Below, in pieces: positions 1 through 64,000 of a stretch of 64,000 bases of DNA. The DNA is from Moniliella sp. 'wahieum' (taxonomy: Eukaryota). The notes beneath the pieces were generated by a model, which saw nothing but the letters and a program-made list of their open reading frames with translations, ran no database searches and was not told the DNA's origin. The DNA lies in contig RSEE01000019.1 of the NCBI GenBank assembly GCA_003971905.1, forward strand, positions 372,001 through 436,000. Reading direction: 5' to 3'. The number at the start of each line of letters is the position of its first letter. Within the stretch, counting starts at the first letter, position 1. The translations under genes and the position numbers were made by a program.

Positions 1-721
1 CAGCAACCCACGTCTGCAGGCATTGAAGTTAGTCCTATAATAACCAATGAAGAATATGAGGCGAGCATACCTTGTTTGCATCCAAGAACGACCGGTAACC
101 CTGGGGGCTCGCATTGGCAGACGCCATCAAGTTCTGATAATGAGTCTCCATTCTAGTCTCGATGCGTTCCATACGATCGTTCATGTGGTTGACAGCCCCT
201 ACGAGCATACGCAACGTCGTCACAATCTGGTCGGTATTAGACCCTTCCTGTAAATCTCCCTCGTTGAAGAGGGAAGGGACGGCTGGAAATGATCCTTCCC
301 GTTGGGCCCTGGGCATCGTATCATCGCCGTTGTCGAGCAAAGTGTCGATAGTTGGAAACATCTCGCCGAAAGTGCTCATCGCGCTGTTCCCATCGTTTTC
401 GGTATCAGGAGCCGGAGTTTCCCCCTCCGTTACGGCCTCCTGGGTCATATCATCATCCACGTCGATGTTTCCTGTGGTGGTCATGTCCAAGGCATTGTTT
501 GCATCCTCGCCATGGTACTGGGCTTGGGTTAGAATAACATTATTCTCAGAGGGAGCTGTCCCTTGCTGCGACAGTGTTGTCGGCCGCGCCTGGCGTGTCG
601 CCCTCGCAGCAGAAAGCGCTGATCCAGGACGGACAGAAGGTGTGCCCGCCCCTGCCAACGAGGTGCGGCGCCGGAGAGGAATCCGACTGGGGGTTCCTCT
701 TCTGACAATTGGAGGGGCCAT
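1..721 (-). CDS. Hypothetical protein, probable accessory gene of the transposon (partial)
   Basis: ORF MAPPIVRRG... with a low-complexity/acidic region and a short coiled-coil-like stretch. Intron GTATGC...CTAAC...CAG at ~70-15. Runs off the window. Confidence 0.5.
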
Positions 722-793
722 TGTCGGTACAGTTGGTAAGCTGTATAAGCACAACGGTGTTGGTTGGGAAGGAAGTTGTAATGCGCTTATACA

Positions 794-1223
794 CAAGGAG
801 GACCACCGGGCCTACGGCCCGGTCAGCTGGGGCTTCGCTCCAGCTTGATGCTGCGTCGCCACCTTAGCACCTTTTCCACTTCGCCACCGTAGCCACCGTT
901 CCACGGTCGCCAACACCGACATAGAGAAAATATAACCGATGCTTGCTGGCTGCAGGGGGCGTGGAAGGTGGCACGGGGCAGCTGATGTTAAAAGTGCACA
1001 GGGCGAATCGAGGGATAATATAGGACCGGATGGTGAGAACCGGAGGGTCCTGATATCCTGGCGATCCCTCTGGTTCCTTAACCTTGGTGGCGCATCCAAC
1101 AAGCAACCCCCGCAAGATGAACGGTTATTAGGTTTAGACGCAGGGTTCCCCCTGTCCCAGCCTTACGCTCTGTCAATGAAATAGACGCGATCTAGGGATA
1201 TTGTGAGAAGAGCCGCATCAGTA
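794..1223 (-). mobile_element. Short non-autonomous Helitron-like element, copy A, interrupted by a CRE fragment
   Basis: The minus strand ends with two GC hairpins then GGTCCTC-CTTG|T. Homologous to 45517-45566 plus 47368-47633, on both sides of the CRE insert. Confidence 0.6.
1023..1188 (+). mobile_element. 5'-truncated 3' end of a CRE-like non-LTR retrotransposon
   Basis: Matches the 3' ~160 bp of the 45567-47367 element (ccggagggtcctgatatcctggcgatcc...cccctgtcccagcctta). Degenerate TSD: gaatcgagggataatata (1005-1022) vs gatctagggatattgtg (1189-1205). Confidence 0.85.
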
Positions 1224-1647
1224 TGGTCTGTGTGTTTCGACCAGGGTCTATCGCGCCCCGTGCAGTTCAAGGAGCTCCGATGTTGTAACCATTAATTCAA
1301 TTTAACTTTTGCGTTTTCTTTTCCCAAGATGCATGATCTCCGCATCCCTAAGGTATAGCCTCTGTTGCTCTTTTTGATGCATCCTTGTATTAGGCGTGTC
1401 GTTGGCTGGTGGCGTATTCGACCACCACGACCAACACTATAGTGCTATCGCATCACCCATTAGGGTGGCCATCTGGACTGCCACTCTCATCAGATAGGGG
1501 ATCACGAATGTAATACGCCTTGGAAGAGCATCAAAAAGAAGCGGGAGAGCGTGCGTCTCTGGTCTGTATGGGACAGGGGGGGCAAGGTTTAAGGTTGGAG
1601 GGCCGCGATTGTCTGTCGGGCCGGTGGCAAGAAAAGCACCCACACCC

Positions 1648-4600
1648 ATGCATCATGTACAACCCATCGCCCATCCTTACCAAGTCGCCACCGCCATGCT
1701 TCGACCTCGGCTCAGTGGTGCCGCCCGATGGAACAAGCTCGCACACGTGCACAATGGGACAGAAGCATCTGCTGTACCTGTTTCCTCGGCCTGGTCCACG
1801 GTGCAGCAGAACGGGAGGTTGCTGTTCCAGTGCCGTGCTTGCCCAGTTCGACCGATGACCCAGTTTGATGCACTCAAGCACGCGAAGGTGCGCAAGCACA
1901 TCCATAACGTGGTGCTGGGTGCGAGGATGGGGGCTAGTCACGCCCACGCCATTGACGAGGTGGCCGAAGATGCGAGCATGCCCCCCCAGCCACCTAACGC
2001 ACGCTCGCCTTCCCCTGCTTCCCGTGCCTCTTCACCTGTAGACACTACCATGGCCGAGGACGAGTTAGGCCAGACGCAGCCCAGTGTTTCCTTTGAACCG
2101 CCTTCAAGAGCCCACGGGCGTGTCCTTTGCCGCCCGTGGGCGCGTGACAACCCGCTCGGCGCCTCGAATGAGCGTGTCGAGCAAATCCGCAACCAAGAGA
2201 CTCTCGAGCACTTGCTTTTGGGCCAAGGTGATGATGTGATCGGCGACGAAGATGACTCGAACTGGACTGATGCCGAGGATGACCTCGACTGGGACAGGGA
2301 GATGATGGGCGCAGGGTCGAACGCCACGGCGCACGCAGCCGGATGCATTGCGTCTTCCGCCACACAGAGACGGCAGCATCACGGCTGGCGGCCCAAGCCT
2401 CATGCTGCTGAAGCAAGGATCAAGCTTCTGGAACGACTGGTGGCCAATCCCCCAGCGTCATGGCCTGCCGCAGGCGTCTTTGAGTCACCAATGGTACGTC
2501 ACATGTCACATTCTTGCTCTCTTGCTCGTTTGAGTGTGACTGGTGAGATTAACCTGCCAGCCGCAGATCTGGGCAGTTATGAACGTGTTCTATGGCTCGG
2601 TATTCTCCTTCTCAAGGCGCCAGGCCCGGGCAGCATTGCTCTTGATGCGGCTCGCCCGCTGCTTGCAGTGCGCCATACCTACATGGCACAAGGTGTCGCA
2701 AGTGCGGAGGAAACTCAACGGGCCGTTCACATCTGTTCCGAAGTATGTTGACTCTTCTCTGAGCGAGACGTACTTCAGTCCATTGGATGAGATCGCACGT
2801 CTGGCGTATGGCAACACCCGCTTGCGGAGCGTGATCGAGGACTTGCCAGTGAAGCGAGCTGTGGTGCGCAACGTATCAGATGGCCAACGTTTCTATAAGG
2901 TCATGTCACGACAGCCGACTGCTGTCAACAGCTGCGGGAGAGTATTTTGGTTGGACGAACCCGCGGCTGTGAAGAGGCAGAGACCTGACACACAACCTCC
3001 CCATCCCCAGCGGATCGTTCTTGTCCAAGGATGGCACATTGAAGCTGACTCAAACGCTCCTCGGCGTGTAATGGCCCGTGTGAGAGACATGGTTCTGGAT
3101 GATGGTGCTGGAGGCGCCGCTGGCATGATACGGCAAACATATCGTGTGTCCCCTACAGCTGAACAATCGGTTGTTCCACTCGACGATCTCACGCCCTTCA
3201 AGGAACAGGCCTACCGTCGCCTGTCATTTCGCGACCAGTCTGGTGACGTTGTGGCGCAGAACTCGCTCCGCGCCATGTCTAAGGAGCATGGTGCCGACCG
3301 CGTTATCTTTGCACCCATGATGGCTTGGTGCGACGACGCGCGCGTTTTCAGCCACAGCCGGCAGCGTGCGGGTGCAACAGTCATCTACCTGTCCTGGGCC
3401 GGTCTTCCTCAAAGCCACCTGTTCGCGGATGAGGGTACGAGTTTGTTCATGGTCAAGCTGGGAACTGATGAAGTGCGCGCGTTTGAGGCCCTTGTGCGCC
3501 AGGTCCAGTATGTCTTTGTTACTAAGCTATCTTATATATATGTCACCGCTGACTGGCATTTCTGCTCAGGATATGGGGAAAGACAGGCATCAAGGGGGCC
3601 GACGGAATATCAGGCCGCCCGATTGTCCTCATCCCCCTTGTTCATGCTGTGGTAGCGGACAACCCAGCGGGAAACCACCTTGCTGCCCGTGCCCTCAGTC
3701 CTAGCCCCCTGTGCTGCCGTATTTGCGGGGCCAATTTCCAGAACCGCGGCCATGCTGACCAAATTCTGCATGTGCTCACAGGAGGTGTGAAGCGAAGCAA
3801 TAAGCAGATCCAAGCGAACCTCGAGAGGCAGGTGGATCACGCTATCCTGGGCAATAACGCTGCATACGACCGGGAACGCGCCGCGACGGGCGACAGGGAC
3901 CCCAACGTCCACCGACTCTGCTGCTCCTGTGTCGCCGACATGGACATGTTCGAGAATAAGGGTGAGAAGCAGCCCATTCACACTCGCCCGTCCCGGAAGG
4001 GATTTGCTTTGCCTAAGACAAGGGCTAGGGTCATTGAGCTGAACCAATCCGAGGCGGACGATCTGCGACGGAAGAGTTTCTTGATGTGCCCGGCGCTGTC
4101 CCTGCCGCAGTTTGATGTGGCGGACTGCTTTCCCCTCGACTTTCTTCACACCTTCCTCCTCGGAATAGGGAAGGACCTGCTAAAGTTGGTGGCGACAAGG
4201 GTGAAGCCTAAGGCGAAGGAGCAATTGGCGATATTCATCAGCGGTCTCAACACGGAGGGTATCCCTGGCGCAGAGGGCACCAAGATCCGAGCTAAGGGTT
4301 TGATGGCTAACCTAAAGACTGGGGTTGGGAAAGATGTGCGCACTATGCTTGTGGCTCTCCCATTCGCGGCACTCCCTATCCTTGAGACCGGAAAAGAGGC
4401 CAACAATGAGAAGGAGTTCACGTTTCCGATTCCGCTTTATGATGCTATCGTCGCGGCAGCCGACCTGCATGGTTTGCTTTCCAGGACATGGTACCCGGCA
4501 GCCGGGCAGGCCAGGGCCCAGTTCATGGTACGTCCCACAGCCTTGATTGATATACGGGTTTAGACGCTGACATGCCTGTTATGGCTGGAACAGTACCGGG

Positions 4601-5867
4601 TGACCCAGACTGCATACCGACTGATCGAACGCCTTTCGAGACTCGGCCCCGACAGCGCCATGATCGCGACGCGACCGAAGCTCCATCTCCTCCTGGCGCA
4701 TACGTCTGATGCTCGCTCGTTGTCCCCTCTCCAGAACACGGACGCTGCCAGATTCGAGGGTCGCGTGAAGCACATCCGTGCGTCCGTTGCCCATTGCAAC
4801 TTCCAGAACCTCCCGCGTGACACCTTGTACAACGTCATGGTCGCCGAGAAGATTCTGCACCACTCTTCACCGGGGTATGATGTGTCTAGTGACGGCTCGG
4901 TGGTGGCTCGGCCTGGAGCTCCTCCCGGGTGCTGGAGCAAGGGAAGGAAGAGCCCGACTACGACTCTGATGGCATGGCGATTCCACGAGTGGTGCTGGCC
5001 CCAGCCAAGAACCAATCCTCGGTGGGTTGCAACAACCTCACCGACGAGGAGCTGGGTCGTTTCCAGTTGGCGGACCGTGTCAAGGTGCGGGCGCAGTACC
5101 TGGTGGGCAAGGCGGCTGTTATCGCTACAGGGGAGATGATCCGTGTGGGGATGAACGTGACGATCGGCCAGAAGTCGGCCGAGTACAGCGCGTCCGCCGA
5201 CTTTGTTATTGGCAAGATCCTCCGGATTGGGCGCGACCCGTTGGATGAGAAGGCTGCCTGGGTCGGGTACAGGCCGTACATCATCACGGGTAGCACGCAT
5301 CGCTCAGGCTGCCGCATTGTCCGCGAACTCGATGATGGTGATGCTCCAGAAGAGTTTGCCCTATTGATGGTGAGCACCGATGAGTGCTGAATCCGGCTGC
5401 GTGACAATTGCTCATCAAGTACTGACACTGGGACATTGTGACCACAGGATGTTGGCAGCGAGGCGCCTCTCCAGCACGCCTGCACCAAGAAGTGCATGAT
5501 AGAGCAAGACGGCGAGAAAATACTGGTGCACAACTACGAGAAGGACCCAGTCTCGGGGGAGAATGAGGCGATGGAGTACTTCATCCCGGCGGCTTCTCAT
5601 TTTAAAGCCAAGAATGGGAAGCGGCTGGTATTGAACGAATACGCTATGCGAAGTCCACCACACCACAAGCCGCACATGGACTTGAGGATCAGCTGGAAGT
5701 CCCCCGAACTGAGCGCCAACGCGCTGAGCAAAGACGTGGCCCAGAGGATTGCAACGAACGGTGCCATGCACCTGTGGGACAAGCGCGCCAAGAAGAAGAC
5801 ACCTGCCGTGGCCGCTGTCGGAGGAGGGGGCAACAGCGGCGACTCTTCGGACAGTGATAATGATTGA
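1648..5867 (+). CDS. CMC/EnSpm-like DDE transposase (multi-exon, frameshifted)
   Basis: N-terminal CxxC...H...H zinc finger, then WCDD, ADNP...CRIC, PLDFLHTFLLG, RPKLHLLLAH, RFEG and a C-terminal QHAC motif, as in basidiomycete CACTA-like transposases. GT-AG introns near 2494, 3508, 4528 and 5370. Confidence 0.7.
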
Positions 5868-6569
5868 TGCGAGAACCAAATGGACATATGCATCGCGCGA
5901 TGAGGATGAGTATAGGTTTGGTGTCAGTAGTCAGTCGTCAGTAGCCAGGCCATAGGGTGGTGCGCATCCCGGACCCATCAGCCGGAACCTCTCGAGACGT
6001 GAGATGGGGCGGTGGGCGGCGCTTTGACATGATGCGCATGCGCACATAAGCTTCTTTTGCCGGCGAACGAGCCAGGTGACGGGTGACTGTCATGCGTCCC
6101 ATGCGCACGGGCATGGCCGAAGCGAAGGGGCGGTTATGGAGTAAGAGGCCAGACGGTGAGGCGTCGGTTGCAGCCCCAAATGGATGTCGCCACAAGCGTC
6201 GGGTCTCTGCCACGGCCTCCTCAGCCCCACTCCGCTTATCCAGCCGATCTACCCATTTTCCAATCCCGCCATGACCCATGTTTCAATTTTTCACACCCGC
6301 CCGTGTTTCTCTTTCCAGACAGCTGCGAGTTGCTGAGCAGGGACAGCCATGGCCTTGTGCAGTTACTTCAGAGGTACGGTTGGAGAGAGAGGTGGTGAGT
6401 GAAGTTGGAGAGCTTGAGGGCTGGAGCCTTTCAGGCCCCGCCCTGAGGGTGACTCGGGTGATTCGTGTGCAGGGGGTGATCATGGCGTCGAACGTGGCAG
6501 GCGCATGTGGAATTGCTTAAAATCGGTGTCTTTGGTTGCCGGTCGACGATAGGTCGATAGTAGCTTGTA

Positions 6570-6606
6570 GGCCTTAGGCCCTAAGGCCTAAGCTTAGGGC
6601 TTAGGG
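6570..6606. repeat. Cluster of TTAGG(G/C)/CCTAAG telomere-like repeats
   Basis: gccttaggccctaaggcctaagcttagggcttaggg, with units in both orientations. Confidence 0.7.
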
Positions 6607-7338
6607 CCAATTGATATTGGGTGCGCCGGGGTTTACGCGCATATATCGCATCATCGACATCATCGCGTCTTGTGTATGTCAGTACGTGTAGTACATAGGG
6701 ATGGAGATACATGAGATGGGCATATAGGGTGCCAATGTGGTCGTCAGGTGCCCCGCTGCTGGTCGAGAGCACTGTGGGGAGCGGGAAGCGGGAGGCGGGC
6801 AAGAGGGGTCAGCGGCCGGTCAGCGCGTACCGGTCAGCCTTGACTTCAGCGGCTCAGCTCAGCTCAGCGCCGGTCAGTCGAGCAACAATGCGCGACGATG
6901 CAGGGAGTTAGCGTCGCCTCCAGGGGCGGACCCGGGGTTTGGGGCTGTGACTACGGGGCAAGGTAGGTGTATGTGATGGTACTAAGAAGAAGAAACAAAA
7001 GGGACATGGGCGGCAAGCACGGTAGAGCCGAGATGGTGCTCACATAATAGCTCTCGTTGGGGGATACATTTCTGCCTTCACGGGGTGGAAGACACTTACG
7101 CTCACGTCGTGAAACTGATAAAGGACAGATAGAACTGAGGCCCTAACTGACACTTAGTGGGCACCTATGGCCCGTTGGGCGTGACAGGGAGAATGCAGAG
7201 GGGAACAGTGTAATGAGCACAGCCCAGGTCAATCCATATTCATTGTTTAGTAGTGTGGTTCCTGCTCCATAATGCTTAGGGTACTACCCGCTCAGCTGGA
7301 CTGATGAGAGACCGACATCTTGCGGAATCCCAGGTTGT

Positions 7339-9170
7339 TCACATCACAACGCACTTCTTGCTATTGCATCGGGATGGGGTCGGAGGAGGTTGTGGACGAG
7401 GGGTGCGGGAAGCCTGGGGCCCAGGGGTCTGCGGTGCTCGCTGTCCTCCTTGTCGCTTCCCGCCCTGCTTGAACGCCGACTGTTTGGCGGGCGAAGCCTT
7501 CACGGACGCGCCGTACTCTTCCGCTTGAAGACTCTGAGCCAACTGAGATCCGTTTGCATCGATGTCAACAGCTTGTTGGGGCCCGAAGAATGGGACGGTG
7601 ACTGAGTTTGCGAGCCTGGCGGAGCCGCGGATGGGAAGGAGCCGGGATCCTGACCAGATGAAGCGTGTCGATCGACCGGATTTTTTGGAGGTCTCCGGCG
7701 AGCGACGTTAAAGCTTCCATCAAAGAACTCACTACCCGCCTGGTCCACATCCACCAAGCTTTCCCACACCACAGAAGAGTGTCTCAGCAAGGCAGCGTCT
7801 GTAGCCAAAAGGTACAGAGGCGGCCCTTGCTGCATCCCCTCATCCTCCTTCTTGCGGTAGATAACCGAGACATGAGAGTTGCGGAATAGGGCAGCAAGCT
7901 CGCCAGGACGAAGGGATTCGGTCAACGCGAATAAACCCGAGTAGGTCAACTGCGTGGGAGAGCGATCAAAAAAGTCTTTTAGGGCCAACGCTGGGGGAAT
8001 CCTTAACGTCAACAACTCGTTCGTATAAGAGACTGCAGGCATCCACATACCATCATCCACTTGTTGCCTTTGCTCTTGGGTTAGTGATTTCCCCTTTCGG
8101 CACCAAGCGCCTCAGGGGTGAATTGAAAGAGCGCACCCGAGGAAAGGGAGTCAGCTTGAGCAATCAACATCATAGCAGAGTCGTAGTCTGTTGTACGCTG
8201 CGTCGCTTTTAGCACCCGCTCGTCCGCTTGATCAGGCAGCCATCCGTGGACCAAACGCACTCCCGCTAATTGAAACAAGGCGCGCGCTCCATCCCATTTT
8301 CGTCGAATCCGAGAGCGGCAGGGGCAAATGAATCGCAAGTATCAAATTGAACATTGACCGCCAGTCCAGTCTGCGTCGAGGGCAAGGCAGTCAAGGCTGC
8401 CATGACGTCCGCCTCGGCATCAGGACCTTGCTTAGCTGCGCGCGCAAGCAAATAGTTAGCCAGTAGTGATGAGAGGTACTCATAGGTTGCAAACGTTTTG
8501 GTAGGTGAGATGGTGATTTCGCCCCTCAAAATCAATACGTTGGCCAATGCAAGAATGGAGCATGGGCCATTCACGTTCTGTTAAGCCAAAGGAGAAGTGA
8601 TTCAGGAACTTGAAAATACGTTAAGGGTACTCTAGAGCGCATACGCACCTGCGTTAAGATCCTCCTCGGCTGGCCAAGCCAGGTCACCTCTTTCAAGTCC
8701 CAGTGGAGCTCAGGTTGAACCGCCACTTCGCCTGGCGCCGACACGTGATGAGGATCGTCAGGCAACAGCTGAGCCTGGGGTTCGGCCAGCGGAGAGGCGT
8801 TTGGGGGTTGTACATCGAGCGGGTGTGATGCCTGCACCCCCGAGCCAGACTGCTCCGTGGCCGCGCCAGATGGGCTGAGGGATGAGGAAAGAGTGGGAGG
8901 ATCATTGCTGCGTAAGGCATCCCGCCTTACAGGAGGCGTGTCAGCACGAGTAAGGGAAGTTGATAGAGAAGGATGAAGAGTGGAGTGTGCAGCTGGATCC
9001 TCGGTCGAGACGGGCAAGGCAGATTCAGAGTCCTGTTGCATTGGTGGTGGCTGTTGGGCAGATGGTTCGAGTGCATGCTGAGGCTGAGCAGGGGAATCAG
9101 AGACAGAAACGGAGACGGCGGCTGACGCAGCAGCGCCTTGCGCCTTGCCGAGGGGGGTATCGGATGACAT
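7339..9170 (-). CDS. MINDY-1/2 (FAM63/MIY)-family deubiquitinase with C-terminal CAAX motif
   Basis: Catalytic NGPCSILALANVLILRG, LVHGWL, FRNSHVS, LYLLATD, VWESL. Ends KKCVVM*. Intron ~8648-8578. Confidence 0.9.
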
Positions 9171-11471
9171 GAGAGCGTGAGCCTTCTCGTGGGGTTGTGC
9201 GTGAGGCGCGTGAGGCGGGGAGGATGCTGCGGACTGCGAGCGGTGGTGGCCGTGAAACGCTGAAGCGGGGGGAGGCAGTGTGCCGGGTCTTGTCCTGTGA
9301 CGTGTGCGAAGGGTGTTGTCCATCCCAGCATCTATGTCTGAGATCATTAGGTCTGTCTGACATCTCACAGCACGGATGCTCAGACTGAGCCCTGCGGCTG
9401 ACGTACTGACATGCGCTCCAGCGCGCGCATCCCACGCAAGATGCAACAGCCGGAGCTAAATGTTAACGTAATTACGCGCAACGCGTAGCGCATAACGCGC
9501 AAGGATAGCTACTGGTATCTACGCACGTGACGTCGCGACTTGTGGTGATGATGCGGTGAGAGGTGAAGCTGGAGCGTTTCAACATTGAATACATCAGCCC
9601 AAACGTCTGACGCAGTACTCTCTCGTCACGTGTCACGCGTCACACGCGTCAGGCCCTGTATGGCCTCCATCGACTTCATCGATCATCTCCTTCCCTGGCT
9701 GCGCCTAACCGCCTAACCCCCCCCCTAACTCACCAAACCTGGTCCCATCACCCAGTAGCCCGTACACTCGGATTTCTTTCCCTACAGAGGTTACTTTTCC
9801 TTCTCCACAACTTCTGCTAAAAAAACGTGTCGAGTGTGTGTATCTTCTATTACCATATGGCAGGAGGCAAAGAAAGTGTGCAACCCTACTGCTCCCCGAC
9901 CTGCACGTGACGGATGGGTGGGGCTGGCTACGCCAATGATCGGGCATATGACGAGTCGCGTCGACGCGTCCCTCCACTACCTTAAAAGGGGAGCGGTGGT
10001 GCAAAGAGTAACCGTGGCACAAGGCGGAGTGGTGGAGCAAGGAGGAGATGTGAAGAGCAATTGGGGTATTTGCCACAACGATACGGGGGGGGGGGGGGGG
10101 GACAAGAGAGGGGGGGGGGGCAAAGGGGATCAGCGGAACAAGGGAGGGGATGGCGCAAGGATGATCGGTGGTCCAGAGGTGGTGGGCTCGATCCATGCCG
10201 AGGACATGCCTTTGGGCTTGAAGCCGAGGTGGCCGCACGCTTGGCAGGGCTGCATATGAGCCGGCTTGGGGTGGGTGGTAGTAACGTGTCTGAAGCCTCC
10301 GGGGCTTAGGGACGCGTAGATGCAGTGGAGCGGACAGACACTGCCAGGGCTGACGCATGATGGCAGTGGTTGTCAAAGGAACCCACGCGACATGCTGTGG
10401 TATGGAGAACCGACGCGGCTGATGGAAGGCTCGCGCGACTGGGCAGATGGAAAGCTGGAGGACGAGATTGGATGATGAAGATGATGCAGCTAAGTGGAGA
10501 CGAGAGGTTGCCTGTATTACTGAATCAATTTGGCTGGAAACGTTCAGGAGTTGGACAGGAAAGGCGGGAAGGGACGAGAACGGAAGGTGGGAAAGGATCC
10601 CACCAATCGTGGATACTGACTGTTGGTTGGCCCTTTTGGTAACCCCCTTCTGTCTAAGCCCCATCGCACTGGGATAGATGTTGACAGAGCGAAGCAGACG
10701 AACCTGCTATAGAGTGCGACTTGGGAGCACTCGCGATCCTATGGATGAGCCGCAAAGCAGCCTTCAGACAGGCATGAAGGCAAAGGGGTGACCACAAGTC
10801 TACAAGCATCTGAAGGAAAGAAGGCAGGAGAGAGAGAAGGGAGATGGAGCGAGCAGGGCGTGCGCGGCTTGCGAGTGGAACTCTTTCGATCGGCTAAGCG
10901 AGAGCGTCACCGATTCACTGAGGGCGCAGGGGAGGCCTAGCACTACCACCCCAACAGAAGCAAGCGGAGGCTGCGAAGGGACTAAGAATATCATCCGATA
11001 GCACTTCCTCGTAGCGATATATGGAAGGAGGACCGGATAGTGTAGGTGTATTATATAGTTGAACGTATATCCTTCAACCACATCGCACAACATTCGCGCC
11101 ATCTTTTGGAGGCTCTCCTACCGTGTAGACGCCCTCCTCGATATCAATAAAACAAAAGAGACGTAAGTGATTATCGTTATTGATCGTCGATGGAGAACCA
11201 GTACGTGTGCATATGGAAGGGCGTATAGTCTACTGCACATTCCCCTAGCGGGAATAAAAATCACCTACGCACGTCGAACTAGATGACTGCCATGCGTATA
11301 CGGCGGGGGCTGGGCTTTGAGTCACCTTCATGGTCCATCATTCCATGCCCGCAGAGGGCATGGGATGAGAAGAGGGGTTACGCGTTACGCGTAGTCTCAT
11401 AGGCAGCACTTTGGTCTGGTAACTCGGAAACATTGACATGGTTCACACGTCACAATCTTATAGAAAGAAAG

Positions 11472-12008
11472 CGTGATGGGGCCTGGAGCACTGGGAGGAT
11501 CAGGAATGGAGGTGGACCACACACTGCGCGACACGGGAACGCAAGAGGCGCAGAGCGCGTACCGGGGTGGTGCACGAGAGCACTGCGTCGCCTTTGGAAC
11601 GCCGGGAGAAGGAACTGCTTCGGCTGCTTGAACAAGCAGAATTCGACAAGAACGCCAAGTACCAGGGACGCACTCAAGAGCCGTTTTTCCCCCTGGTTTT
11701 GACGACGCGAGGATACTACGGCGCCAAGACAGCGGGCAAGCTGTTTGCGCATTGGAAGGATTTGGCTACTAAGTCTCAGTGGGAATGGTTCCTCGCTCGG
11801 ATGTCAACTACGTTCATCCGTGTCCACCAGCGCTTCCTAGGGTACGGGACCTAATGGCGAGAACCGGAGGGTCCTGATATCCTGGCGATCCCCCTGGTTC
11901 CTTGACCTTAGTGGCGCTTCCACAAGTAACCCCCGCAAGATGAACGGTTCGGTTTAGACGTAGCGTTCCCCCTGTCCCAGCCTTAAGCTCTGTCAATGAT
12001 ATGGATTC
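11472..12008 (+). mobile_element. 5'-truncated CRE-like retrotransposon (endonuclease C-terminus plus 3' UTR)
   Basis: Encodes ERREKELL...FPLVLTTRGYYG. Perfect 9-bp TSD GAAAGAAAG at 11463-11471 and 12009-12017. Confidence 0.9.
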
Positions 12009-12017
12009 GAAAGAAAG

Positions 12018-12230
12018 TGCGAGCACTGGACGGAATTAACTGATAAATCTCATTGTAGGTGTGGTTCGTATAGGTCACATGTCTACCACGCTCATTCGTC
12101 TCCACGAGGACTACAATGACGGGTTTGGAAGCGAATGGCGGGAGCCAGATGGATCCTGATTTAAGGGAGCCGGATAGGCGCAACGTTTCCTTGTCCCATC
12201 CTTACGCTCTGTAAAGGATGCTATGGATCC
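12018..12230 (+). mobile_element. Old, diverged CRE 3'-end relic
   Basis: Reads HWTELTDKS...MSTTLIRLH...EWREPDG vs HWKELATKS...MSTTFIRVH...GWREPEG in young copies. Tail gtcccatccttacgctctgt resembles the CRE 3' UTR. Confidence 0.75.
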
Positions 12231-12931
12231 TAAAGTAGGGCATTATGCTTGAGAAGAAGTTCTGCGTACTAGCTGTTTAGGGATGGGCTCTGCTGGACGG
12301 CCGCATACATATAATTTGTCATTGTTTGGCTCTGCAGTTAGCGTTACAGTTTGTATGAAGGACGTTGACTATGAACTGAGGAAAGTAGGAGGGTGGCTTC
12401 CATTGCCGAACGAAAGGTTTTTATTGTTTGTCCAGAGCTATATGATCCATCTGGTCAAGTTAACCTTAAGTGAATGATACTGATACACTCTATGGCATCG
12501 TCTTGTGCTGATATTTACCTACGTTCTGTGACTGGGTCAGGATCTTTTCCACCACAGACACCTGCAGCTCCACTAAGTATCTTTCGATGATCATAGCCCT
12601 TGGTATCTTCTTTTAGAGTGACTGCGCTTACGAGTCCAGGCCTAGGCTTGGACAATACCCGAGTGGGACCACAGTATACGAGCAGACGAACGATGGAAGC
12701 TGGGAAAGGAAGTGCATTTAGGTCAGACGTAGCTGCCTCATGGTTGGGATATAGAAACCATTGCCACAAAATAGAGTGGCATGATTGAGTGTGGTATGCT
12801 GAAGAATCTTATCCCGACTCCCTGCTCTTCTTTTGTCCCGCTGTCCTCTTTGTTCCCATTCCCTCTCCACCCACTATAGGTGGCATGCCGTATCGTGAAA
12901 TAAAGATGAACGTCAGGCATCGAATGTTAGC

Positions 12932-13843
12932 TTAGCTCGACGCAGCCAGAGGCGCTGGCTGAGCCTGGACAAGCAACTTGTGCAGCTGCTCCAATTGGAT
13001 CTGCTCGTTCACCGTGACCGCCTTGATCTCCGTGTCGGGGTTGGCTGGAACACAACGTATTCACCATCGATCGCCCAGCCTTCATGCTTTGCAACCAGCA
13101 GGTAGAGTCGAAGGTTCAACATCCAAGTAACGGGCCAAACGCGCGACGGAGATTTTCTTGAACGCAAGCGCCACCGTGTCCAATACAATCCGCTGCACAT
13201 CTGCGACGGCATTGGGCACCTTGTCAATATACTTACGCAGCTCGGCGTTTGCTGGCTCTTGAACGCTTCCCAGAATTGAACAAAACGAGCGTTCTGCAAC
13301 AACATATGAAGCTGCGCCAGGCCCTGGATCACAGGCTCTTTAATGTTGCCGGCCATGTATGCAGGCGGGACCTGCCCCACGGAAGTGAGGACTGGGGTGG
13401 AGGCGTCAGCAGCCTCCTCTGCAGCACGGGAATCCTTGGGGTTCACATGGCTGGGGTCCATCGGGAGGGGTGCCTCGCCTAGCAGAGCCAAACAGAGCTT
13501 GAAGTCCTGGTACGGCAAAGCCAGAAGCGCCTTGATGAGGATGTTGATCACCACATCATGGTTGTACACCGACGGGTTGAACTGGTACCTATGAGTCCCT
13601 GGAAGTCAGTACAGCTGCAATCCACGTTGAGCGTACCACCCAGCGTAGAGACATACAATTTGAGCGTGGCCAGGTTGGCAAGGCCATCATAGAAACCTTG
13701 CTCAACCTGCTGGCCAATGTAGGCTTGGAGTGTGTCGAGGTTCTGGGGGTTGTAGCGGTCGACCGAGTTGATGAGCGTCTCAATGTGCTCGGGCCGCTGA
13801 GAGGCTGGAGCCACGGCTGGGCGGTGGATCCGGTGGCGAGCAT
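12932..13843 (-). CDS. EIF3K: Eukaryotic translation initiation factor 3 subunit K
   Basis: RPEHIETLINSVDRYNPQNL...ANLATLKLYQFNP...ILIKALLALPYQDFKLCLALL. One intron. Confidence 0.9.
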
Positions 13844-14374
13844 GGCGATGAGGTGAGCAGAGCAGGTGGAGCAACGCCAACATCGCGGCTGCTGCTCAGA
13901 AGAAGCCAATTTTTCAAATGGCGGAACTGAATCCGCGGAATGTGCTGACACGTGGCCCAGGTCTCCTCGCCGCGAATCAGTACCTTGAAGCTTCACCCGT
14001 CAAGCGTGAGCGAATTTTCCAAGAGAGCTTGAAGCTTGAAGCTTGACACGTGACACGTGGCAGCTGAAAGCCAACATGCCTGCCCAGGCGCCCTGGCGCC
14101 GGTCTCAGGTGCGGCCACCGGTCACCCACCCTGGCTGCCTGGACAGTGTCGTCCGCCTGCATCACCGGATGGTTTGATCGTGAGATTGGGAGATGTTCGA
14201 TTGGGCAGCCGTAGATCCGGGCGGCAGCTGCGCTTGCCATGTACTGCCTGCCGTGTACCTGCAGCGCGCGTGTGGCGCCCCCAGTGACTAGTGGTTAATG
14301 ATCTGCATCCGCGCGCTCCCCCACCCGCAGCCGCCTCTCTTTCCCACCACCTTCTCCCACCCTGCCACCACACC

Positions 14375-15262
<888 letters not shown>

Positions 15263-15694
15263 CGCGTGTCGGTGTGCTTTATGCCACGCGTTGCGTTACC
15301 CATCTCACATGACCATCATAGGAGGCTTGATTTATTATTCTCATATCCAATGCACGAGTCAAGACCGACCCGCCCGTCATTAAGAAGCTGTTAAACCCGG
15401 TCGACTGGAGCGTCCAAGGCGGTAGGAGAGCGTGACTAGTGATGTTGACTGGAGCGCATGATACGCGTTACAAATTCATTTTTGGAATACAAGGCCAAGT
15501 GGTAACCTATCGGGTGTCTATTTTATTGCGCCGAAAACAGACTTTGACTGGCCTCGTGCTTGTTGATCTGCCTCTCTCGCCACAGGGCAGTGTACTATGA
15601 TTGAATATTGACCTCCCACTCGTGGTCGTCGCGTCATTGCCGTGGGAACTCGCAAGCTGGTCTAACTCGTGACAGCACCAACATCGGCTTCAAG

Positions 15695-15973
15695 GTGCGC
15701 ATACGCTCCGAAGCATCCAACTTGGTGAAGGGGCAAGGTCATAACGTGCCTGTCATCGTGCCTCGCCCAGTTAGACTATCACTTCCCCTTGTGTGGTCTG
15801 CCTATGAAAGGGCGATGGCGGTGGCGGGATCGCGGCCTTTGCCTATTGGAACAGGGATGGGGGGGCTATGCCCTGGCTTTGAACGCCGGGATGGATGCCC
15901 CTCCCATGTCCTACCTTGCCCCTTCCGTGTGCGATGGCAGTTCCAAAGCATGAACTGACCTCTGTTTCACCAG
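15695..15973 (+). other. Highly structured 5'-UTR intron of RPL9
   Basis: AG|GTGCGC donor, CTGAC branch point, CAG acceptor 11 nt before the ATG. Perfect 13-bp stem 15727-15739/15913-15925. Confidence 0.7.
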
Positions 15974-15984
15974 ACTCTTTTGCA

Positions 15985-16564
15985 ATGCTGCAGATCTACA
16001 AGGACATTGAGATTCCCGTTCCAGCCGATGTCGAGGTCAAGGTGGCCTCGCGCGACGTGTGGGTCAAGGGCCCCGTGGTGAACTGAGCAAGTCTCTCAAG
16101 CACCTCAACATGGAGATTCGCCTTGTGAAGGACGCCAAGAGCACCAAGGTGCGCTTTGTCGTTTGGCACGGTGGCCGCAAGCACGTTGCTTGCCTCCGCA
16201 CCGCTGCCTCGGTTGTGGCCAACATGATCAAGGGTGTGACCAAGGGCTTCCAGTACAAGGTGCGTGCCGTGTACGCCCATTTCCCCGTCAACCTCATCAT
16301 TGCCGGCGACAAGCGCGCTGTCGAGATCCGCAACTCTTGGGGGAGAAGCGTGTGCGCCACGTCCCCATGCGTGAGGGTGTCACCATCACGGAGGACAAGG
16401 CCCAGAAGGACCAGGTCCTGATTGAGGGCAACGACATCAACGCCGTGTCCCAGTCTGCCGCCGACATGCACGGCGCTTGCCTCGTCCGCAACAAGGATAT
16501 CCGTAAGTTCTTGGACGGCCTCTACGTTTCGGCCAAGGGTACCATCGTGCAGGACGACGAGTAA
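15985..16564 (+). CDS. RPL9: 60S ribosomal protein L9 (uL6)
   Basis: VWHGGRKHVACLRT...NMIKGVTKGFQYK.RAVYAHFP and VRNKDIRKFLDGLYVS. Confidence 0.95.
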
Positions 16565-17318
16565 ATCAGGCTACCATTGTCAATCTTAACTCCTGGAAGC
16601 GGTTCTACTGCATCCCCCATATGATGTATTCCCCCTCTTCCCCTATCGGACTTCGTATCCCAGTTGGTGTTCCTACCACCCCTCCCCCGCCGCAAGACGG
16701 ATGGGCTGCCAAGCCTGATTCTTGCTCTTCCCAAAACGACCGGATACGCCTATGGATTGGCATGGTCTCCAAATCCTTCCAGAGCTGTAAAAATAGACGA
16801 GCTTAGAAAATGGGGACAATGGTCTCGTCTACAGGATAGAAGGCAACTGAGAAGTTGGGGCTCCTGAGGGTAGCGGTCCCGGTCAATTCGTGGGTCATGA
16901 TTGGTGGTCACGCCCCAATAGCCGTGAGGCGAACGCTCTGTGGCTCTCGAGTGACAGCATTCGCAAGGCGTATTCGCTGCTTTGGGCAATGTAGCGCACC
17001 CCCCGTAACTACGAGATCAGTGTACGAGTCGCCGCGCTTGGTATCCCGACCTCTCTAAAAGAAAGTGTACTCTCTTCATAAGGATTGTGGATTCGGTTGC
17101 TCCCAGGACGCCAATGATCTTCATCTCTGGTCTAAAAGTTCCCAGGTATGTGATCACATAAAATCGACTCCTCTCCTCCAGTTCCATGAAGTATCCTCCC
17201 AGGACTGGGGCATGAGGGGCTTGGGGCGAGCTTATACAAAAAGATGATAACCTCGGGCGCATTGAAGATCCTCGAAGAAAAAGAGGACCAGTACCCCGCT
17301 GTGGGACACAGAAACTAA

Positions 17319-17374
17319 AGCCACAATTGGACAAAAACACGACTTCAGCCACAATTGGACAAAAACACGACTTC
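17319..17374. repeat. Perfect 28-bp tandem duplication
   Basis: agccacaattggacaaaaacacgacttc x2. Confidence 0.9.
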
Positions 17375-18126
17375 GAGACTCAGCTATATTGCTCCCTGTG
17401 CATTGTCTTCGGCGGCGAGAAGCGGGGGCGGCCGTGGCAAGGTAGACGCAAAATGCTGGATGTTTCCGTCCGTCGCTAGTCACTCTGGTCTCTTCTTGTG
17501 TACCTACGGCCTGGAAGTTGAGGGGGCCTGTATCGTGGACTGCATATTGAATTTGTTGACGAGAATGTTGCACCTTCCCTGAAGGGACATCCTTCCGCAT
17601 ATTCACGCAATTCAAAATCTCTCAGCGTTGGGGCGCAACCTAGAACCGAGGGTTCCCTTCACCGTCTCATGATGTTCAACGCTCAATTGCTCAACGTCCT
17701 CAACACTCAACGTACTCCATCCCCACCAGCCTGAGACTCAAGCTAACCTTTTACTCGAGCACTCTGACTACACATTCTCGTAGAGAGCTGATGTAGAGAA
17801 AACTGTGCACCAAAGACCGTAATGAGATATCCCACATTGTGATACATTGGTTTAGTGAGAGCCGGCTGGCGCTGACAGCTTAAGATGGAGCGTTCAGGTG
17901 GGAGGGGTGGCATTCAAAGCGATAAAAGGGAAAGAAAACGCTTCGCGGGATGCCATACAACGAAGGCTGAAGATGCGGGACCTTTCGATGTGATCTGAGA
18001 ATGAGATCTGACAGTATAAAGGAAGTACTGTGCGTAGGTGGATGAGTGTGTGTACAGCGAATATGATCCAGCAACAACGAGATAAGACGCGTCAGCCCAC
18101 AGGGGGAAAAAGGTGTCTTGGTCCCC

Positions 18127-19197
18127 CTACTCATCGTCTTCAATTTCGTCGCTCTCTCTTCTTCGGGCTCCGACCCAGACTTGTGCATTTTCAAGGACAC
18201 TTGGGGATCAGTTGCTTCCGCAGAATATTTTTGAATCGGTTGAATCGCCATCCGTGTTCTTCGCATCCGTATTAGGCGATTTTGGAGCAGGTGATGTAGG
18301 GGTGCTGCCTACCTCCGTTCTGGGTTTGCGTGTGACGTGAGCACCGATGAATTTGGCTACCTCAAACGAATCGATCCGGTCACGAGGAATGATGGTTCGA
18401 AGCTTGGCGTCACAGACGATCTGCAATAGGAAGAAAGGGTTAGGAGGGTAGATGATAGGATGGGGGGCATCAAATGATGGGGTGGAAATTACAACTCACG
18501 ATGCGTTTCTGCTCTGGGTTTGAAGGTTGTTCTCTTTGATGTACTTCCAAATACGCCGAATGATCTCGTAGCGAGGGATCTGGGAATCAAAGCACAATAT
18601 GTCAGCGTCCAGCAGGAATGTTGGGGGTGATACGCACATCGTTGCCCTCGCACAGAGCCGCCAAGGGTTCATCAAGGATAAGAGGGGCACTGAATGCATT
18701 GTTGGGGTGGTTTGCCGCTTGGCCTTGGACTCAGCGTGGCCGGGCGACGTGCTTGCGGGGTTTGCTTGCAGGGCCCTCAGCAGCTTAAAAGGAGAGAACA
18801 AAATAGTAACCGTCAGTCACAAATCTCTATTCCATATCCGAAAAAAAAAATACCGCGTACTGGAGGGGCGCGCGAACAAGGGAGACGGACGAGGCGTTTA
18901 GGTCGAGATAAGAAAACGTCGGACTTACCTTCTTCGCCTTTGACTTTGCGTCCGCGCTTGCTCGTGGGCTGAGCAGCAACGCGCGGCCCCAACTTGAATC
19001 TCGGCAAAGCATGTCTTGATCAAGCCGTTGATCTGGCGCTTGTCGTGGCCTTCAATAGAGAGAGACGCCGGGATGTGCTTTGCATAGATTGGGTTGTCGA
19101 GTAGGGTGGTGCGCACGTCCTTGGTGCTGACTGAGTTCAAGTCCGAGGCATGGAGGATGGCGAGAATGGTGGGCTTGAGACCTGCGATAGCCGCCAT
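18127..19197 (-). CDS. DEK-C plus SWIB/MDM2 domain protein (Uaf30/Tri1-like)
   Basis: N-terminal ILAILHASDLNSVSTKDVR (DEK-C). SWIB motif PRYEIIRRIWKYIKENNLQ...IVCDAKLRTI...FEVAKFIGAHV. Several introns. Confidence 0.85.
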
Positions 19198-20610
19198 GGT
19201 GAGGACGCAGGAGGTGGTGGCGGGACACTTGAAGAGCCGCCAACAGGGGTGGTGGGGAAGGGCAAGAGCACAAATAAGTGACAGCAAAAGCTGCGGCACA
19301 GAACCAGACTGCTTTCCGGCGAGTTTCCTCCCACGTTCCAGGTCCCATATGCGCTCCCACTCTACATGTACAATTGCTACTAGTAGCTGGCTATAGCTGG
19401 CTGGCGCCTGTGTTGTTGGATTAAATTTTTCGCGTTGCCACTGCGTGACCTTCTGTTGCACGATCAGACTGTGCTGTACCCAGCTGGACCACAGCAGTGG
19501 GGATTGGTTGGCTCACTAGCCCACTCTACCAGCTCACTGCTGCTCACTGGAATAAGTGCGCTGACAGTCTGGCTGCCACAGGCGGTGCAGCGTTCGTACC
19601 TTGCGGTGCTGATTCTGGGGGCGATAGCCAACTCCGTTTTTAGGCGTTAGTTAGGGACAGCGTGGCCTGCCTAGCTCTTCACTCCCAGCCTTACATATGC
19701 AGAGACGCAAAGCAAACCAGTCAGGTCCTGAGCCTCAGGACTACTCGGCCTACCAGGAAATGCGGAATGAAAAAACTTCATGCTTCTCTCAGATCTCAGG
19801 CTAGTAAGTAACTCAGTAGCGGCTCTATGAAAGCCCTCTGTTGCTCAGCGCGACAAGGGAGGCCAGTGGGCTAGTGAGCTAGTGAGCTAGTGCTAGCGAG
19901 GCCTGAGGCTAGTGAGGGGATGGGTGAGTAGGGAGTGTGCTGACTATGGGTGGCTTATTATAGCGCTTACACTTGCTGGCTCTCGTTTTGCACCTCATCG
20001 ACGCCAATCATCAATCATCGCATGCATCGACTGCCATATGGGCTGCCATGGGCTGCCGCAGGTTGCGCAAGTGGCCAGTGGTTGCCCCCATCGCGCGTCG
20101 CGGTGACATGAATGGTGCATGATGCATGATGCATGATGCATGATGCATGACGTATGGTCCACGATGCGTGACGCGTGACGCGGACGAACCAGACACATGC
20201 GTGGCAATCAATGCACGCACAAATAAAGTCCCACAGGACAATGTGACATGCCTGTCCCACAGTACACGTGATGAATGTATTGCACGATGCATGAGATCGA
20301 GAGCACCATTGAGGTGTATGTGTCGCTGCAATCTCTTTGCCTTATCGATTGTCCTCCGCAACGGTAACGCGGTATCCGGTAACCGGTAACACCATCTTGC
20401 GCAACGTGCGCGAGCGTCTGTCACCGCACCGCTCTCACCTAAGCCGACGTCCCACCATTTAGATATTACAGCGCCACTTCAATCGCTAATTACTTACTGT
20501 TTTGTTCTCCCCCTCTTCCCCCCTTTTTAGGCACACCTCACTGATCTAATGTTGACTGGGAATCATGCAAAAACACATATATGCCGCCAACAGTAGCAAT
20601 ATAAAAAGAT

Positions 20611-20898
20611 ACGGCACCAAGACGGCGGGCAAGTTGTTTGCGCATTGGAAGGAGTTGGCTACTAAGTCTCAGTGGAAATGGTTCCTCGCTCGGATGTCAA
20701 CCACGTTCATCCGTGTCCACACGCGCTTCCTAGGGTACGGGACCGGATGGCGAGAGCCGGAGGGTCCTGATATCCTGGCGATCCCCCTGGTTCTTGACCT
20801 TAGTGGCGTTTCCAAGTAACCCCCGCAAGATGAACGGTTCGGTTTAGACGTAGCGTTCCCCCTGTCCCAGCCTTAAGCTCTGTCAATGATATGAATTC
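20611..20898 (+). mobile_element. 5'-truncated CRE-like retrotransposon 3' end
   Basis: Near-identical to 45567-45855 (minus strand). 7-bp TSD AAAAGAT at 20604-20610 and 20899-20905. Confidence 0.9.
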
Positions 20899-20984
20899 AA
20901 AAGATTGAAATGCCGCGGCATTCTCTCCGTCAAAAAGCTTCAAGGGAGGACGACGAGCAAAAAACGCGTTGAAGAGAAGAGGGA

Positions 20985-21075
20985 CTCCACAGGTGTACGG
21001 ATTGCCGCGGGTGAAAAAAGAGTACAGGGGTGTTTAACGGATCAGGAATGGAGGTGGACGGACACCTTGAGAGGC
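20985..21075 (+). mobile_element. Old CRE endonuclease relic
   Basis: RCTDCR...GVFNGSGMEVDGHL resembles QRTDYRVMGPGALGG(T/S)GMEVDHTL. Shares ggatcaggaatggaggtggac with the 11472 copy. Confidence 0.6.
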
Positions 21076-21211
21076 TTGTTTTGGGAATCATGGAGGCCAG
21101 GATTGATATGGTCCAAAAATATGGCGCACACGCGGTAAAATGGGGACGTCTCCGCATTGCGTCCACACTGTACCCTTCACACAATTGTACCCCCTTCCTC
21201 TCCCTGAGGAA

Positions 21212-21361
21212 CTATACCTCTAGTCCGTCCTCATGGCAATCCATTTGTCTCTCCATTTCCTTCATTATAGGCTTATATTTCCTGACACAATTCATGTCTA
21301 ACTGAACACTAATGGCCAATACGAAAACGGAGCTCAAGAGAACAGGCAAGGCCCACTTCAT
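21212..21361 (-). CDS. Possible small secreted protein (first exon?)
   Basis: Signal-peptide-like start MKWALPVLLSSVFVLAISVQ, two Cys, in an AT-richer region. No recognised homologue. Confidence 0.3.
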   Translation of the reverse strand: MKWALPVLLSSVFVLAISVQLDMNCVRKYKPIMKEMERQMDCHEDGLEV

Positions 21362-23126
21362 TCGCGGCTTCCCAGTTCGCGTTGGAAGGGTGGGCACGAA
21401 CCCCGAACGAGGAAAGATTAGGGTGCATGTGATCAGTAAAAGCTGGAAGCTCGGGTGTGGGAGAGGGGCGTATAATACAAGCAGCGGCAGGGCCGGCCAA
21501 GCCCTCCTGTTACAGAAGCAACTCCACTACTGTCGTATAGGGCCGCGGGAGGATTTCAGAGGAGGAAACTGAGAGTACTGTACTTGAGCGGCACCAGATG
21601 TCAGATCGAGAGAATTGATAATTGAACGCCTGGCCGACTTAACGAGCTACCCACTGCAAGAAGCGGGTCTGCAAAAGTTGCCGGTAAGCTCGAAGAAACG
21701 CGTGGGCTTCTCACGTCAAAGATCATTACAATATGACCCGCTATTCCACATAAAAGCAGCATGCTTAAGAACAACTTACACATCGAATCATTAAGGAGTT
21801 TAGCATATATAAAAAGGAAATGGCAGCACAATTGTTGAGAAAGACAGTAAGGGAACGAGACCCCTGATTCTCGAGGCACAAGTGCTCGGAAAGATACGTG
21901 GGCTTGATGGGGAACGTCAGTCCTTAGTTTGCAACCACACCACATCATGAACCCGTCCCCGTCATGGAAGAGTCTATCAAGAAAGTGTAGAGTCTGGTCA
22001 TCACTCTATAGTACTGATGTACTGTGTCACATCTGCTATTAATCAAATCCTCGCCGGGCACCACTGTTGATTATACGCCTTAGGCCTCACCGAGGCCTCA
22101 TCGCTACCCGAGCAAATCAAAAGACCTCTTCTGATTGCTTCAAGTTGCGGAAAATGTATAGCCATTTACCACACCTGTGTGTTGTCCATATCAAAATGCT
22201 TATACACAGCAAAAACACAGTAAACTCCAGGTTTTCTCCTCAGATCAGAGGGTATCATTGAGTCTATAACAAGCCCCTTCTTTCGTCCATAGAGGCTCAT
22301 AGTGTGCTTTCTATTAGTTTTATTAGAGGGAGAGACAATCATTGTCAGAGAAAGGTTACTTTCAATAACCCGCGACACGAACACATCATTAGTACAACAG
22401 AGGAAAAACCACTAATGTATTGGGAATCAACACGCCCAAAACAAAAACTCACCTATATATTCTTTTGGCCAGAGCGTAACAGCAACTGCTACGCTGTAGC
22501 CTACCCTGTCGCATCGGGGTAGAATCGGTTGCAGGACCTACAGCCCAACTTTTTCTTCCCTCGGAGCAAATCCACCCTCCAGCCGCGGATGTGATCACAT
22601 ATGGCCCGGAAACTATTGCGAGCACTTCTTCCAAAAACACTGTAATTTTAAATGAAACCCATGTGGCTGTATTAGTAGGTGACGGTGACTCGTCACCGTG
22701 ATGCGTGACAACATCTCACGATCGCATCGATCTCATTAGTGAGATGGCAGCGTGACGCATCGGCCCTGGCTTTGTGTGACCTTCCGGTTGCATGCCGCGG
22801 ATCGGTCAGCCGCGCAGGCTGGCCGCGCTCAAGGTGGGCGGGACGCAGGTACCTGCCAGGGTCTGTCATTTCTCGACCACCATCGTATCGCACGGCAACC
22901 AAGCCTTCACTCAGGTATTTGGGCTATACTAACCTTGCACCGACCAACACATTTGCCAACGGTCTGAGGCCTGAGGGTCAAAGGTTCCTTCACCCTGCCT
23001 TTTTTCTTCTCTGGCATCTACTTGAAATGACTGAGAGGCGATACCAGCAATTGCACATCATTGGCTCGGGCGGTGGCGAGCTGCCTAGCCCATTCTTGCA
23101 CCTACGCCCAAACCCAGCTCAACGCC

Positions 23127-24060
23127 ATGCCTGCAAGCTACTCATCTTCCTTCTTGTTGGGCGGGACGTGTGTCCTGTTTGTCTGCGTTATCACGCCAGG
23201 AAGGTACATCCGTGGTTCGGGAGAAATGGGAATATCGCTGCCTTCACGACGACGGGCTTCACTTCTCCCTCATCAGCTCTGATATCCACCAACGTACCCG
23301 AGCCAAAATTGAAGTCCAACATAACGGGCACCATTGGAGCCCTAGTACATTCACCATCATCATCTCCTCTCCATCGCCGACGTCTTTGGTACCTATCCCC
23401 TTGGTTGAACTGTCAAGTCAGCTACCACACATTCCGAGCGAATCATTTTCCTCCAAGCCGTCTTGGGGCTGGCCGATGATCCCTCAACCTGGATGTTGCC
23501 CCTGGACTGGACAGATTGGCTCATCCCATCCAACCGCGCGCGAGGATGTGGCTTTGGAAAGGCTCGTGAGTGAGGGAAGAGTGAGCAAGGAGGATTGGTC
23601 ATTGGTGCGTATGGAAAGCAGAAGGGGCCCATCAGTGTGGACAACGCGTCTGTCGTCTCTATGAATTAGTACCGCTCCAACCCACTAGTCTGGGAGCGAG
23701 AGCATGGGTCGAAAGGAGTCGTCGTATTCAGCAAGACCTATTGCCCCTCCTCCAAGCGGATCAAGAAACTGCTGACTGATCTCCAGGCAAAGTTCACCGT
23801 GGTAGAGGTGGACGTCCGTCGTGAGTGCTCCTCCTTGGGGGTGGGTTACCCCAATAACCTCTGTTGTACTGACTCTGCCCGGTTTCTGTTGTTAGCCGAC
23901 TACGTTGCGTTTCAGCCTGCTTTGGCGTATGTTACGGGCCACATGAACGTGCCTACCGTCGTCTTAGGTGGTGACGTGCTGGGCGGCTGGATGATGATGT
24001 GGCAGTGTTGCATGAGAACACCGCCTGCAGGAGTTGCTGAAGAAGGTGGACGCGCTATGA
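23127..24060 (+). CDS. Membrane-anchored monothiol glutaredoxin (Grx6/7-like)
   Basis: Hydrophobic N-terminus. C-terminal VVVFSKTYCPSSKRIK...VEVD...TGHMNVPTVVLGGDVLGG. Intron ~23821-23895. Confidence 0.75.
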
Positions 24061-24710
24061 CGGGGGGATGAGGGCTAACTGCCACAGGTGGGTGTCTCCC
24101 TGTGTGCGTGTCGAAGTGGATAAGGGCTGCTTGCTGGGCTTTGCGCCCACTGAGCACTTTTGTGCGCATTGCCCATGCGGGTTCACTTGGTTGCTCCAGA
24201 CGGGAGGCGAATCTGGATGGATGGATGGCAGACCGTCTAGCCCCACGGGGAGGGTAGGTGCATCAGTCAGAAAGCGTGAGCTTGAAGCTGGCATCTGGAA
24301 GTCTGAAACGATGAAAGCGGAGGTTGAAAGTTTGAAAGCGAAGAGGGTGCGTCGATCAACCGATGCGACGGCTGCTTCCAGGGGGGCAGGTACCAGGTGA
24401 AAGTTGAAATTGAAAGGTGAGCCTGACATGTGACAGGCCAGGACAGGCGGGCGAGCGGCGCGCGCGACGGGGGACTGGCCCTCTGCTGCCCCCCGGCAGA
24501 AGACCGCGCGCGGGGCGACACAGGCGCCGTGCCGCACCCGCCCGACGTGGAGCAGACAGCCGCGGCGGGGGCAGTGTGCCAGTCTGCATGCACCGGGCCC
24601 AGCCCAGCCCAGCCCAGCCCCAGCCACCCAGCTACATCTGCCCATCCCACCCGCCGCTCGCCCGCCCCCTCCACCACTTGCTCCCCCTCGGGTCCACGTC
24701 CATCCTCATC

Positions 24711-26032
24711 ATGGCTGACATTGCGCCTGCCCCTGTCGCTCCCGCGCCCGCTGCGCCTGAGCATGCTCGCAAGAAGCTCTCCGGCTACGTTGGCTTCGCC
24801 AATCTGCCCACCAGGTCCATCGCAAGAGCGTCCGCAAGGGCTTCACCTTTACCTGCATGGTCGTCGGCGAGAGCGGGCTGGGCAAGTCGACGCTCGTCAA
24901 CACTCTTTTCAGCACCACCCTCTACCAGCCCAAGGCTGTCTCCCCCTCATGCTGAGCGCCCGTCGACGGTGGCCATCGAGTCGACAGCGCTGACATTGAG
25001 GAGAGCGGGGTGCGTCTGCGTCTCAATGTGGTTGACACCCCCGGCTTTGGCGACTTTGTCAACAACGACGGCTCCTGGAAACCGATTGTCGAGAACATTG
25101 AGCAGCGCTTTGATGCTTACCTCGAGCAGGAGAACCGAGTGAACGCAACAAGCTTCTCGACAACCGTGTCCACGCTTGTCTCTACTTCATCCAGCCCACC
25201 GGCCACGCATTGCGGCCCGATGTGGAGTTTATGCGCCGTCTGCACACTAAGGTCAACCTTATTCCTGTTATTGCCAAGTCGGACACGCTCACCGACGAGG
25301 AGATTAATGCCTTCAAGGAACGCATCCTCGCCGACATTGCTTACCACCAGATCGACATTTTCCATGCCCCCGTCTACGACAATGACGACGAGGAGACGTA
25401 CGCGGAGAATGCTGAGATTGCTGTACGTACTTTGCTACCTTTTTGTAACCCATAGTGTTGTACACTCACCATTTTATGGGACTTTCAGCGCAAGATTCCC
25501 TTTGCGGTCGTGGGCTCTAACTCGAGGTGGACACTGCTGATGGCCGGCGTGCGTGGGCGTGCGTACCCTTGGGGCGTGATCGAGGTGGACAACGAGGACT
25601 TGCGATTTTGTCAAGTTACGCCAGATGCTCATTCGGACCCACATGGAGGAACCTGAAGGAGCACACCAACAACACGCTGTATGAGAAGTACCGCACTGAG
25701 AATAGTGTTGTTGGCGATGGAGTGCCAGGACCACTCGGTGTTCAAGGAATGAACCCGGCGGCTAAGATGGCTGAAGAGCGAGCACTGCACGAAGCCAAGC
25801 TGGCCAAGATGGAGAACGAGATGAAGCTCGTCTTCCAGCAAAGGTTGCCGAGAAGGAGGCCACGTTGAAGCAATCCGAGGAGGAGCTTACTCGCGCCACC
25901 GTGAGATGAAGGAGGCTCTCGAGGCCCAGCAGGCTGAGCTGGCTGACCGCAAACGGCGGATCGAGATGGGCCGTCCCCTCACACCGGAAAAGCAGAGCCA
26001 AAACCAAGAAGAAGGGCTTTTTGCGCAACTAA
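24711..26032 (+). CDS. CDC3: Septin Cdc3
   Basis: [44 protein letters not shown]-terminal coiled coil, KKKGF end. Confidence 0.9.
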
Positions 26033-26436
26033 GGGTATCTTGCCTGCCGTATCCCTGCTTCCCTGTTGCTGGGTGGCGCGTGGCTGACAGCATTTGCTAC
26101 GTACCTCACCCACCCTACCTCTTACTTTCGTTCCTTGCCGAGCGCGGTTACTCCTTGCCCTTTCTTCTTGCGGCCATGCATATCCCCGCTGTCACCGTTT
26201 TCTTCCCATGGTCCGTGGATCCCAATGCACCCTACAGCTCTCCTTACCTTGGCAGTAGGCTTTGTCCGACGGAATAGGATGACTCCCTGTTGGGCATGAT
26301 GTACAGGCGTGCCCGCAAGCATAAATTGGAAAAATACGAACAACTATGAGCAAAACAGGTAGTCCTGGCATGTGGTAGCGGCATTGACATCGTTTGATTT
26401 CTTCTGTCGACGGTCGTACGCTCCGGTCAAATTTCT

Positions 26437-27784
26437 TTACACGCCACCAGGATCGAAAACTTGCGCACAATGCTCGGACCGTGCTCGTCATAGTCCGGCC
26501 TTGTGTAGCAAAGTTATAGAAATCGGTAACGAACCAGAAAGAGCCACCATACCAAACGGCGTAGCGCTGCTCTTGTTGAAATAACGTTCACGTCCATTCC
26601 TGACGAGCGAGCGTTCCCGCCAGCCGCAAGTTCGGAAGCGGCAAGGCGACGATCAACAATGTCCCGTAGGTCCTTCTTCAGTCGGGCCCCAACGTGCTGG
26701 AACATGGTTGACCCCCCCGAAGGACAATGTTCTTGTACAACCCTCTGCGCACGTCGGGCTACCCTGAATCACATTGTCCACCCCTCGGGAAGAGGGGTGA
26801 GGAAATCCGAGGAGAGGATCTCCGGGTTGAAGAAGATCTCAGGTGAAAGGAAGCGCTCGTAGCCCACGTCCACATCGTACGTCTTGTTGGTCACCTTGTT
26901 CTCCCCGTAAAGCGTTCAAAGTACTTGTAGGGTCCGCGTCGTACTTGCGGAACTCGCGAACAATATCTTTGGCAAACATAGCAATAGTCCTCCTTGCTCT
27001 TTTCGTCGGCAACCCGACGGCTGTCCTCGGGTGGGATGTGGGCGGCCTCCCCGCGGTCACGGAGCAATTGTTGGACAAAGTAGGTAATGTCCCGCCCGAT
27101 GGGGATGTGCTTGATCGAACTTCCAATCACGTAGCCCTCAGCAACCGGAATGACGTGGGTCACACCATCGCCCGAGTCAACGACAGTACCGGTCAACGTA
27201 CGGTCGGTCACCTTATTGGACGTCCAGGAGCTGCAAGAGCCAAGACAGCCTGAACAGCAATGTAAAGCCCCTTGATGTTAAACGACTCGAAAAAGATTTC
27301 GGCCGTCATCTCGCGGTTCTCAGGCGGGTTGAGCGGAGGTTCAGTGAGCATGGCATAGTGTTCTTCGGGCTCGGCGCGAAGGTACTTGAAGATGCACTGT
27401 TCCCAGTACCGCTCCATATGGTCCCAATTGTCCACGAGACCATGACGAATCGGCTGTTCGACTTGGTACGACTTGGCATGAGCGAACGCCTCGTCACCAA
27501 TGTAAAAGTCCAAGTCTTCGATCCCACGCTTCGTTGCCAGGTTGCCAGCACCTCCTAGGCCCGCTGGCTTGGTTGGCACGCTTGGCCGCCCGGAACCCGA
27601 CGAAGCAGCGGCGCCGCCTTGGGGGCGAAGCGCGATGGCGGTGGGGAAGACAAATGAAGGCTCCGAGTTGCCGGCATACCTGCGGGAAGGATTAGCATGG
27701 GCACAGAGGAGCGAGGAATGCAACGCACCCGATCTTGGAGAAGCCAGTGCCGTTGTCGAGGATGATGACGTTGGAGCGCGACAT
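26437..27784 (-). CDS. ARP3: Actin-related protein 3 (Arp2/3 complex)
   Basis: [60 protein letters not shown]. Confidence 0.95.
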
Positions 27785-29499
27785 GCTGGGCACTGCAACA
27801 AGGCTGCGCCAGAGAATGGTGGGGGGCTGGGAGCGACGCAGCGAGGCAATGGCCGTGCACACCGCCTGCCCTGCCCTGCCCTGCCCAGCCTGCCGGCGCA
27901 GGCACCACGCCGCGCTTCCGTCAGCGAGCGGCCGCTGCTTACATCAGCATCCCAGCCGCCACAGCTGCGTGCGAATCTTAATCAGCACGGCGCGTCCGGG
28001 GTAAACCTTCCAGCTGCAGCATTGCGATAACGCTTCTCTCACTATCATCGTCATCAGGCCTCTCTCCGAACGGGATCAGTACCTGCTGGGAGATTTGGGC
28101 CCCACGATAAATATGGGAGAAGGAAAGCAGGGCACCCTCTCCTCCTTTAGTTTGCTTGCCAGCCCCAAGCATGCGCCAGCAAAATACGCCTACTATACAG
28201 TAAAACGTCACTTCTATTTTGCACTCTCCCGTCGGCATCTCCCTAATAGATAAAGTTGTCTCTCCGCGCGCTCCGTGGTCTGCATTGCCTTTTATCCTCA
28301 GATTATGGCATCTGCTATTGCATGACGACCAAATCCTGGCTGCGGACATTGTGCTTGCTCCACTGGAACGTGTCGACGTTGGCATCGGCACTATCCAAAA
28401 AAGTTATCTTTACGCTTCATAGATCCGCAGAGAGTATCACACACCAAAATTGCTGGTAATCTTGGCTTTTGGCTGTGTGGCCGGGAAGATGGTGGTACTG
28501 ATGGGATACGACGTCTGGATCTCTCTACGACTGAATTCGTGGCTCTGCCATTCTTTGTACCATCTTTGGCTTGTACAATCTTAAGTCGATTTTCGGTTTT
28601 TTGTTCATATAATGATCATTGCGGATAGAAAAAGGTCACCATCTCAACTGATGGATAGCCACATCTATTCCACCCCATGTGCCCGTGAACCCCATTTCGC
28701 ATCAATCACTGTACCGTCCGGTCCTCACACTAGCTTTATCACGGAGCTTCCCACACTTGGCCTCCGTTGTCATTTTTTACAACGTGATGGAATGCAAAGG
28801 AATGATTTCTCTTTCGCCATGCATGTCATGCTGTCATGGCATCTTATAAATGGTGTGTGGTTATAGAGGTTATCATGTCATCGGGGAAGACAGGATCATT
28901 TGCAGTTTATGGACTTTCGGCAGCCCTTCTTGGTTTGGAGCTCCCTTTGGCATGTTCCCAACAGTAGGAATAATGAGCTTGAGTATACGCTGTGAGAGAC
29001 GTCTGGAGGATGTGATGGTGGAGCTCTATACTTACTAGCGGAACAGGGGTGGTACGTGACGCGCATGACGTCTGAGAGAAAGCCGAGAGGGGTGAGGGGT
29101 GGAGACTGTGCGAGTGGGGGGTTCCTTCATGTCCTCGAGATTGACGATCCAACTTGAAGCCCATCCACTACTAAGAGACGCTCGCACAGTAACGTTTAAC
29201 TAGGCTACCACTAATGCGGTGGACACAGTGCTCCTGCTCCTCTTGTTTGTGGCTCTCTGCGGTGTGTGGGGCTTGTGGAACCAGGCTCGATCGGTGGCGC
29301 GGTTCTAGGGTTGGTGATGACGTCAGGAGCGGAATTCAAATTGCGCCGTGGGAGACTGACGCTGTGCGCGCATGTAGAAAAATATCGTGGGCTAATAACT
29401 CAGTTCAAACTTCCGCAGCGGCTTCGGGCGGCTTCGACTTCGCGATCATCTTGCGTTGGAGTCGACGCGGCTTGACCTTTCCACCACCACCAACACACC

Positions 29500-30749
29500 A
29501 TGCCTCCCAAGAGCAAGAAGAATGCCGAACCAGAGACGAAGGCCCGTCTGGGTCGTCCCTCTAACAAGTGCGTATATCACCTTTTCAGCTCTTTAGGCGA
29601 CGTTTGGATCGTTTATATTAACCTTGTGTAGCCTCAAGATGGGTATCGTGGGTCTCCCCAATGGGCAAGAGTTCCCTCTTCAATGTGATTGCTAAGGTAG
29701 ACTTGGGCAAGTCGGCCAACTTCCCGTACGCGACCATTGAGCCTGAAGAGGCTCGCGTACCTGTGCCCGATGACCGGTTCCTCTGGCTTGTGGACCAATA
29801 CAAGCCCAAGAGCCAGATTCCCGCCTTTTTGACTGTGATTGATATTGCCGGTCTGACTGCCGGTGCCTCGACTGGTGCGGGTCTGGGGAACCATTTCTTG
29901 TCCAACGTGCGCTCGGTTGACGGCATCTTCCAGGTTGTTCGTGCCTTTGCGGATGACGAGATTATTCACGTTGAGGGTGATGTGGACCCCGTGCGTGATA
30001 TGGAAATCATTTCTAAGGAGTTGCGCCTGAAGGACATCGAGTGGGTCGAGAAGACGCTCGAAACGGCCAAGACAGTGCTCGTGGTGCGGGCAACTCATCT
30101 CTTGAAGACAAGCGCAAGAAGGAGGAAATTGCGACGATTGAGAAGGTCCTCAACCTTCTCCAATCTGGCCGGGACGTGCGTAAGGGTGACTGGAACCCCA
30201 AAGAGATTGACACGATCAACGAAATGCACCTCCTTACTGCCAAGCCCGTTATCTATCTCGTTAACTTGAGCGAGAAGGACTACGTGCGGAAAAAGAACAA
30301 GTGGTTGCCCAAGATCAAGGCCTGGATTGACGAGAACAACCGGGTGACTCGCTCATCCCCTTCAGCGTTGCCATGGAGGAGCGTCTTGTTCCCTCGGATC
30401 GCCCGAAGCTGAGGCTGAGGAGCTCAAGACTCTTGGTCCCAATGTGACCGGGGCCTTGGGCAAGATCACCAAGGCAGGTTACGATGGCCTTGACCTGATC
30501 CGTTACTACACGGCTGGGCCTGACGAGGTACGTGCGTGGACTATCCGTTCGGGTACCGGCTCCCAAGGCGGCTGGGGTGATTCACACCGACTTTGAGAAC
30601 AAGTTCGTCTGCGGTGAAATCATGTCCTTCGATGACCTCAAGGAATACGGATCTGAAAATGCTGTGCGTGCGGCGGGCAAGTACGCTCAGCGGGGACGCA
30701 ACTGGATCGTTGAGGATGGTCGATCTGCTACTGGAAGGTGGGTGCCTAA
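29500..30749 (+). CDS. OLA1: Obg-like ATPase Ola1/YchF
   Basis: [45 protein letters not shown]. One intron. Confidence 0.95.
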
Positions 30750-30894
30750 TGGGGGTACTACTTCCAATATCATACTTTTTGAACTTGTTCCGTTATGCTT
30801 TGAACCCACGCTCGGGTCGGGATACGTTCGTCACGCGCCTCAAAACGATGGTTGCAAACGACATTTCGACCGAGGGATCATACGATCGCGTGAG

Positions 30895-31377
30895 CTACAT
30901 ATGCACCAGACGGAAGATGTCGTTGAGTACATAAAATGTCCCCTCTGGGACACGAGGGTGAAGGCCTGGGTAAACCGAAGTGGCGAAGTCATGTTATCAC
31001 CCAAAATACCCGTAACAAGCACTACGAGGCCACCGGGACCGGTGGGCTGGACATCCACAGTGACGACTTGGTGCTTGATTGTTTGGAAGGGGAATGACTG
31101 AGTTTCTCGATGATGCTGGCGTGCCGGCGTGTTGCGAACCCTCGAAGGTGAGCATCGAGTTATCGCGCTGTGGGGAAGGAGGTGAGCGACGCTCGAAGTG
31201 CCTGGGGGAGGGGGGGCGACCCGAGAACGCACATAAAGCGGCGCAAGGCCGGACGCGAGCGTCGAACTGGGTGTAATAGTACTGCACAAACTGAGGAGAG
31301 ATGCACAAGTCAGATGAACCGCGAAGAAGCAGGCAGGCAGGGGACGCAGGGCTTGCCTGATGGGCGACAGCCTCCAT
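30895..31377 (-). CDS. NTF2: Nuclear transport factor 2
   Basis: [48 protein letters not shown]. The first intron is GC-AG. Confidence 0.9.
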
Positions 31378-31843
31378 GGCGTGGGGATGGGTGTGGTGGA
31401 AACGGAGATGTGCAGGAGACGTGCTGGCTTGGCCGCCGAGGCGCTGCCGATGGCGCCGAGGGGTACCTGCTCACTTGCCGGCGTGGTCAGCGCTCCTTGC
31501 GCCGCACAGGCCATAGCCATTGCCATATCCCAGACTCAGCCCCTGCCAACCCTAGCGCAGCAGCAGCTCCGATCGGCGGGGCACGTGACGCCGAGCGTGA
31601 CGCAGGTCCTGCAATGTTCAAAGGCGGATGCGCGCGCACTCCGCAATCCGCGGCGCGGGGGCAGGCTCCGCGGGAGGCGGCAGACTGCCCCCGTGCCCGG
31701 TGGCTGGCTAATCGCCCTGGGCGGCTGCGACAACCACGTCGCAGCAGCAGGCGTGGACGCTGGCAGGCCCGCCTCGCCCTCACCATCTCCCCCCCAACAA
31801 CCACCCCCTCTCCCGCGCTCGCTCGGCCTGTCTCGTGCCCGCC

Positions 31844-33335
31844 ATGTCCTTCCAAAATGGGAAAGTCGGCCATGCGTGTGTCGAAGAACTACATCAAGGG
31901 CTACACTGAAACCCAGGTCAAGGTCCGCCAGGCCACCAGCAACGACGCATGGGGCCCCTCTGGCCAGATCATGAACGAGATTGCCCAGCTGAGCTACAAC
32001 CAGAACGACTTCATCGAGATCATGGAAATCCTCGACAAGCGTCTCAACGACAAGGGCCGCAACTGGCGCCACGTCTTCAAATCGCTCACTCTCATTGACT
32101 ACCTTCTTCATTCCGGTTCCGAGAACTGTCCTGTACTTCCGCGACAACATCTATCTTATCAAGACTCTCAAGGAGTTCCAGCATCTTGAAGGATGGCAAG
32201 GATCAAGGTGCCAATGGTGCGTTTTCCGTCTCTCTTCCTTCCGGTGCCTTGTGCCAATGCGACTCGATACTAACCTGCCTCTCCGCCAGTCCGCCAAAAG
32301 GCCAAGGATGTGACCAGCCTTCTCCAGGACGAGACGCGTCTGCGCGCCGAGCGTGCTGGACGGAATAGTATGCGGGACCGCATGATGGATCGCGACTCGA
32401 GTTTCAACGATGATCCTCCTCCCCCGCGGCGCATGGACCCCAATGCGGCTCGTCGGAACAAGGAAGACGAGGACTGCGTCGTGCCATCGAAGAAAGCAAA
32501 CGTTCCTATCGCCAAAATGAGGCCCGCCTCCGTGCCGAGCGACTGACGAAGAGATTGCAGCGTGCTTTGGAGCTCTCTCGCCAAGAAGAGAGGCTCGTAT
32601 CCGCGAGCTGGAGGAGAACCGCAAGGCACTGTTTGACGACAACTGGCGCAGCCGCTGGTTGACGTCAACGGGGCGCAGAACGCGACGTTGCAGCCTCAGT
32701 ACACGTCCTTCAATCCGTACCTTCAGCAACAGCAGACGGGATTCAACCCATACCTTCAGCAGCAGATGCAAGAACAGGCTGCTCTCCAGGCCCAGTGGCA
32801 GCAACAGCAGGCTGAGCAGCAGCGACAGTGGGAGCTTCAGCAAGCTGCCCAGCAGTACCAAGCGATCATGATGGGCCAGCAGCAGCAGTCGATGCAAATG
32901 CAAATGCAGCCCATTCAGCCTCAAGCTACTGCTGTGGGCTCTCGCAATCCTTTTGCAGCCCATCCTCAAGCGGCAGCCCCCAGCCCCAACCTCAACCTCA
33001 GATTCAGCCCGTCTTCTGCTCCGGCTCCTACCTCGAGCGTCTCCCCCGCACCACCGCAACCGATCCAGCAGACAGCGTCCAACCCACCTCCTGTGCGGGT
33101 GGATCAGTCGGGCAAGTTCGACGAGCTCAACCGCCTCCTGGCACAGGGCGATGGGGTGGATACGTTTGGCAATGTCGGGGACCAGCGCTTGGGCCATGGT
33201 CAGGGTCGGGCCAATATCATGGCGACACAGCAGCACAATGCGCAGATGGGTCAGCAAGCGTTCCAGAACGCCTTTGGTTCGGCTCCTCAGGCTGCGCAGG
33301 CGCACCAGGCCGAGCAGCCTTTCTTTCAAATCTGA
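31844..33335 (+). CDS. Epsin (ENTH domain, Ent1/Ent2-like)
   Basis: KVRQATSNDAWGPSG, ILDKRLNDKGRNWRHVFKSL, UIM-like segments, Q-rich region, NPF motif, GVDTFGNVG. Confidence 0.92.
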
Positions 33336-34436
33336 GGCTTAGCTTTCCTGTCCCTATCGTTGTCTCAGCCGCTTGCATGGCCGGTACCGATCTTTCTCTC
33401 AAATGTGGCTCCTGCCCGCCCCCATTTACCTGTTCTGGCGGCGAGGCGATGAGTCGGGTAGGACACTTGGCGCTCAAGGCCGCTTGCTGCCCAATCGTTG
33501 TATCACCCATAACCCACCGCTCTCTTTCCTCTTTTCGGCTAACAACTATATTTCCTCCCCCTCCTGCACATTTCTCGCCTCCACCGCACTTAGCTGCTTG
33601 TCCACGTGGATATTTTAAGCGATGGAATCCATTGAGAGCGGATTGCACTGGTGAGGAAACTAGAAGAGACGTGGGGACAGCGTCTCTTTGGCCTCAAATG
33701 GGCGATCAAGTGATGAAAACTCAGACGAAAGAAGGTGATGAGATTGTTTATAGCGTTTATCTGCTCCGCCAGTTGCCCGTTGGACTTGGTGCATGTAAAT
33801 ACTCATCTTGACTGCGGAAAGAGGTTGGACTTACAAAAAACCACTTGCAGGTGCGATTTTGTCTACCAGGTTACAGCTACTAGTATATCAGTCCGAGGGT
33901 CCGAGTAGGCAGAGCGATCCAACGAGTTAGTCAGGACACAGGTGATCATTAAAGATGAGACACAGAATGCTTTGAGTGGTGTCGGAGTAAGTAGTTTTTA
34001 GTATGCTTCTTCTCCACCTCATAAAATGTAGGGGATTCCCGCAGTAATGGTTCGTCCATAATATGGCCTGTGAACCTGGTGGATGGTGGTGGATGGTGGT
34101 GGATGGGAAAAGGTAGACCATTGTTTCTTGCTCCGTAAGAAATGGGGGAAATCGACTCTTGGTAAATTAGGTGGAAGTTTGACGACTTGAATAAGGCAGC
34201 AGAGAATAACGAGAAGCGAATGGACTATGTGGACAATCCGTCTCTCCAGGTTATGGAGGAGACGGTTTATGTGGGAACCAAGCAGACATCTACTCAGTGC
34301 GTACTCAGTTATACTCACGTCTAACTAGACAGTCACTGTTCAAACAGACTTTCTATATACTGAGATCAATGCTTTTCTGGGACAGCATAGGAAAAGGATG
34401 GGCCCGTTGGCAATACATTGGCGTATTGCAAGTGAG

Positions 34437-36828
34437 CTAGGGAAGCGAGTGTGGACTTATTTTTGGCCTTGCCCTTACCCTTGGCCTTCTTTTTGGGCGG
34501 GACAACATGCTTGCGGCGCTTGCCCTTGTCGAAGTTGTTGGCCCAGACCAGGTCACGGCCAAGGAGTCGGGCTTCTTGACTTGGTAAATGCGCACAATCC
34601 AATTCTCCGACGTGAACGCCTCGTCAAGAATATCGAGTTGCGGGCCCTTGGTAGCAGTGGCCGAACCACGGACGCGGTCCATGCCGGGGCGTCCACCGAA
34701 GAGCTCGTTGAAAGGGTAGTAGCTCATCTTGTACATCAGCGAGTTCTTCATCGTGTCGGTCGCACCGTCGTCAATCCGGTACTGGCCGTCAGGGTGAAGA
34801 AGTCTTGCTCACGGATCTCGTTGGACCAAACGCCTTGAGCAATGCGGATCATCCACAGATACTTGTTGATATCGTCGCCCGAAAAGCCGAGCAGCCCACC
34901 ATAGATGATCAGATGTAGTCCACATCGTGCTTGCGCAAGATGGGATACGCCTTGTGCTCCGGGCTGCTCATTGCCCGCCCGACTGTGGCGATGTGAGTGT
35001 TGTTCCACGTGTTGTTGTCCACCAGCGTTGGGCGGTCGGCCATGCCGGCAATTTGATAGCCATAATCCCACCAGCTCATCACCTTAGCGTCCGTCGGGGT
35101 GTTCTGGCGTAGCCAATAGTAGGCCTCACGGAAATCGTCAATGATGTGCTGGGAACCGTCGGGGTTACGGCTAGCCAGCACAACCGAAGGCGAGCTGTAA
35201 GCTGTCGAGGTGACATACGTGCAGTGCAACACGAACATGAGCAGCAGCAACAACGTGTATCCCGACACCAGCAAACGGCTGTCCAATCCGTAGATGCCTG
35301 TCATGTGCACCACCTTCTTGGCCGTCGCCACCGTCGAGCTAACCGTAGACGAAGCGAGTTCCTTAGCCTTGGCCGCGGCCGTGTTCTTGCCTTGGCCGTT
35401 TTAGGCTCCACCACCAAGGAGTAGAGGCAGGGACTCATCTTCATCCTCGAGCGCCTCCTCAGTCGGTCACGCGGATCCAGGTACACATCAAGCAAGTACT
35501 CACTGCCACTGCGCCCGCAACGCAGACGATAGGAGTAAGCGTAAGCATAAGACGCACCATGACCGAGGCAAAGTACGAGGCCAGAACACCGTAGATGATG
35601 ACAAAGACGTGCTCGTCGCGCATCTCACGGAACAAAGGTAGACTCCCGCGGGGAAGAGGAAAATGAGCATATGCAAGTCAAAGAAGAAGGCGGGCCAGGC
35701 GGGTGGCTGGTGTTCCGACACTGAAGCGATGATGGGATGTGCTTCTTGGCGTAACCAGTGTCCCAAAGGGAGTAGAAGCGACCACCCCAAGGAGCTACAT
35801 AACCCATGTAGGTCAACCCCACCAAAGCGGCGAAGGCCAATCCAAAGAAGCCGACCACGCCAACACGGAGGATGCGGAATTCCCGCGAGGGGACATGCGA
35901 ACGGACGAGCTCAACAAATGCAACGCTGAGCAGGCCAAACACACCAAGTGCAGCCATGTGTTCGAGGTCCGCACAGGAAGGAAGCCGACAAAGGGGACTT
36001 GCATGCTGGCCAGTGTACCGATTGTGTACCACGTGCTGTACGCCACATACAACCGCCCACTGAAGCGGCCCATGACGAGAAGAACGAAGACGTGGAGAGG
36101 AATCATGTTGGTGATGAACACGTAGCCACCCCATGCGGCAACCATGTAGAAGTAGAAGAGAGCGCATAGAGCGCCCCACATCGCACTGCCTTCCTTCATG
36201 GCCTTGATCCACAAATAAAAGGTCATCATGAGCAAGAAAATGGCAATTGCTCGTTGTCATACGAGCCAGCCACCGAGCGGGAAATATAGCCTGATATGAC
36301 AACTAGGTGAGCTGGAAATTCAGGACACGGGGGAAGAAAACGTACCAGGAGCAATGCCAACGAAGACAGCAGCCAAGAGCCCGGCTGCATCGTCCTTCAT
36401 GTGCTTGGTGAACATGTATGTTGCCCAGGCAGTCAGACCACTGAAAGCGGGAGCAAGCATAACACAGATGTTGCGAATGTCACCGGGATGTTGAGAGCGT
36501 GCAAAACATTGTAAATGGTTCCACTGGTCACCATGAGGCCGGGGTAGACGGTTCCACCTGCAGCGCGACCGAGCGGGTACCAAGCAGTGGGGTCAAACCA
36601 GTTCCAGAAACGGTAGAAACCATCCTTAGCGAGCACCTTGGTGGCGCGGAAGTTGAACCAGGGATCAAACTCGTGGATAATGCTCTCGTGACGGACCACA
36701 GCGAAGAGGCGCGACGACACGGCGGCGCCGGCGATGGTGAGGATGATGACGAGACGCAGCAGCAGCGATACGTTGCTCGCCACACCCGGGCTGAGCGTGG
36801 GCAAGCGGTAGGCGTAACCGGTGCCCAT
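34437..36828 (-). CDS. STT3: Oligosaccharyltransferase catalytic subunit STT3
   Basis: [54 protein letters not shown]. Confidence 0.95.
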
Positions 36829-37354
36829 CGTGTCGGATGGTAGGACGAGCGGCAGAAGGTGGTGGAGGAGCAGCAGCGGTCGCACCAGCCACCTCTCTTC
36901 TGCTGCCTCCCTCGGTCCACCCCGCCCCCGAATGTGCTACGTGGAGCACTGCTGGCAGCAGCGCAGCGGAATTCACGCTGCCACGTCCCAGCATCCAGGC
37001 ATGATGCATGCATGATGCATGACACATGCCATTCCGCCCTCATCAGCTGACGCGAGTCTGTCTCGCTACAAGTGCATTTTCATCACTGCAAACTGTCCAC
37101 GCCATACCCAACACCTGCCCGGACACCGGCTTGCTGGACGAGATATCCATTTTGTCGAGGGCACGCACCAAGTGCACATAGAAGCATAGGAGAGCAGACC
37201 CAGCAGTACCAAACCCAGGGACGACAGCTACAACTGTCGCGCAGCGACGCAGGATAGGTACAGAAAAGGAACACCTTGCTCCGCATAGGAGGATGAATGG
37301 GTCGACACGGAACGACAGGCCCAGCCATCCAGAAGAGGAGCCAACCAAGCTGGT

Positions 37355-37846
37355 TTAACGGTACGACTTCTGGCGGCGGGCACGGGCACCCTTGCCGCCG
37401 AACTTCTTGGGCTCCATGCGGCGGGGGTCGGCGATAAGGAGGGTCCGGTCGTAGCTCACGAAAAGCTGGCGCAGCTCCAGGGCCGACGAAGCGTCGTAGA
37501 ACTTGGCGTAGTACGCCACAAGCGCCTTGGCGATGGCTTGGCGGATGCGTACACCTGCGAGGTGTGGCCACCACCCGAGACGCGGACGCGGATGTCAACG
37601 GGGCTGCATAAAAAAACGTCAGTCGTTACAGTGGGTAACGTTAAAAAAGAGATAGAAAACGCACGCGAACTTGTCCTCCCCAACGATGAGGACCGGCTCG
37701 TAAGCTTCCAGCGGAGCACCTCGGGCTTCATGAGGTGAATGGGCTGGCCGTTGACACGGAGCAGACCCTTGCCAGCCTTGGCGTAGGCCACAGCCGTGGC
37801 GGTCTTTCTTCTTGCCGAAGCACGAAACGGCTTGGGGGTTAGACAT
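37355..37846 (-). CDS. RPS16: 40S ribosomal protein S16 (uS9)
   Basis: [49 protein letters not shown]. Coding intron plus 5'-UTR intron 37847-38009. Confidence 0.95.
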
Positions 37847-38652
37847 CTGCCATAGACATTTGGTCAGTGCCGCGTTCGAGTGGGAAGCTGCCACCACCCG
37901 CACCAGGACCACACACCATCGCTCGGCAGGAAGGTGTTACGAGCAAGTGTAACGTGTGGCATCCACCAGCGCGCAAGGATGGGCAAGCGGGTTAGGACTC
38001 GAGACTCACTTCGACGGTTGGTGTGGTTCCAAACAATCACGCTAGCCTGAATGGCGAGGTGGGCCAGGCGTCGCCAAAACGAAGGCCGGGAGCACAGTAG
38101 GCATGGCGCCAGTGTCTAAAAAACAGCCGCCAAAAGGGGACTACACTTCAGCTTGCCGCAGCTCAACCCTACTATTCCGCCGCTTGGGGTCGGTCGACGT
38201 AAAATGGTTCTTGGACTTGATCACGTGCGCCTCACTGGGGTTGTTGACGACGCGACGCTATACCTAGGCAGTATGCATTGGCATCCAGCCACAGACATCA
38301 ATGATGGCAGGCGTTTACACTCATTCCGACAGACGCTACCACAGCCTCACGGCATTCGCAAACTACTGCGAGGACCGGCGAGGTTAATGCAAATTGACCT
38401 TCACGGTCACGGCCCTGCCTACCGCGCATTATCTATGTAGGACAGGTAGATAGTCGTGCCTATGGAACAGCGGGGATAGCATGAAAACATGCAATGTGGC
38501 TAAACGATCAGCGCTGAAAGCGCGAATGGCCAGGGTAGGAAAGGTTACAAGGACACTCCGAGCCTTGCTCTCGGGCTAAAAGGAAAAATGGCCACGCCCT
38601 CCAACCCATGCGGGCAGGTTTAGGCAGGAACCGAGTAAGCCGGACGAACCGC

Positions 38653-40112
38653 TTACTTCTTCTTGCCGGCCTTCTCAGCGGCCTTGGTGGTCTTGCCACC
38701 CTTGCCGGAGGTCTTCTCGACCGACTTGATGACACCGACAGCCACGGTCTGGCGCATGTCACGGACGCGAAACGGCCGAGCGGGGGGTACTCGTTGAAGG
38801 CCTCAACGCACATGGGCTTGGTGGGGATCATCTTGACCATGGCGGCGTCACCCGACTTGATGAACTTGGGGGTCTCCTCAATGGTCTTACCCGAACGACG
38901 GTCCATCTTGGTAAGGATGGAGTCGAACTTGCAAGCAATGTGGGCCGTGTGGCAGTCAAGAACGGGCGAGTAGCCGTTCGAGATCTGGCCAGGGTGGTTC
39001 ATGATGATGACCTGGGCGTTGAACGAGGCAGCCTCCATAGGGGGGTCGTTCTTCGAGTCACCAGCAACGTTGCCACGGCGGATGTCCTTGACCGAGACGT
39101 TCTTGACGTTGAAACCAACGTTGTCACCGGGGAGACCCTCGGGGAGCGACTCGTGGTGCATCTCGACGGACTTGACTTCAGTGGTCACGTTCGCGGGAGC
39201 GAAGGTAACGACCATGCCGGGCTTGATCACACCCGTCTCGACACGGCCGACGGGACAGTGCCGATACCACCGATCTTGTACACGTCCTGCAGGGGGAGAC
39301 GCAGGGGCTTGTCGGTGGGGCGCGAGGGGGGGTCAATGGCGTCAATGGCGTCAAGGAGGGTCTTGCCCGTGGCCTTGCCAGCCTTGGTCTCCTTCTCCCA
39401 ACCCTTGTACCAGGGCATGTTGGTGGTGGCCTCAATCATGTTGTCACCGTTCCAGCCCGAGATGGGGACGAAGGGAACCGACTTGGGGTTGAAGCCGACC
39501 TTCTTAATGAAGGTCGAGGTCTCCTTGATGATCTCGTTGAAGCGGTCCTCCGAGTACTTGGTAGCGTCCATCTTGTTGACGGCAACAATGAGCTGGCGCA
39601 CACCAAGGGTGAAGGCGAGCAGAGCGTGCTCACGGGTCTGGCCGTCCTTGGAGATACCAGCCTCGAACTCACCAGTGCCGGCGGCGATGATGAGAATGGC
39701 GCAGTCAGCCTGCGAGGTGCCTGTGATCATGTTCTTGATGAAGTCACGGTGGCCGGGGGCGTCAATGACAGTGACCTGGTACTTGGGGGTCTCGAACTTC
39801 CACAGGGCAATGTCGATGGTGATACCACGCTCACGCTCAGCCTTGAGCTTGTCGAGCACCCAGGCGTACTTGAACGAACCCTTGCCGAGCTCAGCAGCCT
39901 CCTTCTCGAACTTCTCAATGGTACGCTTGTCGATACCACCGCACTTGTAGATCAAGTGGCCGGTCGTGGTCGACTTACCGGAGTCGACGTGGCCGATGAC
40001 AACGACGTTAACGTGAAGCTGAAGGTGAGGGCAGTAGTTAGCATGCAGCTGAGAATGAAACAGAGGGGAAGGCGCGCGCGCGCGGCGCGAGACGTACCTT
40101 TTCCTTACCCAT
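38653..40112 (-). CDS. TEF1: Translation elongation factor 1-alpha
   Basis: [58 protein letters not shown]. Confidence 0.98.
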
Positions 40113-40493
40113 GGTGAACGATGTGAGTACCGGTGGTGGTGGAGGGTGGCGAAGCGGCGGGGAGCGAGACGCCTTTTTGATGCTGCCAAGCGGCAGGATT
40201 TTTTTTTGTGTCTTCCACAAGCACAGAGCCAGTGTACTGCTTATCGAACGGAAGGGTGGGCCGCCATGACACTGGGCAGGCGCCCCCTTGCTGGCGAAGA
40301 ATGTTGGCTGCCCTCCCGCCTGCCCTGCACCGCGCCTGTCATGTTGCAATTATGTAACCCAACACACCGTGTTCTGCACACAGCGTGAGCAAAGGAAAGG
40401 TGAAATGTTGAAGCTCTTTACCCCACGTCTGCTGGCTCAGCGCTCACGGCGCGCTCACAGCCACCATCCACCACCCCAGTGTCACCCAGATTT

Positions 40494-42050
40494 ATGCCAC
40501 CCCCACGAGGACGAGGCGGATCGAACAGTTCCAACTGGCGCGCTCGAGCCGCCCCTGTTACTGGGATGGAGGGAATGAATATCCTCCGCTGCGCACCAGC
40601 AGTGCGTCCAAGTACGCCCCATCCTCTCCGACTGTCCAATCCACTCGTCCCCGTGGCCCAACAGCCCTCTCAGTATCTTCTGCCGATTCACCAGCTCCGT
40701 CGGCGCACGACAACAATGGTATGCGGCGACGCGATCCTCGATCTTCCCTGGGGGCCCCGTTGACGCGATGCAGCTTTTGGCAAGCCCCAGTCGTGGACTT
40801 GACTCTGCGCTCACGACTGAAGATGGCAAACAGTGCGCCTCCCGCCCATCCTCCTTTTCCCGCGACTGACACAGATCTTATTCGTGATTGAGTAGACTCA
40901 GCCTAATGGACTCAGACACGCAAGATCAACTTCTAGTTTATATACAAGATCGCCTCCGTGTCCATGGCCAACGCCACCCGACCTCTTGGACAGAGCAGAA
41001 ACGATCCAGCTGTTTCTATCTCCCTCTGAGAAGCCTCCATTGCCATCAACAGCAGTTGATTCTCTCGAGCAAATTGGGCTTTTGCTAAGGAAACTGCGTG
41101 AGTCGTACACTGCTTCAAAGCGAGCGTATTATGTGCCGCTGGAGGGGCAAAAGAAGGGTATTGCACAGCTTGGTCCTATACACCTACATTCTCTCCGCCT
41201 TGATTTCCCTAGCGGTGTGGAACGTTCCAATGCTTCAAACATCCTTGGAAAATGTCCTTGATCTTCTCCTCCCTGTCTGTGAGGATTCATTCTCTTCTCT
41301 TTCGAATTCGGAACAACGACAACTGCAGAAGGACGTGCAGTGTATGCTGGGCCTCAAGGAGCCATTGGTCAACCCCATTGCCCCTTTGACTCCCCTGCCA
41401 AATTGGCTGATTGGGCGGCGAGTCTCAAAGTTCTTCTGAGTGCAGTTTCTCTTGTCGGGTCATCTACCGGTGCTGTTGGCCGACTGGCCAAAGGAAACCG
41501 AGTGGACCAGCTGAGGACATTGGCCTTCTGGCGGTCCACTCTCTCCGATCCTCACTGGGTTTTGGTGATTGAACCAGTGGCGCGAGCCATTCGTGCAGGT
41601 GACCCCCTTCGGCTCGCTGCTCAAGTCCGTGCGCCACCCTTATGCACTAGCTTGGCCCATGCCTCCATGCTCCACCATGTTCTTCTTCCCCTTCAGTCTA
41701 CCTCCTGGACCGTTCTGCAACGCGCCTACGTCACTGTTCCTCTACCCCGACGAATGATGGGGCGTGAATCCCGTGGGCCTGGTTGGGTCGACCGAGCACT
41801 ATTCATCACGCCCGACAAAGAGCCCGATCTGCTCCCAATCTTTCTCCAATCGCATGTCCCCAAAACGGTTGCAACCGGACCGGGAACAGCGAAGCTCCCC
41901 CTTTCCACTCTCCCTTCGAAGCCTTCCTTTCTGGGGGTTTGGGACACTCAACAACGTCTGTCCCTTATCCGTGTAGGGCAAGCCACCCACCTCGAACCCG
42001 AACAATGGAGCGAGGGGGAAGAGATGGTGCTCTCACTGCGGATTCGCTGA
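40494..42050 (+). CDS. Conserved fungal protein, possibly PCI/CSN8-PSMD8-eIF3K-like
   Basis: Overlapping frameshifted ORFs with SRLSLMD..TQ and LLLRKLRESYTAS, recalling fungal RKLREG proteins. Family assignment from memory only. Confidence 0.45.
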
Positions 42051-42821
42051 GGCGCATTCTGCATCTGCCAATCTCTATCCTGGCAGTCCTACGTTACTAG
42101 GGTTTCGGAGCCAAGTAGTGCACATGAAGCGTACGAGGCCCTGCCGAACCTTGTTTGGGGACACAGTGTTTGGATTTGTGGTTTCTGGCATACAATGCAG
42201 AAGTCATTTTAGGAACAAAAGGATTGGGTTGCAGTGCGGCCACAGCTGCTATTGAATGGTGTTGTATAACATAATGTCCGTCCATGGTTTGCAAATATGG
42301 TGGGGTGCCAGTTAGTCCAACTTAGTATAGATGTCTTCCACCTCGTTGCGATAACAAGGGATGAAGACAGGGAACTACCCCCGCCAGGCCTGCTTCAAAC
42401 ATCTTGAGTACCTGGAGCGTGCAGGCTAATGAACTCGCTTCAAAAACGATGCATTTCATGCAGCGTTAGTTCCACGGCGTTGTTAGCCAAGTCCAACTAT
42501 GAATTCCACTATACCGATCCAGACTGCGGGGCCCGCCTAATACTGGAAATGGCAGTGCAGAATATGCAATACGGGAGACCACTCTCTCTATACACGACCG
42601 CTGGCCGAGTCTTGATGGAATCGGGACGGGTACAAGGCTCTTAGATGTGATGGAGCGTGGCAGATCGTCTGGTCAACCCGTCATATGCCATGTGACAACG
42701 GACGATAAACGAAGATATGATCAACTTCAAGCGATCTGGATTATAAACGTGACGACGGGGAAATGTGGTTGTGTATGCGATGAGGGGAATACATCGTTAG
42801 CCCACGCACTTCTGTTCTGTG

Positions 42822-44489
42822 TCAGGTTAGCTTGAACAGCTCAGGCGCCCCCTGGTCGTGCAAAGTCAGCTCAGAAAAGGCATCAGCCATCACGTCGTCT
42901 TTCGTTTGAGAGAAATAGTTCTCCATGATAGAGAACGCCTTCTGAGAAATGTCGTGATTCTCATGGCTTTGCAGACGTTGAATAGTCGCCGCCCCTCCAG
43001 CCTCTTCGACCTGAAGCGCATAAATGTTGATGGCCCCGGCCCCATTTATCTTGTCCAATTCGCCAACACGGAGAATACTGTCGATTCCTCCAAGCGTATA
43101 AACGCTGGGCGCGACCTTCAACACATCGCACAAGGGCTTGATGCAACCTTGGTGCACAAGGTAACGAGTCTGGGCCAGTTGCTCCATCCGTTCGCCGCGG
43201 CGTTGGTCAAGACCCAGCAAGCCTCCTTGCGGATATCGGGATGGGCCGATTTGAGAAGTTCGATCAATGGCGGGATGATGCCAGCGTCGATGACTGCTTG
43301 AGATTGATGGGGGGCCAGCGGTGATGTTCGAGATGGTCCAGCAGGCATCTTTTATGATTCCATCCTTCGGCGAGGATAGAAGGGCAAGGAGAGGGGTAAG
43401 CGCCCCGGATACCACAACAACCTGGGTCTGCAGTGTACCCACGACAATGTTGCCGACCGAGTTAGAGCAGAACTCTGGACTGCTGCCGAATCGACGGCCA
43501 GCAATTCAATCAAGCGAGGAACAATTCCCGACTCAATCACAGCTTGGTTGCCGAGTGAGGGTGTGAGCCGGCAGACAGGTAGGCGACTGCCGAGCAGGTA
43601 TCAATTAGAATCTCCTCATCGGTTGAGTGAAGGAGCTTGGCTAGCACGGGCAAAGCCGGAGCGACCAGCTCCCAGGCAGGGAGTTCCGTTGCCACCACAA
43701 ACGTTGTGCAGCGTCCAAGCAACGTTTCTCAGCAAACTTATCTTTTGGTTCTCGTTGAAAAGGGAAAGAAGTGGAGCCATGGCACCTTCGTTGAGGACCA
43801 AGTCGCGGCATGCAATGCTCCCACCAGCGATATTACCTAGGGCCCAAACTGCTTCTTCCTGCATGTTGATGTTGGGTGACCTGAGCAGCTGAATAAGGCT
43901 GGAACGGCGCCAGCCATGGCGACCGCTTCGATGTACTGTGATTCCCCCGAGGCAATACTGGTCAAGAACCATGCTGCCTCGAACTGGATTGCCTCACTGT
44001 TGCTTGCTAGGCACTGAACAAAGCGAGGAAGGAGGTTCGCATAAATCACATCCTCAATAAAAATCTCCGGGCTATCCCCTTATTGTATAGAAGGTTACGA
44101 AACTGCGTCGTAGCTTCCAGCTGGTCCCGCTCGCTTTCCGACATGAGTTTGGCCACCAACTGGGGCGGGAAAACCTGATGTTGCGCAGAGCACTGTCAGC
44201 ATGGTGAATTCGGCTAGAGGCACAACATAGCTACCAGTGGCAAAACACGCACCAATCCGTTAGAGTAAGAACTAGACACATCTTCGTCATTGGACACGTT
44301 ATCCGTTTCTTCATTTGTATGTTAGTGGGGGGCGGGAAACATCTGGCGGTACGAGTGGTTGCTTGCGAGGCGTTTCTGGTGGCGGATTCGAGCCTGCTGG
44401 TCTTCGCGGCAGCGGATATCATCTCCCTGAAGGATGCAATCGCTCTTGTACGACTCCAGTCGTCCGGTGTTGTGCTCAGGTTGGAACAT
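42822..44489 (-). CDS. Importin-alpha (karyopherin alpha), divergent
   Basis: ARM repeats [53 protein letters not shown]. Degenerate IBB-like N-terminus. Introns. Confidence 0.88.
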
Positions 44490-45566
44490 GGGCTACAGGG
44501 GGTAGGGGTTAAGAATGGGAAGTGGGAGGAAAGGGAGAGACGGTGGGCGTGAGGTGGTGGTGGTGGTGGCAGAGTGAGGCCGGGCTTGAATGGGCTCCGA
44601 CTGTGGGGCTATATAGGCCACAGCAGTCGTACACTCAAATGGAGCGGTTCCTATGTAGTAGACTAGACTGACCCTGGCATGGCCACGTTGGCTTGCAGCT
44701 TCATGCACAACCTTGTTTGTACAACTGCCTCGATTCTCTCTTTTCATCGTCACGTAGCACTCCCAGCGATTAGTGCCACACGTCTATATATTGGGACTCC
44801 CCTGGTTCCCCGACAGGGTCCCCCCCCTGGGCACGGAAATCCGGCGCAATCATTAGTCCATCTCTGTCGATCATCGATCATCTGACAGCCTCTCTGCTTT
44901 TGGGAGTTGCGCTTATGGCACCGGGATCATCGATCGACCTAACCGGATGGAGCAAATGCGTGGTCGTTAATCGATGATTGTTGCTCCGCGATCAGCACTT
45001 CGTTACTCCGTCTTCGGAGTACTGTGGGAGGCGGGCAAGGCAGGGCAGGAAGTGGTGGGATGCAATGGTCTTTGAATCGACAACCCCGCCCAGAATGCTG
45101 CCAGCGGGTGTTCTGTATAGGGAGCGGTGAACTACCAGTAGCCGATACTCCGTAAATACATATGGTCTGTCATTCAAACCAAGTCCCCACATGTCTTCTG
45201 TTTTGACACTCAACGTACTCAACCTCATATGGGGGGCGCCAGTTGGCAGCAATCGCCGATGGAAGAGCGAGTGAACCGCGTCTTGTACATGTTCCTACCA
45301 GTTGTTTTGCAAACACTATGAATCCACAATGCAATGAAGTAATACAACTAACTGCAGTGCAGATAGCACTCAGTCAACCTTTGCTGTTCATAAAGCTTCC
45401 GAAGCTTCCAGCAAGACTTACCCCTTTTCCCAGGTGAAAGCTGTCAGCGCGTAAGCAGATCTGACAAATCACGTTCCTTCCACACTCTGTTATCCGACTC
45501 TCCCTTATGTTCTGCCTCTGACGGGCTCCTCTTCTGGAATACATCCACCATCATCCTGCTCCCTTT

Positions 45567-47367
45567 GAATTCATATCATTGACAGAGCTTAAGGCTGGGA
45601 CAGGGGGAACGCTACGTCTAAACCGAACCGTTCATCTTGCGGGGTTACTTGGAAGCGCCACTAAGGTCAAGGAACCAGGGGGATCGCCAGGATATCAGGA
45701 CCCTCCGGCTCTCGCCATCCGGTCCCGTACCCTAGGAAGCGCGTGTGGACACGGATGAACGTGGTTGACATCCGAGCGAGGAACCATTTCCACTGAGACT
45801 TAGTAGCCAACTCCTTCCAATGTGCAAACAACTTGCCCGCCGTCTTGGTGCCGTAGTATCCTCGCGTCGTCAGAACCAGGGGGAAAAACGGCTCTTGAGT
45901 GCGTCCCTGGTACTTGGCGTTCTTGTCGCATTCTGCTTGTTCAAGCAGCCGAAGCAGTTCCTTCTCCGGCGTTCCAAAGGCGACGCAGTGCTCTCATGCA
46001 CCACCCCCGGTACGCGCTCTGCGCCTCCTGCGATCCCGTGTCGCGCAGCGTGTGGTCTACCTCCATTCCGGTTCCTCCCAGTGCTCCGGGCCCCATCACA
46101 CGGTAATCGGTGCGCTGTGCCTTCCGTCCGCGCCTCGTCCCATCCTCTTCCTCCACCATAGGTTCGTTGTGGACGTGGGTGTCGGGGATGGCGGAGGAGC
46201 TGGAGAATGGGCTCCCGCACTGCCTCATGCAACGCACCAAACTTGGCCTGGGTGCGGGTGCAGGACATGATGTGTTCCAGCGAGGACATGACGCCACACT
46301 TGCACATGCTGCGCGTGGTGCGGCACAGCGTGCGGAGCTGGGACCAACCGGACCTGCTGGTCAGAGAGCTTGAGGTACGGGACGGATGGAATGGCGGAGA
46401 GCCAGTTGTGGCTCAGCGGGTTGCTGTGTCAACCACATGGCGACCGTCGGCATCGTCCAGCTTCTGGAGCAGCTCCTGTCGACTTTGCTCCCACATCTCG
46501 CAGCGCTGGCGTTGCTTCGTAAATGCGTTGGCCCTTGCCGTTTGCGGTCCCGACGGTCAACATAAGTGGTAATAAGATAGTCGTTGACCTCGTTGGCCGC
46601 GGCACGGGCGTGGGGCGCGATATACGAGTAAAGCGGGCTGCCACATCCTCCCAGCCGAAGAGGCAGGCTCATGAGCATGTCGAAGTGGTCGTCCTTGGCA
46701 CCTTGGGGATCCTCGTCGCCCCGGATCCGTCTGAACTCCGTACAGATGAAGGCATCAATCTCGGCCAGCACGTCGTCTAGCTCTCCTTCCATCTGCATGG
46801 TGCGGAGCAGGTGGCGCAGCTTGGTCTGGGTGCTGAGCCGCCATAGTAAGAGGCGTCCCTGGCGGGTGATGCCATCAAACTTAGGCATGTTCTCCCTCAG
46901 ACTGGCCAGTTGGGCCCGGAGCCACGATCGACGACAGTCTACCCCTCCCACACAAGTGCCCAGAACCTGCAGACCATCCTCCCGAATCTGGTCCCGGTCC
47001 CGCTCGACACACTTGCGCAGGTTGAGCTTGAGGCCTGACGCGTCGTCTTCCAAAATCTCCGCGGCTAAGCCGGTAATGCCTGGCCCTGGACCGAAGATCG
47101 TAATGTCGTCCAGGTATGCCATCACTAGGTGCCCCGGCGGCAAAGCATCTCTCAACTTCTCTAGCGTGGGCCGCACTGCAATGGAGAAGAAAAAGGGGGC
47201 GAGGGGGTCGCCTTGCCGCACGCCCTCTGCCGACAGGACGTTGGTCTCATTTCCGCCCGACGCGACCCGAGCTGGGTGGGGGAACCATAGATCCATCGGC
47301 CCAAGGCGAGGAGATGGGGGGCGTAGGCATGGAGCGCCTTGGCGAGTGTGCGACGTATATCGCAGAC
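45567..47367 (-). mobile_element. 5'-truncated CRE-clade non-LTR retrotransposon (RT plus restriction-like endonuclease)
   Basis: RT motifs W.YGSP, GVRQGDPLAPFFF, AYLDD, GLKLN..K, VLGTCVG, SLPLRLGGCG. CKCG...EHIMSC zinc knuckle and RTDY...E.D endonuclease. Ends ATGAATTC. TSD CCCTTT at 45561-45566 and 47368-47373. Confidence 0.9.
45667..47360 (-). pseudogene. Truncated, frameshifted RT-endonuclease ORF
   Basis: Starts just after the expected DxxNAFN motif. Stop after ...DILAIPLVP. Confidence 0.85.
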
Positions 47368-47802
47368 CCCTTTTTTCTTTACGTCATGCTTACCTATTTG
47401 TTGCGGGGCGGAATGCGCACCCCACCCCCGCGTGCTCAGCCATGCACATGGGTGATAAAATTCCTCCAGCGTGGAATGGAGGCTACGATGGCGACGGTGG
47501 ACCGGTGGCTAAGGTGACGATGGGGGGGAACGGTGGCTACGGTGGCGAAGGCGGACCGGTGGCTAAGGTGGCGACGCAGCACAGCTGGGGCGAAGCCCCA
47601 GCTGACCGGGCCGTAGGCCCGGTGGTCTTCTAGTGGAACTAAAAGATAGGGAAAAGAAAAGCAATCCCATCGTAAATCAACGCATGAGAGGGAGACACAC
47701 AAAGGGGTCGCGGAAGATCTAGAACAGGGTCATACGCACAGCCGGTGGGTACGTGTGTGGACCCGTCAACCAAGCTGGCTGCATGATAGTTGTGCCCCAT
47801 AC

Positions 47803-49145
47803 TCATTCGTCTTCATCATAACCCGCCTCCTCCTCCTCTTCCAGAACATCCTCATCGTCTGCACCTTGGCCATAGTCCTCATCGTCATCGCTGGGAGGAG
47901 GTGTTGGAGGAGGATAGACCATATCGTTGAGGATAGAGTTTAGCGGCTCCATCACCCTGAAGGTCTCGATCAAGCGGTCGATAAAGTCAGTTGCGAGGAC
48001 TTCCTGATCCGTAAAATTGCGCTTCACCAGGAATGAACGGAGGCGAAGCCATGCAATGTCCTTGTGCTCCTTGATGTTCGGTACCCCCTCGATTTTGGGA
48101 GCCACCTTAAGTTCGTCTTCAAATCCGAACAAGTTTTGTGCTTCCGCTTGGCTCTGCCTGGTTGTGACAATTGTATCTTTTTGGCCTGCCTTCCTTTTTT
48201 GTCCGTCGTGTTCTTAGCTGCGGCAACAGGAGGAGACGCTTTACCAAATGGGCCTCAAACTCAGGGTAGAGACCTGTGGACGAAGGTTAGAGGGAATTCA
48301 CATCAGGAGGAAGTGGGGGGGGAGGAGCGGGAATGGTGGGCAACATACCACCTGCTTTAGTCGCTGGCCAGCTCTGTATTGTCCAAAATGTGCTGTCGGA
48401 TAGTGGCGAGATGGTTCTTGTTGGGTTGCCATCGTCCACCCGCTGCAAACGACGGTTGCCTGGCTCTAGCTGAACATGGTACGCAGCAATTCTCCCTTGC
48501 GCCCACCCCGACTGAAAGTAGCGCACAAGTTGGTCTTATAGGGTACTTGCGACTTGGAGAAACGAATATCCCGGTAGATGCGGTATACCATATCCCGGGC
48601 TGGCAGCCAGGGCACCGTATCGTCAATGTCCATCAAACGAGGAAGCACTGCCATCGTAAATGCCTGGAGGTTTGTCCCATGCGTATTGGTACAGCTCCTT
48701 GTTCGCTGCAAACCACTCTCTCGAGTTCTTCTCGTCATCTTGAAGCTCCCGAAGAAAGTTCATGAGAGTTGGGCTGATTTGGTCCGGGGGAGGGGGTTTG
48801 GTAGGTGCCCGAGCCAGTTGACCACCCTTTGCCCGGGACGTGGACGGTCGCCCCTAGGCTGGATCTTCTGACGTTTTCGTGTGGAGTGAGAAGTTTGATC
48901 GCTAGATGATGCTCCCCCTTCATCGAGGTCCTTCTCTCCCTTCCTCCTTTCGTCTTCTTCCTTCTCCGAAGCGTGGAACGCATCCGAATCGTCTTCGTCT
49001 TCCGAAGCCGCTCGGTGATGCCGCCTCGACGCGACTGGCGGGTGTGTCAGACTCAGACTCGTCAGTCTCCTCCTTATAGGAAACACGGGCCTTGCGACGC
49101 GTAGGAATGGCGGTTAGGAGTTGCTGTAGCGCGACGGGGAGGCAT
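47803..49145 (-). CDS. DUF2461 (TIGR02453-like) protein
   Basis: MVYRIYRDIRFSKSQVPYK, ELKVAPK, IAWLRLRSF, acidic N- and C-terminal tails. Confidence 0.8.
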
Positions 49146-49563
49146 GGATCTGGCGATGGTGGTTTGTCGTGGGGCCAACGGAACGGGATGCGAGTGCGCT
49201 TAACCAGGCCACCGGCCACCTGGGTCACCGATCACGGCGTTTGAACGATGATACCGAGCCTGTGACTAGTGATCGGTGATCGGTGACCGGTGACCGGCGA
49301 CCGTCGCCCATATAGGTGCCAAAATGTTCATATTCCGAGCACCCTAACTATAGCACAACAAACCGTAACCGTCTTTTTCCTTCTTTACCACTGTGTACTT
49401 ATCCTTCTGCCGCCCATCGAAAGTCGTCTATTTCGAAGCTGAACCGGGGACCATTTGTTTGGCAGGGTAGAGAAACAATGGAGATACATAACCTCATCAA
49501 TCATCCGGGGTATACGCCCGTCAAAAAAGCGATGAGGTGTTGGATTGCATCGAGTGAGAAAAC

Positions 49564-50972
49564 CTAGTAGCCGCCCATAGTAGCCGCCTTGTGGGGTCCT
49601 TGTCCCCATGGTGGGCACCGGACGCCACCGCCATAACCTGCCCCGCATATCCTGCCCCGCCATACCCTCCCTGGGTCTGGTTGTTATGAAACCTGGGTAG
49701 GGCGCCTGTCCAGAAAAATCAGAGCCACCCCGCCGTGGGACTGACCTCGGGAAGGCCATGTGGCTGCCGTAGCCGCTGTCGGGGTACTGGCACCGGGGTG
49801 GTTACCAGCTGCTTGGTGTTGAGTAGAAGACCCTGGAAAAGCAATTGTTAGACACGTTTCGTTTTTGTAGTGGAGATGTATAGTATATCACGCACATTCG
49901 AGGAACACAAACGCATAGCATCTCGCCCGCCTTCTGCACAGCATCATCCTTTGGTTCCTTGAGCTGACCACTTTGGGACTTTTGCTCCCATAGGTCGGAG
50001 GCATGGGCATGGCAGCTGCAACATAAAGGGACCAGAGTTAGCCATCCTCTCGACTTCCAACAAAGACCAATGGGACATAGGTGGTTCTTAGCGCCTGCGT
50101 CAGGGTGGCCTTGATTGCTACCCAGGACGTTTGCATGGCGTGAACCGCTGATGCACCGGCAATGTCATGAGCCCCGACAGTACTAGAAGGATCAATGCAC
50201 GTTGGTGCGCTTGTTGCAACGTCGCAGCATCCGGAGGAGGGGTGGAGGATAAGTCGGCCTCCCGCGAGAGGAGGGATGAGGCGACCGAGGAAAACATACT
50301 GGAGTTACCGCCCGAGCCTCCCGAGCCACCTTTAAATGTCGAGGCAAGCTTGATGAGTGTCTTGACATCCAATCCTCCGCCCCCACCTCCACCCGATCCA
50401 TTCTTGCCGGTAAACGCGGAAGCCAGGCCCATCAGTTTGGATACATCGAACCCAGAACTAGACGAAGCACCCGATGCACCGCCATGGGAACCACCACCGG
50501 CAGCTCCCATGGCGGCGCCTAGCAAGGAGCCAAAGCCCCCTCCACCTCCGCCAGATTGGCCTTGCGGTGCTCCCGAGTGGCCACCGCTTTGGCCCATAGA
50601 GGAAGCTGCAGCCCCCAGTAACGATCCCAAACCACCGGCGCCGCTGCTACCTCCCCCGCCTTGTTGAGTACCATGGTTTCCGCCGGCCCCTCCGGCAGCC
50701 CCGAGGAGGGAGCCCAGGTTAAATCCACCGCCGCCACCGCTCTGGCCGCCGGCTTGGGGGTTTCCATGTCCTGAGTTGGCCCCGGCCATCGCGGACGAGG
50801 CCATGTTGAAAAGGGCACCCATGTCCATCCCACCGCCATTGCCAGCCGGACGGGCCGATTGTTGCTCGTTGTGGCTACCTTGCTGGCCCTGCGGGCCCAT
50901 GAATGATGAGGCGAGGCCCATGAGGGCGCTGGGGTCGAATGCGCGCTGGTTCTGGTCGTGAGGGTTTGCCAT
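49564..50972 (-). CDS. Glycine-rich protein, beta-flanking-protein-like
   Basis: Repeated GGGG-LGSLLGAA units, QQAHQRA, downstream KDDAVQKAGEML. Intron near 49840-49900. Family assignment tentative. Confidence 0.5.
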
Positions 50973-52855
50973 ACTGGGTGAGGTGCAAGTCAGGGGGGGG
51001 TGCTGGTAGGTGGGGGGGCGAGGAGAGGCGCGAGGCGTGGGTGGATGGAAAACGCCTCGGAGGTGTGGAAGGGGTGTGTGATGGGCTGCTGCGGAGCGGC
51101 TGTGCGGAGGGTACTGGGTACGCGCCCAGTGTGCACAGGCCGAGTACCCAGGGACTAGTGACTAGTGACTAGTGAGATCTGAGATCTGACATGTGACACG
51201 TGCCAAGTCGATGGTCGATGATCTCATCGATGATTGCGGGCCCCTGGCTGCCACTGTTGAAATTAACCTAGTTAATTGGCTCCGCTCTGGAGTAGTCGAA
51301 GCGGTGCCCGATCCCGACGTTGAAAGTTGAACATTGACGCGCTGAACGCCCTAACTCCGTTGAACGTTCCTGGATCGTCACCGTCGTCTTGGACGAACGC
51401 GCCCACACCTGCCCGCACCTGCCCACACCCAACTGCGGCAACACAAGTCTGGCGACGAAGCTGATGTAGACGACAAGCGCATATGCGTCCGCAGCATCAC
51501 CATCTTCCTGTCCCGAACGTAATGGTATGATGGTAATCGAAAGAGCAAGAAGCAACAGCTACCGATGCCCAGTGCCCTCCACCATAATCCCTCCTTTTTG
51601 ACCCGCTCAACCAAAATCACGTCCTTGGGGGGGGATGAATGTAGTGCACCGTATCGAGAAATGCCCACAGCCACTTGGGGGGGGAGAAGAAACCCTGGCC
51701 AGGGGAGGGCACGGCTAGCCGCAAGCCATGACTGCCCCCACCTGAACTCATAACTGCAGAAGATCCGAGAACAGGCAGTTGATGGTGTATTGATTGCACA
51801 TGAGCTACAGAAGAGGCTCGAGATTTTCCTGCCATCCAGGGAGGAATGCTGGAAGGAATACACTGGAAGGACCCGGGCTTAGGCTAGTACCGGCGCCACA
51901 GTAACCCACAGAAGCCGCCTGGTGTCATAACCCAGAAGGGAGAATGAAGGAGAGGAGAGGGTGAGGTTTTGAGGAAGGGTGCAGGCGGGTATGGAACGGA
52001 TAAGGCCTTATCTATGTATCCGAGGGAACCACGGAGCCAAGGGAGCGCCCGGGGAATGAAAGAGAGGAGTGATGCCTGTCACGAAGGAATATAGCGTGTT
52101 GATTAACGAATGATTGTGGTATCGCCCAACAGAGATTGTAGTTGGGGGAATCCCACTCTCGTGTCCTTCTTTTGTGCATCATGGTGAGATCGAGTCGGGG
52201 GTAATCTACACGCATCTTCCGAGCGGAAGCATCGAATTCGTCCATTCGGCCACGGAGCGCAGATTGAGCTTTTAGCGAGAGGTGGTATATGGAACCCCGC
52301 TCGAACACAAAAGCTGTTCTTCCGGCTTTGGGCTATCTTCTCTTGTGGGGCTGATTAACGATTCAAAAAGTACACAAACGCCTTCCCATCATTAATCGAA
52401 GAGGCGCAAAAAGTGACGTTAGTAAGCGGCTGAGCTGAGCGCTTAGTCTAAGCGCTTAGTTATTGCTGTTTAGCGCTTAGTGCTCTGTATAGCGCTGTGG
52501 ATTGGCGATGCCGTCATCGCGTCAGCGCTGAGGCTCAGCGCTCATCATTCGGCCGGCGAAGTGGCGGATCTGATAAGATGGCACGATCAGATCCACTGCC
52601 CCCGTACCCCGCGTTTTTTGTTTCGCTGTTCCAGCGCCTGCTCCATGCAGGCGCCGGACACGGCCAGCCTGCTACACCCCAGCCGGAGGATTCCCATATT
52701 CAGCCTGAATTCAGCCTAAAGCTTATAAGCTTTTCGTACCTCCGTTTCTTCTTGCGCCCTTTATCTGCAGCCAGCGCTGCTCCAGCTCCATCCATTACCA
52801 TCACCACCCCCCCACCATTCCCAAACCATCCCCAGCCCGCTCCTTTTCGAGCATC

Positions 52856-55189
52856 ATGTCTTCGCACGGCGGAGGCGCGCGCGTTTCACTTCCGCCCCGT
52901 ACTCGCCCCATGCCCCGCCACCCCAGCAGCGCGTCCTCTTCAGCTGCCCCGTCGACTCGCCCCGTGTCCACCTCGGCTAATACTTCCATCCCGGCCTGGC
53001 CGCGTGCTAGCACCCACGCTTCCACCCCGCACGCCCATGACCACCACATCCGCAATGTCGTTGTTTGTGGCGGGAGCTATGGGGGCATGCACTGTGCTTC
53101 CAGTCTGGCTGAGCACCTCCCCCGGGTTCGCGTCATTCTCATCGAGCGCAACAGCCATTTTAATCGTATGTCCGCCTTACCCCCCCCCCCCACCCCCACC
53201 CCCGTTTGACACCCACTTCTGTACTGAATGCTGACGCCGCTACGTACAGACCTTTACTGCTTTCCTCGATTTAGTGTCCTACCTGGACATGAACATGAAG
53301 CGTACATTCCTTACTCGTCCATCTACGACAGCGAAATTCCACCAGAGGAACCTGCTCCTGCGGAAGAGGCATGCTCCCAACAGTCGAGTGAGATTGCCCC
53401 CAACAACCATTCCCAGTTGCACACCAAGCCAGGTGCCGATGTGACCATTCCCGCAGCCGCCCCAGGGGATGGGTCTTCTTCCGGTGGTGCAGCCACTTTT
53501 GATGTGCCGCCCTCTTCGAATGGCATGGGAAACACGACTACCACTTCGTACTCATGTTCGGAAGGATCATCAGGTGGAAAGGGACCCAGTGACGCCGGAA
53601 GTACCCGTCGGGCCTCTCCACGGTCCAGACTAGTGTTGTGGATGATGACCAGGAAGGTGTATCCCACAAGGAGACTGCATATGATCACCTCCCGACCATG
53701 GAGGATGCCGTGGGAGAAGGCGACATGGAGCATCTCATCGAACTTGATGTCGAACATCTTCGCCTTGCGGCTCCCTTTCAGGTGGCCCACCTGGACGACA
53801 TTAGCCAGCACCACGGAGCACGCTTAGAGGAGGACCTGACGGCCGAGTATGACGAGGGCGAAGATGACGACGCTGCAGGCGACGAAGAAGACACTGATGC
53901 CACATCCCCTGCTCACCCGCATGTGGTACTTCAAGCTTCGGTCACTGAAATTACTCCTACTCATGTCTTGGTCTCCCCTCATGGGGATCAAACGGGCAAC
54001 GAAGCGGTCCTGAACCAGCTGGGGGAGTCAACTTCCTCTAGGGGTCTGTGGTCGATCGACAAGTCTCGATCCCTTACGATTATCTCGTTTATGCGCTTGG
54101 TAGCAAGATGCCTGCCCCATTGCGTTCCTCGGTTAACACCAAGGCAGGGGGTATAAGCTGGATGAAGCAGATGCAGAAGCGCATTGTAGACGCCAGCAAA
54201 ATCGTCATTGTCGGTGGCGGGGCTCTCGGTGTGCAATATGCTTTGGACATTGCTACTGTTCATCCAGAGAAGGCTTCTAGCGTGACACTACTTCACAGTC
54301 GCCAACAGCTGTTGCCCAACTTTCACCCCTCGGTCCACGACAAGGTATTTGCCTATCTTCAGGAAGTTGGGGTCAACGTCATTCTTGGGGAGCGCCTGGC
54401 ACTGGCAGGGGGGTGTCCCATGGGCAGCACGGTGAGCAAGGCCACGGGCCTGAGAGCCGACAAGATCGACGCTACGTTGCCTCCCACAGAGCAGCCCGTG
54501 GACGAGATCAAGCACATTCGCACCACTGCAGGAAGGGAGCTGCAAGCAGATCTACTTTTGCTCTGCACGGGGCAACAACCTAACAGTGGCCTCTTGGCCT
54601 CCTTCTCTCCTTCAAGTGTCGACCCAGCCTCGAGATTGGTGAAGGTCAGCCGGACACTGCAAGTGCAAGCATCGGACCCAGTAGGCGTTGCAGCGCCTGG
54701 ACCGTTCGAATTCACCCCTCCTTGTGGTGACTGCGACTGCTTTGTTGAAAGAAAGACAGGCGGTGAGCATCCTCATCTTGAGCCGAGGTCTCCTCAACAT
54801 GCGCAGATGGAAGCTGAAAAGGTCCTTTCCCGAGTTTACGCCATTGGCGATGTGGCGGATGCGTTTGGAGCGATCAATGCTGGCTACCAAGCCTGGAGTA
54901 TGGCTGAAGTAGCCGCGCGCAACATTGTTCGCCAAATTCGTGCGCAAGAAGATGGAAAGCCCCCCAAAGGCCAACAAGCCCAATTGGCGGTGGAGGAGGC
55001 ACTGGAACACTTTACCCTCAACCGCCGATGCTTAAGCTCAGTTTGGGCTTGGGGTCCATGGTTTTCCAAGGCTTGCCAGGTGAGAACGGTGAGCCCAACG
55101 TCGAGGTCCGTGACGATCCGGAAGACCTGCAGGTCAAGTCAGTGTGGCGTTTTATGGCCAAGTCAAGCACACAAGACATGCACCGCTGA
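52856..55189 (+). CDS. AIF/AMID-like FAD-dependent pyridine nucleotide-disulfide oxidoreductase
   Basis: VVVCGGSYGG, LIERNSHFNHLYCFPRFSV, YDYLVYALGS, VIVGGGALGVQYA, LLCTGQQPNS, VYAIGDVAD. Confidence 0.88.
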
Positions 55190-55652
55190 TTAGAAGGACA
55201 CATGCTTCCTTCCCATCATTTCCTACGATTCATTAGTTGGAATACCCCACATGCACTTTGGGTGTCTGTTGTTCTCAACACACCGATCCTTTCATGCCGC
55301 TCATTGATTTACCCTCTGTTCATCCATTCATCATCCCGTACTTCGAGGTCATCTCGATCATCGTTCATCGAACTCTCCGTTACCTTTTCAAGCATACTGT
55401 TTTCATGCACGTATGGTTCAATGTGTCTGCTGTCCTCTCCCGGTCCTCACACTGTAAGGATCAGGTGACAGAGTGGCGCACGCTGATACAGCTCTCCGAG
55501 GGCCTTTCCCCTCTTCTCTGCCCTTTCCTTCCCCGACGCTTCGCAGTTGCCGGTGACATCTGGCGGAGAATGTTAGCCGTCGTTTTGCACCAGCTCGTCG
55601 TAGCAACTCGTAGGATCCCCATTCCATCATTGGCATCTGTTCCATTCCACAT

Positions 55653-55698
55653 CATTTGCGTGGGACGAGATGTTTTCCATTTGCGTGGGACGAGATGT
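55653..55698. repeat. 21-bp direct repeat with 25-bp period
   Basis: catttgcgtgggacgagatgt x2, separated by tttc. Confidence 0.85.
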
Positions 55699-56590
55699 AT
55701 AGATCGCTATAGCAGTATCGATGTGTGCGTTGGAAGGGGCATTATGGTGACCGAAGTGACGAGGCAGGGGGCGAGAGACAACAACAAACGAGACCGGGCG
55801 GCACGCGGGTGGTGCGTTGGACGAAGGTGTGTGGTGCAAGCGCATCTCGCCGCGCTCAGCACAGTTGGTCGGAAGCAGGGCCAATCCAGAACCGCTCGCC
55901 TCACCTGATCGGCTACGGTATATGGGCGGCGGCCGAAGTCCGACTATTGTGCGGTGACTAGTGACTATCACAGGCCTCAGTGACTAACTGGCTGGCGCGG
56001 GAGACGTGGCGAGCCGGCAAGCGTGGCGCCAATGCAGCGCACGGGGCCAGTGTGGACCAGCGGGCGGCGGGGCAGGAGCGGGGCTGTGTAGGGTTTTTCC
56101 CGAGCGGCTGCAGCAGCGCGGGTGGCCGGTCAGGTGACCGTCACTGGTGGCGGCAGACGGCCGCCCCCCCGTGATCGATGACATCAGCAGCCCAAGACCT
56201 AACCCACCCACGCTGCCACCCACAGCGCCGCCCCCGCCCGCCCGCCCAGCTCCCAGCTCCCCGCTCCCCAGCCCCGGCGCCCTCCCGCCATGTCTGCGCC
56301 CATGGCCGGCATCTCCCTCACCCCCGCGCTTTCTCCGGCTCGTCCGCCGACTGGTACGCCGCCCCGCCGCTGCCACCCGCTCGCCGCCGCCTCCTCCCTC
56401 CCCCCCCCCGCCATCGGCATCACGCCGCCAGCTCGCCCCCTCGCCCTCCTTCCACACCGCCACCGCCTCCTCCCCCTCGCCCCCCTTCCGTCCATCTCCC
56501 CCTCCGCCTGCACCCGCCGCGTCCCCCTTCCGCCCCTCCCACAGCGTTTCCATCCGGACCAGCCCTTGGGCTGACCTGGCCCTGCCCAGC

Positions 56591-59500
56591 ATGAGTGCTA
56601 TCGGAGTTGGCATCCCAGGTCCTCCCAGCTCGACCTCGGCCAGCACCGCCACCACCAATGTTGCCGGTGCCGGTGCCAATGGGAAGGTCTCCAGCCGTGC
56701 CCGTGTGGTTTCGCCCGTGTTCAATGTCGCTCTTTCCTCCCGCTCCCCATTTGCCTCCGCACCCGCGGCGGCGTCAACGTCGGCTGGCCACCTTTGTCCA
56801 CCCCCGCCTTGCGCAGTACCTCAGCATCGAACCAACTTGCTCCTGTCTATTATTCCGACTCCGAAACCTCTGGTGGGGTTAGCCGCGACTCGTCGCCGCC
56901 ACCCGATGGCGAGGTTCAGGCGCGCGCTGAATGGGAGCAGAGACAGCTGCTTAAGACAAAGCCAAGTCTTCATCTTCCCGCACCGCCACGAGGGCGTCCA
57001 TCTCACCAGGTAGAGACGGGGCGGATCCCCCATCATGTCCCGCATGCGCTGGGGTCACCCACGTGACCGCGACCGTGTCGAAGGGGTGCCAACGAACATG
57101 CCTGTGGCCCAAACTGCCGGGCCCCGACCCCTTCCTCCCGATCAAGTATTCGCAGCCGCTGACCCCTCGGTCCTGGATGGCTCAATGGGTGTTGTTACTA
57201 TGGTCGGCGAAGGTGCACCGCGGGCTACCACCCCTGGCCGGCCTTGGCAATCAGTCCCTAACCTTACATGGCGCCCACTCCCGATCCGGATCGGGACGCT
57301 CCCCTCCTGCCACCAACAAGTAGCCTCCCGGTAGCAGTAGGCGTGGCGGTCACGACACCTCGCAAGGAAAGCCTGGACATTCCCTTGTCCACCTCGCCTC
57401 GGCCTGACACCCTCAACTCCTCCCCCTCCGGTTCCAGAGAAGGATGCGCCCCGAGCCCATCAATCTACCTCCCCCCCTTTGGGCTCCCCACAGGAGCTGT
57501 CTGGCATCCTGGCTAACCCAGAGCTCGCTGGACGGGCAAGGCGGACTCGGTCAGGTTCGCGGGAGCAGCCTAACATTGTTTCCTGGCCAGGCCCACCTAC
57601 GGGGGCTGGTGGGGCTGGGCTGACGACTCAGCAGCTCCAGAAGCAACAGGCCAAGGACAACGCCGCTCGGTGGCTGCTATGGGTCGCGCCGGACCCTATG
57701 GTGCCATGAGTATGGGAAGCATGCGTGGTGCATTGGCAGAGAATGGGCCGTACCCAGCGTTTGGACCACCGGGCGGCAGCTCAGGGCATGCCAAACTTAC
57801 GCCAGCGGCGCTCAAGTACGCGATTTCTCTGCAAGCCCGCCACACTCCTGTTGCACCTTACGAGCTACCATCTGGTGCCCTTTTCCCAGCCTGCTTATCT
57901 TTCCGCGTTGCTGACGGGGCTTCCGAGTGATCCGCCTCCTCCTCCGGATGCTACTGTACTGGGTCCAAAGGGGGAAGCTGTCTTTTTCGGTCTGCTGCCG
58001 CAGCGGACGATGGTCGCGCCTTTTGAGATCCAGGCTGCTAAGAAACGTGATGCTCTATCACTGTATGCTGCTCATGGCCACCCCCCTCCTCCCGCTACTG
58101 AAGAGTCTGCAAGTGACCCGGATAAGCCCAAGTCTGGTCGGGACGAGGCATGCCTAGAGTGTCTGATGCGGGATCAGGACGTGATCGATATAATTGTCTC
58201 TGGGCCTCACGTATGGGACCGTCCATCGGATGCTGAGTGGTGGGCCACCTGTGCGGCGGAGGAGAAGCTGGATGCTCAATGCTTGCAAGGCCTTGTTGGC
58301 TACACTTCGGGAGGAGAGTCCCTATCGCACCCCCCTCGGCTAGCCATTCGAACGGATCCCTCGGCACCATGGCGCGCTCGATGACCGACTCGGGTGCAAG
58401 CGAGGAAGAGGGACTGCAGCAATCGGCCAGCCTGGCCCACGTGCGTGCTTTACGCTCTCGTCTCAAGGTCAAGCAAATTCGAAAAGGAGAGCGCCTGACT
58501 CTTGAAGCCCTGAAGCGGCACACCCAGATGGTATGTTTTTTTTTCCTCTCTATCGAAGCAGGCAGCTGACCGAACGTCACACCAGAACATCCCCGCCACC
58601 TCGCATCGCCAGAAGACCCTGCAAGTCTATTTGGCTGACCAGGCTCGCTATTTGGCTGAGGCCCAAGCTCTTTCTCAATCTCAGGCCCATCCGCCCACCC
58701 AATCAACTCACCAACCTGATGTCGGGAGCATCGCAAGTGACCGCTCTGGTGTGCGGATGAGCGGTGCCAGTCCTTACACCACGCTTGGAGGAATCGAGTA
58801 TGATAATGTGGTCCTACGCAAAAGCCCTTCTTCGCTCTCCCGCCCCCTTACTGCCCAAAAGGCCCATCTTCCGCCACTCACCAGTGGGGCACCTCGGCGG
58901 ATCGTTCATGAGCTGACTCTGGACGAGGCTGAAAGGAGGGAAAAGGAGCGGGACATTGCACTGGCTCAACAGGCACGCACCAAGTTGACCAGAGAGGGAG
59001 TGATCCCGAATGGCCCCAAACGCCTATGTCTGACGCATCGAAGGTGGCGCCCCGCTCTGTCTCAGCCCAGCTTTCAAGGGCTTACGATGGGGACGATCTA
59101 ACGCCGCCCGTCGCACCATTTGCTCCCACTCCTCTGCTCCTGGGAGCCCCTCCAGTCTGGGACCACCACGGGGGTCTTGGCCGTCTCCTCTTCCTGGCTC
59201 TGGGGTACCCGTCAGCGCTAGCCGCTTGGGCACTTCACCCGCTCCTTCTGCCTCTCTCTCCTTGCTGGACATGCACGTCGCCTTGTCATCTTCGGAGCGC
59301 AGACTAACCCCGCCTGCCCCGTCTGCTTTGGCCACTCAAGCGCTGGCTCAAGCACAAACTCAAGCACCGTTACAGTCTCAGTTTTCTCCTTCCTCATCGG
59401 GACGTCCGAAAACTCAAGGTCAATTCACTCCTGTCTCGAGTCCTTACATGTACGGTGCCAATTCTCTCTCCGATCCGGTTCGTGCGCCTCACCCCTCCAG

Positions 59501-60621
59501 CTCGCTCGTCGCCCCTGAACTTTCTACCGCACGGAGCCCCCCAAGGGCCGTTGGGACGGGGAAAAGAAGAAAGGTTGGAGGGCTCTTTTTGGCCGGGGAA
59601 ACACACCCCTACCTCTGCCCCTGCCTTGCCCCGATCCCTACTCCAGGTATGAGCCAACACGGGACAAACGGACACCTCTACACGTCAGCCTCCGATGTGG
59701 ACCTTCTTCAGCCTTCTCTTTCTCCAGCACCTCCAAACCCTTCCTCGCCCGAATGGGATGACTTGTCGCCTCCTCACGCCCCGGCCTTGACGGGATGGAT
59801 CCAACGAGCACGGCGCTCGACGGCTTCGCTCTCGAACCTGCTCGAGCGGGAACGAGAGCCTCGAGACAAGGAGGCGAAGGAAAGGGAGGATAACCAGGCT
59901 GCGCGCTCCCGGACAAAATCGTCAACCATGTTGCTGCCCGACCGGCGTTGGCCTGGTCACCCACATGCGACCATGCCATCTGCTGGTTCCAACAACCCAA
60001 ACGCCAACGCTCAGCGTCCCTTCTACCCTAGCGACCAGGGCGGCGCAGGGGAGGATTGCGCCCTTCCCCCCTCAACAAGTGGGGGTACCCTGCGCTCTGC
60101 CATCGTTCGTGGCCCAGGGACAGCCATGGCCCCCAGTCACGGGGTCGACCTCCATGTTTGGTTCAGCGTCACCACTGCTGCCCCCTGAGGAGTCATTGGA
60201 AGGGGCGAGGGACCGACATCGCTCTTGGTTGGCGCCGCAAGCACGTGCCCAAAGTGCCTTGGGTGTGCCCATGTCCATGCCCCAAGGGGCATTGCAGGCG
60301 CCGCATGGCGGCCACCCGTTCCCTGGCCAGGGCGCGCCCGGCGTGTCCGGCGTCTCAGCGGCGCCTCAGGTGTCGGCAATGGGTTCTTCCTCGTTGTCCT
60401 CCCTTCCGCCCACGCAACCTTGGCGTCTATCACCACTGCCCACGCGGGACCGGCTGCCGTTCCACCTCTGGTCGGGGAGAGGCTCCCTTCCACCGCGTTG
60501 TCCCCCGGGGTTTCCTCGGGAGGACGACGCGCGAGCCCGCACCGTAAATCGCTCCTGCCCAAGCTTCCCTTTGGACGCAAACGGGACTCGATGGCCGTCG
60601 AGCCATATTAGACATGTTTGA
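56591..60621 (+). CDS. Large Pro/Ser-rich hypothetical protein
   Basis: Chain of overlapping + ORFs with a conserved-looking core CLECLMRDQDVIDI.V.GP.VWDR.SD. Intron near 58531. Ends approximate. Confidence 0.6.
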
Positions 60622-61889
60622 TTCGCTCCCAACCCAACCTTTTCTCCCTGGCTCTCGTCGAGGCCTCTCGTCCTGGTCTCCTTCCCTCTTGACTTTTTCT
60701 TACCCACTTTGCACTTGGTCCCCCATCCTCTCTCCTCCCCACCTAGCTTAATTTTGTCCCACCTTGCCCCGTCCATCCGTTTTGTCTGCCCCAGTCGGGG
60801 AGGAGAGAGGATGGGCTTTGTTACGCTGTTCAAGGCACTCCCCACTGGCTCGCTAGGATTCCCAGCCTGGCCAATTTCCGATCGCACATCCACAATCCAA
60901 GGACGTTGGTTTTATTGGTTGTTCCCATCCGTAGCCGGGTCGGATCGCCGGCTTTCGCCCCTCCTCCTCTCTTTCACAGATCTTGTAGCCCCAAAGATGG
61001 CAGTACGCGCTGCCCTCCTTTGACAGCGGCAGGCGCCCATACGCCCTCACTCGTCTTAGGCCTTCATTCGCATGCGACAGGCGGTCGGCTGGATCCCCAG
61101 CGTGTTCAAGGTTCAAGGTTCAAGGGCTTCACCCATTTCGAAATCAGAGGTCTGGCTGGGCGGGTGCCCTGTGGCGCAAAGAGCGCGAGAGAAGGCTGGT
61201 GGGTCTTGTCATCCAAGCGGAGTGGGGGGTTCACCTCTTCGGAGATGCAAGAACCGCAGGATGCACCTGGTCCCACAGAGCGCGCCCAGCAGGCTTGGCC
61301 ATATCTTGCGGATCAGATAGGCAATCGTTTGCCTCGATTCAGGAACTTGAGTCGCAATGGCCAAACCGAGGACTCGAGGGAAGCCATTGCCCTAGTAGCT
61401 ACTAGGCATATAGGAGTTTCACTTGTTGGAAGCAGTTGAACGACGGCGGCTCTTGGTACAAGGCGACAGATGCTTCTTGGTGCCATGTCAGGAAGGGGTG
61501 CGCAGAGCTGCTGCGACTGCCGCCCGCGCGTATGTGCACGTTTGCAGGGTGATGTGGGTTCCACGTTCCTGCCTACTATACAGTGTACACTTGGCATGCG
61601 ATACAACTTCTGGTGGGTTGGTGGACGGGTGTAAGACCAGAGGAACCCAAGGAGTTGGGTGATGAACCTCTGTGGTAATCAAAGCAATGCAATCGCGATG
61701 GTGGTGGTTAAGGTCTAGGCCTTAGATCTAAGCCTTATGCCACACCTAGAGGAGACAGGGGTTCAAACAAGCCTGAGTGTACAGTGGAGGCTTCGGAGGT
61801 CAAACAAGGGGCAAAGGGTGATAATCGATAAGGTGCCTTGGCCTATGTACGGGACTGCGAGTCCCCACAACGGGAGACAAGCTCGTTGC

Positions 61890-62385
61890 AGTCATAGTAT
61901 CATTTACAGATGAGCGTAACAAGGCTGGGACCCAGGAGGTCTGTGCTTAAACCGTCCCCCTCTGGCATCTGGCGTGTGCTGCTTATTGTTGGCGTCAAAC
62001 CCGTTTAGGAAACAGGGAGCCGCCAGCAATAAGTCACAGAACACTAGGGTGGCGCGCTTGGATACGAATGAGCGGGGCAGGCGTCCAAGCGGTGAACCGT
62101 ATCTCCCATGATGATACTCTCATCAGTTAATTCTTTCCAATGCATTGTAACCTCGCGTCGTCATAACCAGGGGGAAAGATGTTGGTTGAGTCGTGAGCGC
62201 GGCCCTTGCACTTGAGGTTCTTGTCGCATTCTGCTTTTGATCCATCAATCGAAGCAGATCCTTCTCCCGGCGTTCCGAAGGCGTTGCGGCAACAGTGCCC
62301 TCGTTAGTAGCGCAACCACCCTCCGATACGCAAACATCGCCTCCCGTAGTGCCACCGAGCCCCGTACCGTTCAACTGGGGCCGGT
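61890..62385 (-). mobile_element. Old, degenerate CRE 3' relic
   Basis: ERREKDLLRL...QNATRT...FPLVMTTRGY, and tail gtcccagccttgttacgctcatctgtaaatgatactatga resembling the CRE 3' UTR. Confidence 0.8.
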
Positions 62386-64000
62386 CAAGCTTCAAGCTCC
62401 ACTGGTGCAGTACAGTTTTCGCAGCCCATGGAAAGTAGGCCCGCTAAGGCCGATATGGAGCAAGCAAAAACTACGCCTCTCAAACCAAGACCCCACCCTC
62501 TACAGCTCATTAAGCTCATTGACGGCCAAGTCGATCACCGGGTTGACCCCGATGCCCCTGTGAGGTGACGCATAAAAGCGTAACGCGTAGAGAATGCAGG
62601 CATCAGTATGTGTGGATGGTAGATGGTGAGTGACTAGTGACTAGTGAGCTCTGCGCAATGGCCGACACGTATTGCCCGATATCACTCCCCAGGACGTTGT
62701 TGCCATAGAGCGGGGACAAGATGCAGCAGGAGGGAATAGGGGAAATCACCGACAATCGAGATGCTCGTCTGGGATCGCTGGTGTGTGCCCAGCGCCCATC
62801 GCCGATGGGTTGGCACCCAAACCGCGCGGGCTTTTCTCCCACGGTCTCATTGCCATCATGCATCAGTCATCGAAATCATCGCGTCAGCGCGTCAGTGCTC
62901 AGCGTCATCGATCACTGGTTTTTCCGTCCCACACAGCGTTCCCAACCCCCGCCGGCAGATCACCGACATGATGATCAAACGTCCTGCATCCTGTGCCATG
63001 TGCGGGCCAATGCGCGTGGGGACGTGTTGGGCGCGCCGGGGAGGATGGGACGGTGGAACGGTGGAAGGGCAGGATGGAACGTGGATGCAGGATGGGGCGG
63101 GTGCGGGCGGGTGGCAGGGGAGGCCCCAGCAGCCAGCGTATTTCCGCACATGGAGATGGTGTGGGGCATGCCAGTCGCACATGGCAGCACAAAAGGCGCC
63201 GCAGCGCTCGCGTGCGTTCTAAGGGCGGCGGGTGACCGGTGAAGGCCTGCGGGGGTAAGCGGTAACCGGTGAGGCTCACCCCTCTGCTTGGGGCCAAGGG
63301 GTGGAGGAGGGCAGGGGGTTCTGCTGTGGAGGATCTGCGCGGGGGGCTGATGCATGGGGTGTGCATGTGATTCATGGGATGTGTGATGCATGGATGCATG
63401 GATGCATGGATGCATGGATGCTGGGCTGGGCCGCGGGTGGGCCGCATTGGATATTGGCCAGGCCAGTGGTTGGTGTGGCTGGCCATTGGGCATGCAAGCC
63501 AGTGCGAGCGACGCGTGCGCCTGGCTCCCGGTTGGTGTTGGCAGCGTGCTTCGCTGGTCGCATCGGGCGGACGCAGGGCACGGGGGCTGTGTGCGGCTGC
63601 GGCTGGCGCCAGCGGGACAAGCCGGGCCAGGGCGCGGGGGGGACAGCATCGGCCGCAGTGGCGCTGTGCCTGCGGCTGGGGCGCATGGGATGCGTCAGCG
63701 CTCCAGAGCTTCCGCTGCAGCCGCAGATGCATCTGGGCAGCGGGCGCTGCGGGGCGGCGAATTACTAGTCACTAGTCACTCGTCACTCACACTCCAGCAT
63801 TCGGTTGAATAGTTGAATTGAGACGTTGAGCAAGCACGCCCAGCACACGTGCCACGAGCCAAGCGGGCCTTATCTGCCCCGCTGTTTTTATTGGTGCGGT
63901 CGAGCCCCTAACCCTCCCCTCCTCCCTTCTCCCCTCCACCCTCCACCCCACCCCCCTCCCCCCACCCAGCTATGGCCATCATACGCACCGCCACAGCCTA

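Follow-up and report, generated by a model that had tools for sequence, protein, structure and literature searches.

The 64-kb stretch of DNA analyzed here (the window) contains one family of retroelements in four 3'-anchored, 5'-truncated copies, A to D, together with two diverged relatives (Table 1). The 3' end is common to all six fragments, and the 3'-anchored, 5'-truncated pattern is that of elements of the restriction-like-endonuclease (RLE) type. Copy A is 98.6% identical to copy D and 94.6% identical to copy C. Copies A and B are 88% identical over 160 nt, with the breakpoint of B equivalent to position 45725 of A, and the 5' limit of A, 47355, is the point reached by tblastn to full-length relatives. 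Directly 5' of copies B (locus 1) and A (locus 2), and in sense orientation, lies a module of 225 to 275 bp; C and D, two of the four family copies, lie outside any module. A previous interpretation made from the DNA letters (the sequence-only reading) had given retroelement lengths of about 165 bp and about 1.8 kb at the two loci, and these lengths hold, at about 164 bp for B and about 1.8 kb for A.

Table 1. Positions of the retroelement copies, modules, and repeats in the window
Feature	Position	Strand	Remarks
Copy A (locus 2)	45567-47355/47366	-	~1.8 kb; 3'-complete, 5'-truncated within the RT domain, frameshifts
Copy B (locus 1)	1023-1186	+	3'-terminal ~164 nt of the retroelement
Copy C	11473-12011	+	Outside any module; perfect 9-nt flanking duplication GAAAGAAAG, p = 0.003
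Copy D	20610-20901	+	Outside any module; 5-6 nt duplication AAAAGA, p = 0.37 alone
Module, locus 1	798-1022	+	Hairpins 805-823 and 825-845; one tandem unit
Module, locus 2	47367-47630 (to 47356 with the junction segment)	-	Hairpins 47582-47604 and 47605-47623
Tandem units, locus 2	47473-47574	-	Two 54-nt units (repeat family D4)
CTAG, locus 2	47630-47633		At the hairpin end of the module
Junction segment, locus 2	47356-47366	-	11 nt; module end or 5'-junction filler
Direct repeat, locus 1, upstream copy	1003-1021	+	Last 17-19 nt of the module
Direct repeat, locus 1, downstream copy (target-site duplication)	1187-1202	+	Score 19
CCCTTT (on +), locus 2, at the 3' junction of copy A	45561-45566	-	6 nt
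CCCTTT, locus 2, second copy	47368-47373
Putative other host half, locus 2	45517-45560	.	Host flank of the sequence-only reading; no significant homology to locus 1

The customary targets of RLE-type elements are rDNA, spliced-leader genes, snRNA genes, or telomeres. To judge from its domains, the retroelement at both loci is a non-LTR retrotransposon of this type. Copy A matches RVT_1 (PF00078) in Pfam with an E value of 1.2e-8, above the curated cut-off, and its reverse transcriptase (RT) is 37 to 42% identical to that of relatives of about 1100 amino acids. The relatives have an RT domain, a CCHC motif, and a C-terminal restriction-like endonuclease, which bears out the RLE assignment of the sequence-only reading, whose narrower label, CRE, is a putative one; residues C932, C935, H943, C947, D991, and K1066, C-terminal of the RT, are invariant among them. 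Copy A aligns to the C terminus of these proteins (residues 989 to 1011 and 1043 to 1128 of P0001, by tblastn), and Cys/His and D..D..T motifs are visible in its reading frames. R2 proteins are the top solved structures matched. The closest protein relatives reach a best identity of 44% (longer proteins) or 40% (proteins of similar length), and no full-length copy of the same family was present among the protein relatives searched. The relatives of about 1100 amino acids sit on contigs of 3.5 to 4.7 kb, and a distant full-length relative, L001 (32% identity), has a tandem-repeat array of about 500 nt directly upstream of its start codon.

Each module starts with two perfect, adjacent, GC-rich hairpins with stems of 10 and 8 bp and 3-nt loops; the z score of the DNA fold is -5.4 at locus 2 and -2.75 and -3.55 for the two strands at locus 1. 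The first 104 to 106 nt of the modules are 89.6% identical between the loci (E = 1e-33), and the rest, up to the retroelement junction, shows a weak but significant likeness: its score was equaled in 10 shuffles out of 2000 and in 8 genomic controls out of 4000. Similarity is about 90% near the hairpins but falls to about 55 to 60% elsewhere, and a conserved hairpin end with a diverged remainder fits a transposon family with constrained termini. By hand count, the last well-aligned anchor of the module lies 48 nt from the junction at locus 1 and 56 nt from it at locus 2. Module ends anchored at the junction align with p values of 0.005 to 0.009 (from eight combinations of length and junction position tried) when the locus-2 junction is placed at 47355/56. 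Searches of the window with nhmmer and sensitive blastn returned no module copies beyond these two, and in both of these the retroelement adjoins the same end of the module in the same orientation. None of the three modules seen (two in the window and one on a contig of sequencing run X1) is empty; all are joined to the retroelement. Exact-pattern searches for the hairpin core and for the retroelement 3' end gave no matches in collections of metagenome, genome, and viral contigs.

Several other identities of the module were considered. As a small RNA gene it finds no counterpart, with no Rfam family at gathering score in the window, matches around the module at a relaxed threshold having E values of only 1.6 to 6.5, and no tRNA. 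As a protein, its antisense frame gave only two glycine-rich chance matches against 1.84 billion representatives. An HDV-like ribozyme at the module 5' end was rejected by eye, because the first hairpin appears to be no more than an 8-bp stem closed by a loop of 3 nt.

The sequence-only reading had called this element Helitron-like. Helitrons have a subterminal hairpin, end in CTRR followed by a T of the host, begin with 5' TC, insert between A and T without duplication, and have a Rep/helicase partner. At locus 2 the GC-rich hairpins end, on the plus strand, 6 nt before CTAG, which is followed by a T, much as at a Helitron 3' terminus. Locus 1 has the hairpins and the following T but differs in having CTTG. 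No 5' TC end is evident, the left-flank homology that would place it being non-significant. A further difference from Helitrons is that no Helitron, Rep, or helicase domain was found by Pfam in the 105 window open reading frames (ORFs) scanned (15 of the 44 ORFs of at least 200 amino acids and 90 of the 193 of at least 110 amino acids). The label draws only on the hairpins and on the CTAG of locus 2. The module may itself be mobile and Helitron-like.

Homology between the loci is strong for 104 bp of the module and weak from there to the retroelement junction; past the junction none is detectable. The two far flanks, 45517 to 45566 and 1187 to 1223, align at chance level (their score is attained in 1741 shuffles out of 2000 and in 3652 genomic controls out of 4000), with p values of 0.08 to 0.32 in an anchored test and 0.12 to 0.18 in a local test of 60 by 60 nt. 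The sequence-only reading had removed the retroelement and restored an alignable host across the gap, and had made its case depend on the left flank; that part of the alignment proves not to be significant. Of its short element split by a retroelement, the 5'-side module is indeed shared between the loci, but the far-side halves are not significantly alike. As a comparison for target-site homology, the 5' flank is homologous and the 3' flank is not significant, the latter test having low power because the adjacent part of the module is only about 55 to 60% identical.

Direct repeats flank the retroelement at both loci. At locus 1 an imperfect repeat of 15 to 17 nt exactly abuts both ends of copy B (p = 0.0011 and 0.0006). 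At locus 2 the CCCTTT repeat has a p value of 0.13 alone, and its right-hand copy is separated from the last demonstrated retroelement base (47355) by 11 nt; if the repeat is instead taken to be imperfect, 17 nt long, and in contact with copy A at either end, p is 0.012 under lenient scoring. The degenerate target-site duplication that the sequence-only reading placed at locus 1 is thus supported at p of about 0.001, whereas the CCCTTT duplication it placed at locus 2 is present but not significant. Its proposal of independent insertions fares similarly, gaining support at locus 1 from a repeat around the retroelement piece alone and only weakly at locus 2. The retroelement is truncated at a different point in each insertion, and the repeats on its flanks are different too. 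No repeats were detected flanking the whole composites at the two loci, either in 25-nt windows (p = 0.80 and 1.0) or in 45-nt windows (p = 0.89 and 0.42). The module-associated repeats are long and imperfect, compared with the short perfect duplications at copies C and D; a long imperfect repeat is odd for copy A, because A is 98.6% identical to D.

Two truncated copies against the same module end suggest a favored landing site, two loci being too few for proof. Our favored reading, to which we assign a probability of roughly 0.4, is that an RLE non-LTR retrotransposon inserted twice, independently, near one end of a hairpin-bearing repeat. The repeat would offer a favored nick site, at which the 5'-truncating element would insert by target-primed reverse transcription in two independent events, both within the same few bases near the repeat end opposite the two GC-rich hairpins. 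The module would continue past the insertion, with a remainder presumably short and too diverged to detect, and the association would reflect a preference of the endonuclease. This reading is favored by the different truncation points, by a 5'-side module that reaches to or near the junction, and by the locus-1 repeat around the retroelement alone, as insertion into pre-existing sequence predicts. The lack of a repeat around either whole composite, where copy C has a clean duplication, favors it too, as do the junction-anchored alignment of the module ends and the pattern of module conservation. Against it stand far flanks without significant likeness, three module copies of which none is empty, the long imperfect repeats at the modules, and the junction on the X1 contig described below. 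The RLE clades are described as mostly target specific, and transposons are listed among known non-LTR targets (PMC4640811). Specificity is at most a preference here, because copies C and D lie outside any module. Judged from these two copies, the element favors purine-rich sites in general, though no more than loosely; in the locus-2 module, a purine run adjoins the retroelement junction.

With only two loci, and six fragments of this element type in the window, unrelated fragments might simply have come to lie side by side. However, six fragments per 64 kb give, by arithmetic, a chance of about 0.001 per module that some fragment has its 5' end within one specified stretch of 20 nt and points in one specified direction, and orientation and module end are the same at both loci, so that chance juxtaposition is extremely improbable. 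We also regard as highly improbable a DNA-level duplication of a single ancestral composite, with the different retroelement lengths arising from later deletions. Between the loci, the retroelement (88%) and the hairpin part of the module (89.6%) have diverged to about the same extent, which speaks for such a duplication, but the 3' half of the module is far more diverged than both its neighbors, the deletion must begin precisely at the junction, the two loci have unrelated flanks, and the locus-1 repeat is left unexplained.

Further data on the junction come from X1, a public sequencing run labeled as a food metagenome, which holds 0.20 of the sampled words of the window. It is the only run with part of the window; runs X2 and X3 gave just low-complexity matches of 31 to 37 nt. 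A longer retroelement copy in X1, whose match leaves the window at 47355, does not match the 11-nt junction segment, and no other copy of the segment occurs in the window from which it might derive. One X1 contig, of depth 2 and with 30 letters on its shorter side, joins the locus-2 module end, the 11 nt included, to retroelement position 45704. For this to arise, the 5' junction must have recurred with precision, or a deletion must have started exactly there. A locus-2 module end with another retroelement breakpoint keeps a composite or chimeric origin alive. Sequencing depth in X1 is 96 at the retroelement 3' end and drops to about 5 over the RT region; it is 1.7 to 2.6 over the module and 0 over the unique flanks. 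No contig joining 45566 to 47374, as at an empty site, is listed among the run contigs, which show presence rather than absence.

These data bear on the possibility that the composites are chimeric retrocopies, in which the RT copied part of a retroelement RNA before switching to the 3' end of a separate RNA, the hairpin-headed module, or that module and retroelement tail form a non-autonomous composite that is itself retrotransposed. Such an origin is possible but, in our estimation, unlikely. It accounts for three composites that share one module end and have breakpoints at 47355, at 45704 (X1), and at the equivalent of 45725 (locus 1), for the sharp common 5' end of the module at the hairpins, for interlocus homology that ends at the retroelement 3' end, and for X1 covering the module but not the unique flanks. 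The layout also resembles that of MINE, with a complete sense 5' partner, a variable LINE 3' part, and no solo 5' partner (PMC2104539). However, neither locus has the duplication around the entire chimera that defines such retrocopies, and the locus-1 repeat instead flanks the retroelement piece (p of about 0.001). Module 3' halves that are about 55 to 60% alike are unexpected for copies of one RNA, and the module contains neither an Rfam match at gathering score nor a tRNA.

Alternatively, the module could be the 5' untranslated region (UTR) of the retroelement itself, built of hairpins and tandem monomers, with the two loci as internally deleted copies. In every case the module is in sense with the retroelement and on its 5' side, it contains one or two copies of the 54-nt unit, L001 has its array just upstream of the start codon, and the contigs of 3.5 to 4.7 kb that carry relatives leave room for a short 5' UTR. 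The lower X1 depth of the module (about 2) than of the RT region (about 5) is also what a gradient of 5' truncation predicts. Internal deletions, in contrast, should vary at both ends, but three composites have one module endpoint and differing breakpoints. The locus-1 direct repeat and the composites without a flanking duplication are unexplained, and the N-terminal regions of 23 relatives gave only low-complexity matches to both modules. We consider this origin improbable. An extension of the favored reading, in which the nick site lies in a Helitron-like mini-element and composites of module and tail are then copied as a unit, making the two elements mutual carriers, strikes us as doubtful to a similar degree. 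Under such copying, the X1 contig would be one such copy, having the locus-2 junction without the locus-2 flanks.

The sequence-only reading knew of no described case of this kind, but related ones exist. In Xenopus laevis, the Tx1 LINE (Tx1L) is reported to insert into the DNA transposon Tx1D (PMC4494074), and transposons figure among the non-LTR targets reviewed in PMC4640811. As proposed for our loci, the account of Tx1 and Tx1D describes a non-LTR element found repeatedly inside another, non-autonomous transposon, giving composites (PMC4494074). The target-specific elements of the Tx1 clade, however, are described in the grouping of Kojima and Jurka as using an apurinic-type endonuclease (PMC4640811), unlike the RLE-type element here, and specificity here is at best partial, with two of four copies in modules. 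A full-text literature search found, by title and abstract, no paper on a Helitron as the target of an RLE element. The element resembles CRE/SLACS, R2, R4, NeSL, and Utopia in having an RT followed by CCHC and PD-(D/E)xK-like domains, and these groups are likewise described with variable 5' junctions and multicopy targets (PMC4640811). It differs from them in that their 3' junction is precise, whereas the two here are offset from each other by about 6 nt when the modules are aligned, and in that half of its copies lie elsewhere.

The closest parallel for a chimeric origin is MINE of Magnaporthe, the rice blast fungus, described as WEIRD joined to a 5'-truncated MGL LINE (PMC2104539). MINE and U6-L1 share with our composites a non-coding 5' partner that is complete and constant at its ends, fused in sense to a variable LINE part (PMC2104539). 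Whole MINE copies, in contrast, are reported to be flanked by duplications of 10 to 20 bp (PMC2104539); none were detected here, and the locus-1 repeat flanks the retroelement only.

Either way, the advance is incremental and rests on two loci and one contig. If the composites are chimeric, they would add to MINE a second example of template-switch retrocopies in fungi, here the product of an RLE-type enzyme. If instead the preference is real, this would be a fungal RLE-type element with another mobile repeat as its favored target, and the module would provide a defined short target for studying how the endonuclease chooses its site.

A minus-strand frame at 46361-47383 encodes a reverse transcriptase domain (PF00078; E value, 1.2e-8). 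The closest relatives of this protein are about 1100 aa long and at most 44% identical to it, and their N termini commonly start with a Cys/His finger. C-terminal to the reverse transcriptase (RT), the relatives carry a Cys-Cys-His-Cys motif and conserved Asp and Lys residues (alignment of 11); their C terminus can be aligned with the window copy, and R2 proteins are their top matches among solved structures. By these sequence features, the window element is a non-LTR retrotransposon with a restriction-like endonuclease (RLE), as an earlier, sequence-only reading had proposed; that reading's assignment of the element to CRE is putative. A distant full-length relative (32% identity) is found on L001 (1-5312), a contig from an assembly titled as a cyanobacterium. 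The first 130 nt or so of L001 are CCCTAA telomere repeats. An intact ORF of 1132 aa for an RLE-type retrotransposon follows about 1.9 kb farther in, between tandem-repeat arrays, and short hairpins with the core CCGTAGG occur at 300-350. The contig looks like a eukaryotic chromosome end within a bacterial assembly.

Self-comparison of the window revealed four copies of one family (A to D), which share a 3' end and differ in their 5' truncation points, and two 3' fragments of a related but diverged family (E and F). Only about 50 nt separate F from the end of C, and the two, being oriented alike, are arranged in tandem. The duplications flanking C and D are both purine-rich. In X1, the one public sequencing run found to contain part of the window sequence (labelled as a food metagenome), contig depth is 96 near the retroelement 3' end and declines to about 5 over the RT region, as expected for a 5'-truncating family. 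The element lacks a poly(A) tail, its last letters being GAATTC in A and D (45567-45572 and 20894-20899) and GGATTC in C (12001-12006). Purine-rich target sequence directly follows the 3' end of all three, which suggests that A/G-rich sites are loosely preferred for nicking or that there is microhomology with a short A tail.

Retroelement copies and diverged relatives in the window
Feature	Position	Strand	Remarks
Copy A	45567-47355	-	about 1.8 kb
Copy B	1023-1186	+	about 164 bp
Copy C	11473-12011	+	perfect 9-nt duplication
Copy D	20610-20901	+	5-6 nt duplication
E, diverged relative	about 61881-62445	-	about 78% identical to A (ungapped columns)
F, diverged relative	about 12062-12252	+	about 77% identical to A (ungapped columns)

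Upstream of A and B (in the retroelement sense) lies a common module, which occupies 798-1022 at locus 1 and, in descending coordinates, 47630-47356 at locus 2. Two adjacent perfect hairpins open it at both loci, with DNA fold z scores of -5.4 at locus 2, where 0 of 200 shuffles folded equally well, and -2.75 and -3.55 (two strands) at locus 1. The first 104-106 nt are 89.6% identical between the loci (E value, 1e-33). The rest is only about 55-60% alike, a likeness that exceeds chance (alignment score reached by 10 of 2000 shuffles and 8 of 4000 genomic controls); a 54-nt unit occurs twice in the locus-2 module and once at locus 1. A minus-strand open frame of 258 aa (38-811), for which Pfam gave no match, has its 5' end within the first hairpin of the module at locus 1, so that the composite may occupy the upstream region of a gene.

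Calling the module Helitron-like, as was done from sequence alone, is a guess. On the plus strand of locus 2, the end of the hairpins is followed, 6 nt on, by CTAG and then T, an arrangement that resembles a Helitron 3' end; locus 1 has CTTG in its place, and the module offers no definable 5' end. No Rep/helicase domain was found by Pfam in 105 window ORFs (15 of the 44 of at least 200 aa and 90 of the 193 of at least 110 aa), and the module has no Rfam family or tRNA match. The scanned ORFs include housekeeping domains (Arp3/actin, septin, STT3, EF-Tu-type GTPase, importin-alpha repeats, ribosomal proteins, and ENTH). The window is a gene-dense part of a fungal genome with a GC content of 51-67% (2-kb windows); its Arp3 fragment and basidiomycete proteins share 70-72% identity in a search limited to proteins of at least 451 aa. 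Inverted repeats of 32-33 nt with ACTAGTCACTAGT-like motifs (62613-62647 and 63764-63800; 79-84% complementary) enclose about 1.1 kb of GC-rich DNA that includes a GGATGCAT microsatellite, and may delimit a small terminal-inverted-repeat element.

At locus 2, a longer retroelement copy in X1 agrees with the window through 47355, after which come 108 unlike letters, and protein homology to the relatives is traceable only as far as 47355. Both point to a junction at 47355/47356, and the 11 nt at 47356-47366 would therefore be either module sequence or filler. Among eight combinations tried, junction-anchored module ends align when this junction is used (p 0.005-0.009) and do not when it is placed at 47366/47367 (p about 0.5). 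The other flank behaves differently from the common layout described earlier, in which module and retroelement are indeed shared. The previously proposed left-flank alignment (45517-45566 versus 1187-1223) is not significant, its score being matched or exceeded by 1741 of 2000 shuffles and 3652 of 4000 genomic controls, which counts against the sequence-only reading on its own terms. Alignments anchored at the retroelement 3' end (p 0.08-0.32) and the best local match (16 columns; p 0.12-0.18, 60 x 60 nt) are likewise not significant; these tests have little power because the neighboring part of the module is itself so diverged.

The target site duplications proposed earlier fared unequally. 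A 15-nt imperfect repeat abuts both ends of copy B (25 nt each side; score 19, p 0.0011, or 0.0006 with other scoring), while the perfect 6-nt direct repeat at locus 2 has a p of 0.13. With the 47355/47356 junction, the latter reads as a 17-nt imperfect repeat that abuts both ends (p 0.012 under a lenient scoring, one of several). The upstream copy of the locus-1 repeat also resembles the part of the retroelement immediately 5' of the point where B is truncated, a likeness that may be microhomology of the type seen at truncated LINE 5' junctions.

The association of module and retroelement is not due to chance. Both window modules (2/2) bear the retroelement, and they agree in which end bears it and in its orientation. 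For any one 20-nt interval and orientation, the probability that a fragment 5' end falls there is, by our own arithmetic, about 0.001 per module; mere juxtaposition is thus highly improbable. One X1 contig joins retroelement position 45704 to the 11 nt (47356-47366) and the module (depth 2, 30 letters on the shorter side). X1 covers the module at a depth of 1.7-2.6 and the unique flanks 44641-45486 and 47884-48700 at 0, so this single low-depth contig has a third retroelement breakpoint joined to the same module end, probably in another locus or strain.

We tentatively favor insertion of the retroelement, independently at each locus, into a preferred site of the module (probability roughly 0.4). 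An origin of the composites as chimeras or composite elements, on the pattern of MINE (PMC2104539), is doubtful. It would account for a module end that stays constant while the breakpoint takes three positions, for homology ending at the retroelement 3' end, and for the lack of module copies without retroelement (0 of 3: two in the window, one X1 contig), but the duplication around the whole chimera that defines such an origin was found at neither composite (p 0.80 and 1.0; second test, 0.89 and 0.42). That the module is the element's own 5' UTR is distinctly unlikely: its 54-nt tandem units, and the roughly 500 nt of tandem repeats before the start codon in L001, fit such a role, but the constant endpoint and the locus-1 repeat would go unexplained, and the module has no similarity to the relatives' N termini. 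Less likely still is duplication of one composite as DNA with deletions afterwards. Only independent insertion explains both the repeat at locus 1 and why no duplications surround the composites, and a repeat family with a conserved terminus is in keeping with it as well. The independent insertions proposed from sequence alone are thus partly supported and unproven, with the absence of empty modules weighing against them; the underlying observation is confirmed in part.

In a full-text literature search, we found no paper that by title or abstract is on Helitron targeting by RLE-type non-LTR elements. An excerpt of PMC4640811 describes RLE clades as mostly target specific and lists transposons among the known targets of target-specific non-LTR elements. 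According to part of PMC4494074, Xenopus Tx1 inserts into the DNA transposon Tx1D; a LINE resident in another transposon, for which the sequence-only reading knew of no case, is therefore an already described situation. If confirmed, a module-targeting retroelement would join these cases of LINEs within transposons.
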